Assembly (NCBI GenBank): GCA_041690135.1 | Contig: JAWLHY010000002.1 | Location: forward strand, 1,221,167-1,285,166 | Direction: 5' to 3' | Length of the DNA: 64,000 bases | From: Armatimonadota bacterium | GTDB taxonomy: Bacteria > Armatimonadota > SYMT01 | Part shown: positions 1-64,000 of the stretch, piece by piece | How the letters are laid out: every line of letters starts with the position of its first letter | Position numbering within the stretch: the stretch's first letter is position 1 | Notes under the pieces: generated by a model | Seen by the model: only the letters and a program-made list of their open reading frames with translations | Told to the model about the DNA's origin: nothing | Database searches by the model: none | Program-made: the position numbers and the translations under genes

Positions 1-2
1 GA

Positions 3-317
3 CCGGAATTCCAGGCCTGGAAGGACGGGATTTCCGAATTCGCCCTCCGGATGAATGTGAGCTGCAAGCTTTCCGGTGTGATCAAGACCTGCAAGGACAC
101 GCCGAACAAGGCCGCGCAACTCCGACCTCTCGTCGACCACGTGATCGACGCCTTCGGGCCGGACCGGGTGATCTGGGCCAGCGACTGGCCGGTCTGCGAG
201 TTCACCGCCTCCCTGAAGGAGTGGGTGGATGTGGCGCACGCCCTCACCAGCGACCTGCCCAGCGCGGATCGGAAGAAGATCTTCCACGATAACGCGGTGA
301 AGTTCTACCGCGTGTAG
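3..317 (+). CDS. Amidohydrolase family protein (Amidohydro_2), 3' part; truncated by window edge
   Basis: Frame open from base 3; motifs NVSCKLSG, FGPDRVIWASDWPV, IFHDNAVKFY. Confidence 0.85.
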   Translation, partial: PEFQAWKDGISEFALRMNVSCKLSGVIKTCKDTPNKAAQLRPLVDHVIDAFGPDRVIWASDWPVCEFTASLKEWVDVAHALTSDLPSADRKKIFHDNAVKFYRV

Positions 318-330
318 GTGGCCTTTGCAT

Positions 331-361
331 GGAGGGGGCCCGTTCAAGCCGGGGCCCCTCC
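331..361. terminator. GC-rich hairpin just after the amidohydrolase stop
   Basis: GGAGGGGGCCC...GGGGCCCCTCC inverted repeat; no clear U-tract. Confidence 0.5.
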
Positions 362-377
362 AACTGCGGCCTCTCCG

Positions 378-1365
378 ACTAGAGTTCCCGCGCCATTGCT
401 GATGCTTGGAACCAGGGTTACTTGTCACCCCAGTTCTGATCGCCCTCGCTCGCTCTGCGCCGCGGCAGTACCGGTTCTTGGTGAACGGTATGGTCTTTGT
501 TATTGCACCGATGTAGGGCAGGTTTTCCGATGCCTGCCTGGCACTGGGTTCGCACCTGTCTTGCCGTGTGGGGCTCCGATTACCCTGGCCTATGCGAGGC
601 CTTCCCGTCCGGTGTCGAGCATTGTGCTACGCTGGCTGCCCGGGTTTTTGTTCGCCTTGCTGACCAGCTACCGTGTAGTCCCCCCGCGCCCTAGTCACCC
701 GCAGGCTCCCTCACGCGACAATCGGCCCTGCGCTCGGCCTTTCACGCTCGTCCCTCGCTAGCGGCCGGCTCCGGGCGCAAAATACGCAATTGGCTCCCCG
801 CGTGAAGACTGGCGGCGTGGCCCAGATTGGCGGTTAACGGGAGCCTGCGGGCGCCGTCGAGCGACCTCCCCCTCTGGGGAGGTCACAAGAGGGGGCGTCC
901 GACACGCCCCCAGTGATTCCGGTAGCCGCTCAACTGATGTCAACGATCCGCACTTCTGCCGAACCTGTGGCCGACCTATCGGCTCGATGTGTTGCCCCGT
1001 TGGGTAACTCACTCGCGGGGGTCCGACACCCCAGGGGTCAGACGGCAGTCTGCTTTTCGTTCTGAACTCCATACCCTTGTATGTCCATCCGTCACCATAG
1101 GTTAGAACCGCCATCGAACCTCAGGCCGACGGGTCGGCCAGGATGTGGCTCCCCCTGGGGGGAGCGGCTTAAGCTGGAGAGGGGACGACCGTTCACGCCT
1201 GGCGGAAGGCACAGTGCCAGGCCGTTGCGCGGGAAGTTGATTTGCCAGGCACGTCCGGAGCCGGCCGCTAGCGAGGGACGAGCGTGAAAGGCCGAGCGGA
1301 GGACCAGACTCGCGGGAGGGCGTCCCCTCGGAGGTGAGGGCCGGGGGGACTTACCGGTAGCCGCA
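378..1365. ncRNA. Candidate large structured RNA or non-autonomous element
   Basis: No credible ORF; lies between convergent genes; about 10 local hairpins plus long-range complementarity (see findings). Confidence 0.4.
731..1298. repeat. Perfect 44-bp inverted repeat pair (731-774 and 1255-1298)
   Basis: CGCTCGGCCTTTCACGCTCGTCCCTCGCTAGCGGCCGGCTCCGG and its exact reverse complement; degenerate similarity continues outward to 667/1361. Confidence 0.95.
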
Positions 1366-1434
1366 AAGCGAGAGATGAAACACCACCGTTGTTGATGAGC
1401 TCAATGGTTCGCGGCACACCGCCCCCTGTGAAAG

Positions 1435-2022
1435 CTATCGCTCCGGCCGCTCCGGCAACTCCACCCGCGCATAGATCTCTGCCAGCGAGAGCGTTATCTC
1501 CGCCACCGCATCCAGGGGCACGGCGGCATCGGGACCCTCGAATTCCTGAAATACCCATTCCTCTGCGCGTCGCTCGAACCGCTCGACGCGCATCCGATCT
1601 GAGGAGACCACCCAGTACTCTCGCAGCGAAGTTATGCGACGGTAGTGCCCAAACTTCGCGCCGCGGTCGTAGGCTTCGGTGGACGGAGAGAGGACCTCGA
1701 TCAGCACGGCAGGATTGACCAGCGTGTTCGGGTCTTCGGGATCGAACTCTTCCGGGGCGCAGGCGATCGAGAGATCGGGGTAGGTATAGAAGCCCAGGGT
1801 GGGGATACCGACCCTCTGATCGCTTCCAATGGGCTGACAGGGAGATGTGCGAAGTGCGGCCCAGAGTAGCCCGGTCAGGTTGGCAGTGATCTGGTTGTGC
1901 GCCCGTGACGCTCCGGCCATCGCGTAGAGCCGGCCGTTCACCAGTTCATGACGGATGGGAGAGTCTCGCTCGAACGCCAGATACTCAGCGGGCGAAATGG
2001 ATCGGTCTTCAGCGGCGGACAT
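1435..2022 (-). CDS. Uma2 family endonuclease (DUF820)
   Basis: YLAFER..RHELVNG..AMAGAS..HN, YTYPD, IEVLSPST..YDRGAKF..Y. Confidence 0.93.
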   Translation of the reverse strand: MSAAEDRSISPAEYLAFERDSPIRHELVNGRLYAMAGASRAHNQITANLTGLLWAALRTSPCQPIGSDQRVGIPTLGFYTYPDLSIACAPEEFDPEDPNTLVNPAVLIEVLSPSTEAYDRGAKFGHYRRITSLREYWVVSSDRMRVERFERRAEEWVFQEFEGPDAAVPLDAVAEITLSLAEIYARVELPERPER

Positions 2023-2325
2023 GGAGGCGAATCTCTTGGTGTTAGGTGTGGGGGCCAGGTCTTGTGGGAGCTAAGGGGTTGGGGCGAGTAACTGGGAAGG
2101 TACGGTTTCCCTGAGGGAGGCCGACACCCGCGCGCGGGTACCCGGCGCCGTCACTCCGGCAAGCCTCGCGGACCTGCGTGGAGAAACAGGCTTGTACCGA
2201 ACGGTCAAAAACTGGCCAGATTCTTCCCCCAACCCCTTAGTGCCGGCGAGTAAGGGTATGTCCCACCCCTCAATTGTAACAGTCCCTTTCGCTCTGGTCG
2301 GCACCAACGTACCGGATGTCTCGGA

Positions 2326-4011
2326 TCACTTCACCGCTTCGCCATCGTAAAGCGGCAGCATCACCCGGGACGGGTGCTTTGCGGAGAGGTGTATCGTATT
2401 CGTGGCCACGCGGCCCTTGCCGGGCGTAAAGTGCGGTTCGCCGGTGTTCGGGTTCGGCTCGAAGCGAGGGGCATTGGACGAGGAGACGGCGATCCGGATG
2501 CGGTGGCCCTTGTTGAACACCTGCGACGTGCTCCAGAGGTCCACGTTCAGCTCGTAGACCCTGCCGGGCTCCAGCAGCTCGCGCTTCGAGAAGCTCTTGC
2601 GGAGCGAGGCGCGTCGGATGCCGTCGGTCACTAGCAGGGAACGGCCGTCGGGGTAGACGTCCGTAAGCTTCACCGTAAAGTCGGTGTCCGGTCCGTCCGT
2701 GGAAACGTAAAGCTTTGCGGAGACGCGGCCGGTTACCTCCGCCGCCTGCATCAGCGGCTCGCTGGTGAAGACGAGGACGTCCGGACGGGACTCCACCGGG
2801 CGTTGGTCCATCGGCCCTTTGGCTATCCCCAGGTTCTGGCCGCCGGTCGTGGGCACCGGTTTCTCGGGGTCGTACTTGTAGGTAAGGTCGCGCTCGCCGT
2901 CTGGCTTTTTCAACGAGAGCTTGCCGTCCGCGCGAAGATACAGCGGCGTCGGCGTGGAGGGGGGCGGCCACGTGTCCGCCGAGCGCCACGCGTTGCCCGG
3001 CGAGTCGGCCTCTCCCACCGCGCCCATCACATAGTAGTGGACCGGCTTCAGCTTTTCCACGGCCGGGTCCGGCTTCTGCGCCCAGTGCCCGATGACGTTC
3101 ATCGGTGCGATGAGGTTGAGCGGTGCCTCGCTGGCTCCCGGGTACTCGACCTTCTCGGCATACGCGCCGTGGGCCTGCGGTCCGATCACCAGGAAGCACT
3201 TCCCCCGGGCGCCGGGCCCGCCCCGCTTCTGGATATTCACAAACGAGTTGATCGTCCCCTGGACGAAGATGTCGTGCCAGCCGCCGATGAACACGCCCGG
3301 AGCATTCACCTGCTCGGCATGGGCGTCGGCGCTGAGCCCCTGCCAGAATTCGTCGTAAGTGGGATGCGCGAGGAACGTCTTCAGGTTGACGTCCTCCATC
3401 CGGGTAGCCTTGAGCCAGCCTTCCAGCAACTCCTTCCGCCACACGCCGCCCTGGTAAGCCGCCTGGTGGTAGTAGTCCGAAAAGGCCATAAGCACGACCT
3501 GGCCCTTTAGCGCTTCCGGGGCATTCGGCGCGGCCATGTTCTGCGTGATGCCCAGCGCGGAGGCGCCCCAGGTCACCACCTTCCCATTCGACCACGGCTG
3601 CTTCGCGATCCAGCGGAGGGTATCGTGACCGTCCTGATGCTTGCCGCCCAGGCCGTCGTTCGCGAAGATGATGGCATGATTCCCCTCCGAGGCGAACCGG
3701 CCGCGCATGTCCTGTGAGACCACGGCGTAACCCATGCGCCCCAGTGCTTCGAGCTGGGCTTTACCCACTCCCTTTCCGTAAGGGGTGCGGGCCAGGATCG
3801 TGGGGAACGGCGGCTGTTTGCCGGGTGGCACATACACGTCGGTCGCGAGCCGGATCCCGTCCGCCATCGGCACCATCACGGTCTGCAGCCCGGCCTGACC
3901 CTTCCCTTGCGCCGCCGCGCGCACGCCCCGTCCGGCCGCACACCCTCCCAGCGCGGCCGCCGCCAGAAGGAGACCGATGCCGGTGACCCGAACGCCGAAT
4001 GGGAGAGTCAT
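2326..4011 (-). CDS. CocE/NonD family hydrolase (peptidase S15-like), probable lipoprotein
   Basis: VPMADGIRLATDVY, RTPYGK, QDMRGRFASEG, GASALG nucleophile elbow, C-terminal DTDFTVKL/GHRIRIAVSSSN; LGGC lipobox; start chosen at MTLPF. Confidence 0.88.
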   Translation of the reverse strand: MTLPFGVRVTGIGLLLAAAALGGCAAGRGVRAAAQGKGQAGLQTVMVPMADGIRLATDVYVPPGKQPPFPTILARTPYGKGVGKAQLEALGRMGYAVVSQDMRGRFASEGNHAIIFANDGLGGKHQDGHDTLRWIAKQPWSNGKVVTWGASALGITQNMAAPNAPEALKGQVVLMAFSDYYHQAAYQGGVWRKELLEGWLKATRMEDVNLKTFLAHPTYDEFWQGLSADAHAEQVNAPGVFIGGWHDIFVQGTINSFVNIQKRGGPGARGKCFLVIGPQAHGAYAEKVEYPGASEAPLNLIAPMNVIGHWAQKPDPAVEKLKPVHYYVMGAVGEADSPGNAWRSADTWPPPSTPTPLYLRADGKLSLKKPDGERDLTYKYDPEKPVPTTGGQNLGIAKGPMDQRPVESRPDVLVFTSEPLMQAAEVTGRVSAKLYVSTDGPDTDFTVKLTDVYPDGRSLLVTDGIRRASLRKSFSKRELLEPGRVYELNVDLWSTSQVFNKGHRIRIAVSSSNAPRFEPNPNTGEPHFTPGKGRVATNTIHLSAKHPSRVMLPLYDGEAVK

Positions 4012-4236
4012 GACCGCTGTTCCTCCACCTACCGCCTCCAACAGGAGCCTTGCTTCGGCAGTTGGCTGGCTGAGGTCCCGATCCCTGCCGGAACCCATCT
4101 AGCGTACTCCAAAGGCGGCAGATTCTGGGTGGGAATACTCCATTCGGTTTACTTTCTGGCGGGCAAGGAGGAAGCAGGTTGCCCGGATAAGAAAAGGACG
4201 GGTGTGCTACGATCCAACTGGCGTAAGGGGGAGCGA

Positions 4237-4941
4237 ATGAAACGGTGGTTCGCAGTTAGCGGGTTAGGGTTGTTGGCGACGTTACTGGGAGGCGCGCAGC
4301 CGGCCATGGCGCAGACGGTGCTGGCGGCAAGCCACTTTGACGCTGATCGCGAAGGCTGGGTGGCGCAGGATCTCGGCAGCCCGAACCCCGGTGCACCACC
4401 GGTTCATCTTGCCACCTACATTCCTACATACCAGAGCACCGGAGGTAATCCGGGCGGGCACCTGCAGTTGGGAGACCCCACTGGGAACGCCTGGTACTGG
4501 TACGCCCCCGGCGCCTTCTTGGGCAATAAATCGAGTGCCTATGGGGGCACGCTCTCCTACCAGCTCAAGGTGACGGGTGGCACGGAACCATTCACGCAAC
4601 CGGATGTGATTCTTGTGGGGGGCGGGCTGACGCTCGTCCGCGGGAACCTGGCGCCTCCCGGGTCGGTGAGTTTCAACTCCTACCAGTTGAACCTCTCGGA
4701 GACGGGTTGGACCCGGAACGCCCTGGGAGGGGTGGCCGCTACAGACGAGGATATGAAGACGGTGCTGGGTAATCTCTCGCACCTCTATATTCGGGGGGAA
4801 TACCGGGCCGGAACGGACACCGGCTATCTGGACAACGTGGTGCTGACCAGCGCGGCGCCGACCGCGGTCCCGGAGCCGGGCTCGCTGTTGCTCTTCCTGC
4901 CGGCCCTGGCGGCGGTAGTGGCGCTGCGGCGCAAGCAGTAA
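4237..4941 (+). CDS. PEP-CTERM surface protein with laminin B (laminin IV type A)-like domain
   Basis: Signal peptide; YWYAP..FLGNKSSAYGGTLSY, PDVILVG, VLGNLSHLYIRGEY, LDNVVL; C-terminal VPEPGS-TM-RRK. Confidence 0.85.
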   Translation: MKRWFAVSGLGLLATLLGGAQPAMAQTVLAASHFDADREGWVAQDLGSPNPGAPPVHLATYIPTYQSTGGNPGGHLQLGDPTGNAWYWYAPGAFLGNKSSAYGGTLSYQLKVTGGTEPFTQPDVILVGGGLTLVRGNLAPPGSVSFNSYQLNLSETGWTRNALGGVAATDEDMKTVLGNLSHLYIRGEYRAGTDTGYLDNVVLTSAAPTAVPEPGSLLLFLPALAAVVALRRKQ

Positions 4942-5025
4942 TTGACCTCCCGTATACCCAAGCCGCTTCAACCACCTACCGAACGTTTACTCTCCAAAGG
5001 GGGCCTGAACGCCGACTGCCGGCCG

Positions 5026-5068
5026 CCTGACCACCCGACCACCTGAACACCTGAACACCCGACCACCT
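5026..5068. repeat. Degenerate 8-mer tandem repeat (CACCTGAA/CACCCGAC)
   Basis: About 5 units between convergent stops. Confidence 0.7.
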
Positions 5069-6665
5069 ACTCCCCATACACCACCGCCCCTAACAAGTAG
5101 CACTCGGTTCCGGATGAGCGCGAGTCCTTACCGGCGGTGGTGACCAGGCGGAGGGTATGTCTTCCCGGCTTCAGGCCGTAGATGTGCCACAGGCTGTCGT
5201 CGACGGTGTTCGGGGGGATGTAGAAGTCGACGGTCCCCGCCTTCTTTCCATCCAGGAACACATCGGCCCGGCCGCCGCTGGGGGAATGGGGTCCCACCAG
5301 CGCCACGCCGGTCCCCTCGAAGGAGAGGGTCCCCTCCTGGCCCGTTGAAGTGGTCAACTTGCCCCCGAGCGGCGTACGATACTCGATTTTTCCGGACCGG
5401 TCACTCCACTCGCCGCGCCAGTTCCAGTCGGGGCCCGTGGCGGGGATAATCCGCAAGGGCCGGCCCATGCTCCACTGCTCCAGCTTCGGCGGGCGCGGGG
5501 CCTGGTGGGGGACTGTGATTTCCGTATCACTCCAGCTTCCGCCCGCACGGGTCACCACCTGGCGGGCCCGGTTTAGTGTGGAGCGGATGATGTCGTTGAA
5601 GGAATAATTGGTGTAATCGAACTTCCGGCCGGCGAGCGCGGGCAGGCCGGACTTCCACTTCTCCGGAATGCGGTCATACCCCAGCATCACCCCCAGCACC
5701 CCGGCAGCGCTGGCAGGGTTGCAATCCGAATCCTGGCCGCAGCGAGTGGAAATCTCCAGGGTCCGGCCGAAGTCGCCGTCGCCATAAAGCATCCCGATGG
5801 CGATGTAGGCGCCGTTCAGACGGGCGTCGATATTGAAGGGCTGGAGCGCACCGCCCGAGCAGGAATCGTCGCGGTCCCACCGTTCCTGGACCTTCTGCCA
5901 GGTCAAGCGCCATTGCTTCGGTTCGTCGCGGTGCCAGGCCAGCACGTCCCGGATGATCCGGGCGTACCCGCTCCGCGGCGGGAGCGAGGCGAGGCCCAGT
6001 TCCACGATGCGGCGGGGATCTTTTTCAAAGAAGGCGGCGGAATACATGGCGGTGACGAAGGTGCCGCCGTAGAGGCCGTCCCCATGGTTCATCACCCGGC
6101 CCACCCGCTCGCAGAAGCGGCTGGCCTCCCGCGGCAGACCCGGCGTCATCAGGCCGATGAAGTCCGCCTCGATCTGGAAGTCGATGTCGTTGGCGTGGAG
6201 GTTGTACTTCGGGTGTCCGGACCACGGCGCGGGCACGCCGGCATTCAACAACCGGCGTGCGGCCGCGTTGGCGTGCCAGAGCTGGTACTTCGAGTCGCGG
6301 AAGGCTTCACCGTACTGCTGCGTGGTGGCGTCCAGCCCCACGCGGTCCATCACCTCCGCGAAGGTCATCTCCACGTAGAGGTCGTCCTGGTGGAGCGTGT
6401 TCTCGATCTGCTCCGGCTTCCAGGGGATCTCCCCGTCGATCGTACGGCCCAGGTAGCGGAACTCGGTGGGGGCGCCGTACGCCACACCGATCATCTGCCC
6501 GGCCCAGCCACCGCGCACGCGGTCCTCCATCTCCGCCGGCCGCATCCGTCGGAGCGGTTCGGTCGGTCCAGCCGTGGATGCAGCGGTGAATAGCAGTCCC
6601 GCGGCAGCAAGGAGCGCGCTGGAAGCGGTGGCCGTCGTGGAGCGACGGAAGGATCTGTTACTCAT
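5067..6665 (-). CDS. ADP-ribosylglycohydrolase family protein, secreted, with C-terminal beta-sandwich domain
   Basis: GGWAGQMIGVAYGAPTE, QDDLY, DIDFQIEADF, GQDSDCNPASAAG; N-terminal hydrophobic signal. Confidence 0.85.
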   Translation of the reverse strand: MSNRSFRRSTTATASSALLAAAGLLFTAASTAGPTEPLRRMRPAEMEDRVRGGWAGQMIGVAYGAPTEFRYLGRTIDGEIPWKPEQIENTLHQDDLYVEMTFAEVMDRVGLDATTQQYGEAFRDSKYQLWHANAAARRLLNAGVPAPWSGHPKYNLHANDIDFQIEADFIGLMTPGLPREASRFCERVGRVMNHGDGLYGGTFVTAMYSAAFFEKDPRRIVELGLASLPPRSGYARIIRDVLAWHRDEPKQWRLTWQKVQERWDRDDSCSGGALQPFNIDARLNGAYIAIGMLYGDGDFGRTLEISTRCGQDSDCNPASAAGVLGVMLGYDRIPEKWKSGLPALAGRKFDYTNYSFNDIIRSTLNRARQVVTRAGGSWSDTEITVPHQAPRPPKLEQWSMGRPLRIIPATGPDWNWRGEWSDRSGKIEYRTPLGGKLTTSTGQEGTLSFEGTGVALVGPHSPSGGRADVFLDGKKAGTVDFYIPPNTVDDSLWHIYGLKPGRHTLRLVTTAGKDSRSSGTECYLLGAVVYGE

Positions 6666-6677
6666 TGACTCTAGTCC

Positions 6678-7334
6678 TCACACTGCGGATGGGTTCCGGA
6701 GGAAGCTCAGCGTCCTCTCCCAGGCCAGGCCGGCAGCGGCGCGGTCGTAGGCGTCCGTGCGGTCCGGCTCGCAGAACCAGTGGCCCGTGCCGGGGTAGCG
6801 ATGGAAGGTCACCGGGCGGCCAGCCCGGCGAAGGGCCTCTTCCAGATGGTCGACGTTGCCGGCCGGTTCGAACGGATCGTCCTCCGCAAATTGGCCCAGG
6901 TACGCGGCCCGGGAGTTGCGGCAATCGTCGTCGCCGGTGCCATAGTAAAGGACCACGGACTGGATGAAGTCAGCCTGGGTGGCGGCGAGTTCGAGCGCAT
7001 AAAAGGCGCCCAGGGAGAAGCCCACGACGGCCAGACCATCCTTCCTGCATCCGGTCCGCTCGTGGAGATTCCGGGCTGCCTCGGCGATCTCCGCCCGGGC
7101 GCGAAGCGAGTCGGCTTCGAGGGTCTCGGCGAGTGCCTCCGCCTCCGGGACGGTCGTCGCGACCTTGCCATGGTAGAGGTCCGGCGCAAAGGCGACGTAC
7201 CCGGCGTCGGCAAGTTGCGTGCAGACCGACCTGATCGTGTCGTTCAACCCCCACCAGGCGTGAAGGACCAGCACCCCCGGTCCGCTGCCGGTGGGTGGGA
7301 TGGCGAGGAAGCCATCAGGTTGAGACGTGGACAT
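6678..7334 (-). CDS. Dienelactone hydrolase family protein
   Basis: VLHAWWGLN, APDLYHG, GFSLG, YPGTGHWF. Confidence 0.92.
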   Translation of the reverse strand: MSTSQPDGFLAIPPTGSGPGVLVLHAWWGLNDTIRSVCTQLADAGYVAFAPDLYHGKVATTVPEAEALAETLEADSLRARAEIAEAARNLHERTGCRKDGLAVVGFSLGAFYALELAATQADFIQSVVLYYGTGDDDCRNSRAAYLGQFAEDDPFEPAGNVDHLEEALRRAGRPVTFHRYPGTGHWFCEPDRTDAYDRAAAGLAWERTLSFLRNPSAV

Positions 7335-7353
7335 TAACTCCTCCCGGTCTGGA

Positions 7354-8580
7354 TCAGCGAGTGTTGGTCAGGATGCTGGCTATCAGGCGTTCGACGGCGT
7401 CCCGGGCGCCATGGGTGCTCACCGCCGAGGCCAGGATGTGGGCGCGTTCGGTCACTCCAGGTTGAAGAGCTTGCCCGAGTGCGTCGGTCAGCGATTCGGG
7501 TGTTGGCGTGCCCGGTGCGTGCGCGGCGCCGATACCGAGGCGCTGGACTCGCTCGGCCCAGTAGGGCTGGTCATAGACCTGGGGCAGGACGAATTGCGGC
7601 ACACCGGCCAGCGCAGCGAGGGTGGTCGTTCCCGCGCCGCCGTGGTGGACGACCGCGGCCAAGCGTGGGAAGAGCGCCCGCAGGTTGGCCTCCCCGATCG
7701 CCAGGCAGTCGGGTGCATCGTCGATGAGCGACAATTCGGCCCATCCCTGCGACACGATCGCCCGGCACCCGAGGGCGCGCGCCGCCTGGATCATCACCTG
7801 GCTGAGGTCCTGCGAGGCGTGCGTGCTGCCGAAGCCGAAGTAAACGGGCGGCTCACCCGCGCTGAGGAACGCCTCCAACTCGGGGGAGAGGGGTCGTTCG
7901 TCCGGCAAGACCCAGGCGCCGGTCTGCACTACGGAGAGTTCCGTGGGCTCGGGCCAGGGCGCCAGGGTTGGGTCGGCGGCCAGCCATGGCCGGTCAGTGA
8001 AGATGTGGTGGCGCACGTTGTCGACCGGCGGCAGCCCGGCGGAAACGCGGTGGGAATTGAGCGCGGCGCTCCACATGCCGTTCCAGCGCTGGGCATCATG
8101 CGCCCAGAGTTCGCGGTTGTCGACATCGGATGCGGTCGTCGTTCCCTGGCCGGGCCACGGAATGGGGGCGTGGTGGGGCGAGGGGAGCACGGTCGGGCAA
8201 TAGGCGGCGAAGACGTAGGGGATCCCCAGCCTCTCCGCCACGGAACGTGCGGCGAGTTGTAGGGCGGTGGCTCCCACGATGAGGTCGCACCCCTGCGCCG
8301 CCGCCGTGACGGTTTGGAACTGGGTGGCGATCGTGGCTTCCGCTATCTGGCGCAGCATCTCGGGCGTGGGCGGAGTTGCCGCGGCAGGGGGACGCGCGGC
8401 CGCTTGGCGCAACTCGGGACCGATGGGCGTAACGGAGAAGCCGAAGCTTTCGATCCACTCCCGGAAGTCGGGCGGCACGCAAAAATGCACGTCCTGACCG
8501 AGAGCCCGCAATTCCATTCCGAGCGCCACCAACGGCTGGACATCCCCCCGCGAGCCAATGGTCGAAAGCAATATACGCAT
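7354..8580 (-). CDS. GT1 glycosyltransferase (GtfA/B- and Rgt-like)
   Basis: MRILLSTIGSRGDVQPLVAL, PVYFGFGS, VHHGGAGTT, DQPYWA. Confidence 0.9.
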   Translation of the reverse strand: MRILLSTIGSRGDVQPLVALGMELRALGQDVHFCVPPDFREWIESFGFSVTPIGPELRQAAARPPAAATPPTPEMLRQIAEATIATQFQTVTAAAQGCDLIVGATALQLAARSVAERLGIPYVFAAYCPTVLPSPHHAPIPWPGQGTTTASDVDNRELWAHDAQRWNGMWSAALNSHRVSAGLPPVDNVRHHIFTDRPWLAADPTLAPWPEPTELSVVQTGAWVLPDERPLSPELEAFLSAGEPPVYFGFGSTHASQDLSQVMIQAARALGCRAIVSQGWAELSLIDDAPDCLAIGEANLRALFPRLAAVVHHGGAGTTTLAALAGVPQFVLPQVYDQPYWAERVQRLGIGAAHAPGTPTPESLTDALGQALQPGVTERAHILASAVSTHGARDAVERLIASILTNTR

Positions 8581-8619
8581 GAAAGACCTCCCAACTTTCC
8601 CAGACGAGCTAGGTTTACG

Positions 8620-9086
8620 GCCCGAGGGGCGCGGGCGCCGGATACCCGCGGAGTGGGTGTGGGCAGTCGCCGTCCGTAGCCGGAGCACCCACTTGTGGGT
8701 CGTCACTCGTCCAGCCGTAAACCCCGCCTAATCCGTGTGGGTCTGGTGCAAAGCCCAACGGCGCCGGCCCTACCCAAGAGGCCCTATGCTTCGCCGCGTG
8801 TACTCAAGCCCCGGCTACAAACGGCCGCTGTCCAACGGCGCCTGCGGTACCCAAGCGGCTCAAGCCGCGGCTACACAAGACGAAGCCGACCTCCGTCGGC
8901 TAGAAACCTTGAAACGCTGGTGTTTCTCGGGTTGGCAAGCATTTGGATTGTGACGGATCCTTCTTCTCCAATTACTAACCCTGCGCACGGAGCCGACGGA
9001 GGTCGGCTTCGCTGTTTGTAGCCGCGAGTTTAGTCGCCCAGCCGAGGTGTAGCCGGGGCTCCCACTTGTGGGTCGTCACTCGCCCA
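8620..9086. repeat. REP/BIME-like cluster
   Basis: 38-bp direct repeat at 8676-8713 and 9049-9086 (35/38) enclosing an inverted pair at 8866-8901 and 8991-9026 of palindromic AGCCGACGGAGGTCGGCT-GTAGCC units. Confidence 0.8.
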
Positions 9087-9115
9087 ATATACTCGGCTTA
9101 CCGATGCGCTACCGG

Positions 9116-10621
9116 TTACCGTGCCGCCCCCGGCCGCCGGGCGGCGCGGCCACTCGGTTTCGCGGGGTCATAGCGCGGGTTGGGGGTGGTGAACTTCGCT
9201 CCCACTTCTTGCTGCCACTGCTTCAGTTCTGCCTGCAACTGCCGCACGCGGTCGGGGTGCTCCCGGCTCAGGTCGCGCTGTTCCCCGGGGTCGGAGCGGA
9301 GGTTGTAGAGCTCCACGGTCGGGCCCTCGTCCCAGGCGACCAGTTTCCAGTCGCCCCGCACCACGGCTGATCCGGGAGCGCCGCCCTGGTTGCCGTAGTG
9401 GGGATAATGCCAGAACAGCGACCGCTCCGGCAACGGGCTCGTGCCGCGCAGCAGCGGAACCAGACTGCGGCCATCCAGCTTCACGCTGGCCGGCGCTGGG
9501 GCCTTCGCGCCTTCCAGCAGGGTGGGGAAGAAGTCGGGGCTGGATACCGGCGTGTCGATCTGCTTTCCGGGAGCGGCCACCCCCGGCCAGCGGATCAGGA
9601 GCGGCTCCCGGATGCCTCCCTCGTACAGCCAGCCCTTCCCGCCTCGCAGCGGGCTGTTGGAGGTGGGCCAACCTTCGCTGGTGGAAAGCCCCCCGTTATC
9701 GGAGGTGAAGACCACAATCGTGTTCTCGCGCAGCCCCAGCTCGTCTACCTTGCGCAGCACCTTGCCCACCGCCTGGTCCATCGCCTCCACCATCCCGGCG
9801 TAAACAGCGTGTTCCTGCACCAGCCGGACGTCCCGCTCGCCCTCACGGCCCCACTTCGCGGTCAGTCCCAGCCGCTGCCGTTTGGCCTCGTATTTCTCCT
9901 TCAGGTCCGGTCGCGCCATCAGCGGCGTGTGCACGTCGTAGAAGGAGAAGTAAGCCAGGAACGGCTCCTTGCGGTGGGCCTCCATGAAGCGGTTGGTCTC
10001 GGTCGCCAGCCGGTCCGGCAGGTGCTCGCCGGGAGGGCCGTCCTCCAGGCGGGGGTTCCCGTAGGGGGAGAAGTACTTCCCGCCCCCGTAGGGACCGCCG
10101 CGCTCGTGGCCGCCCCGGTTCACGTCGAACCCCTGCTTCTCCGGATAGAACGGCTCGTTGCCCAGGTGCCACTTCCCGGCGAAGAAGGTGGCATACCCGG
10201 CGCCCTTGAGCGCCTCCGCCAGCGTCACCTCTTCCAGGCCCAACTCCAGACGATAGGGAGCGGGGAGAAGACGGGTGTTGCGGTTCCAGCGGTCCGGCTG
10301 CGCCGCCCCGATGTAATCCGTAACGCCCGTGCGCTGGGGATAGCGGCCGGTCAGGATCGAGGCCCGGGTGGGGGAGCAGACCGGGCAGGCGGCGTAGGCG
10401 CGGGTGAACCGGGCGCTTTCCTGGGCCAGGCGGTCGAGGTTGGGGGTCTCGTAGAAGCTGCTGCCGCTGAAGCCGAGGTCACGAGCCCCCAGATCGTCCA
10501 CGAGGAAGAAGAGGATGTTGGGTGGGCGGTCGGCGGTGGCCCGGCGGGCTGCCAGCAGCGGCATGGCGAGCGAGGCGAGCAGCACCCCGGCGCCCGCGAG
10601 CAAGCGATGGAACCTCTTCAT
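9116..10621 (-). CDS. Sulfatase (arylsulfatase A-like), secreted
   Basis: PNILFFLVDDLG, CSPTRASILTG formylglycine motif, GKWHLG, SDNGG. Confidence 0.95.
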   Translation of the reverse strand: MKRFHRLLAGAGVLLASLAMPLLAARRATADRPPNILFFLVDDLGARDLGFSGSSFYETPNLDRLAQESARFTRAYAACPVCSPTRASILTGRYPQRTGVTDYIGAAQPDRWNRNTRLLPAPYRLELGLEEVTLAEALKGAGYATFFAGKWHLGNEPFYPEKQGFDVNRGGHERGGPYGGGKYFSPYGNPRLEDGPPGEHLPDRLATETNRFMEAHRKEPFLAYFSFYDVHTPLMARPDLKEKYEAKRQRLGLTAKWGREGERDVRLVQEHAVYAGMVEAMDQAVGKVLRKVDELGLRENTIVVFTSDNGGLSTSEGWPTSNSPLRGGKGWLYEGGIREPLLIRWPGVAAPGKQIDTPVSSPDFFPTLLEGAKAPAPASVKLDGRSLVPLLRGTSPLPERSLFWHYPHYGNQGGAPGSAVVRGDWKLVAWDEGPTVELYNLRSDPGEQRDLSREHPDRVRQLQAELKQWQQEVGAKFTTPNPRYDPAKPSGRAARRPGAAR

Positions 10622-10753
10622 CCGATCCTCCCCACCCGCCGCTGTTTCCTCGGCGCACCCGCGGGATCTCCAATGTCCCGCGCGCCAGTTCGGCGTCACC
10701 AGGAGAGTTTCGCGTAGTGAGACTCAGATTCATTCCCGCCTTGTACCCCAGGA

Positions 10754-11167
10754 TCAAGGCTTTTGGGGTTTCCAGAACTCACCAAGACGGAACTGGTACG
10801 TCACGCCCTCGCCGACCTGGCCATTTCCCCAGAGGGTGAAGACGGTATCCGCCACCTTCTCTTCTGGAACCGTGAAACGGAAAGTCCAGAGCTTGCCGTC
10901 TTCCTCCAGTTTCACCGGCGTCCCCAGGCTCTTCCGCTCTGTCTCCGAGTTTGTGAGAAAGGCTCGCCGCCCGGGCAGGGAGATGTTGCGGACATCCCGC
11001 TGGATCACGAACTCCACGCTGTCGTTCCGCGCCTCGCGGGCCTTCAGCCGGAACGTGCCCTTCTCGATGTTCTGGGGGGTCACCTTCGCCAGTGAGGTGA
11101 GCGCCCACGCTGCCGAGCTTCCCGCCAGGAGCCCCGCCGCCGCGAGCCCCGCGAATAATCTTTTCAC
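10754..11167 (-). CDS. Secreted hypothetical protein; paralog of 15454-15852
   Basis: GTG start with GGAGG upstream; signal peptide; shared VEFVIxRDV, SLGTPVKLE, LWTFRF, FTLWG, GEGVT motifs. Confidence 0.8.
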   Translation of the reverse strand: MKRLFAGLAAAGLLAGSSAAWALTSLAKVTPQNIEKGTFRLKAREARNDSVEFVIQRDVRNISLPGRRAFLTNSETERKSLGTPVKLEEDGKLWTFRFTVPEEKVADTVFTLWGNGQVGEGVTYQFRLGEFWKPQKP

Positions 11168-11323
11168 TCTTTGCCTCCTCCTCTCCGGCGCGTTCCCGCG
11201 CCTCTCCGGGTTACTGCCGGATAGATGCGAGGCGGCCCGGGAAGGTTACACCGCGCCGGAGAGAGCCCCGCGGCCGATGCCGGGAGCCCCGGCATGGTTT
11301 TCAAAGGCGCTCTCGCGCTGCGG

Positions 11324-13321
11324 CTAACCTGCGTCGGGAAGCAGGCTCCGCAGCGCGCGGGCGGCCTGGCGAGCCAGTTGACCTCGGGTCGGTGTCGTGC
11401 CTTCCAGGTGCAGTTCCGCGGAGACCTCCGGGCGAGCGCCGATCGGCCGCACCTCCGCGAGCCGCATGCGGACCGCCTCGATCTCCGCGGGTCGCGTTTT
11501 TCGCTCCGGCCCAAACTCCGGCCCCGGCGAGTCCATCAGGCCGTAGAGGGTAGCGAGCTGGACCTCCTTCCAGGTTTGCGTGCCGTGTGGGAGATCGGGA
11601 TAGTAGTCAAGGGAGAGGGTGCTGCCGGCATCCAGGAGAGTCTCCTGGACGAGGAGGGGCGGGACTGAACCCGGCGCGCACCGCAGGTGGACCGCCAGGG
11701 CGGCGATGGCGCCGGCGGCCTGTCCGGTAAGCATCGTGCTGGGTTGGAGGCGGGTGGCGCCGCTCGCCAGCCGGGACTGCGACAGGTTCTTCTCCGCGGC
11801 CACGAAGCCGTCCACCCCCTCCGGGGTGAAGCATTCGAACGGGATCTGGAACGGACCGTAACCCCACTGGATCCACCGGGCCGGGAGGTCTTCCGGCAGG
11901 TCCAGGTCCGCTTCGATGGAGGTGGCGGGGTCCAGCGCGCCGTGCACGTCGATCGGGTAGTCCCCGAGAGCCACGGCCGTTGGGAAGCGGACCGGGCGGT
12001 TGGCGCCGTTGCGGCGGATGTCGCGCGCCTTGAGGGCATAGGCTCCCACGATCCGGCGGCTCTCTCGCACGTAAGCCATCACCGGGAAGTGATCCAGCAC
12101 GTCCCGGTAGGGCGCCAGCTCGGGCCGGCGGCGGATCAGCGCAACATTCCGGGCGCGGTTGTACGGGGTGTTGTAGCCGAGGTCGTCGGCCACGGACCAG
12201 TCCGTCTTGCCGAGGACGTTCTGGAAGTAGTAGATCACCCCCAGGGTTCGGAGACGGCACTGCACCTCCGCCTCTTCTCTACGGCGGGGGTCCTCCACGT
12301 CGCGGGCATCGAAGGGGTGGTCATTCGGTGTGAAGTTGATATGGGTCCGTGTGAGGGGGAGATCGGTGCCGTTCCGCGCGTTGAGCGGCAGGGCGGAGTC
12401 CGGCATCCCGCGATACCGGAGGAAGCGGGTCCAGTTCCACGGCCGGCGCGGGGAGCCGTCCCCCTCCAGGGAGAGGTGGCCGCGGAGCTCGCGCTCGTGA
12501 TAGCCGGGAGGGGGAGTCTTCACCCGTAGCCGCTCCGGGGCACCGCCGGGATAGTGCCGGATGCTGGCGGTCCAGGTATTCGGCTGGACCGGTGGGGCCG
12601 GGTCGCCCTCGCCCCATGGGCGGTCCCAGATCCGGTTCCCCAGCCGGTAGCGGAGCCCGGCCAGCGGCAACAGATCGCCGTACTCCGTGGCATCGATCAG
12701 GACCGTGGAGGCGATCCGCCGCGTGACAGGGCGCGCTCCGCCCTCAATCGAGAGCGTCACGCCGGTGATCCGGTCGCCTTCCCGCTGGACCCGCGTCACC
12801 TCCGTGCGGAGCGAGAGATCGAGCACCACGGCTCCCCGGCCGGGAAACCGGAGCCGGCGCGTGTCTCGCAGGATGTCGTACAGGAGTTCCTGGGCGACGT
12901 GTGGCTCGACGGAAAAATGGTCTTCCGATACCGCGCTGGTGTCGGTGGACTGGCCGAGAGCGCGGTAAAAGGCCACCGCGCGCCGGTGGAACTCTCCGTA
13001 GACGCCGCGCTCCCGGACGCGGGCGCGCGGGGGGTATCCCTCATCCATGCTGGAGACGCCCGCCGCGGTCATCTGGCCGCCGATCCAGTCGGTGGACTCC
13101 ACCAGCAGCACGCTCGCACCCAGCCGCGCCGCCTGAAGCGCGGCCGCCGCGCCTCCGGTCCCCGCCCCGGCCACGATTACGTCGTAGTGCTCCCGCAGCC
13201 GCTCGGGCGGAGTGCCGTGAGTCTTACTGGGGTCGGGGGTGCCTCCGCCCTGTGCCCAGCCGGGTAATGGGCCCAGCAGCGAAAGCCCGGCCCCCTGCAT
13301 CACCTGTCGTCGTGTCGTCAT
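11324..13321 (-). CDS. FAD-dependent oxidoreductase (FAD_oxidored family), Tat-type signal
   Basis: TTRRQVM; DVIVAGAGTGG, IGGQMT, IDATEYGD, YVRESRRI, AEKNLSQS..ATRLQP..GQAAG. Confidence 0.88.
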   Translation of the reverse strand: MTTRRQVMQGAGLSLLGPLPGWAQGGGTPDPSKTHGTPPERLREHYDVIVAGAGTGGAAAALQAARLGASVLLVESTDWIGGQMTAAGVSSMDEGYPPRARVRERGVYGEFHRRAVAFYRALGQSTDTSAVSEDHFSVEPHVAQELLYDILRDTRRLRFPGRGAVVLDLSLRTEVTRVQREGDRITGVTLSIEGGARPVTRRIASTVLIDATEYGDLLPLAGLRYRLGNRIWDRPWGEGDPAPPVQPNTWTASIRHYPGGAPERLRVKTPPPGYHERELRGHLSLEGDGSPRRPWNWTRFLRYRGMPDSALPLNARNGTDLPLTRTHINFTPNDHPFDARDVEDPRRREEAEVQCRLRTLGVIYYFQNVLGKTDWSVADDLGYNTPYNRARNVALIRRRPELAPYRDVLDHFPVMAYVRESRRIVGAYALKARDIRRNGANRPVRFPTAVALGDYPIDVHGALDPATSIEADLDLPEDLPARWIQWGYGPFQIPFECFTPEGVDGFVAAEKNLSQSRLASGATRLQPSTMLTGQAAGAIAALAVHLRCAPGSVPPLLVQETLLDAGSTLSLDYYPDLPHGTQTWKEVQLATLYGLMDSPGPEFGPERKTRPAEIEAVRMRLAEVRPIGARPEVSAELHLEGTTPTRGQLARQAARALRSLLPDAG

Positions 13322-13428
13322 CTTCACCCTCCACCGCTTCACACACCGTATCTACTTCCCGGCGCTGCGCCCTCGGACCTCCAGGTTCTGCTTGCGCCGT
13401 GCCGGCGGGCCGTGCTAGGCTAGGGGCA

Positions 13429-13482
13429 ATGATTTCCCGTCTCACCCTTTGCCCCATCGCGATTATTTCGTCCGTCAATTGA
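13429..13482 (+). CDS. Putative ilvA attenuator leader peptide (MISRLTLCPIAIISSVN)
   Basis: 17 codons with clustered Ile codons, directly upstream of the terminator and ilvA. Confidence 0.7.
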   Translation: MISRLTLCPIAIISSVN

Positions 13483-13551
13483 CGGACGGTTTTTCGCGCG
13501 ACATTCAGTTGAACAGCCCCGCGAAGGCCCTCCGTCCGGAGGGCCTTTTTT
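13468..13551 (+). promoter_or_regulatory. Transcription attenuator (pause hairpin, antiterminator, intrinsic terminator)
   Basis: CGTCCGTC-AATT-GACGGACG hairpin over the leader stop; terminator AAGGCCCTCC..GGAGGGCCTTTTTT at 13524-13551; GGACGG can alternatively pair with CCGTCC in the terminator. Confidence 0.75.
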
Positions 13552-13567
13552 GTTGCTCCATCTTGCT

Positions 13568-14821
13568 ATGCCACACCCGGAATTCAGCCTGGACCTGATC
13601 CACGAGGCGACGGAACGCCTCCGGCCCATCGTGACCCGCACGCCACTGGAGCGCAACGAGCGTCTTTCCCGACGTTACGGCGCGGAGATCTTCTTGAAGC
13701 GGGAAGATTTGCAGGTGGTACGGAGTTATAAGCTGCGCGGCGCGTACAACCGGATCGCCGTTCTGACCCCGCGCGAGCGGAAACGGGGGGTGGTGTGCGC
13801 CAGTGCCGGCAACCACGCGCAAGGGGTAGCCTTTGCCTGCGCCCGGCTGGGTATCCCAGGTACCGTCTTCATGCCGGCCAATACGCCCCGGCAAAAGGTG
13901 GCGCGGGTCCGTTCCTTCGGCGGTGCGACGGTATCGGTCCGCTTGGCCGGGGATACCTTCGATGCCGCCAAGGACGCGGCACTGCGGGAAGCCGCCACGA
14001 CCGGAGCCGCCTTCATCGACCCGTTTGACGATGCGCGGGTCATTGCCGGGCAGGCGACGGTGGGCGTGGAGATCGTGGCGCAAGGAGCTGCGCCGGCGGA
14101 TTGGGTAGTGGGACCGATTGGCGGTGGCGGGTTGATGGCCGGGTTGGGCATCTATCTCAAGCACGTTTGGCCCACCGTGCGCCTGGTGGGTGTGGAACCC
14201 GAGGGAGCCGCCTCGATGGAGGCCGCCTTTACCCACGGCGGGCCGGTGACGTTGGAGACGCTGGACACGTTTGTGGATGGGGCGGCCGTGCGGCGGGTGG
14301 GGGCTCTCCCTTACATGCTGTGCCGGGCGGTGCTGGACGGCCTGCAAACAGTGGAAGCGGGGGCCAACTGCAGCACCATGATCGAGCTGTACCAGAACGA
14401 GGGGATCGTAACCGAACCGGCCGGCGCGCTCGCCATTAGTGCCCTGGACGCTCTGGCGGACGAGATTACAGGGCAGCGGGTCGTCTGTATCGTCAGCGGG
14501 GGCAATAACGACCTGGCCCGCTATCCGGAGATTCTGGAGCGCAGCCTGGTTCACCAGGGCCTGAAGCACTATTTTCTGATCGACTTTGCGCAGCGGCCCG
14601 GCGCCCTGCGCCGCTACCTGGACGAAGCGCTGGGGCCGGACGACGATATCACCCTCTTTGAATACGTGAAGAAGAACAACCGGGAGTTCGGGCCCGCGCT
14701 GGTCGGCATTGAACTGGCGGACCCGGACCAACTCTCGCCGCTGCTGGCCCGGATGGACGGCCTGGGCATGGCTTACGAGCGGCTGGACCCCGCCAACCCA
14801 CTGCGGCGGTTCCTGGTGTAA
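13568..14821 (+). CDS. ilvA: Threonine ammonia-lyase (biosynthetic, short form)
   Basis: KREDLQVVRSYKLRGAYN (PLP Lys), SAGNHAQG, IGGGGL, SGGNND, C-terminal GLKHYF..QRPGAL regulatory domain. Confidence 0.96.
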   Translation: MPHPEFSLDLIHEATERLRPIVTRTPLERNERLSRRYGAEIFLKREDLQVVRSYKLRGAYNRIAVLTPRERKRGVVCASAGNHAQGVAFACARLGIPGTVFMPANTPRQKVARVRSFGGATVSVRLAGDTFDAAKDAALREAATTGAAFIDPFDDARVIAGQATVGVEIVAQGAAPADWVVGPIGGGGLMAGLGIYLKHVWPTVRLVGVEPEGAASMEAAFTHGGPVTLETLDTFVDGAAVRRVGALPYMLCRAVLDGLQTVEAGANCSTMIELYQNEGIVTEPAGALAISALDALADEITGQRVVCIVSGGNNDLARYPEILERSLVHQGLKHYFLIDFAQRPGALRRYLDEALGPDDDITLFEYVKKNNREFGPALVGIELADPDQLSPLLARMDGLGMAYERLDPANPLRRFLV

Positions 14822-15027
14822 GGGTTGCGGGTCCTACCCCTTTTCGCAAGATCCGGTACGGGGTCGTTCGCGACAGACGCGGCTGGCCACACGACTGTAA
14901 GGCTGCGTGCCAGATCTTGACGAAGTTGGACCGCCAACCCGGCTTGACGGGCGATCGTTCAGAAAGCTCGCTTCCACCGGGAACGCCTCCGGACTACACT
15001 GATTGAGAATACATGTTGGGAGCCTTC

Positions 15028-15450
15028 ATGATCAGACCCTATGAGAGCGGCGATACCGAAGCGATCATTGACGTGTGGTATCAAGCATCCATCCGTGCCC
15101 ACGACTTCGTGCCGGCCGAATTCTGGGAAGCGGAAGTGGAGAATATACGGAACACGTATCTCCCCCTCGCACAGACCTGGGTCTACGAGAGCGATGGTAA
15201 GGTCGTTGGGTTCATCTCTCTCCTGGATGATCACATCGGAGGGCTCTTCGTACATCCGGAGCAGCAGGGAAAGGGTGTTGGGACGGAGCTCATTCAATTT
15301 GCCCGGGAACTGCGAGGCTGGCTGTCACTCCTGGTATTCAAAGAGAATGCCCGGTCGCGCGCTTTCTATGAGAAGTGTGGATTCAGCGCGAAGGAAGAGA
15401 GCCTTCATGAGCCCACGGGCTGCGTTCAGGTGAGAATGGAACTCCCGTAG
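15028..15450 (+). CDS. GNAT N-acetyltransferase
   Basis: AHDFV..FW, GGLFVHPEQQGKGVG, N..AFYEKCGF. Confidence 0.9.
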   Translation: MIRPYESGDTEAIIDVWYQASIRAHDFVPAEFWEAEVENIRNTYLPLAQTWVYESDGKVVGFISLLDDHIGGLFVHPEQQGKGVGTELIQFARELRGWLSLLVFKENARSRAFYEKCGFSAKEESLHEPTGCVQVRMELP

Positions 15451-15453
15451 CGC

Positions 15454-15852
15454 TCATCGAAACTCGCCCATGTGGAAGCGGAACGTCACGCCTTCACCGT
15501 ATAAGCCCTGCCCCCACAGGGTGAACTGGCGTTTTGCGACCTCTTTCGCGGGAACCGAGAAGCGGAAGGTCCAGAGTGTGCCGTCCCGCTCCAGCTTCAC
15601 CGGCGTTCCCAGGCTCCGCGAATTGACGGCGAGTGTCGAGACGTAGCCGCGGGATCCGGGTCCCTTGATGCCGCTCACGTCCCGGCGGATCACGAACTCC
15701 ACATGGTGGTCGCCGGACGCTTTGCTGGAAAGCTGGAAGCCATGTTCCTTGAGGTTCTTCGGCGTCACGTGTACGAGCGCGGTGTCCGCGCGGGCCGCGG
15801 TGGTGACCCACAAGAGGCCTGCTGCGGCCAGACCAGCAACAATCCATTTCAT
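15454..15852 (-). CDS. Secreted hypothetical protein; paralog of 10754-11167
   Basis: Signal peptide ending ARA; same conserved blocks as 10754-11167. Confidence 0.8.
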   Translation of the reverse strand: MKWIVAGLAAAGLLWVTTAARADTALVHVTPKNLKEHGFQLSSKASGDHHVEFVIRRDVSGIKGPGSRGYVSTLAVNSRSLGTPVKLERDGTLWTFRFSVPAKEVAKRQFTLWGQGLYGEGVTFRFHMGEFR

Positions 15853-16315
15853 CTTTCACCTCCCCGACCCGGGGCGCTCGCCTGTGCCCTTGTGGTCCCA
15901 TCCGGTTAGATGCGAGGCGTTCACGGAGGTTACGCTGGTGCCGCTGGCTCATTCTAATCTGGAGCCCATCGAGAAGCACTGGCTGCGGTCCGGGTGGCTC
16001 TCAAGTACAGGGGTTGGCCGCTGTCCGGCCACATCGCCACGGTTGGCACCTGCCAGTGCCTGGGAAGCGGTGTTTCCCATCCGCGGTACGGCTCCGCCGC
16101 GAAACTCAGCGAGGCCGTGCTGGAAATGCTGCGTGGGGCGGATGCGTCCGCCTTCCTCCAGGTGGTGGGCCCGGAGGGTCCGTTCCACGGTACCGATGCC
16201 CATGTCGCGGTCGGCTACCGGCTTCACTCCTGTTCCTGGTACGGCCGGGGTTCTGGCTGTCGTTCCGTCACATCTACATCGGCAAGTAGGGCTGGAATTT
16301 CTCGAGGATACAGAA

Positions 16316-16885
16316 GTGAGAACCGACGAGATCAAAGATCGCGACAGCTTGCTCTCCGCACTGCGAGGGGGACTGGAACCGGAGTATCTCTTCTTCTGGG
16401 GGCACAAACCTCTGCCGGGAGGGAAGATCGGTAAACCCTGTCTTTCGCAGTGGTGGCCGGCGACCTTTACCCTGGAAGGCGAGCGCTATCCCACGGCCGA
16501 GCACTTCATGATGGCCGAGAAGGCGATGCTCTTTGAAGATGCCGAGGTGCGAGCCAGGATTCTCCAGGCGGCGAGCCCCAGCGCCGCGAAGCGGCTCGGT
16601 CGCCAGGTGCGGGGGTTCCAACAAGACCGCTGGGAAGAGGCGCGCAGCGAAATCGTGGTCCGGGGCAACCTCGCCAAGTTCTCGCAGAACCCCCTACTGC
16701 GCGACTTCCTGCTCGACACGGGAGATCGGGTGCTGGTGGAGGCGAGCCCCGTGGACCGGATCTGGGGCATCGGCCTGGCTGCCGATGATCCCCGGGCGGA
16801 GAACCCGGAGCAGTGGCGGGGTCTCAACCTGCTCGGCTTTGCCCTGATGGAGGTCCGGTGGTTGCTACGGGAGCCCGCAGAATGA
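16316..16885 (+). CDS. NADAR family protein (YbiA/DUF1768)
   Basis: FFWGH, CLSQW, TAEHFMMAEKA, LVEASPVDRIWGIG, GLNLLGFALMEVR; GTG start inferred. Confidence 0.92.
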   Translation: MRTDEIKDRDSLLSALRGGLEPEYLFFWGHKPLPGGKIGKPCLSQWWPATFTLEGERYPTAEHFMMAEKAMLFEDAEVRARILQAASPSAAKRLGRQVRGFQQDRWEEARSEIVVRGNLAKFSQNPLLRDFLLDTGDRVLVEASPVDRIWGIGLAADDPRAENPEQWRGLNLLGFALMEVRWLLREPAE

Positions 16886-16959
16886 CGCTCCCGGTAGTGC
16901 ACAGGCACCTCCGCAGAGTATGCGGGAACTGCGAGCATTTCTTACTACTGGAGAAGCCT

Positions 16960-17199
16960 ATGCCACGTCCACGTCCGCGAGTTGTTCCGGTCAAGCTCCC
17001 CTTGTTCGATTATGAAGGCTGGGCCGCGCGATTGGTGAAGAGCATCCGTCACGGCCAACCCGTGGAGGCTGCCATCGGCTCGGTGGAAGCGTATGCGCGA
17101 GAGGTGCGGGATGTCGAATGCGCCCGCGAGGCCGCACGCCTAGTGGGATTTGACGCGGACCAGATCCGGACCCGCTCGTTCACGGCAACTGAGGTCTGA
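16960..17199 (+). CDS. Small hypothetical protein
   Basis: ATG with GGAG upstream; 79 codons; no recognised family. Confidence 0.4.
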   Translation: MPRPRPRVVPVKLPLFDYEGWAARLVKSIRHGQPVEAAIGSVEAYAREVRDVECAREAARLVGFDADQIRTRSFTATEV

Positions 17200-17213
17200 A
17201 TGTAGAAGCGTGA

Positions 17214-18266
17214 CTACCTGCCTTCCAGCAGGCGGATCAGCGCTTCGAACTCTGCCACGCGCTCCGGGGTCATGTACCCGGGCCTCATCTCCATGTTTGC
17301 CTGAAGCTGATCCCGGTGGTATTCCGGGGCGCTCAGTTCCCGTCCGTTGCGGACCTGAGGATCCGCTCCGCGCGCCAGCAGCAGGCGCCCCAACTCCGGA
17401 TAACGCGGGCTCAGATACATCAGCGGAGTGCTGCCCGCGTCACCCTCCATCGTGTCCTGCGCGTTGGGATCGGCGCCCCGATCCAGCAGGAGACGGGCCG
17501 TTTCGATAGCGCCCCGGTTTGCCGCCCACATCAGCGGCGTGGCGCCGCGGTCGTCGCGGGCGTCCACCTCCGCCCCGCGGTCCAGCAGCGCCCGCGCGAC
17601 CTCGACCAGTTCACGCATCGCCGCCAGCGAAAGGGGTGGGGTGGCTTCATCCCCCGCGGCATTCACGTCCGCGCCCCGCTCGATCAGCAGGAGCGCCGCC
17701 TCGGTGTGCCGGCCCTGGATCGCAAGGTGGAGCGGCGTGAACCCGTACCGGTCCCGGCAGTTCACCGGTTCCCCGCGGGCGAGCAGCTTTGCGATTTTGG
17801 CCGTGTCGCCCGCCTCCGCCGCCTTGAGCAGGGGGGAGTAACGCTTTCGCGGGACCTTGACCCCATCATCCACCTGCTCGGCGGTCACCTCCCCGCGCGG
17901 CTCGGTGGGGAAGAGATCGATGCGGATTCCTGTCTCGTCTGCGTACGCGTCGAACGCCCCCTCACCGAGGCCGTCGCTCCACTGCGCGCGGGTTTCCTCC
18001 ACCAGCGCCGCCAGTTCCCGCGGCTTGAGTGCTCGCGGGGCGTGATACTCCGTCACTACCCGCAGACCCCCTGGCTCGGGCTTGAAGGCGATCTGCAAAC
18101 TCCCACCGATGATCCCGATCTCGTCGAGCGGCGGCGTGTCCAGGTAGTTCGAGCACACGTCGTCGTCATACCGGACACCGTCGAGTTGTCTCAGGCGTTC
18201 CGGACTGGTGATCTCGGTCCCTCCGGAGTCGAATGCGGCAGCCGGGCCGGTAATTATAATCTTCAT
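17214..18266 (-). CDS. Ankyrin repeat protein with uncharacterised N-terminal domain
   Basis: Repeated TPLH/TPLM..A..G..LL.RGADVN units. Confidence 0.9.
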   Translation of the reverse strand: MKIIITGPAAAFDSGGTEITSPERLRQLDGVRYDDDVCSNYLDTPPLDEIGIIGGSLQIAFKPEPGGLRVVTEYHAPRALKPRELAALVEETRAQWSDGLGEGAFDAYADETGIRIDLFPTEPRGEVTAEQVDDGVKVPRKRYSPLLKAAEAGDTAKIAKLLARGEPVNCRDRYGFTPLHLAIQGRHTEAALLLIERGADVNAAGDEATPPLSLAAMRELVEVARALLDRGAEVDARDDRGATPLMWAANRGAIETARLLLDRGADPNAQDTMEGDAGSTPLMYLSPRYPELGRLLLARGADPQVRNGRELSAPEYHRDQLQANMEMRPGYMTPERVAEFEALIRLLEGR

Positions 18267-18282
18267 TGCTGAACAGTCGGGG

Positions 18283-19401
18283 CTAACCCGAGATCGACAC
18301 CGGCGCTCCGTCGGACCGGGCGGAGCGGAGACAGGCGTCCAGCGCGCGTTGGGTGATCAGGCTGATCCGTCCCCAGGAAGCATCCCGGCGCCCTTCCAGG
18401 ACCAGCCGCGAGAAGTCCGCGAACAGAGCGGATTCTTGCGAGCCGGGCGCGTTGTTGGACGGCTCTTCCACCTGGCGGGCTTCCCGGCCGGCGTGCATAT
18501 CCGCCCGGCAGCCGTCGATCTCAAAGCGGGAGCGTGTCACGGTGTACTCGGTGGCCCCGCCAGCGTAAGGCAGTACGAAGTCGGAGAGCTGCAAAACCCC
18601 CTTCTCACCACTCACCACCGCCCACTGCGCGTGCGCCGCCGTGAACGAGCAGTAGAAGGAAGCGCTCACCCCGCCCGCAAACTCCAGCGTGCCCGAGAAG
18701 GCCAGCGGAACGGGCGGGACCTCTGCGGAAGGCTGGGCTTCGGCGTGGATCCGGCCGGTCGCGGTCAGCGGCTCGACCTCTCCCATCGCCCAGAGGGTGA
18801 AGCGCAGGTTGTACCAGCCGAGATCGCCCAGGCAGCCCAGTGGCTCCAGCTTTCCGTGGGCCCGGATGTTGGTTTGCTCGAAGTCGGTATCCGCCAGGAA
18901 GCTGAACTGGGAGGCGATGTGGCGGATCGGGCCCACCTCCTGGTCCACCACCGCGCGAAGCTGCTGCAGGCGCTTCCCGTGCATGAACATCACGCCGTCC
19001 ATGAACTGCACGCCGTGCCGCTCGCAGGCCGCGAGGATCTCTTCCACATCCCCGGCGTCGCAGCCGATCGGCTTCTCGACCAGGACGTGCTTCCCGGCCT
19101 CGGCCGCGCGGATCACCCACTCCTTGCGCAGGCCGGTCGGCAGCGGGATGTAGACCGCGTCGATGTCCGGTCGTCCCAGCAGCTCTTCGTAGCTCCCCAG
19201 CGCCTCCGGCTTTTCCGGGTGCGGCACCTGCGCCTGGCATTCATCCACAAAGGCCTGGGCCCGTGCCTGGTCGCGGCTGGCCACCGCAACGAGGACCGCG
19301 TTGCCGGCGTCGCGGATCGACTGCCAGTTCTTCCGGGCAATGAAAGCCGCGCCGAGGATACCCCAGCGGCAGGCGGGAAAGGTGGAGGTAGATGGATTCA
19401 T
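18283..19401 (-). CDS. Gfo/Idh/MocA family oxidoreductase
   Basis: WGILGAAFIA, DAVYIPLP, GKHVLVEKP, LGDLGWY. Confidence 0.92.
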   Translation of the reverse strand: MNPSTSTFPACRWGILGAAFIARKNWQSIRDAGNAVLVAVASRDQARAQAFVDECQAQVPHPEKPEALGSYEELLGRPDIDAVYIPLPTGLRKEWVIRAAEAGKHVLVEKPIGCDAGDVEEILAACERHGVQFMDGVMFMHGKRLQQLRAVVDQEVGPIRHIASQFSFLADTDFEQTNIRAHGKLEPLGCLGDLGWYNLRFTLWAMGEVEPLTATGRIHAEAQPSAEVPPVPLAFSGTLEFAGGVSASFYCSFTAAHAQWAVVSGEKGVLQLSDFVLPYAGGATEYTVTRSRFEIDGCRADMHAGREARQVEEPSNNAPGSQESALFADFSRLVLEGRRDASWGRISLITQRALDACLRSARSDGAPVSISG

Positions 19402-19701
19402 AGGGCTTGGGTGTCCTTCGGAAGGGGAAGGGCGGGGGACTGGCTCGATGACCATGATATCCTCCCGGCCGTCCAAGGGCGAAGAGCGATCCGCCGCAGC
19501 CTGCTTCGAACGCGGCGCAGTCAGTCTGCGCCGCGTTTCCTTAAGGGGGTAGCAACTACACTGACATACCGACTATCCTATCCGGTGAGGGCGGCCCACG
19601 AGAATGCTGCTTGGATCTCCGCTTCACGCAGGCCGGGGGTAAGTCAAAAGCAGCGCGGGGGCTGCGGGGTGAGGCGCCTGCGTTACGAAACGGGGTGCTT
19701 G

Positions 19702-21147
19702 TTGAAGCCATTCATCGCAGAAGAGAATCCGGTCGTCGCCGGAAGTGAGGAACTCACCCCGTCGGCGCGGTGGGCACTCGCCAGCCTTTCGCTGTCCATG
19801 CTGATGCCCTCGCTCGCCACCAGTATTGCGAACGCGGGATTGCCGACGCTGGCCCACGCGTTCACCGCCTCCTTTCAGGAGACCCAATGGGTTGTGCTCG
19901 CCTATCTTCTCGCGATCACCACCCTGGTCGTCAGTGTCGGGCGGCTCGGTGACCTGATCGGGCGCGGACGGCTTTTGCTGGCCGGCATCCTTCTGTTCAC
20001 GGTGGCTTCGCTCCTGTGTGGCGTTGCGCCCACCCTCTGGCTGCTAAGTGCGGCCCGGGTGGCACAGGGAGTCGGCGCGGCGATTATGATGGCCCTCACG
20101 GTGGCCTTTGTTGGGGAAACGGTGCCGAAAGCAAAGACCGGCAGCGCCATGGGGCTGCTCGGAACGATGTCGGCGCTCGGCACCACGCTCGGCCCATCGC
20201 TCGGCGGCGTGCTGATCGCCGGGCTCGGCTGGCGGACCATCTTCTTCGTCAATGTGCCGCTGGGCATCCTCAGTTTCCTTCTCGCGCATCGCTACCTGCC
20301 CGCCGATCGCCCGAAGCCGAAGACGGATCGGGCGGGTTTCGACAGTGCGGGAACGTTTTTGCTCGCGCTGACGCTTGCCGCCTATGCGCTCGCCATGACG
20401 ATCGGCCGCGGCCATTTCGGTCCGCTCAACATCGCTCTGCTGTTGGCCGCCGTCTGCGGAGTCGGCTGCTTCGTGCTCATCGAGTCGAGAGTTGCATCGC
20501 CGTTGATTCGGCTGGCGATGTTCCGCGATCCAGTGCTGAGTTCGAGCCTTGCGATGAGCACGCTCGTCTCGACGGTGCTGATGGCCACGCTGGTGGTCGG
20601 ACCGTTCTATCTCTCCCTGGCTCTCGGGCTGAAGACGGCGCTCGTGGGGCTTGCGTTGTCGGTTGGCCCGCTGGTCGCCGCGCTGACCGGCGTGCCCTCC
20701 GGCCGTATCGTGGACCGCCTGGGCGCACCCCGCATGACCCTGGTTGGGCTCGCCGGAATAGCGGGCGGCTGTTTCGTTTTATCCATGCTGCCGATGCGAT
20801 ACGGTCTCGTCGGCTATCTGGCCCCCGTCGTTGTGGTGACCGCCAGCTATGCTCTGTTCCAGGCGGCCAACAACACGGAAATCATGACGGATATTCGCCC
20901 GGACCAGCGGGGGGTAATTTCCGGTCTGCTCAATCTGTCGCGCAATCTCGGACTCATCACGGGGGCATCGGTCATGGGCGCCGTGTTTGCGGTCGCATCG
21001 GCGACGACCGACATCACGACGGCGTCCCCCGAGGCCGCCGCCGCCGGCATGCGGATGACGTTCGCTGTTGCGGCAGTTCTGATCGTGGTCGCGATCGCTA
21101 TCGCCGTTGGGAGCCGTGCTCTCTCGCGGCACCGTGCAGGTGAGTGA
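19702..21147 (+). CDS. MFS transporter, DHA2 (EmrB/QacA-like) efflux family
   Basis: Many TM segments; WVVLAYLL, GRLGDLIGR, LGPSLGG, WRTIFFVNVP; start approximate (TTG). Confidence 0.9.
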   Translation: MKPFIAEENPVVAGSEELTPSARWALASLSLSMLMPSLATSIANAGLPTLAHAFTASFQETQWVVLAYLLAITTLVVSVGRLGDLIGRGRLLLAGILLFTVASLLCGVAPTLWLLSAARVAQGVGAAIMMALTVAFVGETVPKAKTGSAMGLLGTMSALGTTLGPSLGGVLIAGLGWRTIFFVNVPLGILSFLLAHRYLPADRPKPKTDRAGFDSAGTFLLALTLAAYALAMTIGRGHFGPLNIALLLAAVCGVGCFVLIESRVASPLIRLAMFRDPVLSSSLAMSTLVSTVLMATLVVGPFYLSLALGLKTALVGLALSVGPLVAALTGVPSGRIVDRLGAPRMTLVGLAGIAGGCFVLSMLPMRYGLVGYLAPVVVVTASYALFQAANNTEIMTDIRPDQRGVISGLLNLSRNLGLITGASVMGAVFAVASATTDITTASPEAAAAGMRMTFAVAAVLIVVAIAIAVGSRALSRHRAGE

Positions 21148-21237
21148 GCGTAGGCGCGGTCGCCGCTCCGGTTAGAATAAAATGGCTAACACGGCGGTTC
21201 CTCGTTTCCGTCGGTCTCGGGAGGAGAGAGGGTATTT

Positions 21238-22611
21238 ATGTCCGTCTTCCGCATCCTGCTGTGCATCGTCGCGCTGATCCCCCTCCTGCAGTCCTCGATT
21301 CCAGGCGAAGGGGCTTCGGCAGCGCGAAAGCCCAACGTTCTCGTCATTGTCGCCGACGACCTCGGCTACGCCGACGTCGGTTTCCAGGGACTCTCGAAGG
21401 ACGTCAAGACCCCCCACCTCGATTCCCTCGCCGCCGGCGGGGTGCGGTTCACCAACAGCTACGTTTCCGGCTCCCTGTGCAGCCCCACGCGCGCGGCGTT
21501 GCTTACCGGCCGGTACCAGCAGCGGTTCGGGTTCGAATACAACGACGGTCCGCAGGTACGCGATCTGTTCGGCTTACCGGTGGATCAGGTCACGCTCCCG
21601 CAGGTACTCAAAGACGCGGGATACGCCACCGGGATGGCTGGGAAGTGGCACCTGGGCCATGGGTTGGAAAAACACCCGACGCGGCGCGGCTTCGACACGT
21701 TCCTGGGCTTCATTGGCGGAGCCCATGCCTACAACCGGGTCGGCATGGGTCCCAACGCCGTCCAGCACGGCACCGAGCCGGTGGCGCAGGTGGAGTACCT
21801 CACCGACGCCTTCACACGCGAGGCCGTGGAGTTCCTCGACCGCCAGGCCACAGCGCGGAAGCCGTTCTTCTTCTACCTTGCCTACAACGCCGTCCACACG
21901 CCGATGCAGGCGCCGCCCCGGTACCTGGAACGCTTTGCGGACGTTGCTGATCCGAAACGCCGCTCCCTCCTGGCCATGCTCTCGGCGCTCGACGACGGCG
22001 TCGGCCGGGTCGTGGGCAAGCTCCGCGAGCACCGGCTGGAGGAGAACACCCTCATCTTCTTCCTGAGTGATAACGGCGCTCCAACCCAGGGCAACGGCTC
22101 GCTGAACACGCCGCTGCGGGGCGTGAAGAACACGCTCTGGGAGGGCGGCGTGCGCGTCTCGACGCTGGTGCAGTGGAAGGGCACGCTGCCGGCCGGCAAG
22201 GTTTACGAAGATCCGGTGATCCAACTCGACCTCATGCCGACGGTGCTCACCGCGGCCGGCGCGCCGGCGCCGAAGAACGTGAAGCTCGACGGCGTCGATC
22301 TCGTGCCGTTCCTCACCGGCCGCAAGAAGGGCGCCCCACACGACGCACTCTACTGGCGCTACGACGAGCAGTGGGCGATCCGTGGCGGCGACCATAAACT
22401 GGTCCGCGCCGACACGACCCGGCCGCCGATGCTGTTCGACCTCTCGAAGGACCCGGGCGAGTCCACCGACCTCGCGGCCCAGCAGCCGGAAATCGCCCGG
22501 AAGCTTCAGGCCAAATACGACCAGTGGAACCGGTCGCTCCCCGCTCCCCGCTGGCGGGACCTCGCCGAGGCCCGGGCGGGGAACCGCCGCGCCCAGGAAC
22601 ACTCCCCGTAG
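21238..22611 (+). CDS. Sulfatase, secreted
   Basis: PNVLVIVADDLG, CSPTRAALLTG, GKWHLG, SDNG. Confidence 0.95.
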   Translation: MSVFRILLCIVALIPLLQSSIPGEGASAARKPNVLVIVADDLGYADVGFQGLSKDVKTPHLDSLAAGGVRFTNSYVSGSLCSPTRAALLTGRYQQRFGFEYNDGPQVRDLFGLPVDQVTLPQVLKDAGYATGMAGKWHLGHGLEKHPTRRGFDTFLGFIGGAHAYNRVGMGPNAVQHGTEPVAQVEYLTDAFTREAVEFLDRQATARKPFFFYLAYNAVHTPMQAPPRYLERFADVADPKRRSLLAMLSALDDGVGRVVGKLREHRLEENTLIFFLSDNGAPTQGNGSLNTPLRGVKNTLWEGGVRVSTLVQWKGTLPAGKVYEDPVIQLDLMPTVLTAAGAPAPKNVKLDGVDLVPFLTGRKKGAPHDALYWRYDEQWAIRGGDHKLVRADTTRPPMLFDLSKDPGESTDLAAQQPEIARKLQAKYDQWNRSLPAPRWRDLAEARAGNRRAQEHSP

Positions 22612-22797
22612 CTTGATGTCGACCCTCTCTGCCGTTCGTAAAGGTTGCCGCCGTCCAGGAAGAACTGTAAGGCGATCGTAGGACGCAGGGAACGGGTCGC
22701 TCGGGTGCGCAAAACGCGTCGGATTTGGCATCATCCAGGTAAGGGTCGCCCTGGACCACCGGAGCCGCGCCACGGCATGCGCGCAAGGAGGAAGGCT

Positions 22798-23118
22798 ATG
22801 CGCTTCTTACTGAAGGTCAACATCCCCGTGGAAGCCGGGAACGCGGCCGCGAGGGCTGGAAAGCTCGGGGAGACGATCCAGGAGATTCTGTCGGACCTGC
22901 AGCCGGAGGCCGTCTATTTCACGGACGATAACGGCCAGCGTTCGGGCTTCATCTTCTTTGAGATGCAGGACGCTTCCCAGATTCCGTCCATCGCGGAGCC
23001 ATGGATGCTCGCGTTCAATGCGAGTATCGAGCTGCACCCCGTCATGATCCCGGAAGACCTGGCCAAGGCGGGCAGCGCTTTCGAGGCGACAGTCAAGAGG
23101 TTCGCCGGAACGACTTGA
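22798..23118 (+). CDS. Conserved hypothetical protein (small ferredoxin-like fold, GYD/DUF3303-like)
   Basis: AGGAGG RBS; PEAVYF..G.R.G, IPSIAEP, PVM..EDL. Confidence 0.75.
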   Translation: MRFLLKVNIPVEAGNAAARAGKLGETIQEILSDLQPEAVYFTDDNGQRSGFIFFEMQDASQIPSIAEPWMLAFNASIELHPVMIPEDLAKAGSAFEATVKRFAGTT

Positions 23119-23382
23119 GCGCCGACGAACCGCAATGCTGGGGTTCGCGGTTAAGCGAAGCCACGGGGGCGGACTTCCCGTGGCTTCGCTGCTCCTCGAC
23201 GACGTAGGTCTCTATCGCCGGCCAGGCACCCCTCCACCACGGCCGCGGGTACGACCGCAACAGTGGGTTCCCGAGTCGGCGCAGGTTTACGCCCGGGTAC
23301 CCACGGAGTGGGTGTGGGTGCCGACTTTGTGCCTCTTCAGCGTGCGCCTTCTAGTCGCCTACTTACAAGTGCGGCTGTTGTA

Positions 23383-24741
<1,359 letters not shown>

Positions 24742-24996
24742 CTATTCACTTCTATCAAGACTGGTTTCCGCCAAGGTGTGCTACTCGAGGTCCGAAGAGC
24801 TGGCGGCCGTGCTCCCGATGCGGACATGACGGGGTTAGTGTATCGTCTACACTAACCGATTCAGTAACCGGACAGCAGAGACGACGCCACCCCGCAGCGC
24901 CAAGCTCCTCGCGTACATGGATGCAAGGAGAGAGTATTCTAAGAAGTAAGGCCGCCCCGCGGATCCGACGCGAGGCGGGGTAGACGGGGTGAGGCG

Positions 24997-26034
24997 ATGA
25001 GCCTGCAGCAGCTGTTGGGGGTTGAGCTGCCGATCATTCAGGCGCCGATGGCCGGAGTTCAGGACCATGCGCTGGCGGCGGCCGTGTCGAACGCAGGGGG
25101 TCTGGGTTCACTGCCGTGTGCGATGCTCAGCCCGGAGGCCATGCGCCAGGAACTGGCGTCCCTGGCGGCCGAGACGAACCAGCCGTTCAACGTTAATTTC
25201 TTCTGCCACACGCCTCCCCAGCCGGACGCGGCGCGCGAGGCGGCCTGGCGTGCGGTCCTGGCGCCCTACTATGCCGAGGTCGGGGTGGATCCGTCCGCTA
25301 TCCCCGAAGGGCCGGTCCGGGCACCGTTCATCCCGGAAGCCGCCGACGTCCTGGCGGAGTTCCGGCCAGCTGTGGTGAGCTTTCACTTCGGTCTTCCCGC
25401 CCCGGACCTGCTCGCCCGCGTGAAGGCCTGGGACGCGAAGGTTCTGGCCACTGCAACAACGGTGGCGGAGGCGCGATGGTTGGAAGCTCGAGGCGTCGAC
25501 GCAATCATCGCGCAGGGGCTGGAAGCCGGCGGGCACCGGGGGATGTTCCTCTCGGAAGACCTGACAACGCAGGTCGGCACCCTTGCCCTGGTACCGCAGA
25601 TCGTGCGAGCGGTGAAGGTGCCGGTCATCGCCGCGGGAGGGATTGCAGACGCACGCGGCGTAGCGGCCGCGCTGGCGCTGGGTGCTGCGGGGGTGCAGGT
25701 CGGTACCGCGTACCTGCTCTGTCCGGAAGCCGCCACCACCCCCATTCACCGCGCGGCACTGAAGAGTAATGGCGCGTGCCACACCGCCGTGACGAACGTG
25801 TTCTCGGGACGACCGGCACGCGGAATCGTTAACCGCATTATCCGTGAATTGGGGCCGACCAGCCCCGATGTACCGCCGTTCCCGCTCGCCACGGCTGCGT
25901 TGGCTCCCCTGCGGGCGAAGGCGGAGAGCCAGGGGAGTGGGAACTTCTCACCCCTCTGGTCCGGTCAGAACGCCTGCGGGTGCCGGGAGATTCCCGCGTC
26001 CACGCTCACCCGTGAACTGGCCGCAGGTCTGTGA
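24997..26034 (+). CDS. Nitronate monooxygenase family protein
   Basis: PIIQAPMAG, VSFHFGLP, QGLEAGGHRG, VIAAGGI, LWSGQ. Confidence 0.93.
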   Translation: MSLQQLLGVELPIIQAPMAGVQDHALAAAVSNAGGLGSLPCAMLSPEAMRQELASLAAETNQPFNVNFFCHTPPQPDAAREAAWRAVLAPYYAEVGVDPSAIPEGPVRAPFIPEAADVLAEFRPAVVSFHFGLPAPDLLARVKAWDAKVLATATTVAEARWLEARGVDAIIAQGLEAGGHRGMFLSEDLTTQVGTLALVPQIVRAVKVPVIAAGGIADARGVAAALALGAAGVQVGTAYLLCPEAATTPIHRAALKSNGACHTAVTNVFSGRPARGIVNRIIRELGPTSPDVPPFPLATAALAPLRAKAESQGSGNFSPLWSGQNACGCREIPASTLTRELAAGL

Positions 26035-26236
26035 CCCAGGTTGTGCGGTTCCGATTGTCGGCCCTGTGGCTCCCGTGATGCGGGTCGCCTATTGAAGGCG
26101 ATAATGCGGCAGCGTCCGCCGACATTGTCCGGACGGAGCCTGGGCCGCGTAACGCCGGTGATAAGAACGGCCGGTGCCATGCATCGCCTCGCATGGAGGG
26201 CACCGGTCGCTTGCGGCTCTGCGCTGGCAGAAAGGG

Positions 26237-27268
26237 CTATGTAGCCTGGAACAGCGTCGCGGTAACGCGGCAGGCGCCGCACCAGAAACCGTAGTCCACG
26301 CCGCCGTACTCCGCCACGGGAAAGTGCCACGCATCGAAGCCGAGTTGCACCACGAAGGTCATGCGACCACCACAGCCGAGGCAATCCGGGTGGGCCGGCT
26401 GCTGGAGCCACAGCGGCTCACCTCCCAATGCCGGCCGGAAGAACGACCCGTCGGATAGGGCATCCGGCGCGTGCCAGAGAATCCCCGAGGGCGGGCTCCC
26501 GGGCTCGGGCGAGCGGTCCTCGTCCCGATCGGCCGAAGGTCGGTTCAGGCATCCGACCCGCCCCTCGACTCGCACAAACAGCGGCTCGTGCATCACACAG
26601 TGAAGGCAACGATAGAAGGGGAGTCCGTCGCGAGGCGCGTCCGGTGGACCTGCGTCGCGCTCCAGGCGAATGAGGACGCCCAGCCCACGCCGGCAGTTGG
26701 GGCAGGCCGGGCCGCGCTCCCGAGGCAGCAGTTCGGTTCGGGCGTATTGGCGACCCACGTACGCGCCGTAGTTGGGCTCCGGGAACGGGGAAAGTGGGCG
26801 CCCTGCCGCGGCCCGGAGCTCGTCCGATGGCGCGGGCGAGTACCCGAGCCGGCGCAAGGTGTGGACGATCCGGGTTTCCAGCTCACTCCAGCGGCCATCC
26901 CTTGCGAGCCCTGGATCGTCCGTGAGGTGCTTCAGGAGTTCGGGATCTTGCTGGATTGCAACGATCAGGGGCAGCGCCTCTTTCAGTTCGTACGACTCGC
27001 AGAAGGCCATGGCCCGGTCGCGGACGGTACCGGCCGGGTCCGTTGCCAGCAGCTCCATTACGCGTCGCCGCAGGGGTTCGGAAGGGCGCCTGCGCAAGTT
27101 GATGAGTGCCTGAATGCCCACGCAGCGAACTTCCGGACGTGGGTCATCTAGGAAGCCGCCCAGAACCACGGAGGGGTCGCCGGGACACGAGCGGACGCGT
27201 TGGCTCCATTCGCGCCAATTTTCGCGTGGGTGCCAGTCCCAGAACTCGGGTTGCAGGAAGTCCGTCAC
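26237..27268 (-). CDS. HEAT-repeat plus Cys-rich (DUF1963/YwqG-like) hypothetical protein
   Basis: LDDPRPEVR and LATDPAGTVR HEAT-like units; CxxC pairs; LGGEPLWLQ..C..C..MTFVVQL. Confidence 0.65.
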   Translation of the reverse strand: MTDFLQPEFWDWHPRENWREWSQRVRSCPGDPSVVLGGFLDDPRPEVRCVGIQALINLRRRPSEPLRRRVMELLATDPAGTVRDRAMAFCESYELKEALPLIVAIQQDPELLKHLTDDPGLARDGRWSELETRIVHTLRRLGYSPAPSDELRAAAGRPLSPFPEPNYGAYVGRQYARTELLPRERGPACPNCRRGLGVLIRLERDAGPPDAPRDGLPFYRCLHCVMHEPLFVRVEGRVGCLNRPSADRDEDRSPEPGSPPSGILWHAPDALSDGSFFRPALGGEPLWLQQPAHPDCLGCGGRMTFVVQLGFDAWHFPVAEYGGVDYGFWCGACRVTATLFQAT

Positions 27269-27361
27269 TACCGGTCTCCTAATCTCGGGACGGAAAGGAA
27301 GGTTATTCGCGCTTGGTCCGGTAGATGTGGATCCGGGGAGCGGTGTTCGGGCGGTGTCCCG

Positions 27362-28048
27362 TCAGGCTTGGCGAGCGACCATCTCCCGGATCCAGATCGG
27401 GGCGAAGGGCGAGGTGCAGCCCTTGGAGCACGGATAGTCGCGGTAGAGACCCAGCCTCTCGCCGATAGCGAGGGCCCGCTCGCGATGCTCCGCGAAGTGG
27501 ATGCCGATCTCCGCGAGGCAGAAGTTCATCGTCCACTGGGCGGGGGCGGGCGCGCTGGGCATCTCGCGCTCGATGCGATCCAGCAGGCCGCCCAGGTCCA
27601 GCCCTTCCGGAGCTTTGACGATGCGCTCGGCGGTGAGGCTCCAGCCTGCCCGCGCCACCCAGGGGTGCGCGGAGTCCATCCAGCGCTCCCGCACCGCTTC
27701 TTTGCCCGGGTGCTGCTTGACGACGTAGCTGGTGAGCCAGTCCGCGAGCTGCGGGTAGGTCACTGCCGAGGTCATCCGCTCCAGCTCTTCCTCGGTTAGC
27801 TGCTTCGGCTTCATGATCAGGGTCGCGAGAAGCATCGCGTCGACGTTCCCCGTCGCCCACAGTTCCAGTCCCAGCTCGTGGTTGGCCTTGATCGACTTGG
27901 CCAGCGTGCGAATGTCGCCCATCTTGACCCCGAACTGGTTCTCCGGGGCGCCGTTCCGCGTGTTCATCTCGCGAACCTTGGCGTGGCCGCAGGCTTCCAG
28001 GGCCTTCAGGACTTCCGCCACCGTCTGCGGAGGCTGCGAACTGCTCAT
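27362..28048 (-). CDS. DNA alkylation repair protein (AlkD-like family)
   Basis: FGVKMGDIR, NHELGLELWATG, QWTMN, KGCTSPFAP.WI. Confidence 0.88.
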   Translation of the reverse strand: MSSSQPPQTVAEVLKALEACGHAKVREMNTRNGAPENQFGVKMGDIRTLAKSIKANHELGLELWATGNVDAMLLATLIMKPKQLTEEELERMTSAVTYPQLADWLTSYVVKQHPGKEAVRERWMDSAHPWVARAGWSLTAERIVKAPEGLDLGGLLDRIEREMPSAPAPAQWTMNFCLAEIGIHFAEHRERALAIGERLGLYRDYPCSKGCTSPFAPIWIREMVARQA

Positions 28049-28380
28049 GCCGGATCTCCTTGCTCTGTTGAGGGGCTCAAGGCGCCGGGCCGTGCTGGTC
28101 GGACCTCGAGTTGTAGCGTCACCGGATCTCCCGGTCCGAGACCGAGCGCATTGCGGACGCCGTCCTTCAACGGCACCACGTAGCTCCCCGCTTTCGGGAA
28201 CAGGGAAGTCTTCCACTCGGTCGTACCGATCCGCGCCGTAACCGGGATCATGCCCCAGCCGTAGGTCACCATTCCGGACACCGCTTTCAACTCGCGACCC
28301 ACTTCCTCGGGGACCGTCACGAAATGGTAAGGAGAGGGCCCACGCCAGTGCCAGACTTCGGCGGTGAAAGTAAAGGTCAT
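28045..28380 (-). CDS. DUF1905 domain protein
   Basis: W.WRGPSPYHFV, GWGMIPV, WKTSLFPK..YVVPLK. Confidence 0.85.
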   Translation of the reverse strand: MTFTFTAEVWHWRGPSPYHFVTVPEEVGRELKAVSGMVTYGWGMIPVTARIGTTEWKTSLFPKAGSYVVPLKDGVRNALGLGPGDPVTLQLEVRPARPGALSPSTEQGDPA

Positions 28381-29080
28381 GGTGGCGGCTGGAAGGCTGT
28401 CCGGATCTCTTACTGCTGGCGCTCCAATGGGGGTTGCAATCGGCGATTTTAACAGCCCTCGCCAATCCACCCGTTGGTTCTTCCCTCCGCAACCTCCGTC
28501 CTCCTGGCTTGATCGAGGGCTCACTCCCGGCGACCGCCCCAATTCCGCCCTTTGGTCGGGATTGAGGCCGGAATGCTCGTCCACTGGTTGAGAAGCCCCC
28601 TGCTTGGAAGGATGCCGCCAAGGGCATATACAGACCTTGGGCACCCTGAACCAGCCGCAGCTGCGTAGGGAAGAATATCGGAGCTGAACTCTGGCCGCTC
28701 GCCAAGCGCCTGTATCTCGACACAGGTCCACGAGGCTTGCCGGAGTGATCCTTATGGGCCTCCCTCCGGGAAACCGCACCCGTTCCGTGGATTGCACTTG
28801 CCGCATACAAGAATCCTCTCGGTGCCTTCCTCTCGCGCGTGTTCCATGTTGGTGATCCAAAGATGCGGAGAGAACGGCACCCGCTGGTGTCAAGGCGGTG
28901 CGAACTGTCAATCGCACCGGGAAGTGTGGGTGATGTCCCGCATGCGTTCCGCGCCCCGTATAACGGGAGTAGGTGCTGGATCGCCACCAACTCGATGAGG
29001 AGACTCTCCGGGCCTTATCCGGCGGTGCTTTCCGGCCGGAGAATTCTTTCCAGGAGATAGGCACAACCCTGCCGGTGCGG

Positions 29081-29114
29081 TATAATCCCATTGAAGATAA
29101 TGAAACTCGTTCTC
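29081..29114 (+). promoter_or_regulatory. -10 box and Fur-like box upstream of the regulator
   Basis: TATAAT at 29081-29086; GATAATGAAACTCGTTCTC at 29096-29114 matches the Fur consensus at 15/19. Confidence 0.7.
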
Positions 29115-29128
29115 ATTTTGGATATCTC

Positions 29129-29500
29129 ATGATCCGGCAGACGAAACAGCGGCAGGCAATCCTGGAGGTCGTCGAGAGATCCCACGACCATCCCACGGCG
29201 GCGCAGGTCTACGAGCGGGTGCAGCAGGTGCTGCCCGGCGTGGGCTACGCCACCGTTTACCGCAACCTGGCCGCGCTGGCGGAGGAGGGGATGATCCAGG
29301 AGATCCGGGTGGGCGAAGTTACCCAGTACGACCGGCGCTCCGACCGGCACGACCACGCCGTATGCGGCCGGTGCGGCAAGCTGGTGGACGTGATGGTGCC
29401 CCTGCCGTCCGAGGTCGTCCAGGCCGTGTTGGAACAAAGCGGATTCCAGGTGGCGGGCCACCACACGGAAGTCTTCGGCCTGTGCGCCGACTGTCGATAG
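29129..29500 (+). CDS. fur: Fur family regulator (PerR/FurA-like)
   Basis: RQTKQRQAIL, HPTA, ATVYRNL, HDHAVCGRCG, CADC; adjacent to katG. Confidence 0.9.
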   Translation: MIRQTKQRQAILEVVERSHDHPTAAQVYERVQQVLPGVGYATVYRNLAALAEEGMIQEIRVGEVTQYDRRSDRHDHAVCGRCGKLVDVMVPLPSEVVQAVLEQSGFQVAGHHTEVFGLCADCR

Positions 29501-29514
29501 CTTCTCTTTTTTAG

Positions 29515-32076
<2,562 letters not shown>

Positions 32077-32333
32077 TCGTCCGCCGGAGGCTCGGGCCGA
32101 TTTAACCGCCAAGAACGCAAAGAGCGCAAAGTGCGCCAAGAACGCAAAGGGAACAAAGAAGAATAGCCCGACTCTTGTCGGCAGAATAAGTAAAAAAGGC
32201 GGTTAGTCCAAAGGGTGGGGTGCATACCCCGCCCTTTTTTCGCATGGTCGCGGTAACCCTCTCCTGACCAGCCAAAGCCACCGGTTACACACACCTTCCC
32301 TTCCGCGCCTTTCCGCGTTTTCCGCGGTGGAGA

Positions 32334-32831
32334 TCAGTTATCCGACGTCTCCTCGCCCAGTAGATGCCGGGCCGAGTAGATCTGCCCGGTGTGGTAGGCC
32401 AGGTGGAACACGGCGTACTCCAGGTACTCGGCGTAGGTGAAACCAGTAGGGCAGCCCGGGATGCGCGTGGCCGGGTCCGGGTTCTGAGCCCGGAAGTGCG
32501 TCAGCGTCTCCTCATGGACCCGCAACAGCTCCTGGCAGACCTGCTCCGCCGTCATGGCCAGGTGCTCCTCCGAGGGCGTGGTTTCCAGGTTCGTTGAGTA
32601 GTAGCGGAACCGCGTGTCGATCAACGGGCTGCTCACCCGGCACCGTGCGGGGTCGGGGCCGTCGCCCGCCAGGCGGGTGGCCTCCCAGAAGGCGTGATGG
32701 CCCGCCAGTTCCCCCGCGGAAAGCAGTCCGGGTGCCGGCCGTTTCCAGACGTGTTCGTCCGCCAAACCTTCGAAGGCGATCTTCAGCTCGTAGTAACCCA
32801 GCTCCAGTAGTTTCAGGCAGGCTTCAACCAT
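32334..32831 (-). CDS. DinB family protein
   Basis: SAGELAGH, H.AYHTGQI. Confidence 0.85.
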   Translation of the reverse strand: MVEACLKLLELGYYELKIAFEGLADEHVWKRPAPGLLSAGELAGHHAFWEATRLAGDGPDPARCRVSSPLIDTRFRYYSTNLETTPSEEHLAMTAEQVCQELLRVHEETLTHFRAQNPDPATRIPGCPTGFTYAEYLEYAVFHLAYHTGQIYSARHLLGEETSDN

Positions 32832-33147
32832 TTCACGCTTCTCCGGAATCCCTTGTCACTTTCGGAATACGGGGTGACGTTCCCTACGGTCGGGATGCCA
32901 ATCCTCCCGGCACCACATACGCGATGGGTAGAGAGGTAACTGCACAGGTCTGATCCCGGCGCGCGCTGCTGTTAGCCCCGGGGCATGCTTGGAGCATCGC
33001 CGTCGATTGAGTCTCATCGCCGTAACAACACCAACTGTCCGCGACGGCGCCAGCCCGAGGGTCCGGGGATGGGGTCGGAATGGGTGAGGGCGGAATACAG
33101 AGCGGCCCCTCACGCGGTGTTGCGCACCCTGGGGGAGTTGAGCATGT

Positions 33148-34077
33148 CTACCGACTTCCGAGACGGCGATACTGTGCGGGCGTAACACCCATGAGGCGGC
33201 GGAACACTTTGCCGAACGCAGTCTCGGACTCGTAGCCGACGGCGTCGGCGACCGCCCCTAGTTTCAAGTCGGGCTGCTCCCGCAGCAGGCTGGCCGCACG
33301 CACCATGCGCCACTCCGTGAGGTGGTCCATCGGCGTGCTCCCCACCAACTCCTTGAACCGGGCCGCGAACGCCGAGCGGGACATGGAGACCGCGTGGGCC
33401 AGCTCCGGCACGGTCCAGGCGCGGCCGGGCTCCGTATACATTAGCCCCAGCGCGGCTCCCATCTGGGCATCCGCGAGGGCTCGCAGCCAACTGGCTTTCT
33501 CCCCCGGAGTGGGTGAGTTGATGCGCGTCCGCAGCGCATGGATGAACAGCACCTCTGCGAGCCGATCCACCACGGCGGACGAGCCCGGCTGGCCCTGCAC
33601 GATCTCCGCCTCCACAAACTGCAGGGTGGATTGGAACCATTGGGGGGAGTGCGCGCCGGGCGTGGATACGTGAATGACCGGCGGCAGGTAGCCCGCCAGC
33701 CACTCGCTTTCCGGGGTGGCGAAGCGGAAACATCCCGCAATCACCGACGTGCGTATCCCGCCTGCGCCATACGTGATGAGTCGAGAGCGCCGGAACTCCT
33801 CCTCCGAGACCATCTCCTCCATGGCGCGCAGATGGATCTCGGGACTGCTCCGGAGGGAGTAGGTTCGGGGGGCCGACAAGAAGACGAAGTCGCCCCCCAC
33901 TAGCGGCACGAGCGGCTCCTGATCGTCCACGCCCAGGAAGCAGGCCCCGCGGGTCACCATCAGGCAGATGCCCTTTTCGCCCGGGAACTGGAACCCCCAG
34001 GGTGCCGCGAACTCCAGCCGCCCGTAGAGCTTCCCTTCCGTCCGGAGCCGATCTGCCATTTCCGAAAGCGGATCCAT
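33148..34077 (-). CDS. AraC family regulator (Cupin_6 plus HTH)
   Basis: MDPLSE, RLAEVLFI, WTVPELA..MSRSAFAARF, VGYESETAF; divergent from the SDR operon. Confidence 0.92.
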   Translation of the reverse strand: MDPLSEMADRLRTEGKLYGRLEFAAPWGFQFPGEKGICLMVTRGACFLGVDDQEPLVPLVGGDFVFLSAPRTYSLRSSPEIHLRAMEEMVSEEEFRRSRLITYGAGGIRTSVIAGCFRFATPESEWLAGYLPPVIHVSTPGAHSPQWFQSTLQFVEAEIVQGQPGSSAVVDRLAEVLFIHALRTRINSPTPGEKASWLRALADAQMGAALGLMYTEPGRAWTVPELAHAVSMSRSAFAARFKELVGSTPMDHLTEWRMVRAASLLREQPDLKLGAVADAVGYESETAFGKVFRRLMGVTPAQYRRLGSR

Positions 34078-34195
34078 AGAGGCAATCCTGGCGTTATGAA
34101 CGCAAAATATGGCGTCTTGACGTCTCATGCGCTGTCGATGCTGGCGTATTATACAGCAGAACCGCAGCGATGTGCTGCGCAATGGAGAGAGAAGA

Positions 34196-34639
34196 ATGAG
34201 AAGCGCTATCGGCAAGAGGCTGGCGACGGATCGCTGGTCGCGTTGGAGCCTGATCGCAGGCATCGCACTTTCCACGGCGCTCGCCGGAATCGCAGGAGGA
34301 CTCCCGGGTGCGCTGGCGGGAGGAACTGCCGCCGTCCGGCCCGAAAGCCCCAGACCGGCGTACGTCATCTTCATCCGGGAGCGGACGCGAGACGCGGCAG
34401 AGCTCAAGACGTACTCGACCAAAGCCGCAGCCTCATTGGAGGGACACCCGGTCACCATGCTGGCGGTCTACGGGCGCCAGGAGGTGCTGGAAGGACCGGA
34501 GACCGAGGGAGTCGTCATCGTGCGCTTCCCCTCCTTCGCGGCAGCGAAGGCGTGGTACGATGGTCCGGCGTATCGCGCGGCACGGGAGCACCGCTTCCAG
34601 GGTGCGGACTACCGCGCCCTCCTCGTGGAGGGCCGCTGA
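34196..34639 (+). CDS. DUF1330 domain protein with N-terminal hydrophobic extension
   Basis: EVLEG, VIVRFPS..AAKAWY..PAY, LVEG; start uncertain. Confidence 0.82.
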   Translation: MRSAIGKRLATDRWSRWSLIAGIALSTALAGIAGGLPGALAGGTAAVRPESPRPAYVIFIRERTRDAAELKTYSTKAAASLEGHPVTMLAVYGRQEVLEGPETEGVVIVRFPSFAAAKAWYDGPAYRAAREHRFQGADYRALLVEGR

Positions 34640-35421
34640 TGTCGCCCGTCGCGAATGAGCTTGTGGGAAAGCGCGCCGTCGTCACAGGGGGAACCCAGGG
34701 CATCGGCGCCGCCATCGTCGAGCGTCTCCACCAGGGCGGGGCGATGGTGATGACCGCGGCCCGCCGCCCGCCGGAGAACCGCTCCGACGCGGCGCTTTTC
34801 GTGGAGGCCGACCTCAGCACCGCGGCGGGGGTGACCCGGCTGGCCGAGGCGGTCCTGGAACAGCTCGGCGGGGTGGACATCCTGGTCCATACCGTGGGCG
34901 GCACCTCGGCGTCGCCCGGAGGAGCCCTCGCGCTGACCGACGCGCAGTGGCAGGCGGACCTGGACCTCAACCTCTTCCCGGCGGTCCGCCTGGACCGGGC
35001 GCTGTTGCCGTCCATGCTGGAGCAGGGCTCCGGCGTGATCGTCCACATCTCCTCGATCCAGACCCGGATGCCGCTGAAGGAGACCGTGGCCTATGCCGCA
35101 GCGAAGGCGGCGCTGAAGAGCTACAGTAAAGCCCTTTCCAACGAGCTCGCGCCGAAAGGGGTCCGCGTGGTCGCGGTCGCGCCCGGGTTCACCGCGACGG
35201 ATGCGGCGGAGCGCCTGCTGGAGCGGATGGCGCGGGAGGCGGGCTCCGACCGCGACGCCGCACTCCAGGTGCTGATGAGCTCACTTGGGGAGATCCCGAT
35301 GAACCGGCCGGCTCTACCTTTCGAGATTGCGGAGGTGGTCGCTTTCGTCGTCTCCGACCGCGCCTCGTACCTCACCGGCACCGAAATCACCGTGGACGGC
35401 GGCACCGTCCCCACCCTCTGA
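34639..35421 (+). CDS. Short-chain dehydrogenase/reductase
   Basis: TGGTQGIG, YAAAKAAL, VDGG. Confidence 0.93.
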   Translation: MSPVANELVGKRAVVTGGTQGIGAAIVERLHQGGAMVMTAARRPPENRSDAALFVEADLSTAAGVTRLAEAVLEQLGGVDILVHTVGGTSASPGGALALTDAQWQADLDLNLFPAVRLDRALLPSMLEQGSGVIVHISSIQTRMPLKETVAYAAAKAALKSYSKALSNELAPKGVRVVAVAPGFTATDAAERLLERMAREAGSDRDAALQVLMSSLGEIPMNRPALPFEIAEVVAFVVSDRASYLTGTEITVDGGTVPTL

Positions 35422-35431
35422 GGAGGCAACG

Positions 35432-35761
35432 ATGACCGACATTCTGAACCCCACCATAGCCGGTTACCTCGCCGATATGAACAATCGCGACAACGAGTCC
35501 CTGGTCCGCCGGTTCACGCCGGAGGCGGTCGTGATCGACGAAGGGGAGACCCACCGCGGTCCCGAGGAGATCCGCCGATGGCTCGCCAGAGTGCAGGCGG
35601 CCTTTGAGTTCACTCTCGAGCCGCTGCGTGCGGAGCAGCAAGGAGACGAAGCCATCGTGACATGCCGGACTACCGGAACCTTTCCGGGCAGTCCGGTGGA
35701 CCTTCGGCACTGTATCACGCTGACGGGCGATCGGATTGCCGCCTTGACGATCCGGGCTTGA
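35432..35761 (+). CDS. SnoaL/NTF2-like protein
   Basis: GGAGG RBS; F..EAVVIDEGETHRG, GTFPGSPVDL. Confidence 0.88.
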   Translation: MTDILNPTIAGYLADMNNRDNESLVRRFTPEAVVIDEGETHRGPEEIRRWLARVQAAFEFTLEPLRAEQQGDEAIVTCRTTGTFPGSPVDLRHCITLTGDRIAALTIRA

Positions 35762-35851
35762 GGCCCGGTGGGGGGGCTCTGTATAAATGCCAGGCGGAGG
35801 GGCTTCCGGGCGGCAGCCCTCTCCGTCTGGCATTCCTGGAATAGGTCGGTA

Positions 35852-36065
35852 TCAGAAGCCCCGGATCGTGCTCATCCCCGGCACCACTAAGCGGCACTGC
35901 CTGCAAAAAAGCGTCGCAGCGGCGTCAGCGGTACTGACCGCGGAGGATCTCCGCGATATCGAGAGGGCGGCGTCCCAGATCCAGGTGCACGGGGCGCGTC
36001 ATTCCGAGGGGCGTTATTCCGAGGGGCGTTACTCCGAGGCCGCGCAGCGCATGATCGACCGCTGA
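35852..36065 (+). pseudogene. Aldo/keto reductase C-terminal fragment
   Basis: IVLIPGTTKR..L....AA...LT.EDL; no N-terminus; internal 15-bp x3 repeat at 35996-36040. Confidence 0.75.
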
Positions 36066-36090
36066 GCTGCGCCTCCGGACCGACGTCAAC

Positions 36091-36187
36091 AGGCGGAAGG
36101 ACCTTCATCCTTCCGCCTCCATTGGCCCAACCTGAGCCACATCCGAATTGGCTAAAGTCCAGAGTGGGAGATGGGACTCGAAACCGC
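36091..36187 (-). repeat. Degenerate tRNA-Gly 3'-end remnant with downstream hairpin (att-like, direct orientation)
   Basis: 36161-36187 matches the tRNA 3' end at 21/27; hairpin AGGCGGAAGGACCTTCATCCTTCCGCCT resembles the one at 57052-57079. Confidence 0.55.
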
Positions 36188-36410
36188 TCCAACGACCCCA
36201 GGAGTTGCTCAAGGTGGGCCAGGGGCTGCCCGGTGGCGACTCGTCGAGCACGTAGTCACCGATGCCCGCACGCGGGCACCCGGCGTCCAGGTGCGTGGCA
36301 AGTTCGAGCCGCTGCCGCTCACCGACGGATAGCGTAGTGAGCGACTGGCCGAAGCGGAGGTAGCCGAGCCCGACGGCTATGTGCGGACTCTTGTTAGCTT
36401 TGGGGCCGGT

Positions 36411-36893
36411 TCAGAGCGTCCGGGCGAGGGCTTCGAGCTGGTTGGTCGTCTGTTTCCAGCCCTCCTGGAAGCCCATCCCCTCATGCTGTTTCCGCGCCTC
36501 CTCGGTCCAGTGCAGGGCGCGCACGACATAGCGGGTCTTGCCGCGTTCATCGGACATCTCGATGATCGTGGTCATGAAAGGGACGACCGCGGGTTCGACG
36601 GCGGGGATCCAACCCGGGGTAAAGGCGTTGGTGAACACCAGCCGCTGCTCCGGAACCGCTTCCAGGAACACTGCGACGCCATCGGACACCTCGCCGTGCG
36701 GACCGTGCATCACGATATGAGATGCGCCGCCGCAGCGCGGCTCCAGAATCTTCACCTCGGTGGTCCAGGACGGGGGTGCGAACCATTGCTCCAGCAGCCT
36801 GGGCTCCGTCCAACAGCGCCACACCTTCGCGCGCGACGCGTCCAGCAGACGCTCCAGCCGTAGTTCGTATTCTCCCGTCCTATCGTGGCACAT
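36411..36893 (-). CDS. SRPBCC/AHSA1 family protein
   Basis: VWRCWTEP..L.QWFAP, RLVFT, HEGMGFQEGW. Confidence 0.88.
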   Translation of the reverse strand: MCHDRTGEYELRLERLLDASRAKVWRCWTEPRLLEQWFAPPSWTTEVKILEPRCGGASHIVMHGPHGEVSDGVAVFLEAVPEQRLVFTNAFTPGWIPAVEPAVVPFMTTIIEMSDERGKTRYVVRALHWTEEARKQHEGMGFQEGWKQTTNQLEALARTL

Positions 36894-37007
36894 CCGATTT
36901 TCTCTACTTCCCCGCGTCTCACCCATTAACGACTGCTTTTCGGAGACGACCAACCGGTCCAGCAGACCCAGTACCTCCCCTTAAACCCCGGACCAACTGC
37001 CTCCGAA

Positions 37008-37349
37008 TCAGCCTGCAGGCAGAGGCAGCCCGAGACGCTCCGCAATCCACGCGGTCTCCCCGGCACTCCAGGGGGGCGGAGGCATCACGGAATAATCGAT
37101 CTCGGAGTCGTAACCACCGCGCTCGTAGGCGAGGGTCATCACCTCCTGCAGATCGAGGGCCGCATCCGGGTCCGGAGGAAGCAGCGGGACTGGCACCACG
37201 GGCAGGGTGTCGGATACCTGGATAGGCCAAACCGGCGCGCGAGGCCGGTTGCTCGCCCGGCTCAGGACGACATAATAGGGGGCCGGGGGTGGCGGCGGCT
37301 CTACGGGGGGACGCTCACCGGAGCGCAGCAGGTCGATCTCCAGCAGTTT
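37008..37349 (-). pseudogene. DUF4058 family 3' fragment
   Basis: LLEIDLLRSG..PVPLLPPDPDAALDLQ..Y..IDY; begins directly after the upstream stop, no N-terminal half. Confidence 0.85.
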
Positions 37350-37739
37350 CTACTTCAACCGCTCCAATTGACCCTTCCGCCGCACCAGGTTCTTGTAGTC
37401 CCACTGGACCTCTCTCGCCTCGGCCAGCCAGCGTGCCAGCTTCTCCGTATCGACCTGCCGCACCTCCGTATACCGGGCTTCCGCCGCCTTGAAGCTGCCT
37501 TCTTTGGCCAGCCCCTCCTGCTGGAATGACTGCCCGCTCCAGAACAGCAGGCGCACGTAGTTCTTCAGCTTGCTGTAACCGACGATGGGGTTCCCCTCCA
37601 GGAACCAGACCGGGTGGGCGTGCCAGACCTTGTTCTCCGCCTCCGGGAGATGGCGCTCGATCTGCTCCGCCAGCAGTTCGCAGATTTCCCGGTCGCCCGG
37701 CGCCTGGGCCTCGTTGTACTTCCTGGTATCGGTGTGCAT
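37350..37739 (-). CDS. DUF1801 (YdhG-like) protein
   Basis: KVWHAHPVWFLEGNPIVGY, LLFWSGQSF, QWDYKN. Confidence 0.88.
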   Translation of the reverse strand: MHTDTRKYNEAQAPGDREICELLAEQIERHLPEAENKVWHAHPVWFLEGNPIVGYSKLKNYVRLLFWSGQSFQQEGLAKEGSFKAAEARYTEVRQVDTEKLARWLAEAREVQWDYKNLVRRKGQLERLK

Positions 37740-37750
37740 AGCTCTTTCTC

Positions 37751-38400
37751 TCATTCCTCCACCGAGATCAGCTCCTGCTCCAGTTCCTCGATCGTGGGGA
37801 GGGCGGTGCGGATCTCCTCCGGAAGGCTACCGGTGAGTTGATAGGTGGAGATCCCCATTGGCGTCGACAAATTCCGGAGTGAGTACTCGACGACCACCTG
37901 GTTCTTCGACTTGCAGAGGAGAAGTCCGATGCTGGTTGCGTCATCGGGATGTCGCAAGAGGTCATCTACCACCGCCTCGATCTCTCGCTCTTCCGCCTCC
38001 TTGCCAAGGGACAGGAAATCGAAGTTGTAAGGGTCTTTGAGGAGCTGTGCGGCCAGATCGGACTGGGGAGCGGGGAGCACCCTCTGGAAGTTGGTAACGG
38101 CTTGCCCCTGGCGTTCGTGAAGGCGGCTCTCGATGTGGATCTCCAGAACATTCCGGCTCCAGCCATACTCAATGGCCTGCCGGGCGTACCAGACACGCTC
38201 ATCCGGGGTGCTCAACCGGTCCAACAGGCGGACATTGTGACCCCAAGGGATTCGTCCAACAACTTGTTGGACAATTGCCTCGTCGGGCCACGCCTCCGCA
38301 AAGGCTCGCATATAAAGCAGGTTGGAACGAGAGAACCCCTTCATGGCGGGGAACTCGTGCCGGAGGTCCTGGGACAGGCGCTCGATGACCTTCGCTCCCC
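37751..38400 (-). pseudogene. DUF1016/YhcG PD-(D/E)xK protein, 5'-truncated with in-frame internal deletion
   Basis: KGFSRSNLLYM, PWGHN, KDPYNFDFL joined almost directly to DD..SIGLLLCK; the central IDLLFY/VIELK block is absent. Confidence 0.8.
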
Positions 38401-38674
38401 TGGGAATTGTGCAACAACCTGTTGCACAGTTCCCCGTGCGGTAGATAGTTTCCCAATGATGCGCGCACGGCCCCACCGAAGTGGCACTCGTCCCTTTCGC
38501 CCCCTTTTCCGCGTCATTCCGCGCATTCCCATACGGGCAAGCTCGCGGGCAATCCAAGATCGCAGTCTCCTTCCGCTCTGCTTTGTTCCTTTCCGCATTA
38601 TTCCGCGTCGTTCCGCGTGTTCCGCGGGCAATCCCGAGCCGCCGGTTCGCTTGGCAATTACAGACAGCCGCAAG

Positions 38675-39298
38675 TCAGGAGCTGACGTAGGCTGCCAGGT
38701 GCTGGCCCGTGAGGGTGGAGCGCGCCGCCACCAGGTCGGCCGGGGTGCCTTCGAACACGACCCGACCGCCGTCGTGGCCGGCGCCGGGCCCGAGGTCGAT
38801 GATCCAGTCCGCGTGGGCCATCACTGCCTGGTGGTGTTCGATCACGATTACGGACTTTCCGGAGTCGACTAGCCGGTCCAGCAGCCCCAGCAGTTGCCGG
38901 AGGTCGGCCAGGTGGAGGCCGGTGGTCGGTTCGTCGAGGACGTAGACTCCGCCGTCGGTGCCCATGTGCGTCGCAAGCTTGAGCCGCTGCCGCTCGCCGC
39001 CGGAGAGGGTGGTGAGGGGTTGGCCCAGGCGCACGTAGCCGAGGCCCACGTCCGCCAGGCGCCGCAGGATCGCGTGCGCGGCGGGAGTCTTCGCGGGGCC
39101 GCCGGCGAAGAACTCCTCGGCCTCGGTCACCGGGAGGTCGAGCACCTCGGCGATGTGGAGACCACCCAGGCGGTAGTCCAGGACCGCTGCCTGGAACCGC
39201 TTCCCCTCGCAATCCTCGCACACGGTGCTGACGCCGGCCATCGTTACCAGGTCGGTGTAGATCACCCCGGCGCCGTTGCAGGTGGGGCAGGCGCCTTC
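38675..39298 (-). pseudogene. 3' fragment (about 207 codons) of the UvrA-like gene
   Basis: Begins at EGACPTCNG; diverged copy of 45550-46173; LSGGERQR, LDEPTTGLH. Confidence 0.9.
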
Positions 39299-39363
39299 GA
39301 CGAACCGCACTATGTTGGCAACCGCTGCTATGCAGGCTTGACAGCCGGAAGAGGTTATGTCTT

Positions 39364-40632
39364 ATGTCAATGAGTGTGTCGTGGAAGGCGGGAAATACGG
39401 AGATTCTGCAGCGTACCGTCGCGCGGGCGCTGCAGTTCATGAGCGTCCACGAGGGCCAGGTCCTAACCAAAGGAATCGTAGGGCTGGAATTCGCCGACAC
39501 CGTTCTCGCTCATCATCTAGCACTGCCGGGCGTTCGCCAGCGTGACGAGGCTCGTGGGCTGGTACATCAGGCGCTAACGAAGCTGCCGTTACAGCCGCAA
39601 AAGGATCTTCCAACTCTAGCTGCATTGATCGAGGAGGAGCTAAAGCAGCGGACCGCACAGCGTTCGAACGAGTTTCGACTTCTAATGCCGCTGAACGTGC
39701 GTCGCGAGCACGCGGCGAAAAGACGATCCGTCACGTTGCTTGGGACTGAGTTGCGGTTTACCTCATGGCGCCAAATCCGGCGCGGATTTGACTTCGAAGA
39801 ATGGAAAAGGAATATCGAGATCTTCGCTGAATGGCCTCAAGACTTATTCTCGGAACACGTGCCGGTGATGACTAAGATCCGCGCTAGGGATGTTGACACC
39901 GCCCTTCGGGTCGGGTCCGAAGCGTTCGAGATGCTCCGTTCGCTGTTGAACCTTTCCGTTCAGTTCGAGCGCGTGCAGATAGTGTCCGGCGGTCACGTTA
40001 GGCCTTTGGGTGGAATCCTTGAGTGCCCCGTGGGCGGTGTGTTTGACGCCTCCGGAGCATATGTTAACTATTTTACATCGCCGCACTCGTACCGCGGCGA
40101 GGGTTCGGTGAAACGTGACGCGCCATCGTTCGAGCGGATCCGGTTCCTGTTGAAGGCGCTTCGAGATGCGCCGGACGAGAGGAGCACTACGGCGCTGCTG
40201 AGGGACGCGGTTTCCGGCTATGGGAGAGCGCTCGACTCGAGTGCGCCCTGGGAAGCCTTTCTCGCGCTTTGGCAAGTCCTTGAGCGGATTACTTTCCCCG
40301 GCCAAGAGCGTTACGCTATGGACGACGTATGCCGCCGTGCCGCGGTCTTGGTGAGAGGCGAGCCGTTGCTGGAAGATGTTTTGCCGGCTTTGTCGGCAGT
40401 TAGGAACGATCTGGTGCACGCTGGGAAATTCCACGACTGGGGAGACCAAGACGTGCGACTGCTCAAGATGCTAGTGGAGTTCTCCATCCGAGGTCTACTT
40501 CGCATCCGCATGCGCCTGCCGAAAATCGCGGACCTGATGATCTACTACGATCAGTCCCGCGTAGCACGCGGCAACCCGAGGGACCTGGAAGCAAAGATAC
40601 GAATTGGGAAGCTGGTTCTCCGCAGCAAGTAA
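39364..40632 (+). CDS. HEPN-domain protein (ApeA-like), putative defence RNase
   Basis: C-terminal FLALWQVLE helix and RNDLVH (RxxxxH) motif; codon usage differs from flanks. Confidence 0.7.
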   Translation: MSMSVSWKAGNTEILQRTVARALQFMSVHEGQVLTKGIVGLEFADTVLAHHLALPGVRQRDEARGLVHQALTKLPLQPQKDLPTLAALIEEELKQRTAQRSNEFRLLMPLNVRREHAAKRRSVTLLGTELRFTSWRQIRRGFDFEEWKRNIEIFAEWPQDLFSEHVPVMTKIRARDVDTALRVGSEAFEMLRSLLNLSVQFERVQIVSGGHVRPLGGILECPVGGVFDASGAYVNYFTSPHSYRGEGSVKRDAPSFERIRFLLKALRDAPDERSTTALLRDAVSGYGRALDSSAPWEAFLALWQVLERITFPGQERYAMDDVCRRAAVLVRGEPLLEDVLPALSAVRNDLVHAGKFHDWGDQDVRLLKMLVEFSIRGLLRIRMRLPKIADLMIYYDQSRVARGNPRDLEAKIRIGKLVLRSK

Positions 40633-40730
40633 GGGCTGAAGTTGTGGCGCGACGCAACCCCTCGACTTGCTGGTCCTTGCCAGTCATCCGCATCTTCCCG
40701 AGGTAATCCGGCGGCTCCTACACAAAAGCA

Positions 40731-43700
40731 ATGAATTATCCCCAACTCATAGCTCAACTAGCAACTGTGCAGCCGGTCTCCGAGACCGAGGTGCGAACCA
40801 AGATCGCCATACCTCTTTTCTCGGCTCTGGGATGGAAGGATGCCGGTCGAGCCGAAGAGTTCCCGGTTTACGGGCACGGTGGTGGCACGGCGCTCCCGCC
40901 TAAGTTCGCAGACATCCTTTACTTCAGCAGTGACGACCACCCAAGCCATAGAGACCGAAGCCAACGGCAGTGGGTGATGGAACACTCGCTGCTCGTGGTG
41001 GAACTCAAGAAGCCTTCCGAGACCATTGAAGTCGAAGGACAGGCGCAGTTCTACGCAGTCTGGACACGAGCACCGTTCTATGTCATCACGAACGGACGCG
41101 AACTCGCCGTCTACCGCATCGAGCCATTCTTTCATGACGTGTTGGAGCTCTGCTTTCCTCTGTGCGAACTCGCCAGCCACTGGCAGAAACTCAAAGGCCT
41201 GCTTGCTCCAAGCAATGTCGCCGAATACTGTATCGCCAACAAGCTCAAGGCCATCAATCCCGCAGAAAGCAGATACGGGGATTACGTGAGCGCTTCCCTG
41301 CTTCTCTACGATGCCAGACTTCGGCAGTCGCTCTCGCGCTCTGTCACCGCGCACTCCGGGCTGCCCACCCTCGCTGCACCAATCTGCCTCAGCGCGCCCG
41401 ATCCCGCATTTTCAGAGGTGAGTGCAGCGCCCTATGCGGAGGTCGTGGAGCAGCACCGCACTTGTGTACTGCTGTCGGAACCAGGAGGCGGCAAGACCTA
41501 CCTGCTGCAACTCATCGCACGCGACGCGTTCGCCGCCAATCTCCAGTCAGAAGCCAATCCTGTTCCGGTCTTCATCCCGGCGAAGCTTTGGAGCCGCTCG
41601 TTCCGGCACCTCGCCCAGGCGGTTCACCAGGCGGTGCGCCCGTTCTCTCCGGACTCGTTACTAGTGGAGGTCGAGGCCGAACTCCGTGCCGGGAGATTCC
41701 TCATCTTAATTGATGGCTTGGATGAAGTCCTCCAAGCACCTGACGCCCTGACCTACGAAATTCTTCAGATCGCACAGTCGACCCGATCGCGGCTGATCGT
41801 GACGTGCCGCTCCAGCGACTACCATCAGCAGTTGCAAGACCAGTTCGACGCCTTTGTCATCGATCCGCTCACTCCGGAGCAGATTGAGCAGTATGCCTCC
41901 CGGGTCTTGGGCCGAGCCGGCGAGCACTTTCTCTATTCCATCGGCCCCGACCTGTCTGATCTGGTCCGCAACCCACTGCTCCTGATGATGACCATCTTGG
42001 TGATGGACAGAGCGCCAGGACACCGCCTTCCCAAGAACCGCGCTAACCTGTATCGGCACTTCGCTACCCTGCTCCTCACCGAGTGGCAGGCGCGCCGAGC
42101 CGATGAGGGAGCCTTTGTTGTTGATCAGGAAACGAAAGAAGCAGCCCTGGCGCAATACGCCTGGCAGACCCGGAGACGGATCCCCTCCGATCGGGTCCTC
42201 AACGCAGCTATCCAAGCGCAGCATCCGATTTGGCCGGCGCCAATGGTTCGACGGGAGTTGTTGAAGTCTGGGCTTTTGGTTCCCACGGCTCACGGGCCTG
42301 ATTTCTTTCATCCTTCGTTCCGGGAGTTCTTTGCTGCACTTCATCTGGCGACCAGCCCGGACGCAGACGTACGCTCGTTCATCGAGTCGGAGCACCGTGA
42401 CGACCGCAGTAGGGAGGTTTTCGCCTTCCTGGCGGGTCTCCTACAGGATGCTGACCGACAGGCCCTTCTACTCGACTTCTTGGAGGAGGCCAACCTCCGG
42501 CTGTATCGGGCGTGTCTTTTGTCTCGTTTCGAACGGATTACGGGCGGCCCGGCGTCGTGGAGCGCCAGCCAATCCTTTGACTACCTCAACCAACTGCGGC
42601 TCACCTACGAGCGGATCGTCGGCGCGCTGTTTCCTGAGATCAAGCTCTTGCTGCCACCCTGGAACGCTGCGGATGACGTACCCCAAGAAGCGGCATATGG
42701 TTATGAGCTCCAGATCGAGGGCGGAATTGACCCTACGGTTCCTTCTGCGGCCTACGAACTCCGAGCGGTAGCACCGACGGATCCGACACCACGGGTTGTA
42801 GTCAGAGAGTTCCGCGGAGTCCCATTCATCACCATCGGCGGGGCAGATGGTGCACGGCACACCATTGCTCTTTCCAGTTTGTCCCTTGGCAATCAGAGGA
42901 GCCATGACCTTCGTTACGCCGATCAAGGGCTAGATAGTGCTAGGGAGATAGCCTTTAGGGAAATCCGTAAGTCGGTCTACTCTCTTCTTGATGCCCGGAG
43001 GCTCGGATACGCCGCGAGCTACTACCTGATCTGCGAATCGGCGGAGCGTTACCTTCAATCGCTAAACCATGCCGCGAAGCGCAAGCGCAGTGCTGAATTT
43101 AGGGAGCTCCGTGATCTTTCCTTGTACACTGTCCCGCTTGACCACATCCTGCACCTGCTCGTAGGCTGGTATGAGCGGCTCGGTGCTACGCTAGACGTGC
43201 ACGTGCTCATCTATCAGCTCGCCAGCATTAAAGATTCGGGCGTGGAGGTAGCGGACTTCTTGCTTCCTCCTGCGGACCTAACGAAGTCGGAAACTCCGAG
43301 GCGCGCGCGTAATCGTTCTTGGAACACGTGGAGTCTTCCCCAACTCGCTGACCGGATTGCGAAGTTCTACACATGGCATCAGGCGTCGTATCGATATCTG
43401 GTTGAGACTTGCTTCCCCAAGTTTCGGGATGAGCTATTCTTTTACAGCATCGGACCTGTTAAGGTGAAAGCCAACATATACCGCCCCAATAGAGGTACGG
43501 AAGATGGGTGGGTCCGTGTCTTCTGGGAGCCGGTCGCTACTATGCACGAAATGGGAACGGAGATCAGCGTGATCGGCGAACCAGATCGTGAAGAACCGGA
43601 TGATGCGAAGTTTGACCGGCTCGCCGCTAGCTTGCGAGACCTAGGCCGCCCCACACGCGGCCTATCTACCGGAGGGGGACATCGGCTGGAGCACTACTTC

Positions 43701-43778
43701 AGCGGCGGAGACATCCTGCATCAAGAAGTTTACAAGCAACTACGGCGGGACTTTGAGTTGATTCTGGGCCGCGACTAA
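40731..43778 (+). CDS. Restriction-endonuclease-like (HsdR_N) plus NACHT NTPase protein
   Basis: ADILY..VVELKKP..QAQFYA..VITNG; Walker A EPGGGKT; ILIDGLDE; VTCR; NPLLL; FFHPSFREFFAA. Confidence 0.85.
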   Translation: MNYPQLIAQLATVQPVSETEVRTKIAIPLFSALGWKDAGRAEEFPVYGHGGGTALPPKFADILYFSSDDHPSHRDRSQRQWVMEHSLLVVELKKPSETIEVEGQAQFYAVWTRAPFYVITNGRELAVYRIEPFFHDVLELCFPLCELASHWQKLKGLLAPSNVAEYCIANKLKAINPAESRYGDYVSASLLLYDARLRQSLSRSVTAHSGLPTLAAPICLSAPDPAFSEVSAAPYAEVVEQHRTCVLLSEPGGGKTYLLQLIARDAFAANLQSEANPVPVFIPAKLWSRSFRHLAQAVHQAVRPFSPDSLLVEVEAELRAGRFLILIDGLDEVLQAPDALTYEILQIAQSTRSRLIVTCRSSDYHQQLQDQFDAFVIDPLTPEQIEQYASRVLGRAGEHFLYSIGPDLSDLVRNPLLLMMTILVMDRAPGHRLPKNRANLYRHFATLLLTEWQARRADEGAFVVDQETKEAALAQYAWQTRRRIPSDRVLNAAIQAQHPIWPAPMVRRELLKSGLLVPTAHGPDFFHPSFREFFAALHLATSPDADVRSFIESEHRDDRSREVFAFLAGLLQDADRQALLLDFLEEANLRLYRACLLSRFERITGGPASWSASQSFDYLNQLRLTYERIVGALFPEIKLLLPPWNAADDVPQEAAYGYELQIEGGIDPTVPSAAYELRAVAPTDPTPRVVVREFRGVPFITIGGADGARHTIALSSLSLGNQRSHDLRYADQGLDSAREIAFREIRKSVYSLLDARRLGYAASYYLICESAERYLQSLNHAAKRKRSAEFRELRDLSLYTVPLDHILHLLVGWYERLGATLDVHVLIYQLASIKDSGVEVADFLLPPADLTKSETPRRARNRSWNTWSLPQLADRIAKFYTWHQASYRYLVETCFPKFRDELFFYSIGPVKVKANIYRPNRGTEDGWVRVFWEPVATMHEMGTEISVIGEPDREEPDDAKFDRLAASLRDLGRPTRGLSTGGGHRLEHYFSGGDILHQEVYKQLRRDFELILGRD

Positions 43779-43844
43779 CCCAGGTCATCTGTTCACATCG
43801 TGACGAAGAGCAGTGCTTTCCACACGTTGTCCACGAGGCTTTCG

Positions 43845-43950
43845 TCAGGCGCCAACGTACGCCGCCAAGTGCTGCCCCGGTAGTATCGACTTCGCCGCCA
43901 CCAGGTCCGCGGGTGTGCCCTCGAAGACGATGCGGCCGCCGTGGTCCGGC
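43845..43950 (-). pseudogene. Third, short remnant of the UvrA-like 3' end
   Basis: Translates to [31 protein letters not shown]. Confidence 0.85.
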
Positions 43951-44122
43951 ACTGCCTTCACGAACTCACTGCTCAAGTTGACTGGTCCGAGTGCCTCGGC
44001 ACTACCAGACGCCACCAAGCAAGATTGATGTATGGTATGCTACATTAGCAACCAGCGAGTTACTGTCCCGTTACGAGAGGTAGAACAGGGCACGTTCCAC
44101 GCCGAAACTCCTGATAACGTCT

Positions 44123-45112
44123 ATGAGAAATCAGTTCCCCAAGAAGAAATGGGAGGAGATGACCCTCGAAGAGCAGGATCACTTCCGCAGAATGTCGGAA
44201 GATGCACTCGTATCTCGTTGGGGAACCATTGAGGGGCAGGAGATCAAAAGAAGGATCATCGCCGCGAACCTGAACGACAGCGGGACTGCTGATTACTCGG
44301 GGTGCCTTGGAACGGTGAAAGCTGATTGGGGGCAGACGCCACCCAAGACGGACCTGCGTGGCATCGACCTGTCTGAATTCTCGAATACAATCGATGACAC
44401 GATCTACGGGTTCGACTTTTCTGCCTGTCTTCTCCACTTCTCGGATTTCTCGGGGTGCATTCTCACGTCATCCTCTTTCAAGAGGTCGGATATCCTCTAC
44501 AGCAACTTCTCACAAGCCAAGCTGGACGAGTGCGACTTCTCTGCCACCAACCTAACCCTCTCGGATTTCAGTGGGTCGGACCTGGAGCAGTCTGACCTTC
44601 GTGGGGCCTGGATCACGGATGTGTCATTCGACGGTGCAAATCTCGGCTTCGTGAAGTTTGACCGGCATACTGACTTCAGGAACATAGACATATCAACCGT
44701 GCGCGGCTCGAGTAATCCTCTTTTCACTTCGTTCGTGCGGAGAACCCACTATCTGAAGCACTTTCGTGAGCAGAATCTCACGAACAAGGCAATATACTAC
44801 GTATGGCTACTAATAAGCGACTGCGGGCAAAGCTTCTCCAGATGGTTTGGCGTCTCAATTCTGATTTCCGCAGTGTTCGGCTACATCTACTCCCGTATTC
44901 CAGGTTCCTTCTTCATCGCAAATGACAGGTCTCCCACACCATTCACGTTCTGTTACTACAGTGTGGTCGCGTTTACGACGCTGGGGTTTGGAGATGTTAT
45001 CCCGCGTGACCTTCTCGCAGAGGCCCTCGTGACACTTGAGGTCATCCTTGGGTATCTGATGCTCGGCGGACTGATAAGCATATTTGCCACAAAGTTTATT
45101 CCGAAAGAATAG
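44123..45112 (+). CDS. Pentapeptide-repeat protein with 2-TM potassium-channel (Ion_trans_2) domain
   Basis: Pentapeptide repeats; YYSVVAFTTLGFGD pore motif between two TM helices. Confidence 0.88.
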   Translation: MRNQFPKKKWEEMTLEEQDHFRRMSEDALVSRWGTIEGQEIKRRIIAANLNDSGTADYSGCLGTVKADWGQTPPKTDLRGIDLSEFSNTIDDTIYGFDFSACLLHFSDFSGCILTSSSFKRSDILYSNFSQAKLDECDFSATNLTLSDFSGSDLEQSDLRGAWITDVSFDGANLGFVKFDRHTDFRNIDISTVRGSSNPLFTSFVRRTHYLKHFREQNLTNKAIYYVWLLISDCGQSFSRWFGVSILISAVFGYIYSRIPGSFFIANDRSPTPFTFCYYSVVAFTTLGFGDVIPRDLLAEALVTLEVILGYLMLGGLISIFATKFIPKE

Positions 45113-45360
45113 CGGACCATCTGCAGCCCGTATGACTATCTGACACGCGAACGCGGTCTAACCCGGTCTAAGCTGTTGGCGGCCAAAGGTGTTTTCTGTC
45201 CCGCGCAAAGGTGGGATAACTGCTGCGGTAGCGGGATAGCCAACTACTCCGACGTAAGAGAGGCCAACTACTCCTGTGTGGGATAGACCCACTACCTACC
45301 CTCACAAGCCGATGGAGTAGGTGCAATCTGCAGTTGATCTTACTGTAAAGCGCCCAAACT

Positions 45361-45452
45361 CCTTCCAAACAGTTAGTCGCGAGTTCGAATCTCGTCCCTC
45401 GCTCTCGAAAAGAATGAAGTGTGAAGGTGGAAGGATGAAGATCCTTCCGCCT
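45361..45452 (+). repeat. tRNA-Gly 3'-half copy with downstream hairpin (att-like, inverted relative to the tRNA gene)
   Basis: 45361-45406 matches the tRNA-Gly 3' half and flank at 42/46; followed by GGTGGAAGGATGAAGATCCTTCCGCC. Confidence 0.85.
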
Positions 45453-45549
45453 GTTTGTTTCTGGTGTCCGCTGGCGGGTTAGGGGCCACCCCGAGGCGGA
45501 CTGTTTCTCAGCGCCCTTCCCTCCTGACCCTTGTCCGCGAGGGCCTCAG

Positions 45550-47943
<2,394 letters not shown>

Positions 47944-48206
47944 CCTGTCTTCCTCTGCTATGCGGGGTCCCGAAATCCTTCGGGGTCTCCCTCGTTGGAG
48001 CGGTCGCGGCAACGGTCCGGTGTTCGGCCACTCACCAACCGTGCGGCGCCCCACGTAACCTTGATCGGTTCAAATCCCGGTAGCCGGCAGAGAAAATGAA
48101 CGAACCCGAGCCAGAGCCGGCTTCGCCCATTCACCCTCCAAACCGGCCACCCTGGACACCCCTGACGACGCTCGCAGCTAACGTCGCCAGCTCCCAGGGC
48201 CGTCGA

Positions 48207-48252
48207 TCTTACTCTTACTCTTACTCTTACTCTTACTCCTACTCTTGCTCTT
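48207..48252. repeat. (TCTTAC)n hexamer tandem repeat
   Basis: About 7 units directly after the VOC gene stop. Confidence 0.85.
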
Positions 48253-48260
48253 GAAGGCTC

Positions 48261-48653
48261 CTACCAGCGCATCAACTGCGTCACCTGCAGAAGATTGCCG
48301 CAGGTATCGTTCAGCACGGCGATTCGGGAGCCGGTCACGTCCGTGGGGGGCATGGTGAACTCGGCGCCACGCGCGGCCATCCGTTCGGCGTCGGCCTGCA
48401 CGTCGTCGGTGTAGAACATCGCGGCGGGCTGGCCCTGCTGGAACTGCGCTTGCTGGTACGCCTGGGCCGCCGGGTCATTGTTGAGCGCCAACTGCAGCTC
48501 TGTGCCGTCCGGGTCATCCGGGGAGACCACCGTCAGCCAGCGAAACGGCCCCTGGCTGAAGTCGGCCTTCTTCACGAAGCCCAGCACTTCGGTGTAGAAG
48601 CGCAGGGCCATCTCCTGGTCGTCGACGTACACGCGGGTCAATTTGATCTTCAT
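48261..48653 (-). CDS. VOC/glyoxalase/bleomycin-resistance family protein
   Basis: VYVDDQ..ALRFYTEVLGF, RWLTV, DTCGNL. Confidence 0.92.
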   Translation of the reverse strand: MKIKLTRVYVDDQEMALRFYTEVLGFVKKADFSQGPFRWLTVVSPDDPDGTELQLALNNDPAAQAYQQAQFQQGQPAAMFYTDDVQADAERMAARGAEFTMPPTDVTGSRIAVLNDTCGNLLQVTQLMRW

Positions 48654-48730
48654 CGGTTTCCTCATCCGGTCACATCCGCGGGCGCTCCCGCGTCAGTACC
48701 ATGTCGAAACGCAGCGGAGAAATGTGACCG

Positions 48731-49606
48731 ATGGAAGAGAACGAATTTTGGGCAGACCAGTTCGAGCAGAACCGCGCCCACCTGCGGGCGGTGGCCTACC
48801 GAATGCTAGGATCGCTCAGCGAGGCGGAGGACGCCGTTCAGGAAGCCTGGCTGCGGCTCAGCCGATCCGAGCGGAGCGGCATCGAGAACCTCGGCGGCTG
48901 GCTCACCACCGTTGTCGCGCGGGTCTGCCTGGACCAATTGCGCGCGCGCCGGTCGCGGCGGGAGGAGCCGCTCGAAGGACAATTGCCGGATCCGGTCGTG
49001 AGCCCCATAGATGCCCTACACCCGGAACAGGAGGCGCTCCTCGCCGACGCGGTCGGCCTGGCGCTGCTGGTGGTGCTCGAAACGCTGGGGCCAGCCGAGC
49101 GGCTGGCGTTCGTGCTGCACGACATGTTCGATCTGCCCTTCGACGAGATTGCTCCCATCGTGGGTCGCACCCCCGTGGCCGCGCGGCAGCTTGCGAGCCG
49201 GGCGCGCCGCCGGGTGAAACAGGTCGCCCCCGCGGCCGACTCCGACCCCGGCCGCCAACGTGAGGCGGTGGAGGCGTTCCTCGCCGCCACCCGGAGCGGT
49301 GACTTCGACGCCCTCCTCGCGGTGCTCGACCCGGACGTCGTGCTTCGGGCGGACACCGGCCCCGGCGCACTGCGGGTGGCCCAGGGCGCCCGGCGCGTGG
49401 CCGGAGGGGCGGTCACCGCAGCGCAGCACGCCCAGTTTGCCCGCCTCGCGCTGGTGAACGGGGCACCCGGCATGGTCGCCTACAACCCGGACGGCAGTCT
49501 CCGCGGCATCTCCGCCTTCACGGTGCGGGATGGCAAGATCGTGGAGATCAACGTCCTGGCGGACCCGGACCGCCTCCGCCGGATTGCGGTGCCGCCCCTG
49601 GAGTGA
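48731..49606 (+). CDS. ECF sigma factor (ECF41/SigJ-like, SnoaL C-terminal domain)
   Basis: LRAVAYRMLGS..AEDAVQEAWLR, ERLAFVLHD, L.PDVVLRAD. Confidence 0.92.
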   Translation: MEENEFWADQFEQNRAHLRAVAYRMLGSLSEAEDAVQEAWLRLSRSERSGIENLGGWLTTVVARVCLDQLRARRSRREEPLEGQLPDPVVSPIDALHPEQEALLADAVGLALLVVLETLGPAERLAFVLHDMFDLPFDEIAPIVGRTPVAARQLASRARRRVKQVAPAADSDPGRQREAVEAFLAATRSGDFDALLAVLDPDVVLRADTGPGALRVAQGARRVAGGAVTAAQHAQFARLALVNGAPGMVAYNPDGSLRGISAFTVRDGKIVEINVLADPDRLRRIAVPPLE

Positions 49607-49717
49607 CCGCTGGGAAGACGACCTTCGCACCGACACTTAACCTGCGGACTGCACACGTCGCGGCGCCGCCAGTGCCCAGCAGCAGATCATCCCAGGTGGT
49701 TCGATCCCAAGATGCCG

Positions 49718-50494
49718 TTACTGCTGGGCGGCGGCGATCAACTCTCTGGCCCATTCGGCCTCCGCAGGCCCGAGGGGCGGCACGGTCCCATGGCGGTAGT
49801 CCAACGAGTAGTCGTACCCTGCGTCCTCATACACGCTGTCGAACGCCTCCTGGAGGTTGAGCGGGGCGTCGGGGTCAGAAAGCTCGAGCGGAACTGGAAT
49901 GAGGGGCAGGGGGTCGCGCACCGTCAGGGGCCACAGTTCCGCCATCGGCCTACGATCCCCACGGCTGACCGTGACGTAAAAATCAGCCGGCGGGAGCGGT
50001 CCGGCGGCGGGCATCCGCTGCCCCCCACGGAGGAGGTCCAGTTCGATCAGGTGGATGGCGCTGTTCAACAGTCGCTGGCGCTTGTTCTGGTATTCGGTCC
50101 ACCCTTCGGAGCCCGGTCGCTTGTTGCTGGGCGACAACACCTCCACCACGGTCACCAGCTTGCCTCCCTCGCGCAGCCGGATCTCCAGAAACGTCTCTCG
50201 CCGTTCCTCTGGGACGGGGAGCGGGATCGCAAAGGGCGCGGGAGGGATCATCCCAGCTGCAGTGGTGGGGCGCTGGTTCCGCGGAGTGCGGATGACCGCC
50301 AGGTCCGGTATCGAGGTCGAGGTGCCCTCTTCCGGTGGGCGCTCCACATACACCCGCTTCTCCAGGCGGGCCACGTAGCGGGGACGAAGTACCGGCGCCA
50401 GCGCGTGGGCGAGGGCATTCTGGAAGCGGGTATGAAAATCCTCCCACTCCTGCCCTTCGATGTAGGGGTCCATCCCCGGGAAGATACGCGGCAC
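49718..50494 (-). CDS. DUF4058 family protein
   Basis: FPGMDPYIE..W.DFH, VEVLSPSNK, IELDLLRGG; GTG start. Confidence 0.9.
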   Translation of the reverse strand: MPRIFPGMDPYIEGQEWEDFHTRFQNALAHALAPVLRPRYVARLEKRVYVERPPEEGTSTSIPDLAVIRTPRNQRPTTAAGMIPPAPFAIPLPVPEERRETFLEIRLREGGKLVTVVEVLSPSNKRPGSEGWTEYQNKRQRLLNSAIHLIELDLLRGGQRMPAAGPLPPADFYVTVSRGDRRPMAELWPLTVRDPLPLIPVPLELSDPDAPLNLQEAFDSVYEDAGYDYSLDYRHGTVPPLGPAEAEWARELIAAAQQ

Positions 50495-50793
50495 GTGCAA
50501 TCTCCTACGGCTGGCGAACAGGATGGCTATCCGATTGGGTCCCAAACGCTCCGGGAGTGCTACTGTCGCAGGCACATGTGATGACCTGCTCTGGAGTGCT
50601 GATGGAAGTCTTCCGGCCCCGCGGGACCCGGTTAGCTCACCTGATTATACCCGAGTCGACTGGAGCGAGCCGGGGCAGCCGAACCGTCCTGTTCGAGTTG
50701 CACGTCCACTCATTGTTAACCGGTGTTGCGCTTAAATGGATGCTATAGTCAGGCTACCGGCGCCAGTGCACACACCGGAGAGGGGAGAGAGGC

Positions 50794-51390
50794 TTGGATA
50801 CACCTGCGGAACCGCATCCCAGCAAACGGAACCTGGGTCAGGCGGCGCTCCGGGGCGCGCTCGGTTTTGGGTTGGCCAGCGTGGGGGTCTTCGGTACGGT
50901 CGCATTCGGCGAGCGGTGGATGTACCAGTCCCTGGGGCTCTACGGAGCGTACGCTGCGTGGACGCTCCTCTTCATCCTTCCCTCGATGGTGGCACTGCGG
51001 ACCCTGGTCGTGGATCCGGCGCGGAAGTGGTCCTTCCCGCTCCTCTTCGCGTCGGCCTTCTCCCTTTATGCGATCGGCTGGATGGCGGGCTACTTCCTCT
51101 TGCGGAAGAGTTGGGGCGAACAGCCCGCCGAGGGGGTCGCCTCGCTACTTGGGTCGGCGTTGCTGGCCCTCGCACTCGGGGCCGGACTCCGCGCGCTTCA
51201 GCGATTCGGGCGCCTGTTCATCCTCCTCTTCGCGACGAACACGGCCGGCTATTTCCTGGGAGGCGCTTTGTATTTCTTCCTGGGCCGTCCCGTAGGGATG
51301 CTGCTGTGGGGAGTCGCCTATGGAGCGCTGCTCGGGGCTGGGTTGGGCGCCGCGATCCACCTGGCGCAGGAAGCAGTGCCGGAAAGTTAG
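50794..51390 (+). CDS. Hypothetical membrane protein
   Basis: About 6 hydrophobic segments; TTG start with purine-rich RBS. Confidence 0.75.
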   Translation: MDTPAEPHPSKRNLGQAALRGALGFGLASVGVFGTVAFGERWMYQSLGLYGAYAAWTLLFILPSMVALRTLVVDPARKWSFPLLFASAFSLYAIGWMAGYFLLRKSWGEQPAEGVASLLGSALLALALGAGLRALQRFGRLFILLFATNTAGYFLGGALYFFLGRPVGMLLWGVAYGALLGAGLGAAIHLAQEAVPES

Positions 51391-51610
51391 CTCCATTGAA
51401 GTGCAGTTAAGGGGTGCGGGGCTCGCCGTCGGGAGTGGTGTGGGACGAGAAAGAGCGGCGCGCCGACGTCCATCCTCGCGATGATAGCGCAAACCGTTAC
51501 TGAACTTGGGTGAGGTGAACTCCGGAAAGCCCATCCCGCCCCGGTGGCGCCTGAGGACTCATCTCGGTACGCAACTGCGGCGTGACTATAATGAGGGCAG
51601 GAGGGCCGCT

Positions 51611-52438
51611 ATGGTCTACCATTCACATTCTCCAGCGACGCCGCTTGGCGCCTGTATCGAACGCCTTTGGTACTGCGCGGATGTCCCGCCCCACGCACTG
51701 GAGCATCTGCCCACCGGCGCCTTTGAGCTGGTGATCAATCTCGGCGAAGACGCCTTCCGGGTGCGGCCCGCGGGCCTTGCCGGGGAAGAAGGCTGGCAGG
51801 AACTTTCCGGCGCGGTGGTTGCCGGGGCCTACAGCCGCTGTTTCGCCGCCGACCGCCGCGCCTACGGTTCTTTCCTTGGCATCCAGTTCCGCCCGGGCGG
51901 GGCCTTCCCGTTTCTCGGCCGGCCCGCCAGCGAGTTGGCGGATGCGCACGTGGAGTTGGACGCTCTCTGGGGTTCCAGCGGGGTGGAGCTGCGAGAGCGA
52001 CTGATGGAAGCCCCGTCCCCGGCCGCGTGTTTCGCTCCGGTGGAAGAAGCGCTCGTGCGCCGCCTGCGGCGGAAGCCGGAGCTTCATCCCGCGGTCGCCG
52101 GCGCGCTGCGGGCCCTGGAGATCGCGGAGGGGGAGGTGCGGATCCGCGACCTGGCCGACGATCTTGGCCTGTGCCAGCGGCGGCTTATCCAGGTCTTTTC
52201 GGCGGAAGTGGGGATGACGCCGAAGCGCTACCAGCAGGTGCGACGGTTCCAGCGGGTCTACGCACGGGTGCGGGACGCCGCCGATCCGGACTGGGCCGCA
52301 ATCGCCGCCGAGGGCGGGTACTTCGACCAGTCGCACCTCATCCACGAATTCCGCCGCTTCACCGGGTTCACCCCAACGGAGTTCCGGCGTCGCAGCAGTG
52401 CCTATCTGCCCCCGAACCACCCCACGACTTCCGAATAG
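51611..52438 (+). CDS. AraC family regulator (DUF6597-type)
   Basis: GIQFRPGG, VGMTPK, GYFDQSHLIHEFRRFTG.TP. Confidence 0.9.
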   Translation: MVYHSHSPATPLGACIERLWYCADVPPHALEHLPTGAFELVINLGEDAFRVRPAGLAGEEGWQELSGAVVAGAYSRCFAADRRAYGSFLGIQFRPGGAFPFLGRPASELADAHVELDALWGSSGVELRERLMEAPSPAACFAPVEEALVRRLRRKPELHPAVAGALRALEIAEGEVRIRDLADDLGLCQRRLIQVFSAEVGMTPKRYQQVRRFQRVYARVRDAADPDWAAIAAEGGYFDQSHLIHEFRRFTGFTPTEFRRRSSAYLPPNHPTTSE

Positions 52439-52543
52439 GTCAACTTTTTCCAATTCAGACCACCGTTCCGGGTCCTATGATGGCGGCGACACGCAGGGCA
52501 GTCGGGTCCTGCGCAGCTTCGTTAGGGGACTCAAGGTGAGCAC

Positions 52544-53047
52544 ATGTTGGATAACCGCTTGTGGACTGCATGCTGGGCGGGGGCGCTGTTGATGGCCGGC
52601 TTCGCGGTTGGGCAAGACGAGCCCTCCTCTGCCGTCCAGGCAGCGGCGCCCGGCGCCGAAACTAAGCCCGGTTTTCGCCCGGCCGGGGTTCGTTACCAGG
52701 TGAAGGAAGTGGCGCGCTCGGTTGCGTTCTACACGCAACACCTCGGGTTCAAGGTGGAGTTTCAGGGTGGCCCGGCCTTTGCCAGCGTCTCGAACGGCCC
52801 CCTGACTCTCTGGCTAAGCGGGCCCGGCTCGTCGGGCTCCCGCCCTCTGCCGGACGGACGGGTGCAAACGCCGGGCGGCTGGAACCGCATCGCCCTGGAA
52901 GTGGACGACTTGCAGAGCCGCGTGGCGGAGCTCAAGCGGACGGGTCTGCGGTTCCGGAACGAGATCGAATCCGGGCCTGGAGGTAAGCAGATCCAGTTGG
53001 AAGACCCGGACGGCAACCCGGTGGAACTGTTCGAGCCGGCGCGGTAG
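52544..53047 (+). CDS. VOC family protein with signal peptide
   Basis: VRYQV..V..SVAFY, PGGWNRI, EDPDGNPVELF. Confidence 0.88.
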   Translation: MLDNRLWTACWAGALLMAGFAVGQDEPSSAVQAAAPGAETKPGFRPAGVRYQVKEVARSVAFYTQHLGFKVEFQGGPAFASVSNGPLTLWLSGPGSSGSRPLPDGRVQTPGGWNRIALEVDDLQSRVAELKRTGLRFRNEIESGPGGKQIQLEDPDGNPVELFEPAR

Positions 53048-53448
53048 TGCCCCGCATCGCGGCCGGGTGCCCGGATCTCGCCGGCACCCGGCCCCTCCCC
53101 AAGGTTTTCAACAGCACCCATCGGCACTGCGGCCCCGTCCGCGCCGCGGGGCACGGGCCTCCGGTGGCGTCGCCTGGCGTCTGGTCCGGCATGCTGTTCG
53201 CCGGGTGGCAAGCGACGGGTGGTTGTGGCTGCGGCCACTCATTAATAGTACAGCCGCAGTTCCCTGTGCGGAGTGGCTGAGTGAGGTGTTGCTACCAGTC
53301 GTCGCCGGGCACCCTTTGGGTGGGGACTTCGTGCCTTTCCAGCTTGCGACTTAGAGTCGCCTAACCGCGGCCACGGACGCTTCTTAAGCCTGTTTCGTAA
53401 ATAGGCTTAAGATACGTGCATCGGCCCCGGGATTCGAAGCATCATTAG

Positions 53449-54429
<981 letters not shown>

Positions 54430-54687
54430 GGAGTGACGGGCCGAATGAGATCCGGTGAGCCGATGATCCAGGCTCACTGGTCCAGGGCCGACAGCATTCC
54501 GAATCGGCTTTTCCACCAGCGTGTCGCAAGTAGGCGAGAGCCGGACCGGTGGGAGTTGCGTCGTCCTGCGCCGGATCTCCGGCAGCGGGCTTGTCAGTGG
54601 CCAGCTCCCGGCCCTATCATGAGGGGGTCGCGGGCGACGGCGTGCTGCTCGTCCCCAGCACCAAAAATCTGTCAGCCGTTTGGCTCC

Positions 54688-54736
54688 GTTGGGACGACCC
54701 AGCGTGTACTGCTCATCCGAAGGGGACGCCCCCTTC
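54688..54736 (+). promoter_or_regulatory. Guanidine-II (mini-ykkC) riboswitch candidate
   Basis: Two hairpins GTTGGG-ACGA-CCCAGC and GAAGGGG-ACGC-CCCCTTC, 15-nt linker, just before the RBS of sugE. Confidence 0.7.
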
Positions 54737-54754
54737 CCCTGGGAGGAACAGTAC

Positions 54755-55075
54755 GTGGCGTGGGTCTTCCTGGTTCTGGCGGGGCTACTTGAAGTCGGCT
54801 GGGTCGTCGGCTTGAAGTACACGGCCGGCTTCACCCGGTTCTGGCCGTCCGTGGGCACCCTGGTTTGCATGGCGGCCAGTGTTTATCTGCTGGCGCTCTC
54901 CGTGCGAGAGCTGCCTACCGGCACCGCCTACGCCGTGTGGACCGGTATCGGCGCTGTCGGTACCGTCATTCTTGGCATGACGGTGCTTGGCGAACCCCGG
55001 AGTGTGGGCCGCCTCCTGTGCGTCGGGCTGATCGCGGTCGGCATCCTCGGCCTCAAGGTCACCTCCGCCCGGTAG
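54755..55075 (+). CDS. sugE: SMR family guanidinium exporter (SugE/Gdx)
   Basis: AW..L..AGLLEVGW..GLKY..GFTR, GTAYAVWTGIG; GTG start after GGGAGG. Confidence 0.92.
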   Translation: MAWVFLVLAGLLEVGWVVGLKYTAGFTRFWPSVGTLVCMAASVYLLALSVRELPTGTAYAVWTGIGAVGTVILGMTVLGEPRSVGRLLCVGLIAVGILGLKVTSAR

Positions 55076-55217
55076 CAGCAAGGAATCCAAGGTTGGCTTC
55101 CTGATCAACGGCGGGTCGTTCCAGATCCGAAACTTTCCCGGCTCTTCACCGTCTCCTAAACAGCACCGCAAAACATTCGACCCCTCCGGAAAGTCGACGC
55201 TTTTCCGTCTTCTACAG

Positions 55218-55694
55218 ATGCCAATTCCCCAAGCTCAACTCATCCTGAAGGACCTGGTCCTGGCCCAGCACCGCTTTCTCTACGGGCTCGACCGAACCCC
55301 GGACGAACGCCTGGACTGGAGCCCCGGCGAAGCGAGAAAGTCGCCGCTGCAGGTGGCCGGCACCCTCGCCCAGTTCCTGAACTTCATCGCCCACACGCTG
55401 GCCAGCCAGGAGATGCCGAGCTGGGACGTCGATTCCCTGCCGTCGCCCGTGACCCGCGATGCCGCGAAGGAGGCAGTGGCGACGGCCTGCGCCGCGCTCC
55501 GCCGGGCGGTGGAGGGGCTGGAGCCGGCGGACCTGACGCGCAAACCCCCGCCACCCTGGAGCGAGGAGACCCTCGAGGAAGTCCTCTGGCAGATCAACGG
55601 CACGATCCTCTACCACCAGGGACAGCTTAACTACCTTCAGCTCTGCTACGGCGACCGGGATCCCAACATCCCGCCGAACTGGGGCGAGGGGTAA
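55218..55694 (+). CDS. DinB family protein
   Basis: LDWSP, YHQGQLNY. Confidence 0.8.
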   Translation: MPIPQAQLILKDLVLAQHRFLYGLDRTPDERLDWSPGEARKSPLQVAGTLAQFLNFIAHTLASQEMPSWDVDSLPSPVTRDAAKEAVATACAALRRAVEGLEPADLTRKPPPPWSEETLEEVLWQINGTILYHQGQLNYLQLCYGDRDPNIPPNWGEG

Positions 55695-55997
55695 GCCGCG
55701 CCGACGAGGGACGCGTAAGCGCTTGCTGACGCTTTGGGGAGGGGTAGCAACTGCAGCCGAAAGAAAATGGTCCCGCAAGTCCAGTGGCCGTGGCACTATA
55801 GACCCGCGGCACGCCTATTGGCAGCAGGCGGTGGTCCGCCTCTCACCGGAAGGCGCCGACTGGCTGGAGCGTCGCCTTCAGCAGTCCTTCACGGAAAACG
55901 GGACAATCACCAAAAAGGAGCTGGACCGGTTGGATAAGCCGGTGATGCCAACGGCTTCCCGGTAATTCCCTGAATCCGCATGTCAATGGGGGGCCTC

Positions 55998-56339
55998 ATG
56001 AACCGGGACGCCTGGACTGCCGTGGCACGAGGGTTGCTGTCGGGTGTGTTGTTCCCAGCGATGATTGTGGCGACGCATGCCGTCGGAGCACCGCGCTCCC
56101 TGACGGTGCTGGTGGTGGTACTCGTCAACACCGTGGCATTCTTTGGGGGGATGCTGCGGGTCTATACCAGCTCACCGGACACCGTGCAGCAGTTTGCCGG
56201 AGGTTACTTCTTCGCCCTGACGACCGGACTAATGACCGTCGGCTGGCACGCGGGTGTGGCGCCGTGGCAGCTCACCCCGCTTGCGCTGGCGGCGGCAGCG
56301 GCGTTATGGTGGATGGCCAGCCGGCCCGCGCGGGGGTAA
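55998..56339 (+). CDS. Small hypothetical membrane protein
   Basis: Four hydrophobic segments. Confidence 0.6.
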   Translation: MNRDAWTAVARGLLSGVLFPAMIVATHAVGAPRSLTVLVVVLVNTVAFFGGMLRVYTSSPDTVQQFAGGYFFALTTGLMTVGWHAGVAPWQLTPLALAAAAALWWMASRPARG

Positions 56340-56426
56340 GGCTGTGCCCCGGCACCTGCGGCGAGGCGAGCGGTGAATCCCGCCGTCGCCCTCTACGCCG
56401 CCAGATTCACGGTGCGATTCGCGCGG

Positions 56427-56881
56427 CTACGCTGCCAGATACCCCTTCAGCTTCGTGCCGAACAGGAAAGTCCAGCCCTCTTCCAGGCTCTGCACGGTCG
56501 CGTCCGAAACGTTGCCCAGCAGCCCATCGGTCAGGCGGAGTAGCGCCCCTTCCTCCGTCGTCTCCACCGCCAGCTTGAACATCGTCATGGTTGGCCCGCT
56601 CCACTCCGGCGTCATGCAGCCGAGAAGTCGATCGACTTGCCCGGAACGATCGCGATCACGGTTGCCTAGGTCAACCCCTCTCCATCCGGCGTCTCCTCGT
56701 AAAGCCGGCCACCGAGCCGCGGCTCCAGCCGGGCGCCTCCGGAGCCCTTCACGGCGGCGAACTCCTGGTCCCACCACCGACCCGTCTCCTCGGTAACCGC
56801 GCGCCACACCCGCTCCGCGGTTGCCCGGATCGGAAACTCCAACTTCAGCACGGCGGTTGCGGCCGGAGTCACTTCAGGCAT
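56427..56881 (-). pseudogene. SRPBCC family pseudogene (nonsense codon plus frameshift)
   Basis: LEPRLGGRLYE..GLT*ATVIAI..GKSID, then a shift into LGCMTPEW..EEGWTFLF. Confidence 0.8.
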
Positions 56882-57155
56882 TCTCCTCTCCCTCCTCGGC
56901 GATGTCCTTCAGCCTCATCAACATGTCACGGCGGCGCTACAGTTGCCGGTACAGCCGGGAATCGGCGGCAAGCAGGGGCTCTCTTCTCCGTTCGCACTCC
57001 AACGGAACCAGACCTTCCGCGCAGCTTCTACCAACCCGCAGAAACGCCAGAAGGCGGAAGGACTTTCATCCTTCCGCCTCGCTCAGGCCAACCCATATCC
57101 GGACCGGCAGAAGGCTTATTTCATCCTTCCGCCTTCATCCCTCATCCTTCAGGAG

Positions 57156-57227
57156 AGCGGGGGACGAGACTCGAACTCGCGACCAACTGCTTGGAAGGCA
57201 GTGACTCTACCACTGAGTTACCCCCGC
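57156..57227 (-). tRNA. tRNA-Gly(TCC)
   Basis: Acceptor stem GCGGGGG/CCCCCGC, anticodon arm ACTGC-CTTCCAA-GCAGT, T-loop TTCGAGT; CCA not encoded. Confidence 0.97.
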
Positions 57228-57609
57228 GTAACGCTGCCATTGTAGCGGGCCACGCATCACCTGTCAACGTTTTCCATAGTGGGCTGGGCGCCAGGTCACA
57301 CCCGAGTCAGGGACGGCTGCTGTGGAAATGCCAGCTGCTCCAACCTGTGAAGGTCTATGCTCCGGCCCACGAAGCGGGTGTGGGTGTCGGGCGCACTCTG
57401 TGCGATCACACGTACTGCGCGGTATTTCAATGCCGGCCCAGTGGCGGGTGGCTCGAACACCCACGCGGTTCTTGCTTCCCTCCGTGTCGATCCGTCCGAT
57501 CCGTGCCATCCGTGTCGAAACTTCGCGAGGGACTGCGGATCTGCTCACCGCTTTCGGCCCCGGATCTTCTTATCCCAATCGTAGTCCCAATCTTAATCAG
57601 CCGTAGGCC

Positions 57610-57670
57610 CCTCATCCTCATCCTCATCCTCATCCTCATCCTCATCCTTATCTTTATCCTCATCTTCCAT
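57610..57670. repeat. (CCTCAT)n hexamer tandem repeat
   Basis: About 10 units, degenerating, abutting the DUF2723 gene stop. Confidence 0.85.
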
Positions 57671-59579
57671 ACCGGGGGTATTGTTCCCGCAGGATCTTCT
57701 GGACCGCCGCCGCGCCCTCCGTGTCGTTCTGCAGCTCGTACAGGTGGGCGAAGTTCTCCAGCATGCTGGCGTAGTGCTTCCACAGGTAGTCCCGGTCGAT
57801 CTCCTGGTCCGTGCGCACCGGCTGCGCGGGCGGCAGCTCCCACTTCCCCCACAGTTCCACGTTGCGGTTGATCAGGCCGGGCAGGTCCACCGGCTTCCCC
57901 TTCGGGTGGATGCGCATGATAATGCCCACCGGCAGCAGGATCGACCGCTCGTCCAGCCATTCCAGGAAGTAGCCGCTGTCCTTCTCCTTGGGGCCGCTCG
58001 TCGCGGCAAAGGTGATGGCCAGGGGACGCTCCTTCAGCGGGCCGCTCACCAGGTCGATCAGGGCGCCGTCGCCGCCGAGGTAGGCCACGCGCTGTGGGTC
58101 GGCCGGGATCTCGGTGGAGATCGGCACTCCCTGGCGCTGCAGGCGGTAGAGGTACCAGCGACTGGGGTCCTTGTCGCGACCGGTGTACATCCCGGCGATC
58201 ACGCCGCGGTCGATGGGGGTGATGTCGGGGCGCTCGCCCAGCAGGTCGTGGACATACTGGATCGGGCCGGTGTCGTTGTCCCCCTGGGTGATCAACACGG
58301 TGTCGGGGTCCGCGCTCTGTAGCTTGTGCCGGGCGAAGTCGCGCACCCAGGTGGCGCCGCTCAGGTCGCAGTTGGACCCGTTGCGGACCAGCGGCATGCC
58401 CAGCAGCAGGGCCGCCCCGATGGCGCCGAGGACCGCCGGCCGGGCGTACTGTTCCAGGCGGGGGCGCAGTGCGTCGAGGGCCGGCGCGGCAAAGGCGCCC
58501 AGGATCAGCCACACCGTCATGTAGTAGCCGGCGATGTCCGGAATGGTGTAGCAGAAGTTGTAGAAGGTAATGACCCCGGCGGCGGCGAGCAGCCCGAGGG
58601 CGTGGGTGCGGTTCTGCCGGAGCAGGAGGACAATTCCCGCCAGGGGCAGCAGGAAGAGGCCGTAAGGGAAGTTATCCACAAACAACCCGGCCGCCATCCC
58701 GACCTTCTCGCCCAGCTCTGCGTTGAACGGCAGCTCCAGGTACCCGCGATAGATCTTGGCGGTCGCGTGATTCCAGAGCAGGTCGAGGGTGACGGGGCGT
58801 CCCCAATTCTGCAGGGGCTCCGCGCGCGCCCAGAGCATCAGGAGCAGATACAGGGCGGGGCCCACCGGCACCAGCGCCAGCGCCGGCAGCCACCGGCGCA
58901 AAGGCTGGGGATCGGTCCAGAGCCGCTTTCCGCACAGGATGAGCAGCGCCGGTCCCAGCAGCACGATGGTCAGGTGGTGCGCCAGCCCCAGGGTCACCGC
59001 GCCCGCGCAGGCCCACAACCAGGAGGCCGCGCCGGTGCGGCGATAGCGGAGGGCGCCGAGCAGGGCGCAGGAGGCCAGCAGCACGTGGAGGCTATAGACT
59101 TCCACGCGGGTGGACTGGCTCCAGAAGGTGTAGCTGGTGCCGAAGGCGGCGGCGGCGAGCAGGGAAGCGGGGACGGAAGCGCCCAGCTCTCGGGCGAGAT
59201 GAAAGAGGATTACCACCGCCAGCGCGGCGGCCAGGGCGACGACGCAGCCGATGCGGAAAGCGGGCTCGCCGAAGGGGACGAGGAACAGGGCGGCGCGGCC
59301 GAGGAGGGAGAAGAGGGGATATCCAGGAGGATGCACCACGCCGCCGGTGGCGATGGCGGTGGCGATCTCGCCGGAATCACCGAGGTACACGGTGGGGCAG
59401 AGGGTCTTCAGGTACAGCAGCAAGAACCCCAACCCCAACAGCCACGGCGCCCGCCCACTCTTACCCTGCCCCACAACCCCTCCTGCCCCGTCGCGCGTAT
59501 TCTTCGCAGCGGGATCCTCCGGTTCATCAATTGCCAAGTTCAGCCCCCTCTGTGATTTGGCTCCGCTTCCGGCTGACAT
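57660..59579 (-). CDS. DUF2723 / protein O-mannosyltransferase-like membrane glycosyltransferase (copy 2)
   Basis: GDSGE, HPPGYPLF, FWSQS..EVYSL, LAHH; multi-TM with soluble C-terminus. Confidence 0.88.
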   Translation of the reverse strand: MSAGSGAKSQRGLNLAIDEPEDPAAKNTRDGAGGVVGQGKSGRAPWLLGLGFLLLYLKTLCPTVYLGDSGEIATAIATGGVVHPPGYPLFSLLGRAALFLVPFGEPAFRIGCVVALAAALAVVILFHLARELGASVPASLLAAAAFGTSYTFWSQSTRVEVYSLHVLLASCALLGALRYRRTGAASWLWACAGAVTLGLAHHLTIVLLGPALLILCGKRLWTDPQPLRRWLPALALVPVGPALYLLLMLWARAEPLQNWGRPVTLDLLWNHATAKIYRGYLELPFNAELGEKVGMAAGLFVDNFPYGLFLLPLAGIVLLLRQNRTHALGLLAAAGVITFYNFCYTIPDIAGYYMTVWLILGAFAAPALDALRPRLEQYARPAVLGAIGAALLLGMPLVRNGSNCDLSGATWVRDFARHKLQSADPDTVLITQGDNDTGPIQYVHDLLGERPDITPIDRGVIAGMYTGRDKDPSRWYLYRLQRQGVPISTEIPADPQRVAYLGGDGALIDLVSGPLKERPLAITFAATSGPKEKDSGYFLEWLDERSILLPVGIIMRIHPKGKPVDLPGLINRNVELWGKWELPPAQPVRTDQEIDRDYLWKHYASMLENFAHLYELQNDTEGAAAVQKILREQYPRYGR

Positions 59580-61689
59580 CCGGGAATTGCCGCAGTCTCA
59601 TCCGCTCATCACCCTTCATTCCCTCGTCTCCTCTCCGTGGTCTTCTCCGTGTCTCCGTGGCTCCGTGGTGAGAATCCGGGTGCGACGGCCCCGCACTATT
59701 CTCGGCTGGGAATCTCCAATCCCTGAGAGCGGGACGCAGGGTACTGACTCCCAGGCGGTCTCGAGGCCTCGCCTCACGCTACTCTGGCGAAGTCAGGACC
59801 AGCGGGTGGCCGTCCTTACCCGATCTGGCAGCCCTTCGGTCAGGGCAGTCATCCCGAGGCCGGCGTCTTGATCCTAATCGTAATCCGTATCCTAATCCTT
59901 CCCTTGCCGCAGTTCCCTGAGAGCGCGCTGCGCCTGTTCATACCGCGGCGCCCACTCCGTCACCCGCTGGTAAATGGCCGCTGCCTCGACCGGACGCCCG
60001 GCCAGCTCGTAGAGGTGACCGTAGTTCACCAGCATGGCGGCATAATGGTTCACCACGTAGTCCGGAGCGTATTCCTGATCCGTGCGGGTTACGCTCACGG
60101 GAGGCAGCTCGATGCGCGACCACAGCCGCTCGTTACGGGCGAGGAGCAGGCGGAGGTCCGGCGGTTGAGAGCGTGGATGGTAGCGCAGCACAACCCCCTG
60201 CGGCAGCGGGTCCATCCGCGCCAACGCCCACTTGCGGAAGGTTTCCTTACCCTGTCCCGTGTCTCCCAGGAAGGTCACGCATAGGGGACGGTCCTTCAGG
60301 GGGCCTTCGAGGAGGTCGACCAGAAAGCCGTCCTCCTCCAGACGGTCTCGCTCGGCCGGATCGTCCGGGACCGTGAGGGAAACTTCTACCCCGTCGCGGC
60401 GCAGGCGATGGAGAAACCACTGGCTCGGATCGCGATCGTACCCGCCGAAGGAGAAACGACAGAGGCCATAGTCCAGCACCAGCACGTCCCGCCGGATGCC
60501 CAGCAGATCCCGCGTATACCACAGGGGAAAGGTATCCGGGTCTTCGTGCGATACCAGGACGCCGTCCGGGTCGGTGTTTTCCAGCTTGTGGCGGGCGAAC
60601 TCTCGGACCCAGGTAGCGCGGCTCAGGTCGCAGGTCGTCCAGTTCCGGACCAACGGCACGCCGACCACCAGCCCTGCGCCAGCCACAACCGCCACGGCAG
60701 GACGTACCCTGGGAAGGTGGCGCCCGATGGCATCGAGCGCCAGGGCCAGGGCGAGTGCTCCGAACAGCCAGGGCATCAGGTAGTAGCCCGCTACGTCGGC
60801 GATGCGGTAGCAGAGATTGTACACGCAGATCACGACACCGCTGACCAGAAGCGCCGTGGCTGCCGGGCGGTCTCGTTTCCAGAGCAGGGTGGCGCCCAGC
60901 GGCGGCAGTACCGCCAGGAAGAGCGGGAAATTATCCAGGTAGAGACTTCCCAGTTCCCGGAGCTTGCGCTCCAGTCGATCCGGCTCCGGAAGCGCGAGGA
61001 GCCCCTGGTAGATCTTGGCGGTCGCGTGGTTCCAGAGCAGGTTGAAGGTGACGGGGCGTCCCCAATTCTGCAGGGGCTCCGCGCGCGCCCAGAGCATCAG
61101 GAGCAGATACAGGGCGGGGCCCACCGGCACCAGCGCCAGCGCCGGCAGCCACCGGCGCAAAGGCTGGGGATCGGTCCAGAGCCGCTTTCCGCACAGGATG
61201 AGCAGCGCCGGTCCCAGCAGCACGATGGTCAGGTGGTGCGCCAGCCCCAGGGTCACCGCGCCCGCGCAGGCCCACAACCAGGAGGCCGCGCCGGTGCGGC
61301 GATAGCGGAGGGCGCCGAGCAGGGCGCAGGAGGCCAGCAGCACGTGGAGGCTATAGACTTCCACGCGGGTGGACTGGCTCCAGAAGGTGTAGCTGGTGCC
61401 GAAGGCGGCGGCGGCGAGCAGGGAAGCGGGGACGGAAGCGCCCAGCTCTCGGGCGAGATGAAAGAGGATTACCACCGCCAGCGCGGCGGCCAGGGCGACG
61501 ACGCAGCCGATGCGGAAAGCGGGCTCGCCGAAGGGGACGAGGAACAGGGCGGCGCGGCCGAGGAGGGAGAAGAGGGGATATCCGGGAGGATGCACCACGC
61601 CGCCGGTGGCGATGGCGGTGGCGATCTCGCCGGAATCACCGAGGTACACGGTGGGGCAGAGGGTCTTCAAATACAGCAGCAAAAATCCC
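58750..61689. repeat. About 680-bp near-identical direct repeat (58750-59430 and 61009-61689) within the two DUF2723 genes
   Basis: Offset 2259; only one mismatch seen in the ~620-bp core (59326 vs 61585). Confidence 0.92.
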
Positions 61690-61772
61690 CACCCCAGCAG
61701 CGCAGGACCCCAGCGGACCGCTTTCCTTACCGGTTCGGTTTTTGCATTTAGTTCCGGCGCAATCTGTTCCAA
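59892..61772 (-). CDS. DUF2723 membrane glycosyltransferase (copy 1) with C-terminal TPR-like helix pair
   Basis: Same motifs as copy 2; DTFPLWY; NYGHLYE..AAAIYQR; TTG start. Confidence 0.88.
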   Translation of the reverse strand: MEQIAPELNAKTEPVRKAVRWGPALLGWGFLLLYLKTLCPTVYLGDSGEIATAIATGGVVHPPGYPLFSLLGRAALFLVPFGEPAFRIGCVVALAAALAVVILFHLARELGASVPASLLAAAAFGTSYTFWSQSTRVEVYSLHVLLASCALLGALRYRRTGAASWLWACAGAVTLGLAHHLTIVLLGPALLILCGKRLWTDPQPLRRWLPALALVPVGPALYLLLMLWARAEPLQNWGRPVTFNLLWNHATAKIYQGLLALPEPDRLERKLRELGSLYLDNFPLFLAVLPPLGATLLWKRDRPAATALLVSGVVICVYNLCYRIADVAGYYLMPWLFGALALALALDAIGRHLPRVRPAVAVVAGAGLVVGVPLVRNWTTCDLSRATWVREFARHKLENTDPDGVLVSHEDPDTFPLWYTRDLLGIRRDVLVLDYGLCRFSFGGYDRDPSQWFLHRLRRDGVEVSLTVPDDPAERDRLEEDGFLVDLLEGPLKDRPLCVTFLGDTGQGKETFRKWALARMDPLPQGVVLRYHPRSQPPDLRLLLARNERLWSRIELPPVSVTRTDQEYAPDYVVNHYAAMLVNYGHLYELAGRPVEAAAIYQRVTEWAPRYEQAQRALRELRQGKD

Positions 61773-62010
61773 ATCCCAACCTCCGCATTCTCAGTCCCGC
61801 TCGATTCTCGGTCGCGATTTGCCATTCCCGCAGAGCGTGATCCACGATTCCCAGCTTCGCATTATGGTCGCTAACAACACCGCAATTGAAGAGGTCACCC
61901 CTTCCCTCCATCTCTATTGCTCCGTCGGCTCCTATCCCATGCTCCCGTTCCCCCGTTCCCCCATGCTCCCTCTCTCCCACACCCCACACTGGTCAACACC
62001 AGTCAGCCCC

Positions 62011-62053
62011 AGAAACACAAGAACGGCCCCGGACGCAGGGTCCGGAGCCGTTC
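62011..62053 (-). terminator. Intrinsic terminator after pilin copy 1
   Basis: GAACGGCCCCGGAC..GTCCGGAGCCGTTC stem with T-rich tail on the minus strand. Confidence 0.7.
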
Positions 62054-62074
62054 GCAAACAGTGCCAGGGCGGGC

Positions 62075-62434
62075 TTAAGGCAGTTCGTGGCCGTCGGTGC
62101 TCTTGGAGCAGGACGGGGCGGTGCCGAGGCCGGCGATGGTGTAGGTGCCGCTGCTGGGGCACTCGGGCGTGCTCTTGATGTACTTGTCCGTGCCGACCAG
62201 GTCGGAGAAGCCCGGGGTGTCGCCCGCGACCTTCTTGTTGTCCATCGCCCACTGCTCTTTGGCGCTGTCCACCTGCTTCAGGTTGGCGATGCAGCTCTTG
62301 GCGCGGGAGCTCTCGCGGGCTTTGATGAAGTTCGGGACGGCGATGGCGAGCAGGATGCCGATGATCAGCACCACGATCATGATTTCCACGAGCGTGAAGC
62401 CGTGGCGGTTCTTGCGGGCAAATTTCGCGAGCAT
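62075..62434 (-). CDS. Type IV pilin (prepilin N-terminal cleavage/methylation domain)
   Basis: Basic leader, G|FTLVEIMIVVLIIGILLAIAVP, C-terminal Cys pair. Confidence 0.93.
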   Translation of the reverse strand: MLAKFARKNRHGFTLVEIMIVVLIIGILLAIAVPNFIKARESSRAKSCIANLKQVDSAKEQWAMDNKKVAGDTPGFSDLVGTDKYIKSTPECPSSGTYTIAGLGTAPSCSKSTDGHELP

Positions 62435-62680
62435 TCTGGATCTCCTCTTAATCGGCCGGTTCTCCCGGCTCGGTCGGTTTGAAAAAGTTGCTGTTCTGGC
62501 TTACGCCTTAACTGCTAGGGGGATCGTTCCTCAAAAGAGTGAGAGTTTGAGATGGTTCCGGAAACTTTTTTTCAGGTTTCCACTCGGGGAACCCCTCTCA
62601 CCCGGCCGACCGCGCGAGTACCTGCAGCCATCCAGGTATTCGGCAAACCCTCGCCGTTCTATAGACCAATTTACTTGGAT

Positions 62681-63723
62681 TTAGGAATCTCGGATCACCA
62701 ACCGCATTTCGGCGGTGTTGGCCCGGTACTCCGGCGAATACATGGCGTAGGCCAGCGTGGGGAGCACGTGAAGTTCGCCGGGCCCTTCCGCCCGCAGATG
62801 GTAGCGGAGCCAGGAGCTGCCGCCTGGAATCTGCGGGGCGAAAAAGGCGATCTTCTGCTCGCGCAGTTCCCGGTACGCCCACACTCCGGCCCACACCCAG
62901 CCGCTGGAGGTATCGTCCGGGTCACAGGTCGCCGGCTTGATGTCTTCGAAGAGCAGGTATTCCAGGGCGTGGTCCGCCTGAATGTGGAACTCCACTTCCA
63001 CCAGGTCGCCTGGCCGGAGTTGCGCTCCGGGCTCCAATCGCTCCCGGTTGGGGAGCAGCAGTTCAGCCGCCTCTCCCGGGTCGTAGAGGCTGGGAATTGC
63101 GGTGTAGTGTCGCTTCAGGAACGGGTTCCCGGAATCGGATCGCTCCCCACGCTCTCGCCCTCGCTCGGAGCGATCCGGCTGAATCCGGTAGTACCGGCGG
63201 GCGACCCGTAAGCCCGTACCGGATTCCGGAAGCGGGTCCTCTGTCGAGAAGTAGCGCGCGAACAACGAGTAGTAGAGCGCCTGGGTGCCTTCGCGAGAAA
63301 GGCTCACCTCCACCTGGTTCGCGTTTTCGGGGAGATCCCCGTCCGGAAACAGTGGGTTGCGGGAGAGGCGTTCCTACGCCCCCAGCCGCGAATCAACCGA
63401 GGGGGTAGGGAGCACACTTCTCCACTGTCTTCTCGCGATCGGAACCCGTACTTCGGCAGCGCGAGGCACAGCCGTCCCAGCCAGTAGAGACCCCGAGCTT
63501 CCCACATCGTATCGGGGTAACGCTCGATGAACGCAATGGCCTCCGTCAGCGCTTAATCCCAAATCTGTCCGCGTCCCAGGGTTTCGCAGAGGCGCAGTTC
63601 CACCTCTGGAATTCTCTCCGGTGGCACATCCCCTCGGTCCAGCAAAGCGCGATATGCGGTCCGCGCGTGCGCGTAGCTCCCCTCGTCCCAGTACCGATCG
63701 GCTGCTTCTCGCGTGGTTGACAT
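62681..63723 (-). pseudogene. Alpha-2-macroglobulin family gene remnant (N-terminal piece fused to C-terminal domain)
   Basis: C-terminal GDLVEVE..EYLLFED..P, RELREQKIAFF, Y.LRAE.PG..HVLP..AMYSPE; upstream TPR-like piece with an in-frame stop; only about 1 kb long. Confidence 0.75.
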
Positions 63724-63791
63724 CGCCTGCATCCCAGGCAATTTAACGCATTTCAGCTCGCGAAGGTTGCTGTGAGACGGCGATGGCTAAG

Positions 63792-63833
63792 AAAAACCCG
63801 CGCGCACCGGCCGAAGACGGGTGCGCGCGGGTT
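63792..63833 (-). terminator. Intrinsic terminator after pilin copy 2
   Basis: AACCCGCGCGCACC/GGTGCGCGCGGGTT stem with U-tract on the minus strand. Confidence 0.85.
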
Positions 63834-63858
63834 GCGAGTAATTCAGGTTTTTGGGAGG

Positions 63859-64000
63859 TTACGGCAGTTCGTGGCCGTCGGTGCTCTTGGAGCAGGACGG
63901 GGCGGTGCCGAGGCCGGCGATGGTGTAGGTGCCGCTGCTGGGGCACTCGGGCGTGCTCTTGATGTACTTGTCCGTGCCGACCAGGTCGGAGAAGCCCGGG
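63859..64000 (-). CDS. Second type IV pilin copy, 3' end (runs off the window)
   Basis: 63863-64000 is identical to 62079-62216. Confidence 0.9.
   Translation of the reverse strand, partial: PGFSDLVGTDKYIKSTPECPSSGTYTIAGLGTAPSCSKSTDGHELP

Follow-up and report, generated by a model that had tools for sequence, protein, structure and literature searches.

A hairpin-dense spacer in an Armatimonadota genome is a patchwork of dispersed repeats, one of which keeps a covarying multi-helix fold

The hairpin-dense spacer analyzed here lies between two convergent genes of an Armatimonadota bacterium and is a patchwork of dispersed repeats, not one RNA of about 1 kb. It holds a copy of a repeat that we call family A and a foldback of about 740 bp that consists of two diverged, inverted copies of a second repeat, the X unit, which is about 270 nt long. 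Our best reading, to which we assign a probability of about 0.6, is that A and X are non-autonomous mobile repeats of the REP/MITE kind with a fold that is read in single-stranded form. The spacer would then be a landing zone, in which lineage-specific non-coding repeats piled up between convergent genes. One of the two elements is a truncated copy of family A, which is MITE-like, with terminal inverted repeats (TIRs) and a GTAG-tagged REP-type core, and the other is the foldback of X units around a variable center. Both would have spread as DNA, and the X fold would be what a trans-acting enzyme recognizes on the single strand. The leading candidate for such an enzyme is an HUH/Y1 transposase (RAYT- or TIRYT-like) acting on single-stranded DNA.

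The window, that is, the whole stretch of 64,000 nucleotides that was analyzed, is G000:C2:1221167-1285166, where G000 is the organism's own genome (9.1 Mb, 25 contigs). An earlier note on this DNA had observed that both neighboring genes point into the spacer and that it contains no credible open reading frame; we likewise found that the genes converge on it and saw no open reading frame with a coding signature. The features of the locus, in window positions, are the following.

Ends at 317, plus strand: Amidohydro_2 gene
318-1434: spacer between the Amidohydro_2 and Uma2 genes, 1117 bp
330-362, plus strand: 13-bp GC-rich stem-loop, a 92% complementary inverted repeat, 13 nt past the amidohydrolase stop
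411-597, plus strand: family A copy (nhmmer), with a degenerate left TIR at 411-427
513-538, plus strand: REP-type core of family A, with GTAG at 513-516 and GGCAGG at 517-522 facing CCTGCC at 533-538
598-642: gap separating family A from the left X arm; not repeated elsewhere in the genome (BLAST coverage 0)
643-939, minus strand: left arm, an X unit (arm-to-arm alignment; covariance model match of 133.9 bits)
Parts of the left arm: P1 at 891-911, P2 at 863-884, long-range helix 698-710/839-851, model core 694-853
940-1095: variable foldback center, 156 bp, unique in the genome (BLAST coverage 0 over 920-1140)
1017-1032: extra P1-like hairpin in the foldback center
1039-1052: weak terminator-like site in the foldback center (terminator scan)
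1096-1384, plus strand: right arm, an X unit (covariance model match of 134.4 bits; inverted repeat; alignments)
Parts of the right arm: P1 at 1124-1139, P2 at 1148-1165, long-range helix 1179-1190/1318-1329, model core 1175-1334
1385-1428, plus strand: A/C-rich tail beyond the right arm, common to the sister composite at G000:C2:1214602-1215317, 6.4 kb upstream
1435-2022, minus strand: Uma2-family gene

When the spacer was used as a query against its own genome, 58 matches were obtained, and BLAST coverage varied along its length. Positions 415-597 have up to about 48 copies elsewhere in the genome, 660-915 have 3 to 9, and 1190-1428 have 3 to 12; no copies were found elsewhere for 300-400, 598-642, and 920-1140. 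Blocks that each have their own copies elsewhere, together with unique filler, indicate several independent repeat modules and not one unit. At about 119 further sites in this genome family A stands alone, with no X beside it, and at 15 further sites X stands without A. The stem-loop at 330-362 is not followed by a U-tract, and the terminator scan gave no call there.

The earlier note had proposed that positions 378-1365 are an undescribed structured RNA or a pair of related RNAs. The hairpins on which it drew (863-884, 891-911, 517-538, 1124-1139, and 1148-1165) are all present in the sequence, its recurring hairpin motifs correspond to direct repeats at 866-881/1149-1164 and 893-908/1017-1032, and CCGGTAGCCGC stands at both 919 and 1354, as claimed. 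Its long-range complements were also recovered: 698-710/839-851 pairs at 13 of 13 positions, 536-546/1212-1222 pairs at 11 of 11, and the complement that it had placed at 667-686/1342-1361 was found as 656-686/1342-1372, at 74%. The largest complement, 724-777/1252-1305 (54 nt, 94%), had been overlooked. These long complements are mostly the two X arms pairing together, and the stems 698-710/839-851, 863-884, and 891-911 are helices of the X unit. As the note had expected, the region folds better than shuffled controls, and it does so on both strands. The minimum free energy (MFE) of the plus strand of 378-1365 is -519.9 kcal/mol, compared to -446.3 ± 10.4 for 20 dinucleotide shuffles (z -7.1), and that of the minus strand is -506.6 kcal/mol, compared to -425.5 ± 9.0 (z -9.0, again with 20 dinucleotide shuffles). 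An excess of stability that is equal or larger on the opposite strand is the pattern of DNA-level inverted repeats, and it does not indicate any particular transcript. A single large RNA would account for the density of hairpins and for an MFE so far below the shuffles, but it would not account for the separate occurrence of A and X elsewhere, the unique and nonconserved stretches at 598-642 and 920-1140, the stability of the opposite strand, or a complement (536-546/1212-1222) that joins two unrelated modules. The whole stretch also has no homolog in 40 relatives, and we regard this part of the proposal as highly improbable. The other part, a pair of related RNAs, comes near the layout of the locus: the minus strand of 643-939 and the plus strand of 1096-1384 hold two diverged versions of the same unit, which has a covariation-backed fold, and homologs of that unit, with a covarying fold, were found in other genomes. 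The note had further claimed that reading the minus strand turns most stem mismatches of 378-696 into G-U pairs, which did not hold: this region, which is family A, has almost no consensus fold, and the one G-U-rich helix predicted in it lies on the plus strand and has no compensatory change.

Family A was traced with an nhmmer profile built from the BLAST matches. At E <= 1e-3 this profile matched the genome 120 times, with the window copy scoring highest. Full copies measure about 211-226 bp (typically about 215 bp) and are bounded by TIRs of 15-17 bp, with the consensus GGTGGGTCAnTTGCC ... GGCAAnTGACCCACC; the 15-nt consensus ends are complementary at all 14 defined positions. Both TIRs are kept, at 4 mismatches or fewer, in only 6 of 52 copies, and the window copy stops at about position 597, so that it lacks its final ~28 nt and, with them, the right TIR. 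The most conserved part of the element is GATGTAG, followed by the hairpin GGCAGGC-loop-GCCTGCC and then TGGGnTnGCACCCGTCnTGCCGTGTGGG, and a second strongly conserved block reads CCCGTCnTGCCGTGTGGG. Among 20 aligned copies, the columns of the GTAG and the hairpin are invariant or nearly so. One stem pair of the core hairpin covaries (GC in 12, AU in 7), the consensus fold has an energy of -8.46 kcal/mol, and double changes occur in 3 of 16 pairs. Family A is conserved as sequence, not as structure.

The location of family A was counted for the 96 copies with nhmmer E <= 1e-10, with gene calls from our own crude caller (6304 genes, 81% coding). Convergent spacers hold 42 of the 96 copies, tandem spacers hold 37, and divergent spacers hold 8, while 9 overlap a predicted gene; the spacer background of the genome, by the same crude caller, is 998 convergent, 3420 tandem, and 1046 divergent. 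Within tandem spacers, 28 copies run in the direction of the genes and 9 run against it. For the 61 copies in windows with |skew| > 0.01, the strand of family A was compared with the sign of the local GC skew, and the two agree in 44 (Fisher p 6e-4), in a fragmented assembly whose mean |skew| is only 0.017. This orientation bias would fit replication-coupled single-strand transposition, a mode linked with IS200/IS605. At the BLAST level, family A was found in 0 of 40 relatives, including 6 genomes of the same taxonomic family, and an exact search for its 26-nt core in the species-representative genome collection gave no match. A scan for target-site duplications gave at best 1 of 6 copies over any offset or length, in a family whose copies are old and whose ends are fuzzy.

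In its organization, family A is comparable to a MITE that contains a REP. In the sections of Di Nocera et al. (2013, PMC3733652) on which we draw, the mark of these REPs is a GTAG at the foot of a GC-rich hairpin, and REPs are biased toward convergent and co-directional spacers. Both the sequence and the location of family A agree with this description: like the GTAG REPs treated in those sections, SMAG-type repeats among them (PMC3733652), it has the GTAG and the GC-rich hairpin, is extragenic and present in high copy, and is enriched between convergent or co-directional genes. The host genome also resembles the REP/RAYT systems described there in having Y1 genes flanked by multicopy repeats. 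Unlike the GTAG REPs in that part of the source, the family A hairpin sits inside a TIR unit of about 215 bp with the extra block CCCGTCnTGCCGTGTGGG, and, unlike in its REP/RAYT systems, no Y1 gene is flanked by the family A REP.

The Y1 genes of this genome comprise nine Y1_Tnp matches, three of which are strong RAYT-like genes of about 150 aa. Each of these three is flanked by repeats in up to 51 copies, which shows that REP-type systems are present in the genome. The flanks of the Y1 loci carry repeat families other than family A: the core motif GTAGGGC[AG]G was found within 1.5 kb of 0 of the 9 Y1_Tnp loci, and none of the 9 Y1 loci thus shows family A beside a cognate RAYT. The covariance model likewise found an X unit at 0 of the 9 loci. 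Strong Y1 genes are present in all four genomes that hold X. In two of them (G005 and G006), Y1 genes and X copies are on different contigs or kilobases apart, and a further genome, G002, has Y1 genes and no X. We also considered a link to TnpB and omega RNA, which was rejected because the genome has no Cas12f1-like_TNB match.

The X unit is the more elaborate of the two elements. In the window, the minus strand of 643-939 aligns over its full length with the plus strand of 1096-1384, and the 5' ends of both arms face the center of the foldback. The genome holds 17 copies of X, eight of which form four divergent pairs (in the window and at C2:1214602-1215300, C5:21536-22218, and C7:358342-359045); most of the others form same-strand pairs or tandem sets. 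Positions 1189-1428 match C2:1215074-1215317 at 77% by BLAST. Among the four composites, the foldback center varies in both length and sequence. Left-type arms are closer to each other across the four composites than to their own right arms, for example in P1 (GGGGGCGTGTCGGACGCCCCC) and in P2, which indicates that the composite was copied as a whole. The copies of X and A are 65-88% identical, which indicates either an old spread or selection on the copies. Some copies of each of the two elements contain small nested REP hairpins. The 20 genes next to the 17 X copies share no common family; they include genes for ankyrin, cadherin-like, PQQ dehydrogenase, PSD/PSCyt, PfkB, NIF3, and SDR proteins, as well as AbiJ, DUF4268, MmeI, Cas1, Cas2, Cas6e, and Uma2 proteins.

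The fold of X was derived from all 17 copies in the genome with RNAalifold, using a plain MAFFT alignment of the 160- to 190-nt core. Besides a closing helix of 10 bp, it comprises a CGCG/CGCG helix and one of 7 bp whose internal loop is conserved. The closing helix is 698-710/839-851 in the left arm and 1179-1190/1318-1329 in the right arm, and its sequence varies among copies (GGGGACGACC, CAGGCTCCC, GCCGCCC, GAAGYTCCC, and ACCCCACCC), each version occurring with its own partner. In the MAFFT alignment of 17 copies, the helices are paired in 93.2% of cells compared to 81.4 ± 1.1% in shuffles, and sliding the helix partners by 1 to 3 columns drops pairing to 25-49%. Double-change cells number 51 in the same alignment, compared to 15.2 ± 3.1 in shuffles. 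On four of five measures the observed value was reached by 0 of 500 shuffles, and on the fifth, the count of pairs with a double change, it was matched by 1 of 500. Helix 1 alone shows changes on both sides in 7 of its 10 pairs. The result was similar across genomes, in an alignment of 58 copies from four genomes and one metagenome contig that was fitted to the model and leans toward it: pairing reached 94.7% of cells compared to 74.0% in shuffles, double-change cells numbered 325 compared to 99.5, and compensatory change was seen in 23 of 29 pairs. X is, on these counts, a multi-helix fold with strong covariation.

These formal counts apply to the covariance model, which is a core of 168 positions; P1, P2, and the tail were judged by inspection of the alignment. 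By this inspection, the P1 and P2 hairpins 5' of the core vary in sequence and keep their stems, with P2 reading GATCTCCCC...GGGGGGAT, followed by AGCTCGAAG. The unpaired stretches GCUAGCGA, GAGCGUGAAAGG, and CGCGGGAGGG are conserved. In some copies, the variable stem of the core is an inserted small REP of another family (TACCCAC...GTGGGT), which has 46 copies in the genome. Left- and right-type arms differ in sequence and share the same helices. A compensatory multi-helix fold present in both arms and in four genera is not what neutral decay of dead transposons predicts, and X probably acts through a folded single strand, be it DNA or RNA. On the sense strand, the helices contain 38 G-U compared to 20 A-C combinations, which is a mild hint that one defined strand folds per arm; left arms contribute 10:3 to this total, right arms 4:4, and the other copies 24:13.

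The earlier note had been unable to match the locus to RNase P, tmRNA, 6S, a known riboswitch, or group II intron domain V. No Rfam 15 family reached its gathering threshold in a search of window positions 1-3000 and 18 X loci at E <= 1, and no tRNA or tmRNA was found in 1-2500. The one family-like match, below threshold, was whalefall-1, at 22.4 bits compared to the required 37, on one hairpin of one X copy; the other matches were mir-299 (33 compared to 67, on the palindrome of a CRISPR repeat) and Ms_IGR-2 (21 compared to 45). A scan of 250-1500 gave no sigma-70-like promoter, by a model that may not fit the promoters of this phylum, and one terminator-like site, where chance predicts 1.0.

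The distribution of X is restricted and patchy. Among 151 genomes that sample the phylum, the core model has matches in 4, and these 4 all belong to the window's own taxonomic family, where X is present in 3 of the 6 other members; with stricter filters, 0 of 144 genomes of other families in the phylum had a match. In a focused search, copy numbers were 17 in the window's own genome, 102 in G005, 8 in G006, and 1 in G004, and X is absent from G001, a congener of G006 with 95% completeness. Such wide variation in copy number between relatives is more in keeping with mobile DNA than with a housekeeping RNA gene. The fold is conserved across at least four genera. G005 has at least 16 divergent pairs with a start-to-start distance of about 350-395 bp, and in the eight of its pairs that were aligned, the arms are conserved, the centers variable, and the flanks unrelated. 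On contig C40 of the same genome, six solo copies occupy consecutive spacers between unrelated genes, where X units are the only repeated sequence, and all six keep one strand regardless of the direction of the neighboring genes. Tandem sets of X occur on contig C3 of the window's own genome and in G006. A looser sequence pattern for X found two metagenome contigs, one with a full-length and one with a partial X, and no viral contigs; a strict pattern, which misses even the G005 and G006 copies, found none in the species-representative genome collection. The amidohydrolase orthologs in G001 and G003 have other neighbor genes.

Four of the 17 X copies lie in a CRISPR locus. Contig C3 carries three type I-E-like arrays with a 61-bp period and the repeat CTTGTCCCCACGCACGTGGGGGTGAACCG (minus-strand reading), one of which stands between cas6e and cas1. 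The four copies lie at the degenerate ends of two of these arrays, on the putative crRNA strand as judged by comparison with the type I-E repeat, and the degenerate end would be the trailer end, with X downstream of the arrays. The copies are bracketed on both sides by type I-E-like repeats (2 to 9 mismatches of 26) and occupy would-be spacer positions, which hints at traffic between the X element and CRISPR arrays. One could take this to mean that X is a CRISPR-linked element that began as part of an array's trailer or leader, or as an oversize insertion between repeats, and was later scattered, and the repeat-flanked copies at the putative trailer end and on the putative crRNA strand are what such an origin would leave. 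The remaining 13 of the 17 copies have no CRISPR repeat nearby (11 to 14 mismatches, which is background), however, and the third array has no X. Cas6e has no match in G005 or G006, the genomes with 102 and 8 copies of X, and a dependence of X on type I-E CRISPR was rejected on this ground; outside the window's own genome, X and cas6e occur together in G004 alone. We consider a CRISPR-linked origin very improbable and the association a local peculiarity that does not define X.

The alternative that deserves most attention is that X is a family of structured noncoding RNA genes that would have increased in number either as genes or in the form of a mobile RNA-coding module. The two arms would then be transcribed divergently from the center into RNAs of about 270-330 nt with an A/C-rich tail, and the RNA itself would act, for example in defense or as a cofactor or guide. 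The covariation suits this alternative, given that compensatory change was seen in 23 of 29 pairs in the 58 model-fitted copies and the MAFFT count agrees. So do the shared helices of arm types that differ in sequence, the conserved unpaired stretches GCUAGCGA, GAGCGUGAAAGG, and CGCGGGAGGG, the excess of G-U over A-C (38 compared to 20, sense strand), the arrangement of the arms with their 5' ends facing the center, and a fold kept in four genera. Several X copies also lie in defense neighborhoods (AbiJ, MmeI, and the CRISPR locus), and the four in the CRISPR locus stand downstream of arrays on the putative crRNA strand. Against RNA genes, 250-1500 has no sigma-70-like promoter, the center is not conserved, and no neighbor gene is constant. 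Copy number runs from 0 to 102 within one family, one of two congeners having no X, and the six copies on C40 of G005 stay on one strand whatever the direction of the genes beside them. The G-U bias is also weak and is absent from the right arms (4 compared to 4). Taken together, we hold this to be a possible but somewhat unlikely explanation.

Several of these observations bear equally on the reading that we prefer, that of non-autonomous mobile repeats. The patchy copy number, the recurring foldback with its nonconserved center, the absence of a partner gene and of a sigma-70-like promoter, the one-strand run in G005, and the abundance of REP-type systems favor mobile DNA. The conservation of the fold across arm types and genera, the conserved junctions, and the G-U excess favor a functional single strand, which could be RNA, and the compensatory fold shared between genera is at least as compatible with a functional RNA. 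The G-U excess is also a mild hint that one defined strand folds in each arm, and on a single DNA strand in transposition one arm would be in sense and the other in antisense. Also against mobile DNA, we found no target-site duplication for 14 X foldback pairs, no transposase between the X arms at the loci inspected, and no Y1 gene flanked by X or A; no autonomous parent was found either, as the genome-wide matches to A and X are all short and non-coding. The mobile-element and RNA-gene readings of X are not fully exclusive.

Bacterial MITEs, including Correia/NEMIS, ERIC, and BOX, are short, non-coding, multicopy elements with inverted ends that can fold as RNA when co-transcribed. A and X resemble these elements in all of these respects and in lying in spacers, and they differ from them in that no target-site duplication or parent IS was found and in that X covaries across genera. 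HEARO/omega RNAs, GOLLD, ROOL, and whalefall-1 are, like X, long, GC-rich, and multi-helix, and some of them ride mobile elements; in contrast to these, X falls below every Rfam threshold and the genome has no TnpB-type gene. The REPINs, as presented in the parts of Bertels and Rainey (2011, PMC3116915) on which we rely, share with the X foldback an inverted doublet around a spacer and with X its non-coding, multicopy, patchy nature and the preservation of pairing by compensatory changes. Compared to the REPINs of that account, the X foldback is about 10 times larger (about 740 bp compared to about 100 bp), its arms are diverged subtypes with a multi-helix fold of their own, and no flanking RAYT was found. 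TIRtrons are Y1 transposases flanked by long TIRs, some of which are partly self-complementary, according to the corresponding section of Di Nocera et al. (PMC3733652). X resembles the TIR families of that section in occurring as singles, dimers, and clusters, and differs from TIRtrons in flanking 0 of the 9 Y1 genes of its own genome.

Neither Rfam nor a limited literature search, which is a thin basis, yielded a description of a unit like X. It is conceivable, although we consider it unlikely, that X represents a new class of structured nucleic acid of about 270 nt, with four to five helices and conserved junctions, that multiplies as a divergent pair. Such a class could be a mobile RNA gene with a trans-acting product that plays the part of guide, cofactor, or decoy during genome conflict, or it could be the folded single-strand recognition module of a transposition system not recognized so far.

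In summary, the locus itself is an ordinary repeat pile-up, and X is a moderately interesting new variant among bacterial structured repeats. For annotation, our findings mean that the long, hairpin-rich spacers of this 9.1-Mb genome, which has 359 spacers longer than 1 kb by our crude gene caller, are repeat pile-ups and not single large RNAs. If the bias of family A with GC skew holds up on a closed genome, it would be independent evidence, from a phylum that has received little study, that single strands move in step with replication. For a bacterial repeat, X is unusually large and its fold unusually elaborate; its structure is kept while its copies range from 0 to about 100, and it makes testable whether a fold of this kind is selected on RNA or on the single-stranded DNA that a transposase sees. 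The X family also provides a clean set for finding the enzyme responsible.

The X units, structured repeats of ~270 nt, and family A, the ~215-bp TIR-bounded repeat with a GTAG-tagged REP-type hairpin core, fill, along with other repeats, two long spacers of the source genome (G000), where a crude gene caller leaves 359 spacers of more than 1 kb. Six consecutive spacers of G005, a relative of the same taxonomic family, hold six X units, all on one strand irrespective of the direction of the neighboring genes.

G000:C11:177330-179392, spacer of at least 2 kb without coding signature
G000:C3:829076-834509, spacer of at least 2 kb without coding signature
G005:C40:13690-29330 (locus L138), six X units over 16 kb

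We also observed X units around genes. Two in direct orientation enclose a 3-kb segment (G000:C2:549181-552692) carrying genes for a DUF4268 protein and for a protein with an AbiJ N-terminal domain. In both genes third-position GC falls below that of the surrounding sequence, and the segment may be an acquired defense cassette. The two most alike X foldbacks, each a pair of diverged inverted copies (77-79% identity between foldbacks), enclose a block whose first gene is of the PSD/PSCyt "planctomycete cytochrome" kind and whose last is the amidohydrolase gene.

Window -6520 to 1384 (G000:C2:1214602-1222550), four-gene block with its foldbacks
G000:C3:830500-850200, type I-E-like CRISPR-Cas locus, outside the window

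The CRISPR-Cas locus contains three arrays, with about 45, 32 and 21 repeats; the interval from cas6e to cas1 holds one of them together with two X units. At degenerate array ends, which we take to be trailer ends, four X units of this locus each have CRISPR repeats on both sides, as though standing in for spacers.

Within the window, CCGGTAGCCGC forms an exact 11-nt direct repeat (919-929 and 1354-1364). At 1354-1364 it is the conserved 3' motif of the right arm. The copy at 919-929 falls in the foldback centre, where it adjoins the left arm at its 5' end, and may be left over from an older X copy or match by chance.

Three Y1 (IS200/RAYT-like transposase) genes are REPtron-like, each flanked by repeats that reach as many as 51 genomic copies and belong to families distinct from A and X.

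C11:209659-210000, Y1 gene, ~150 aa
C1:627841-628185, Y1 gene, ~150 aa
C2:54557-54895, Y1 gene, ~150 aa

Genome-wide, copies of family A and of X contain nested small hairpin repeats, which in family A sit directly 3' of GTAG.

GTTTACGCCCC...GGGGCGTAAAC, nested hairpin repeat, 71 copies
TACCCAC...GTGGGT, nested hairpin repeat, 46 copies
C12:192397-192654, C2:552324-552692 and C4:194910-195193, examples of nesting

This nesting suggests mutual insertion among several REP families.
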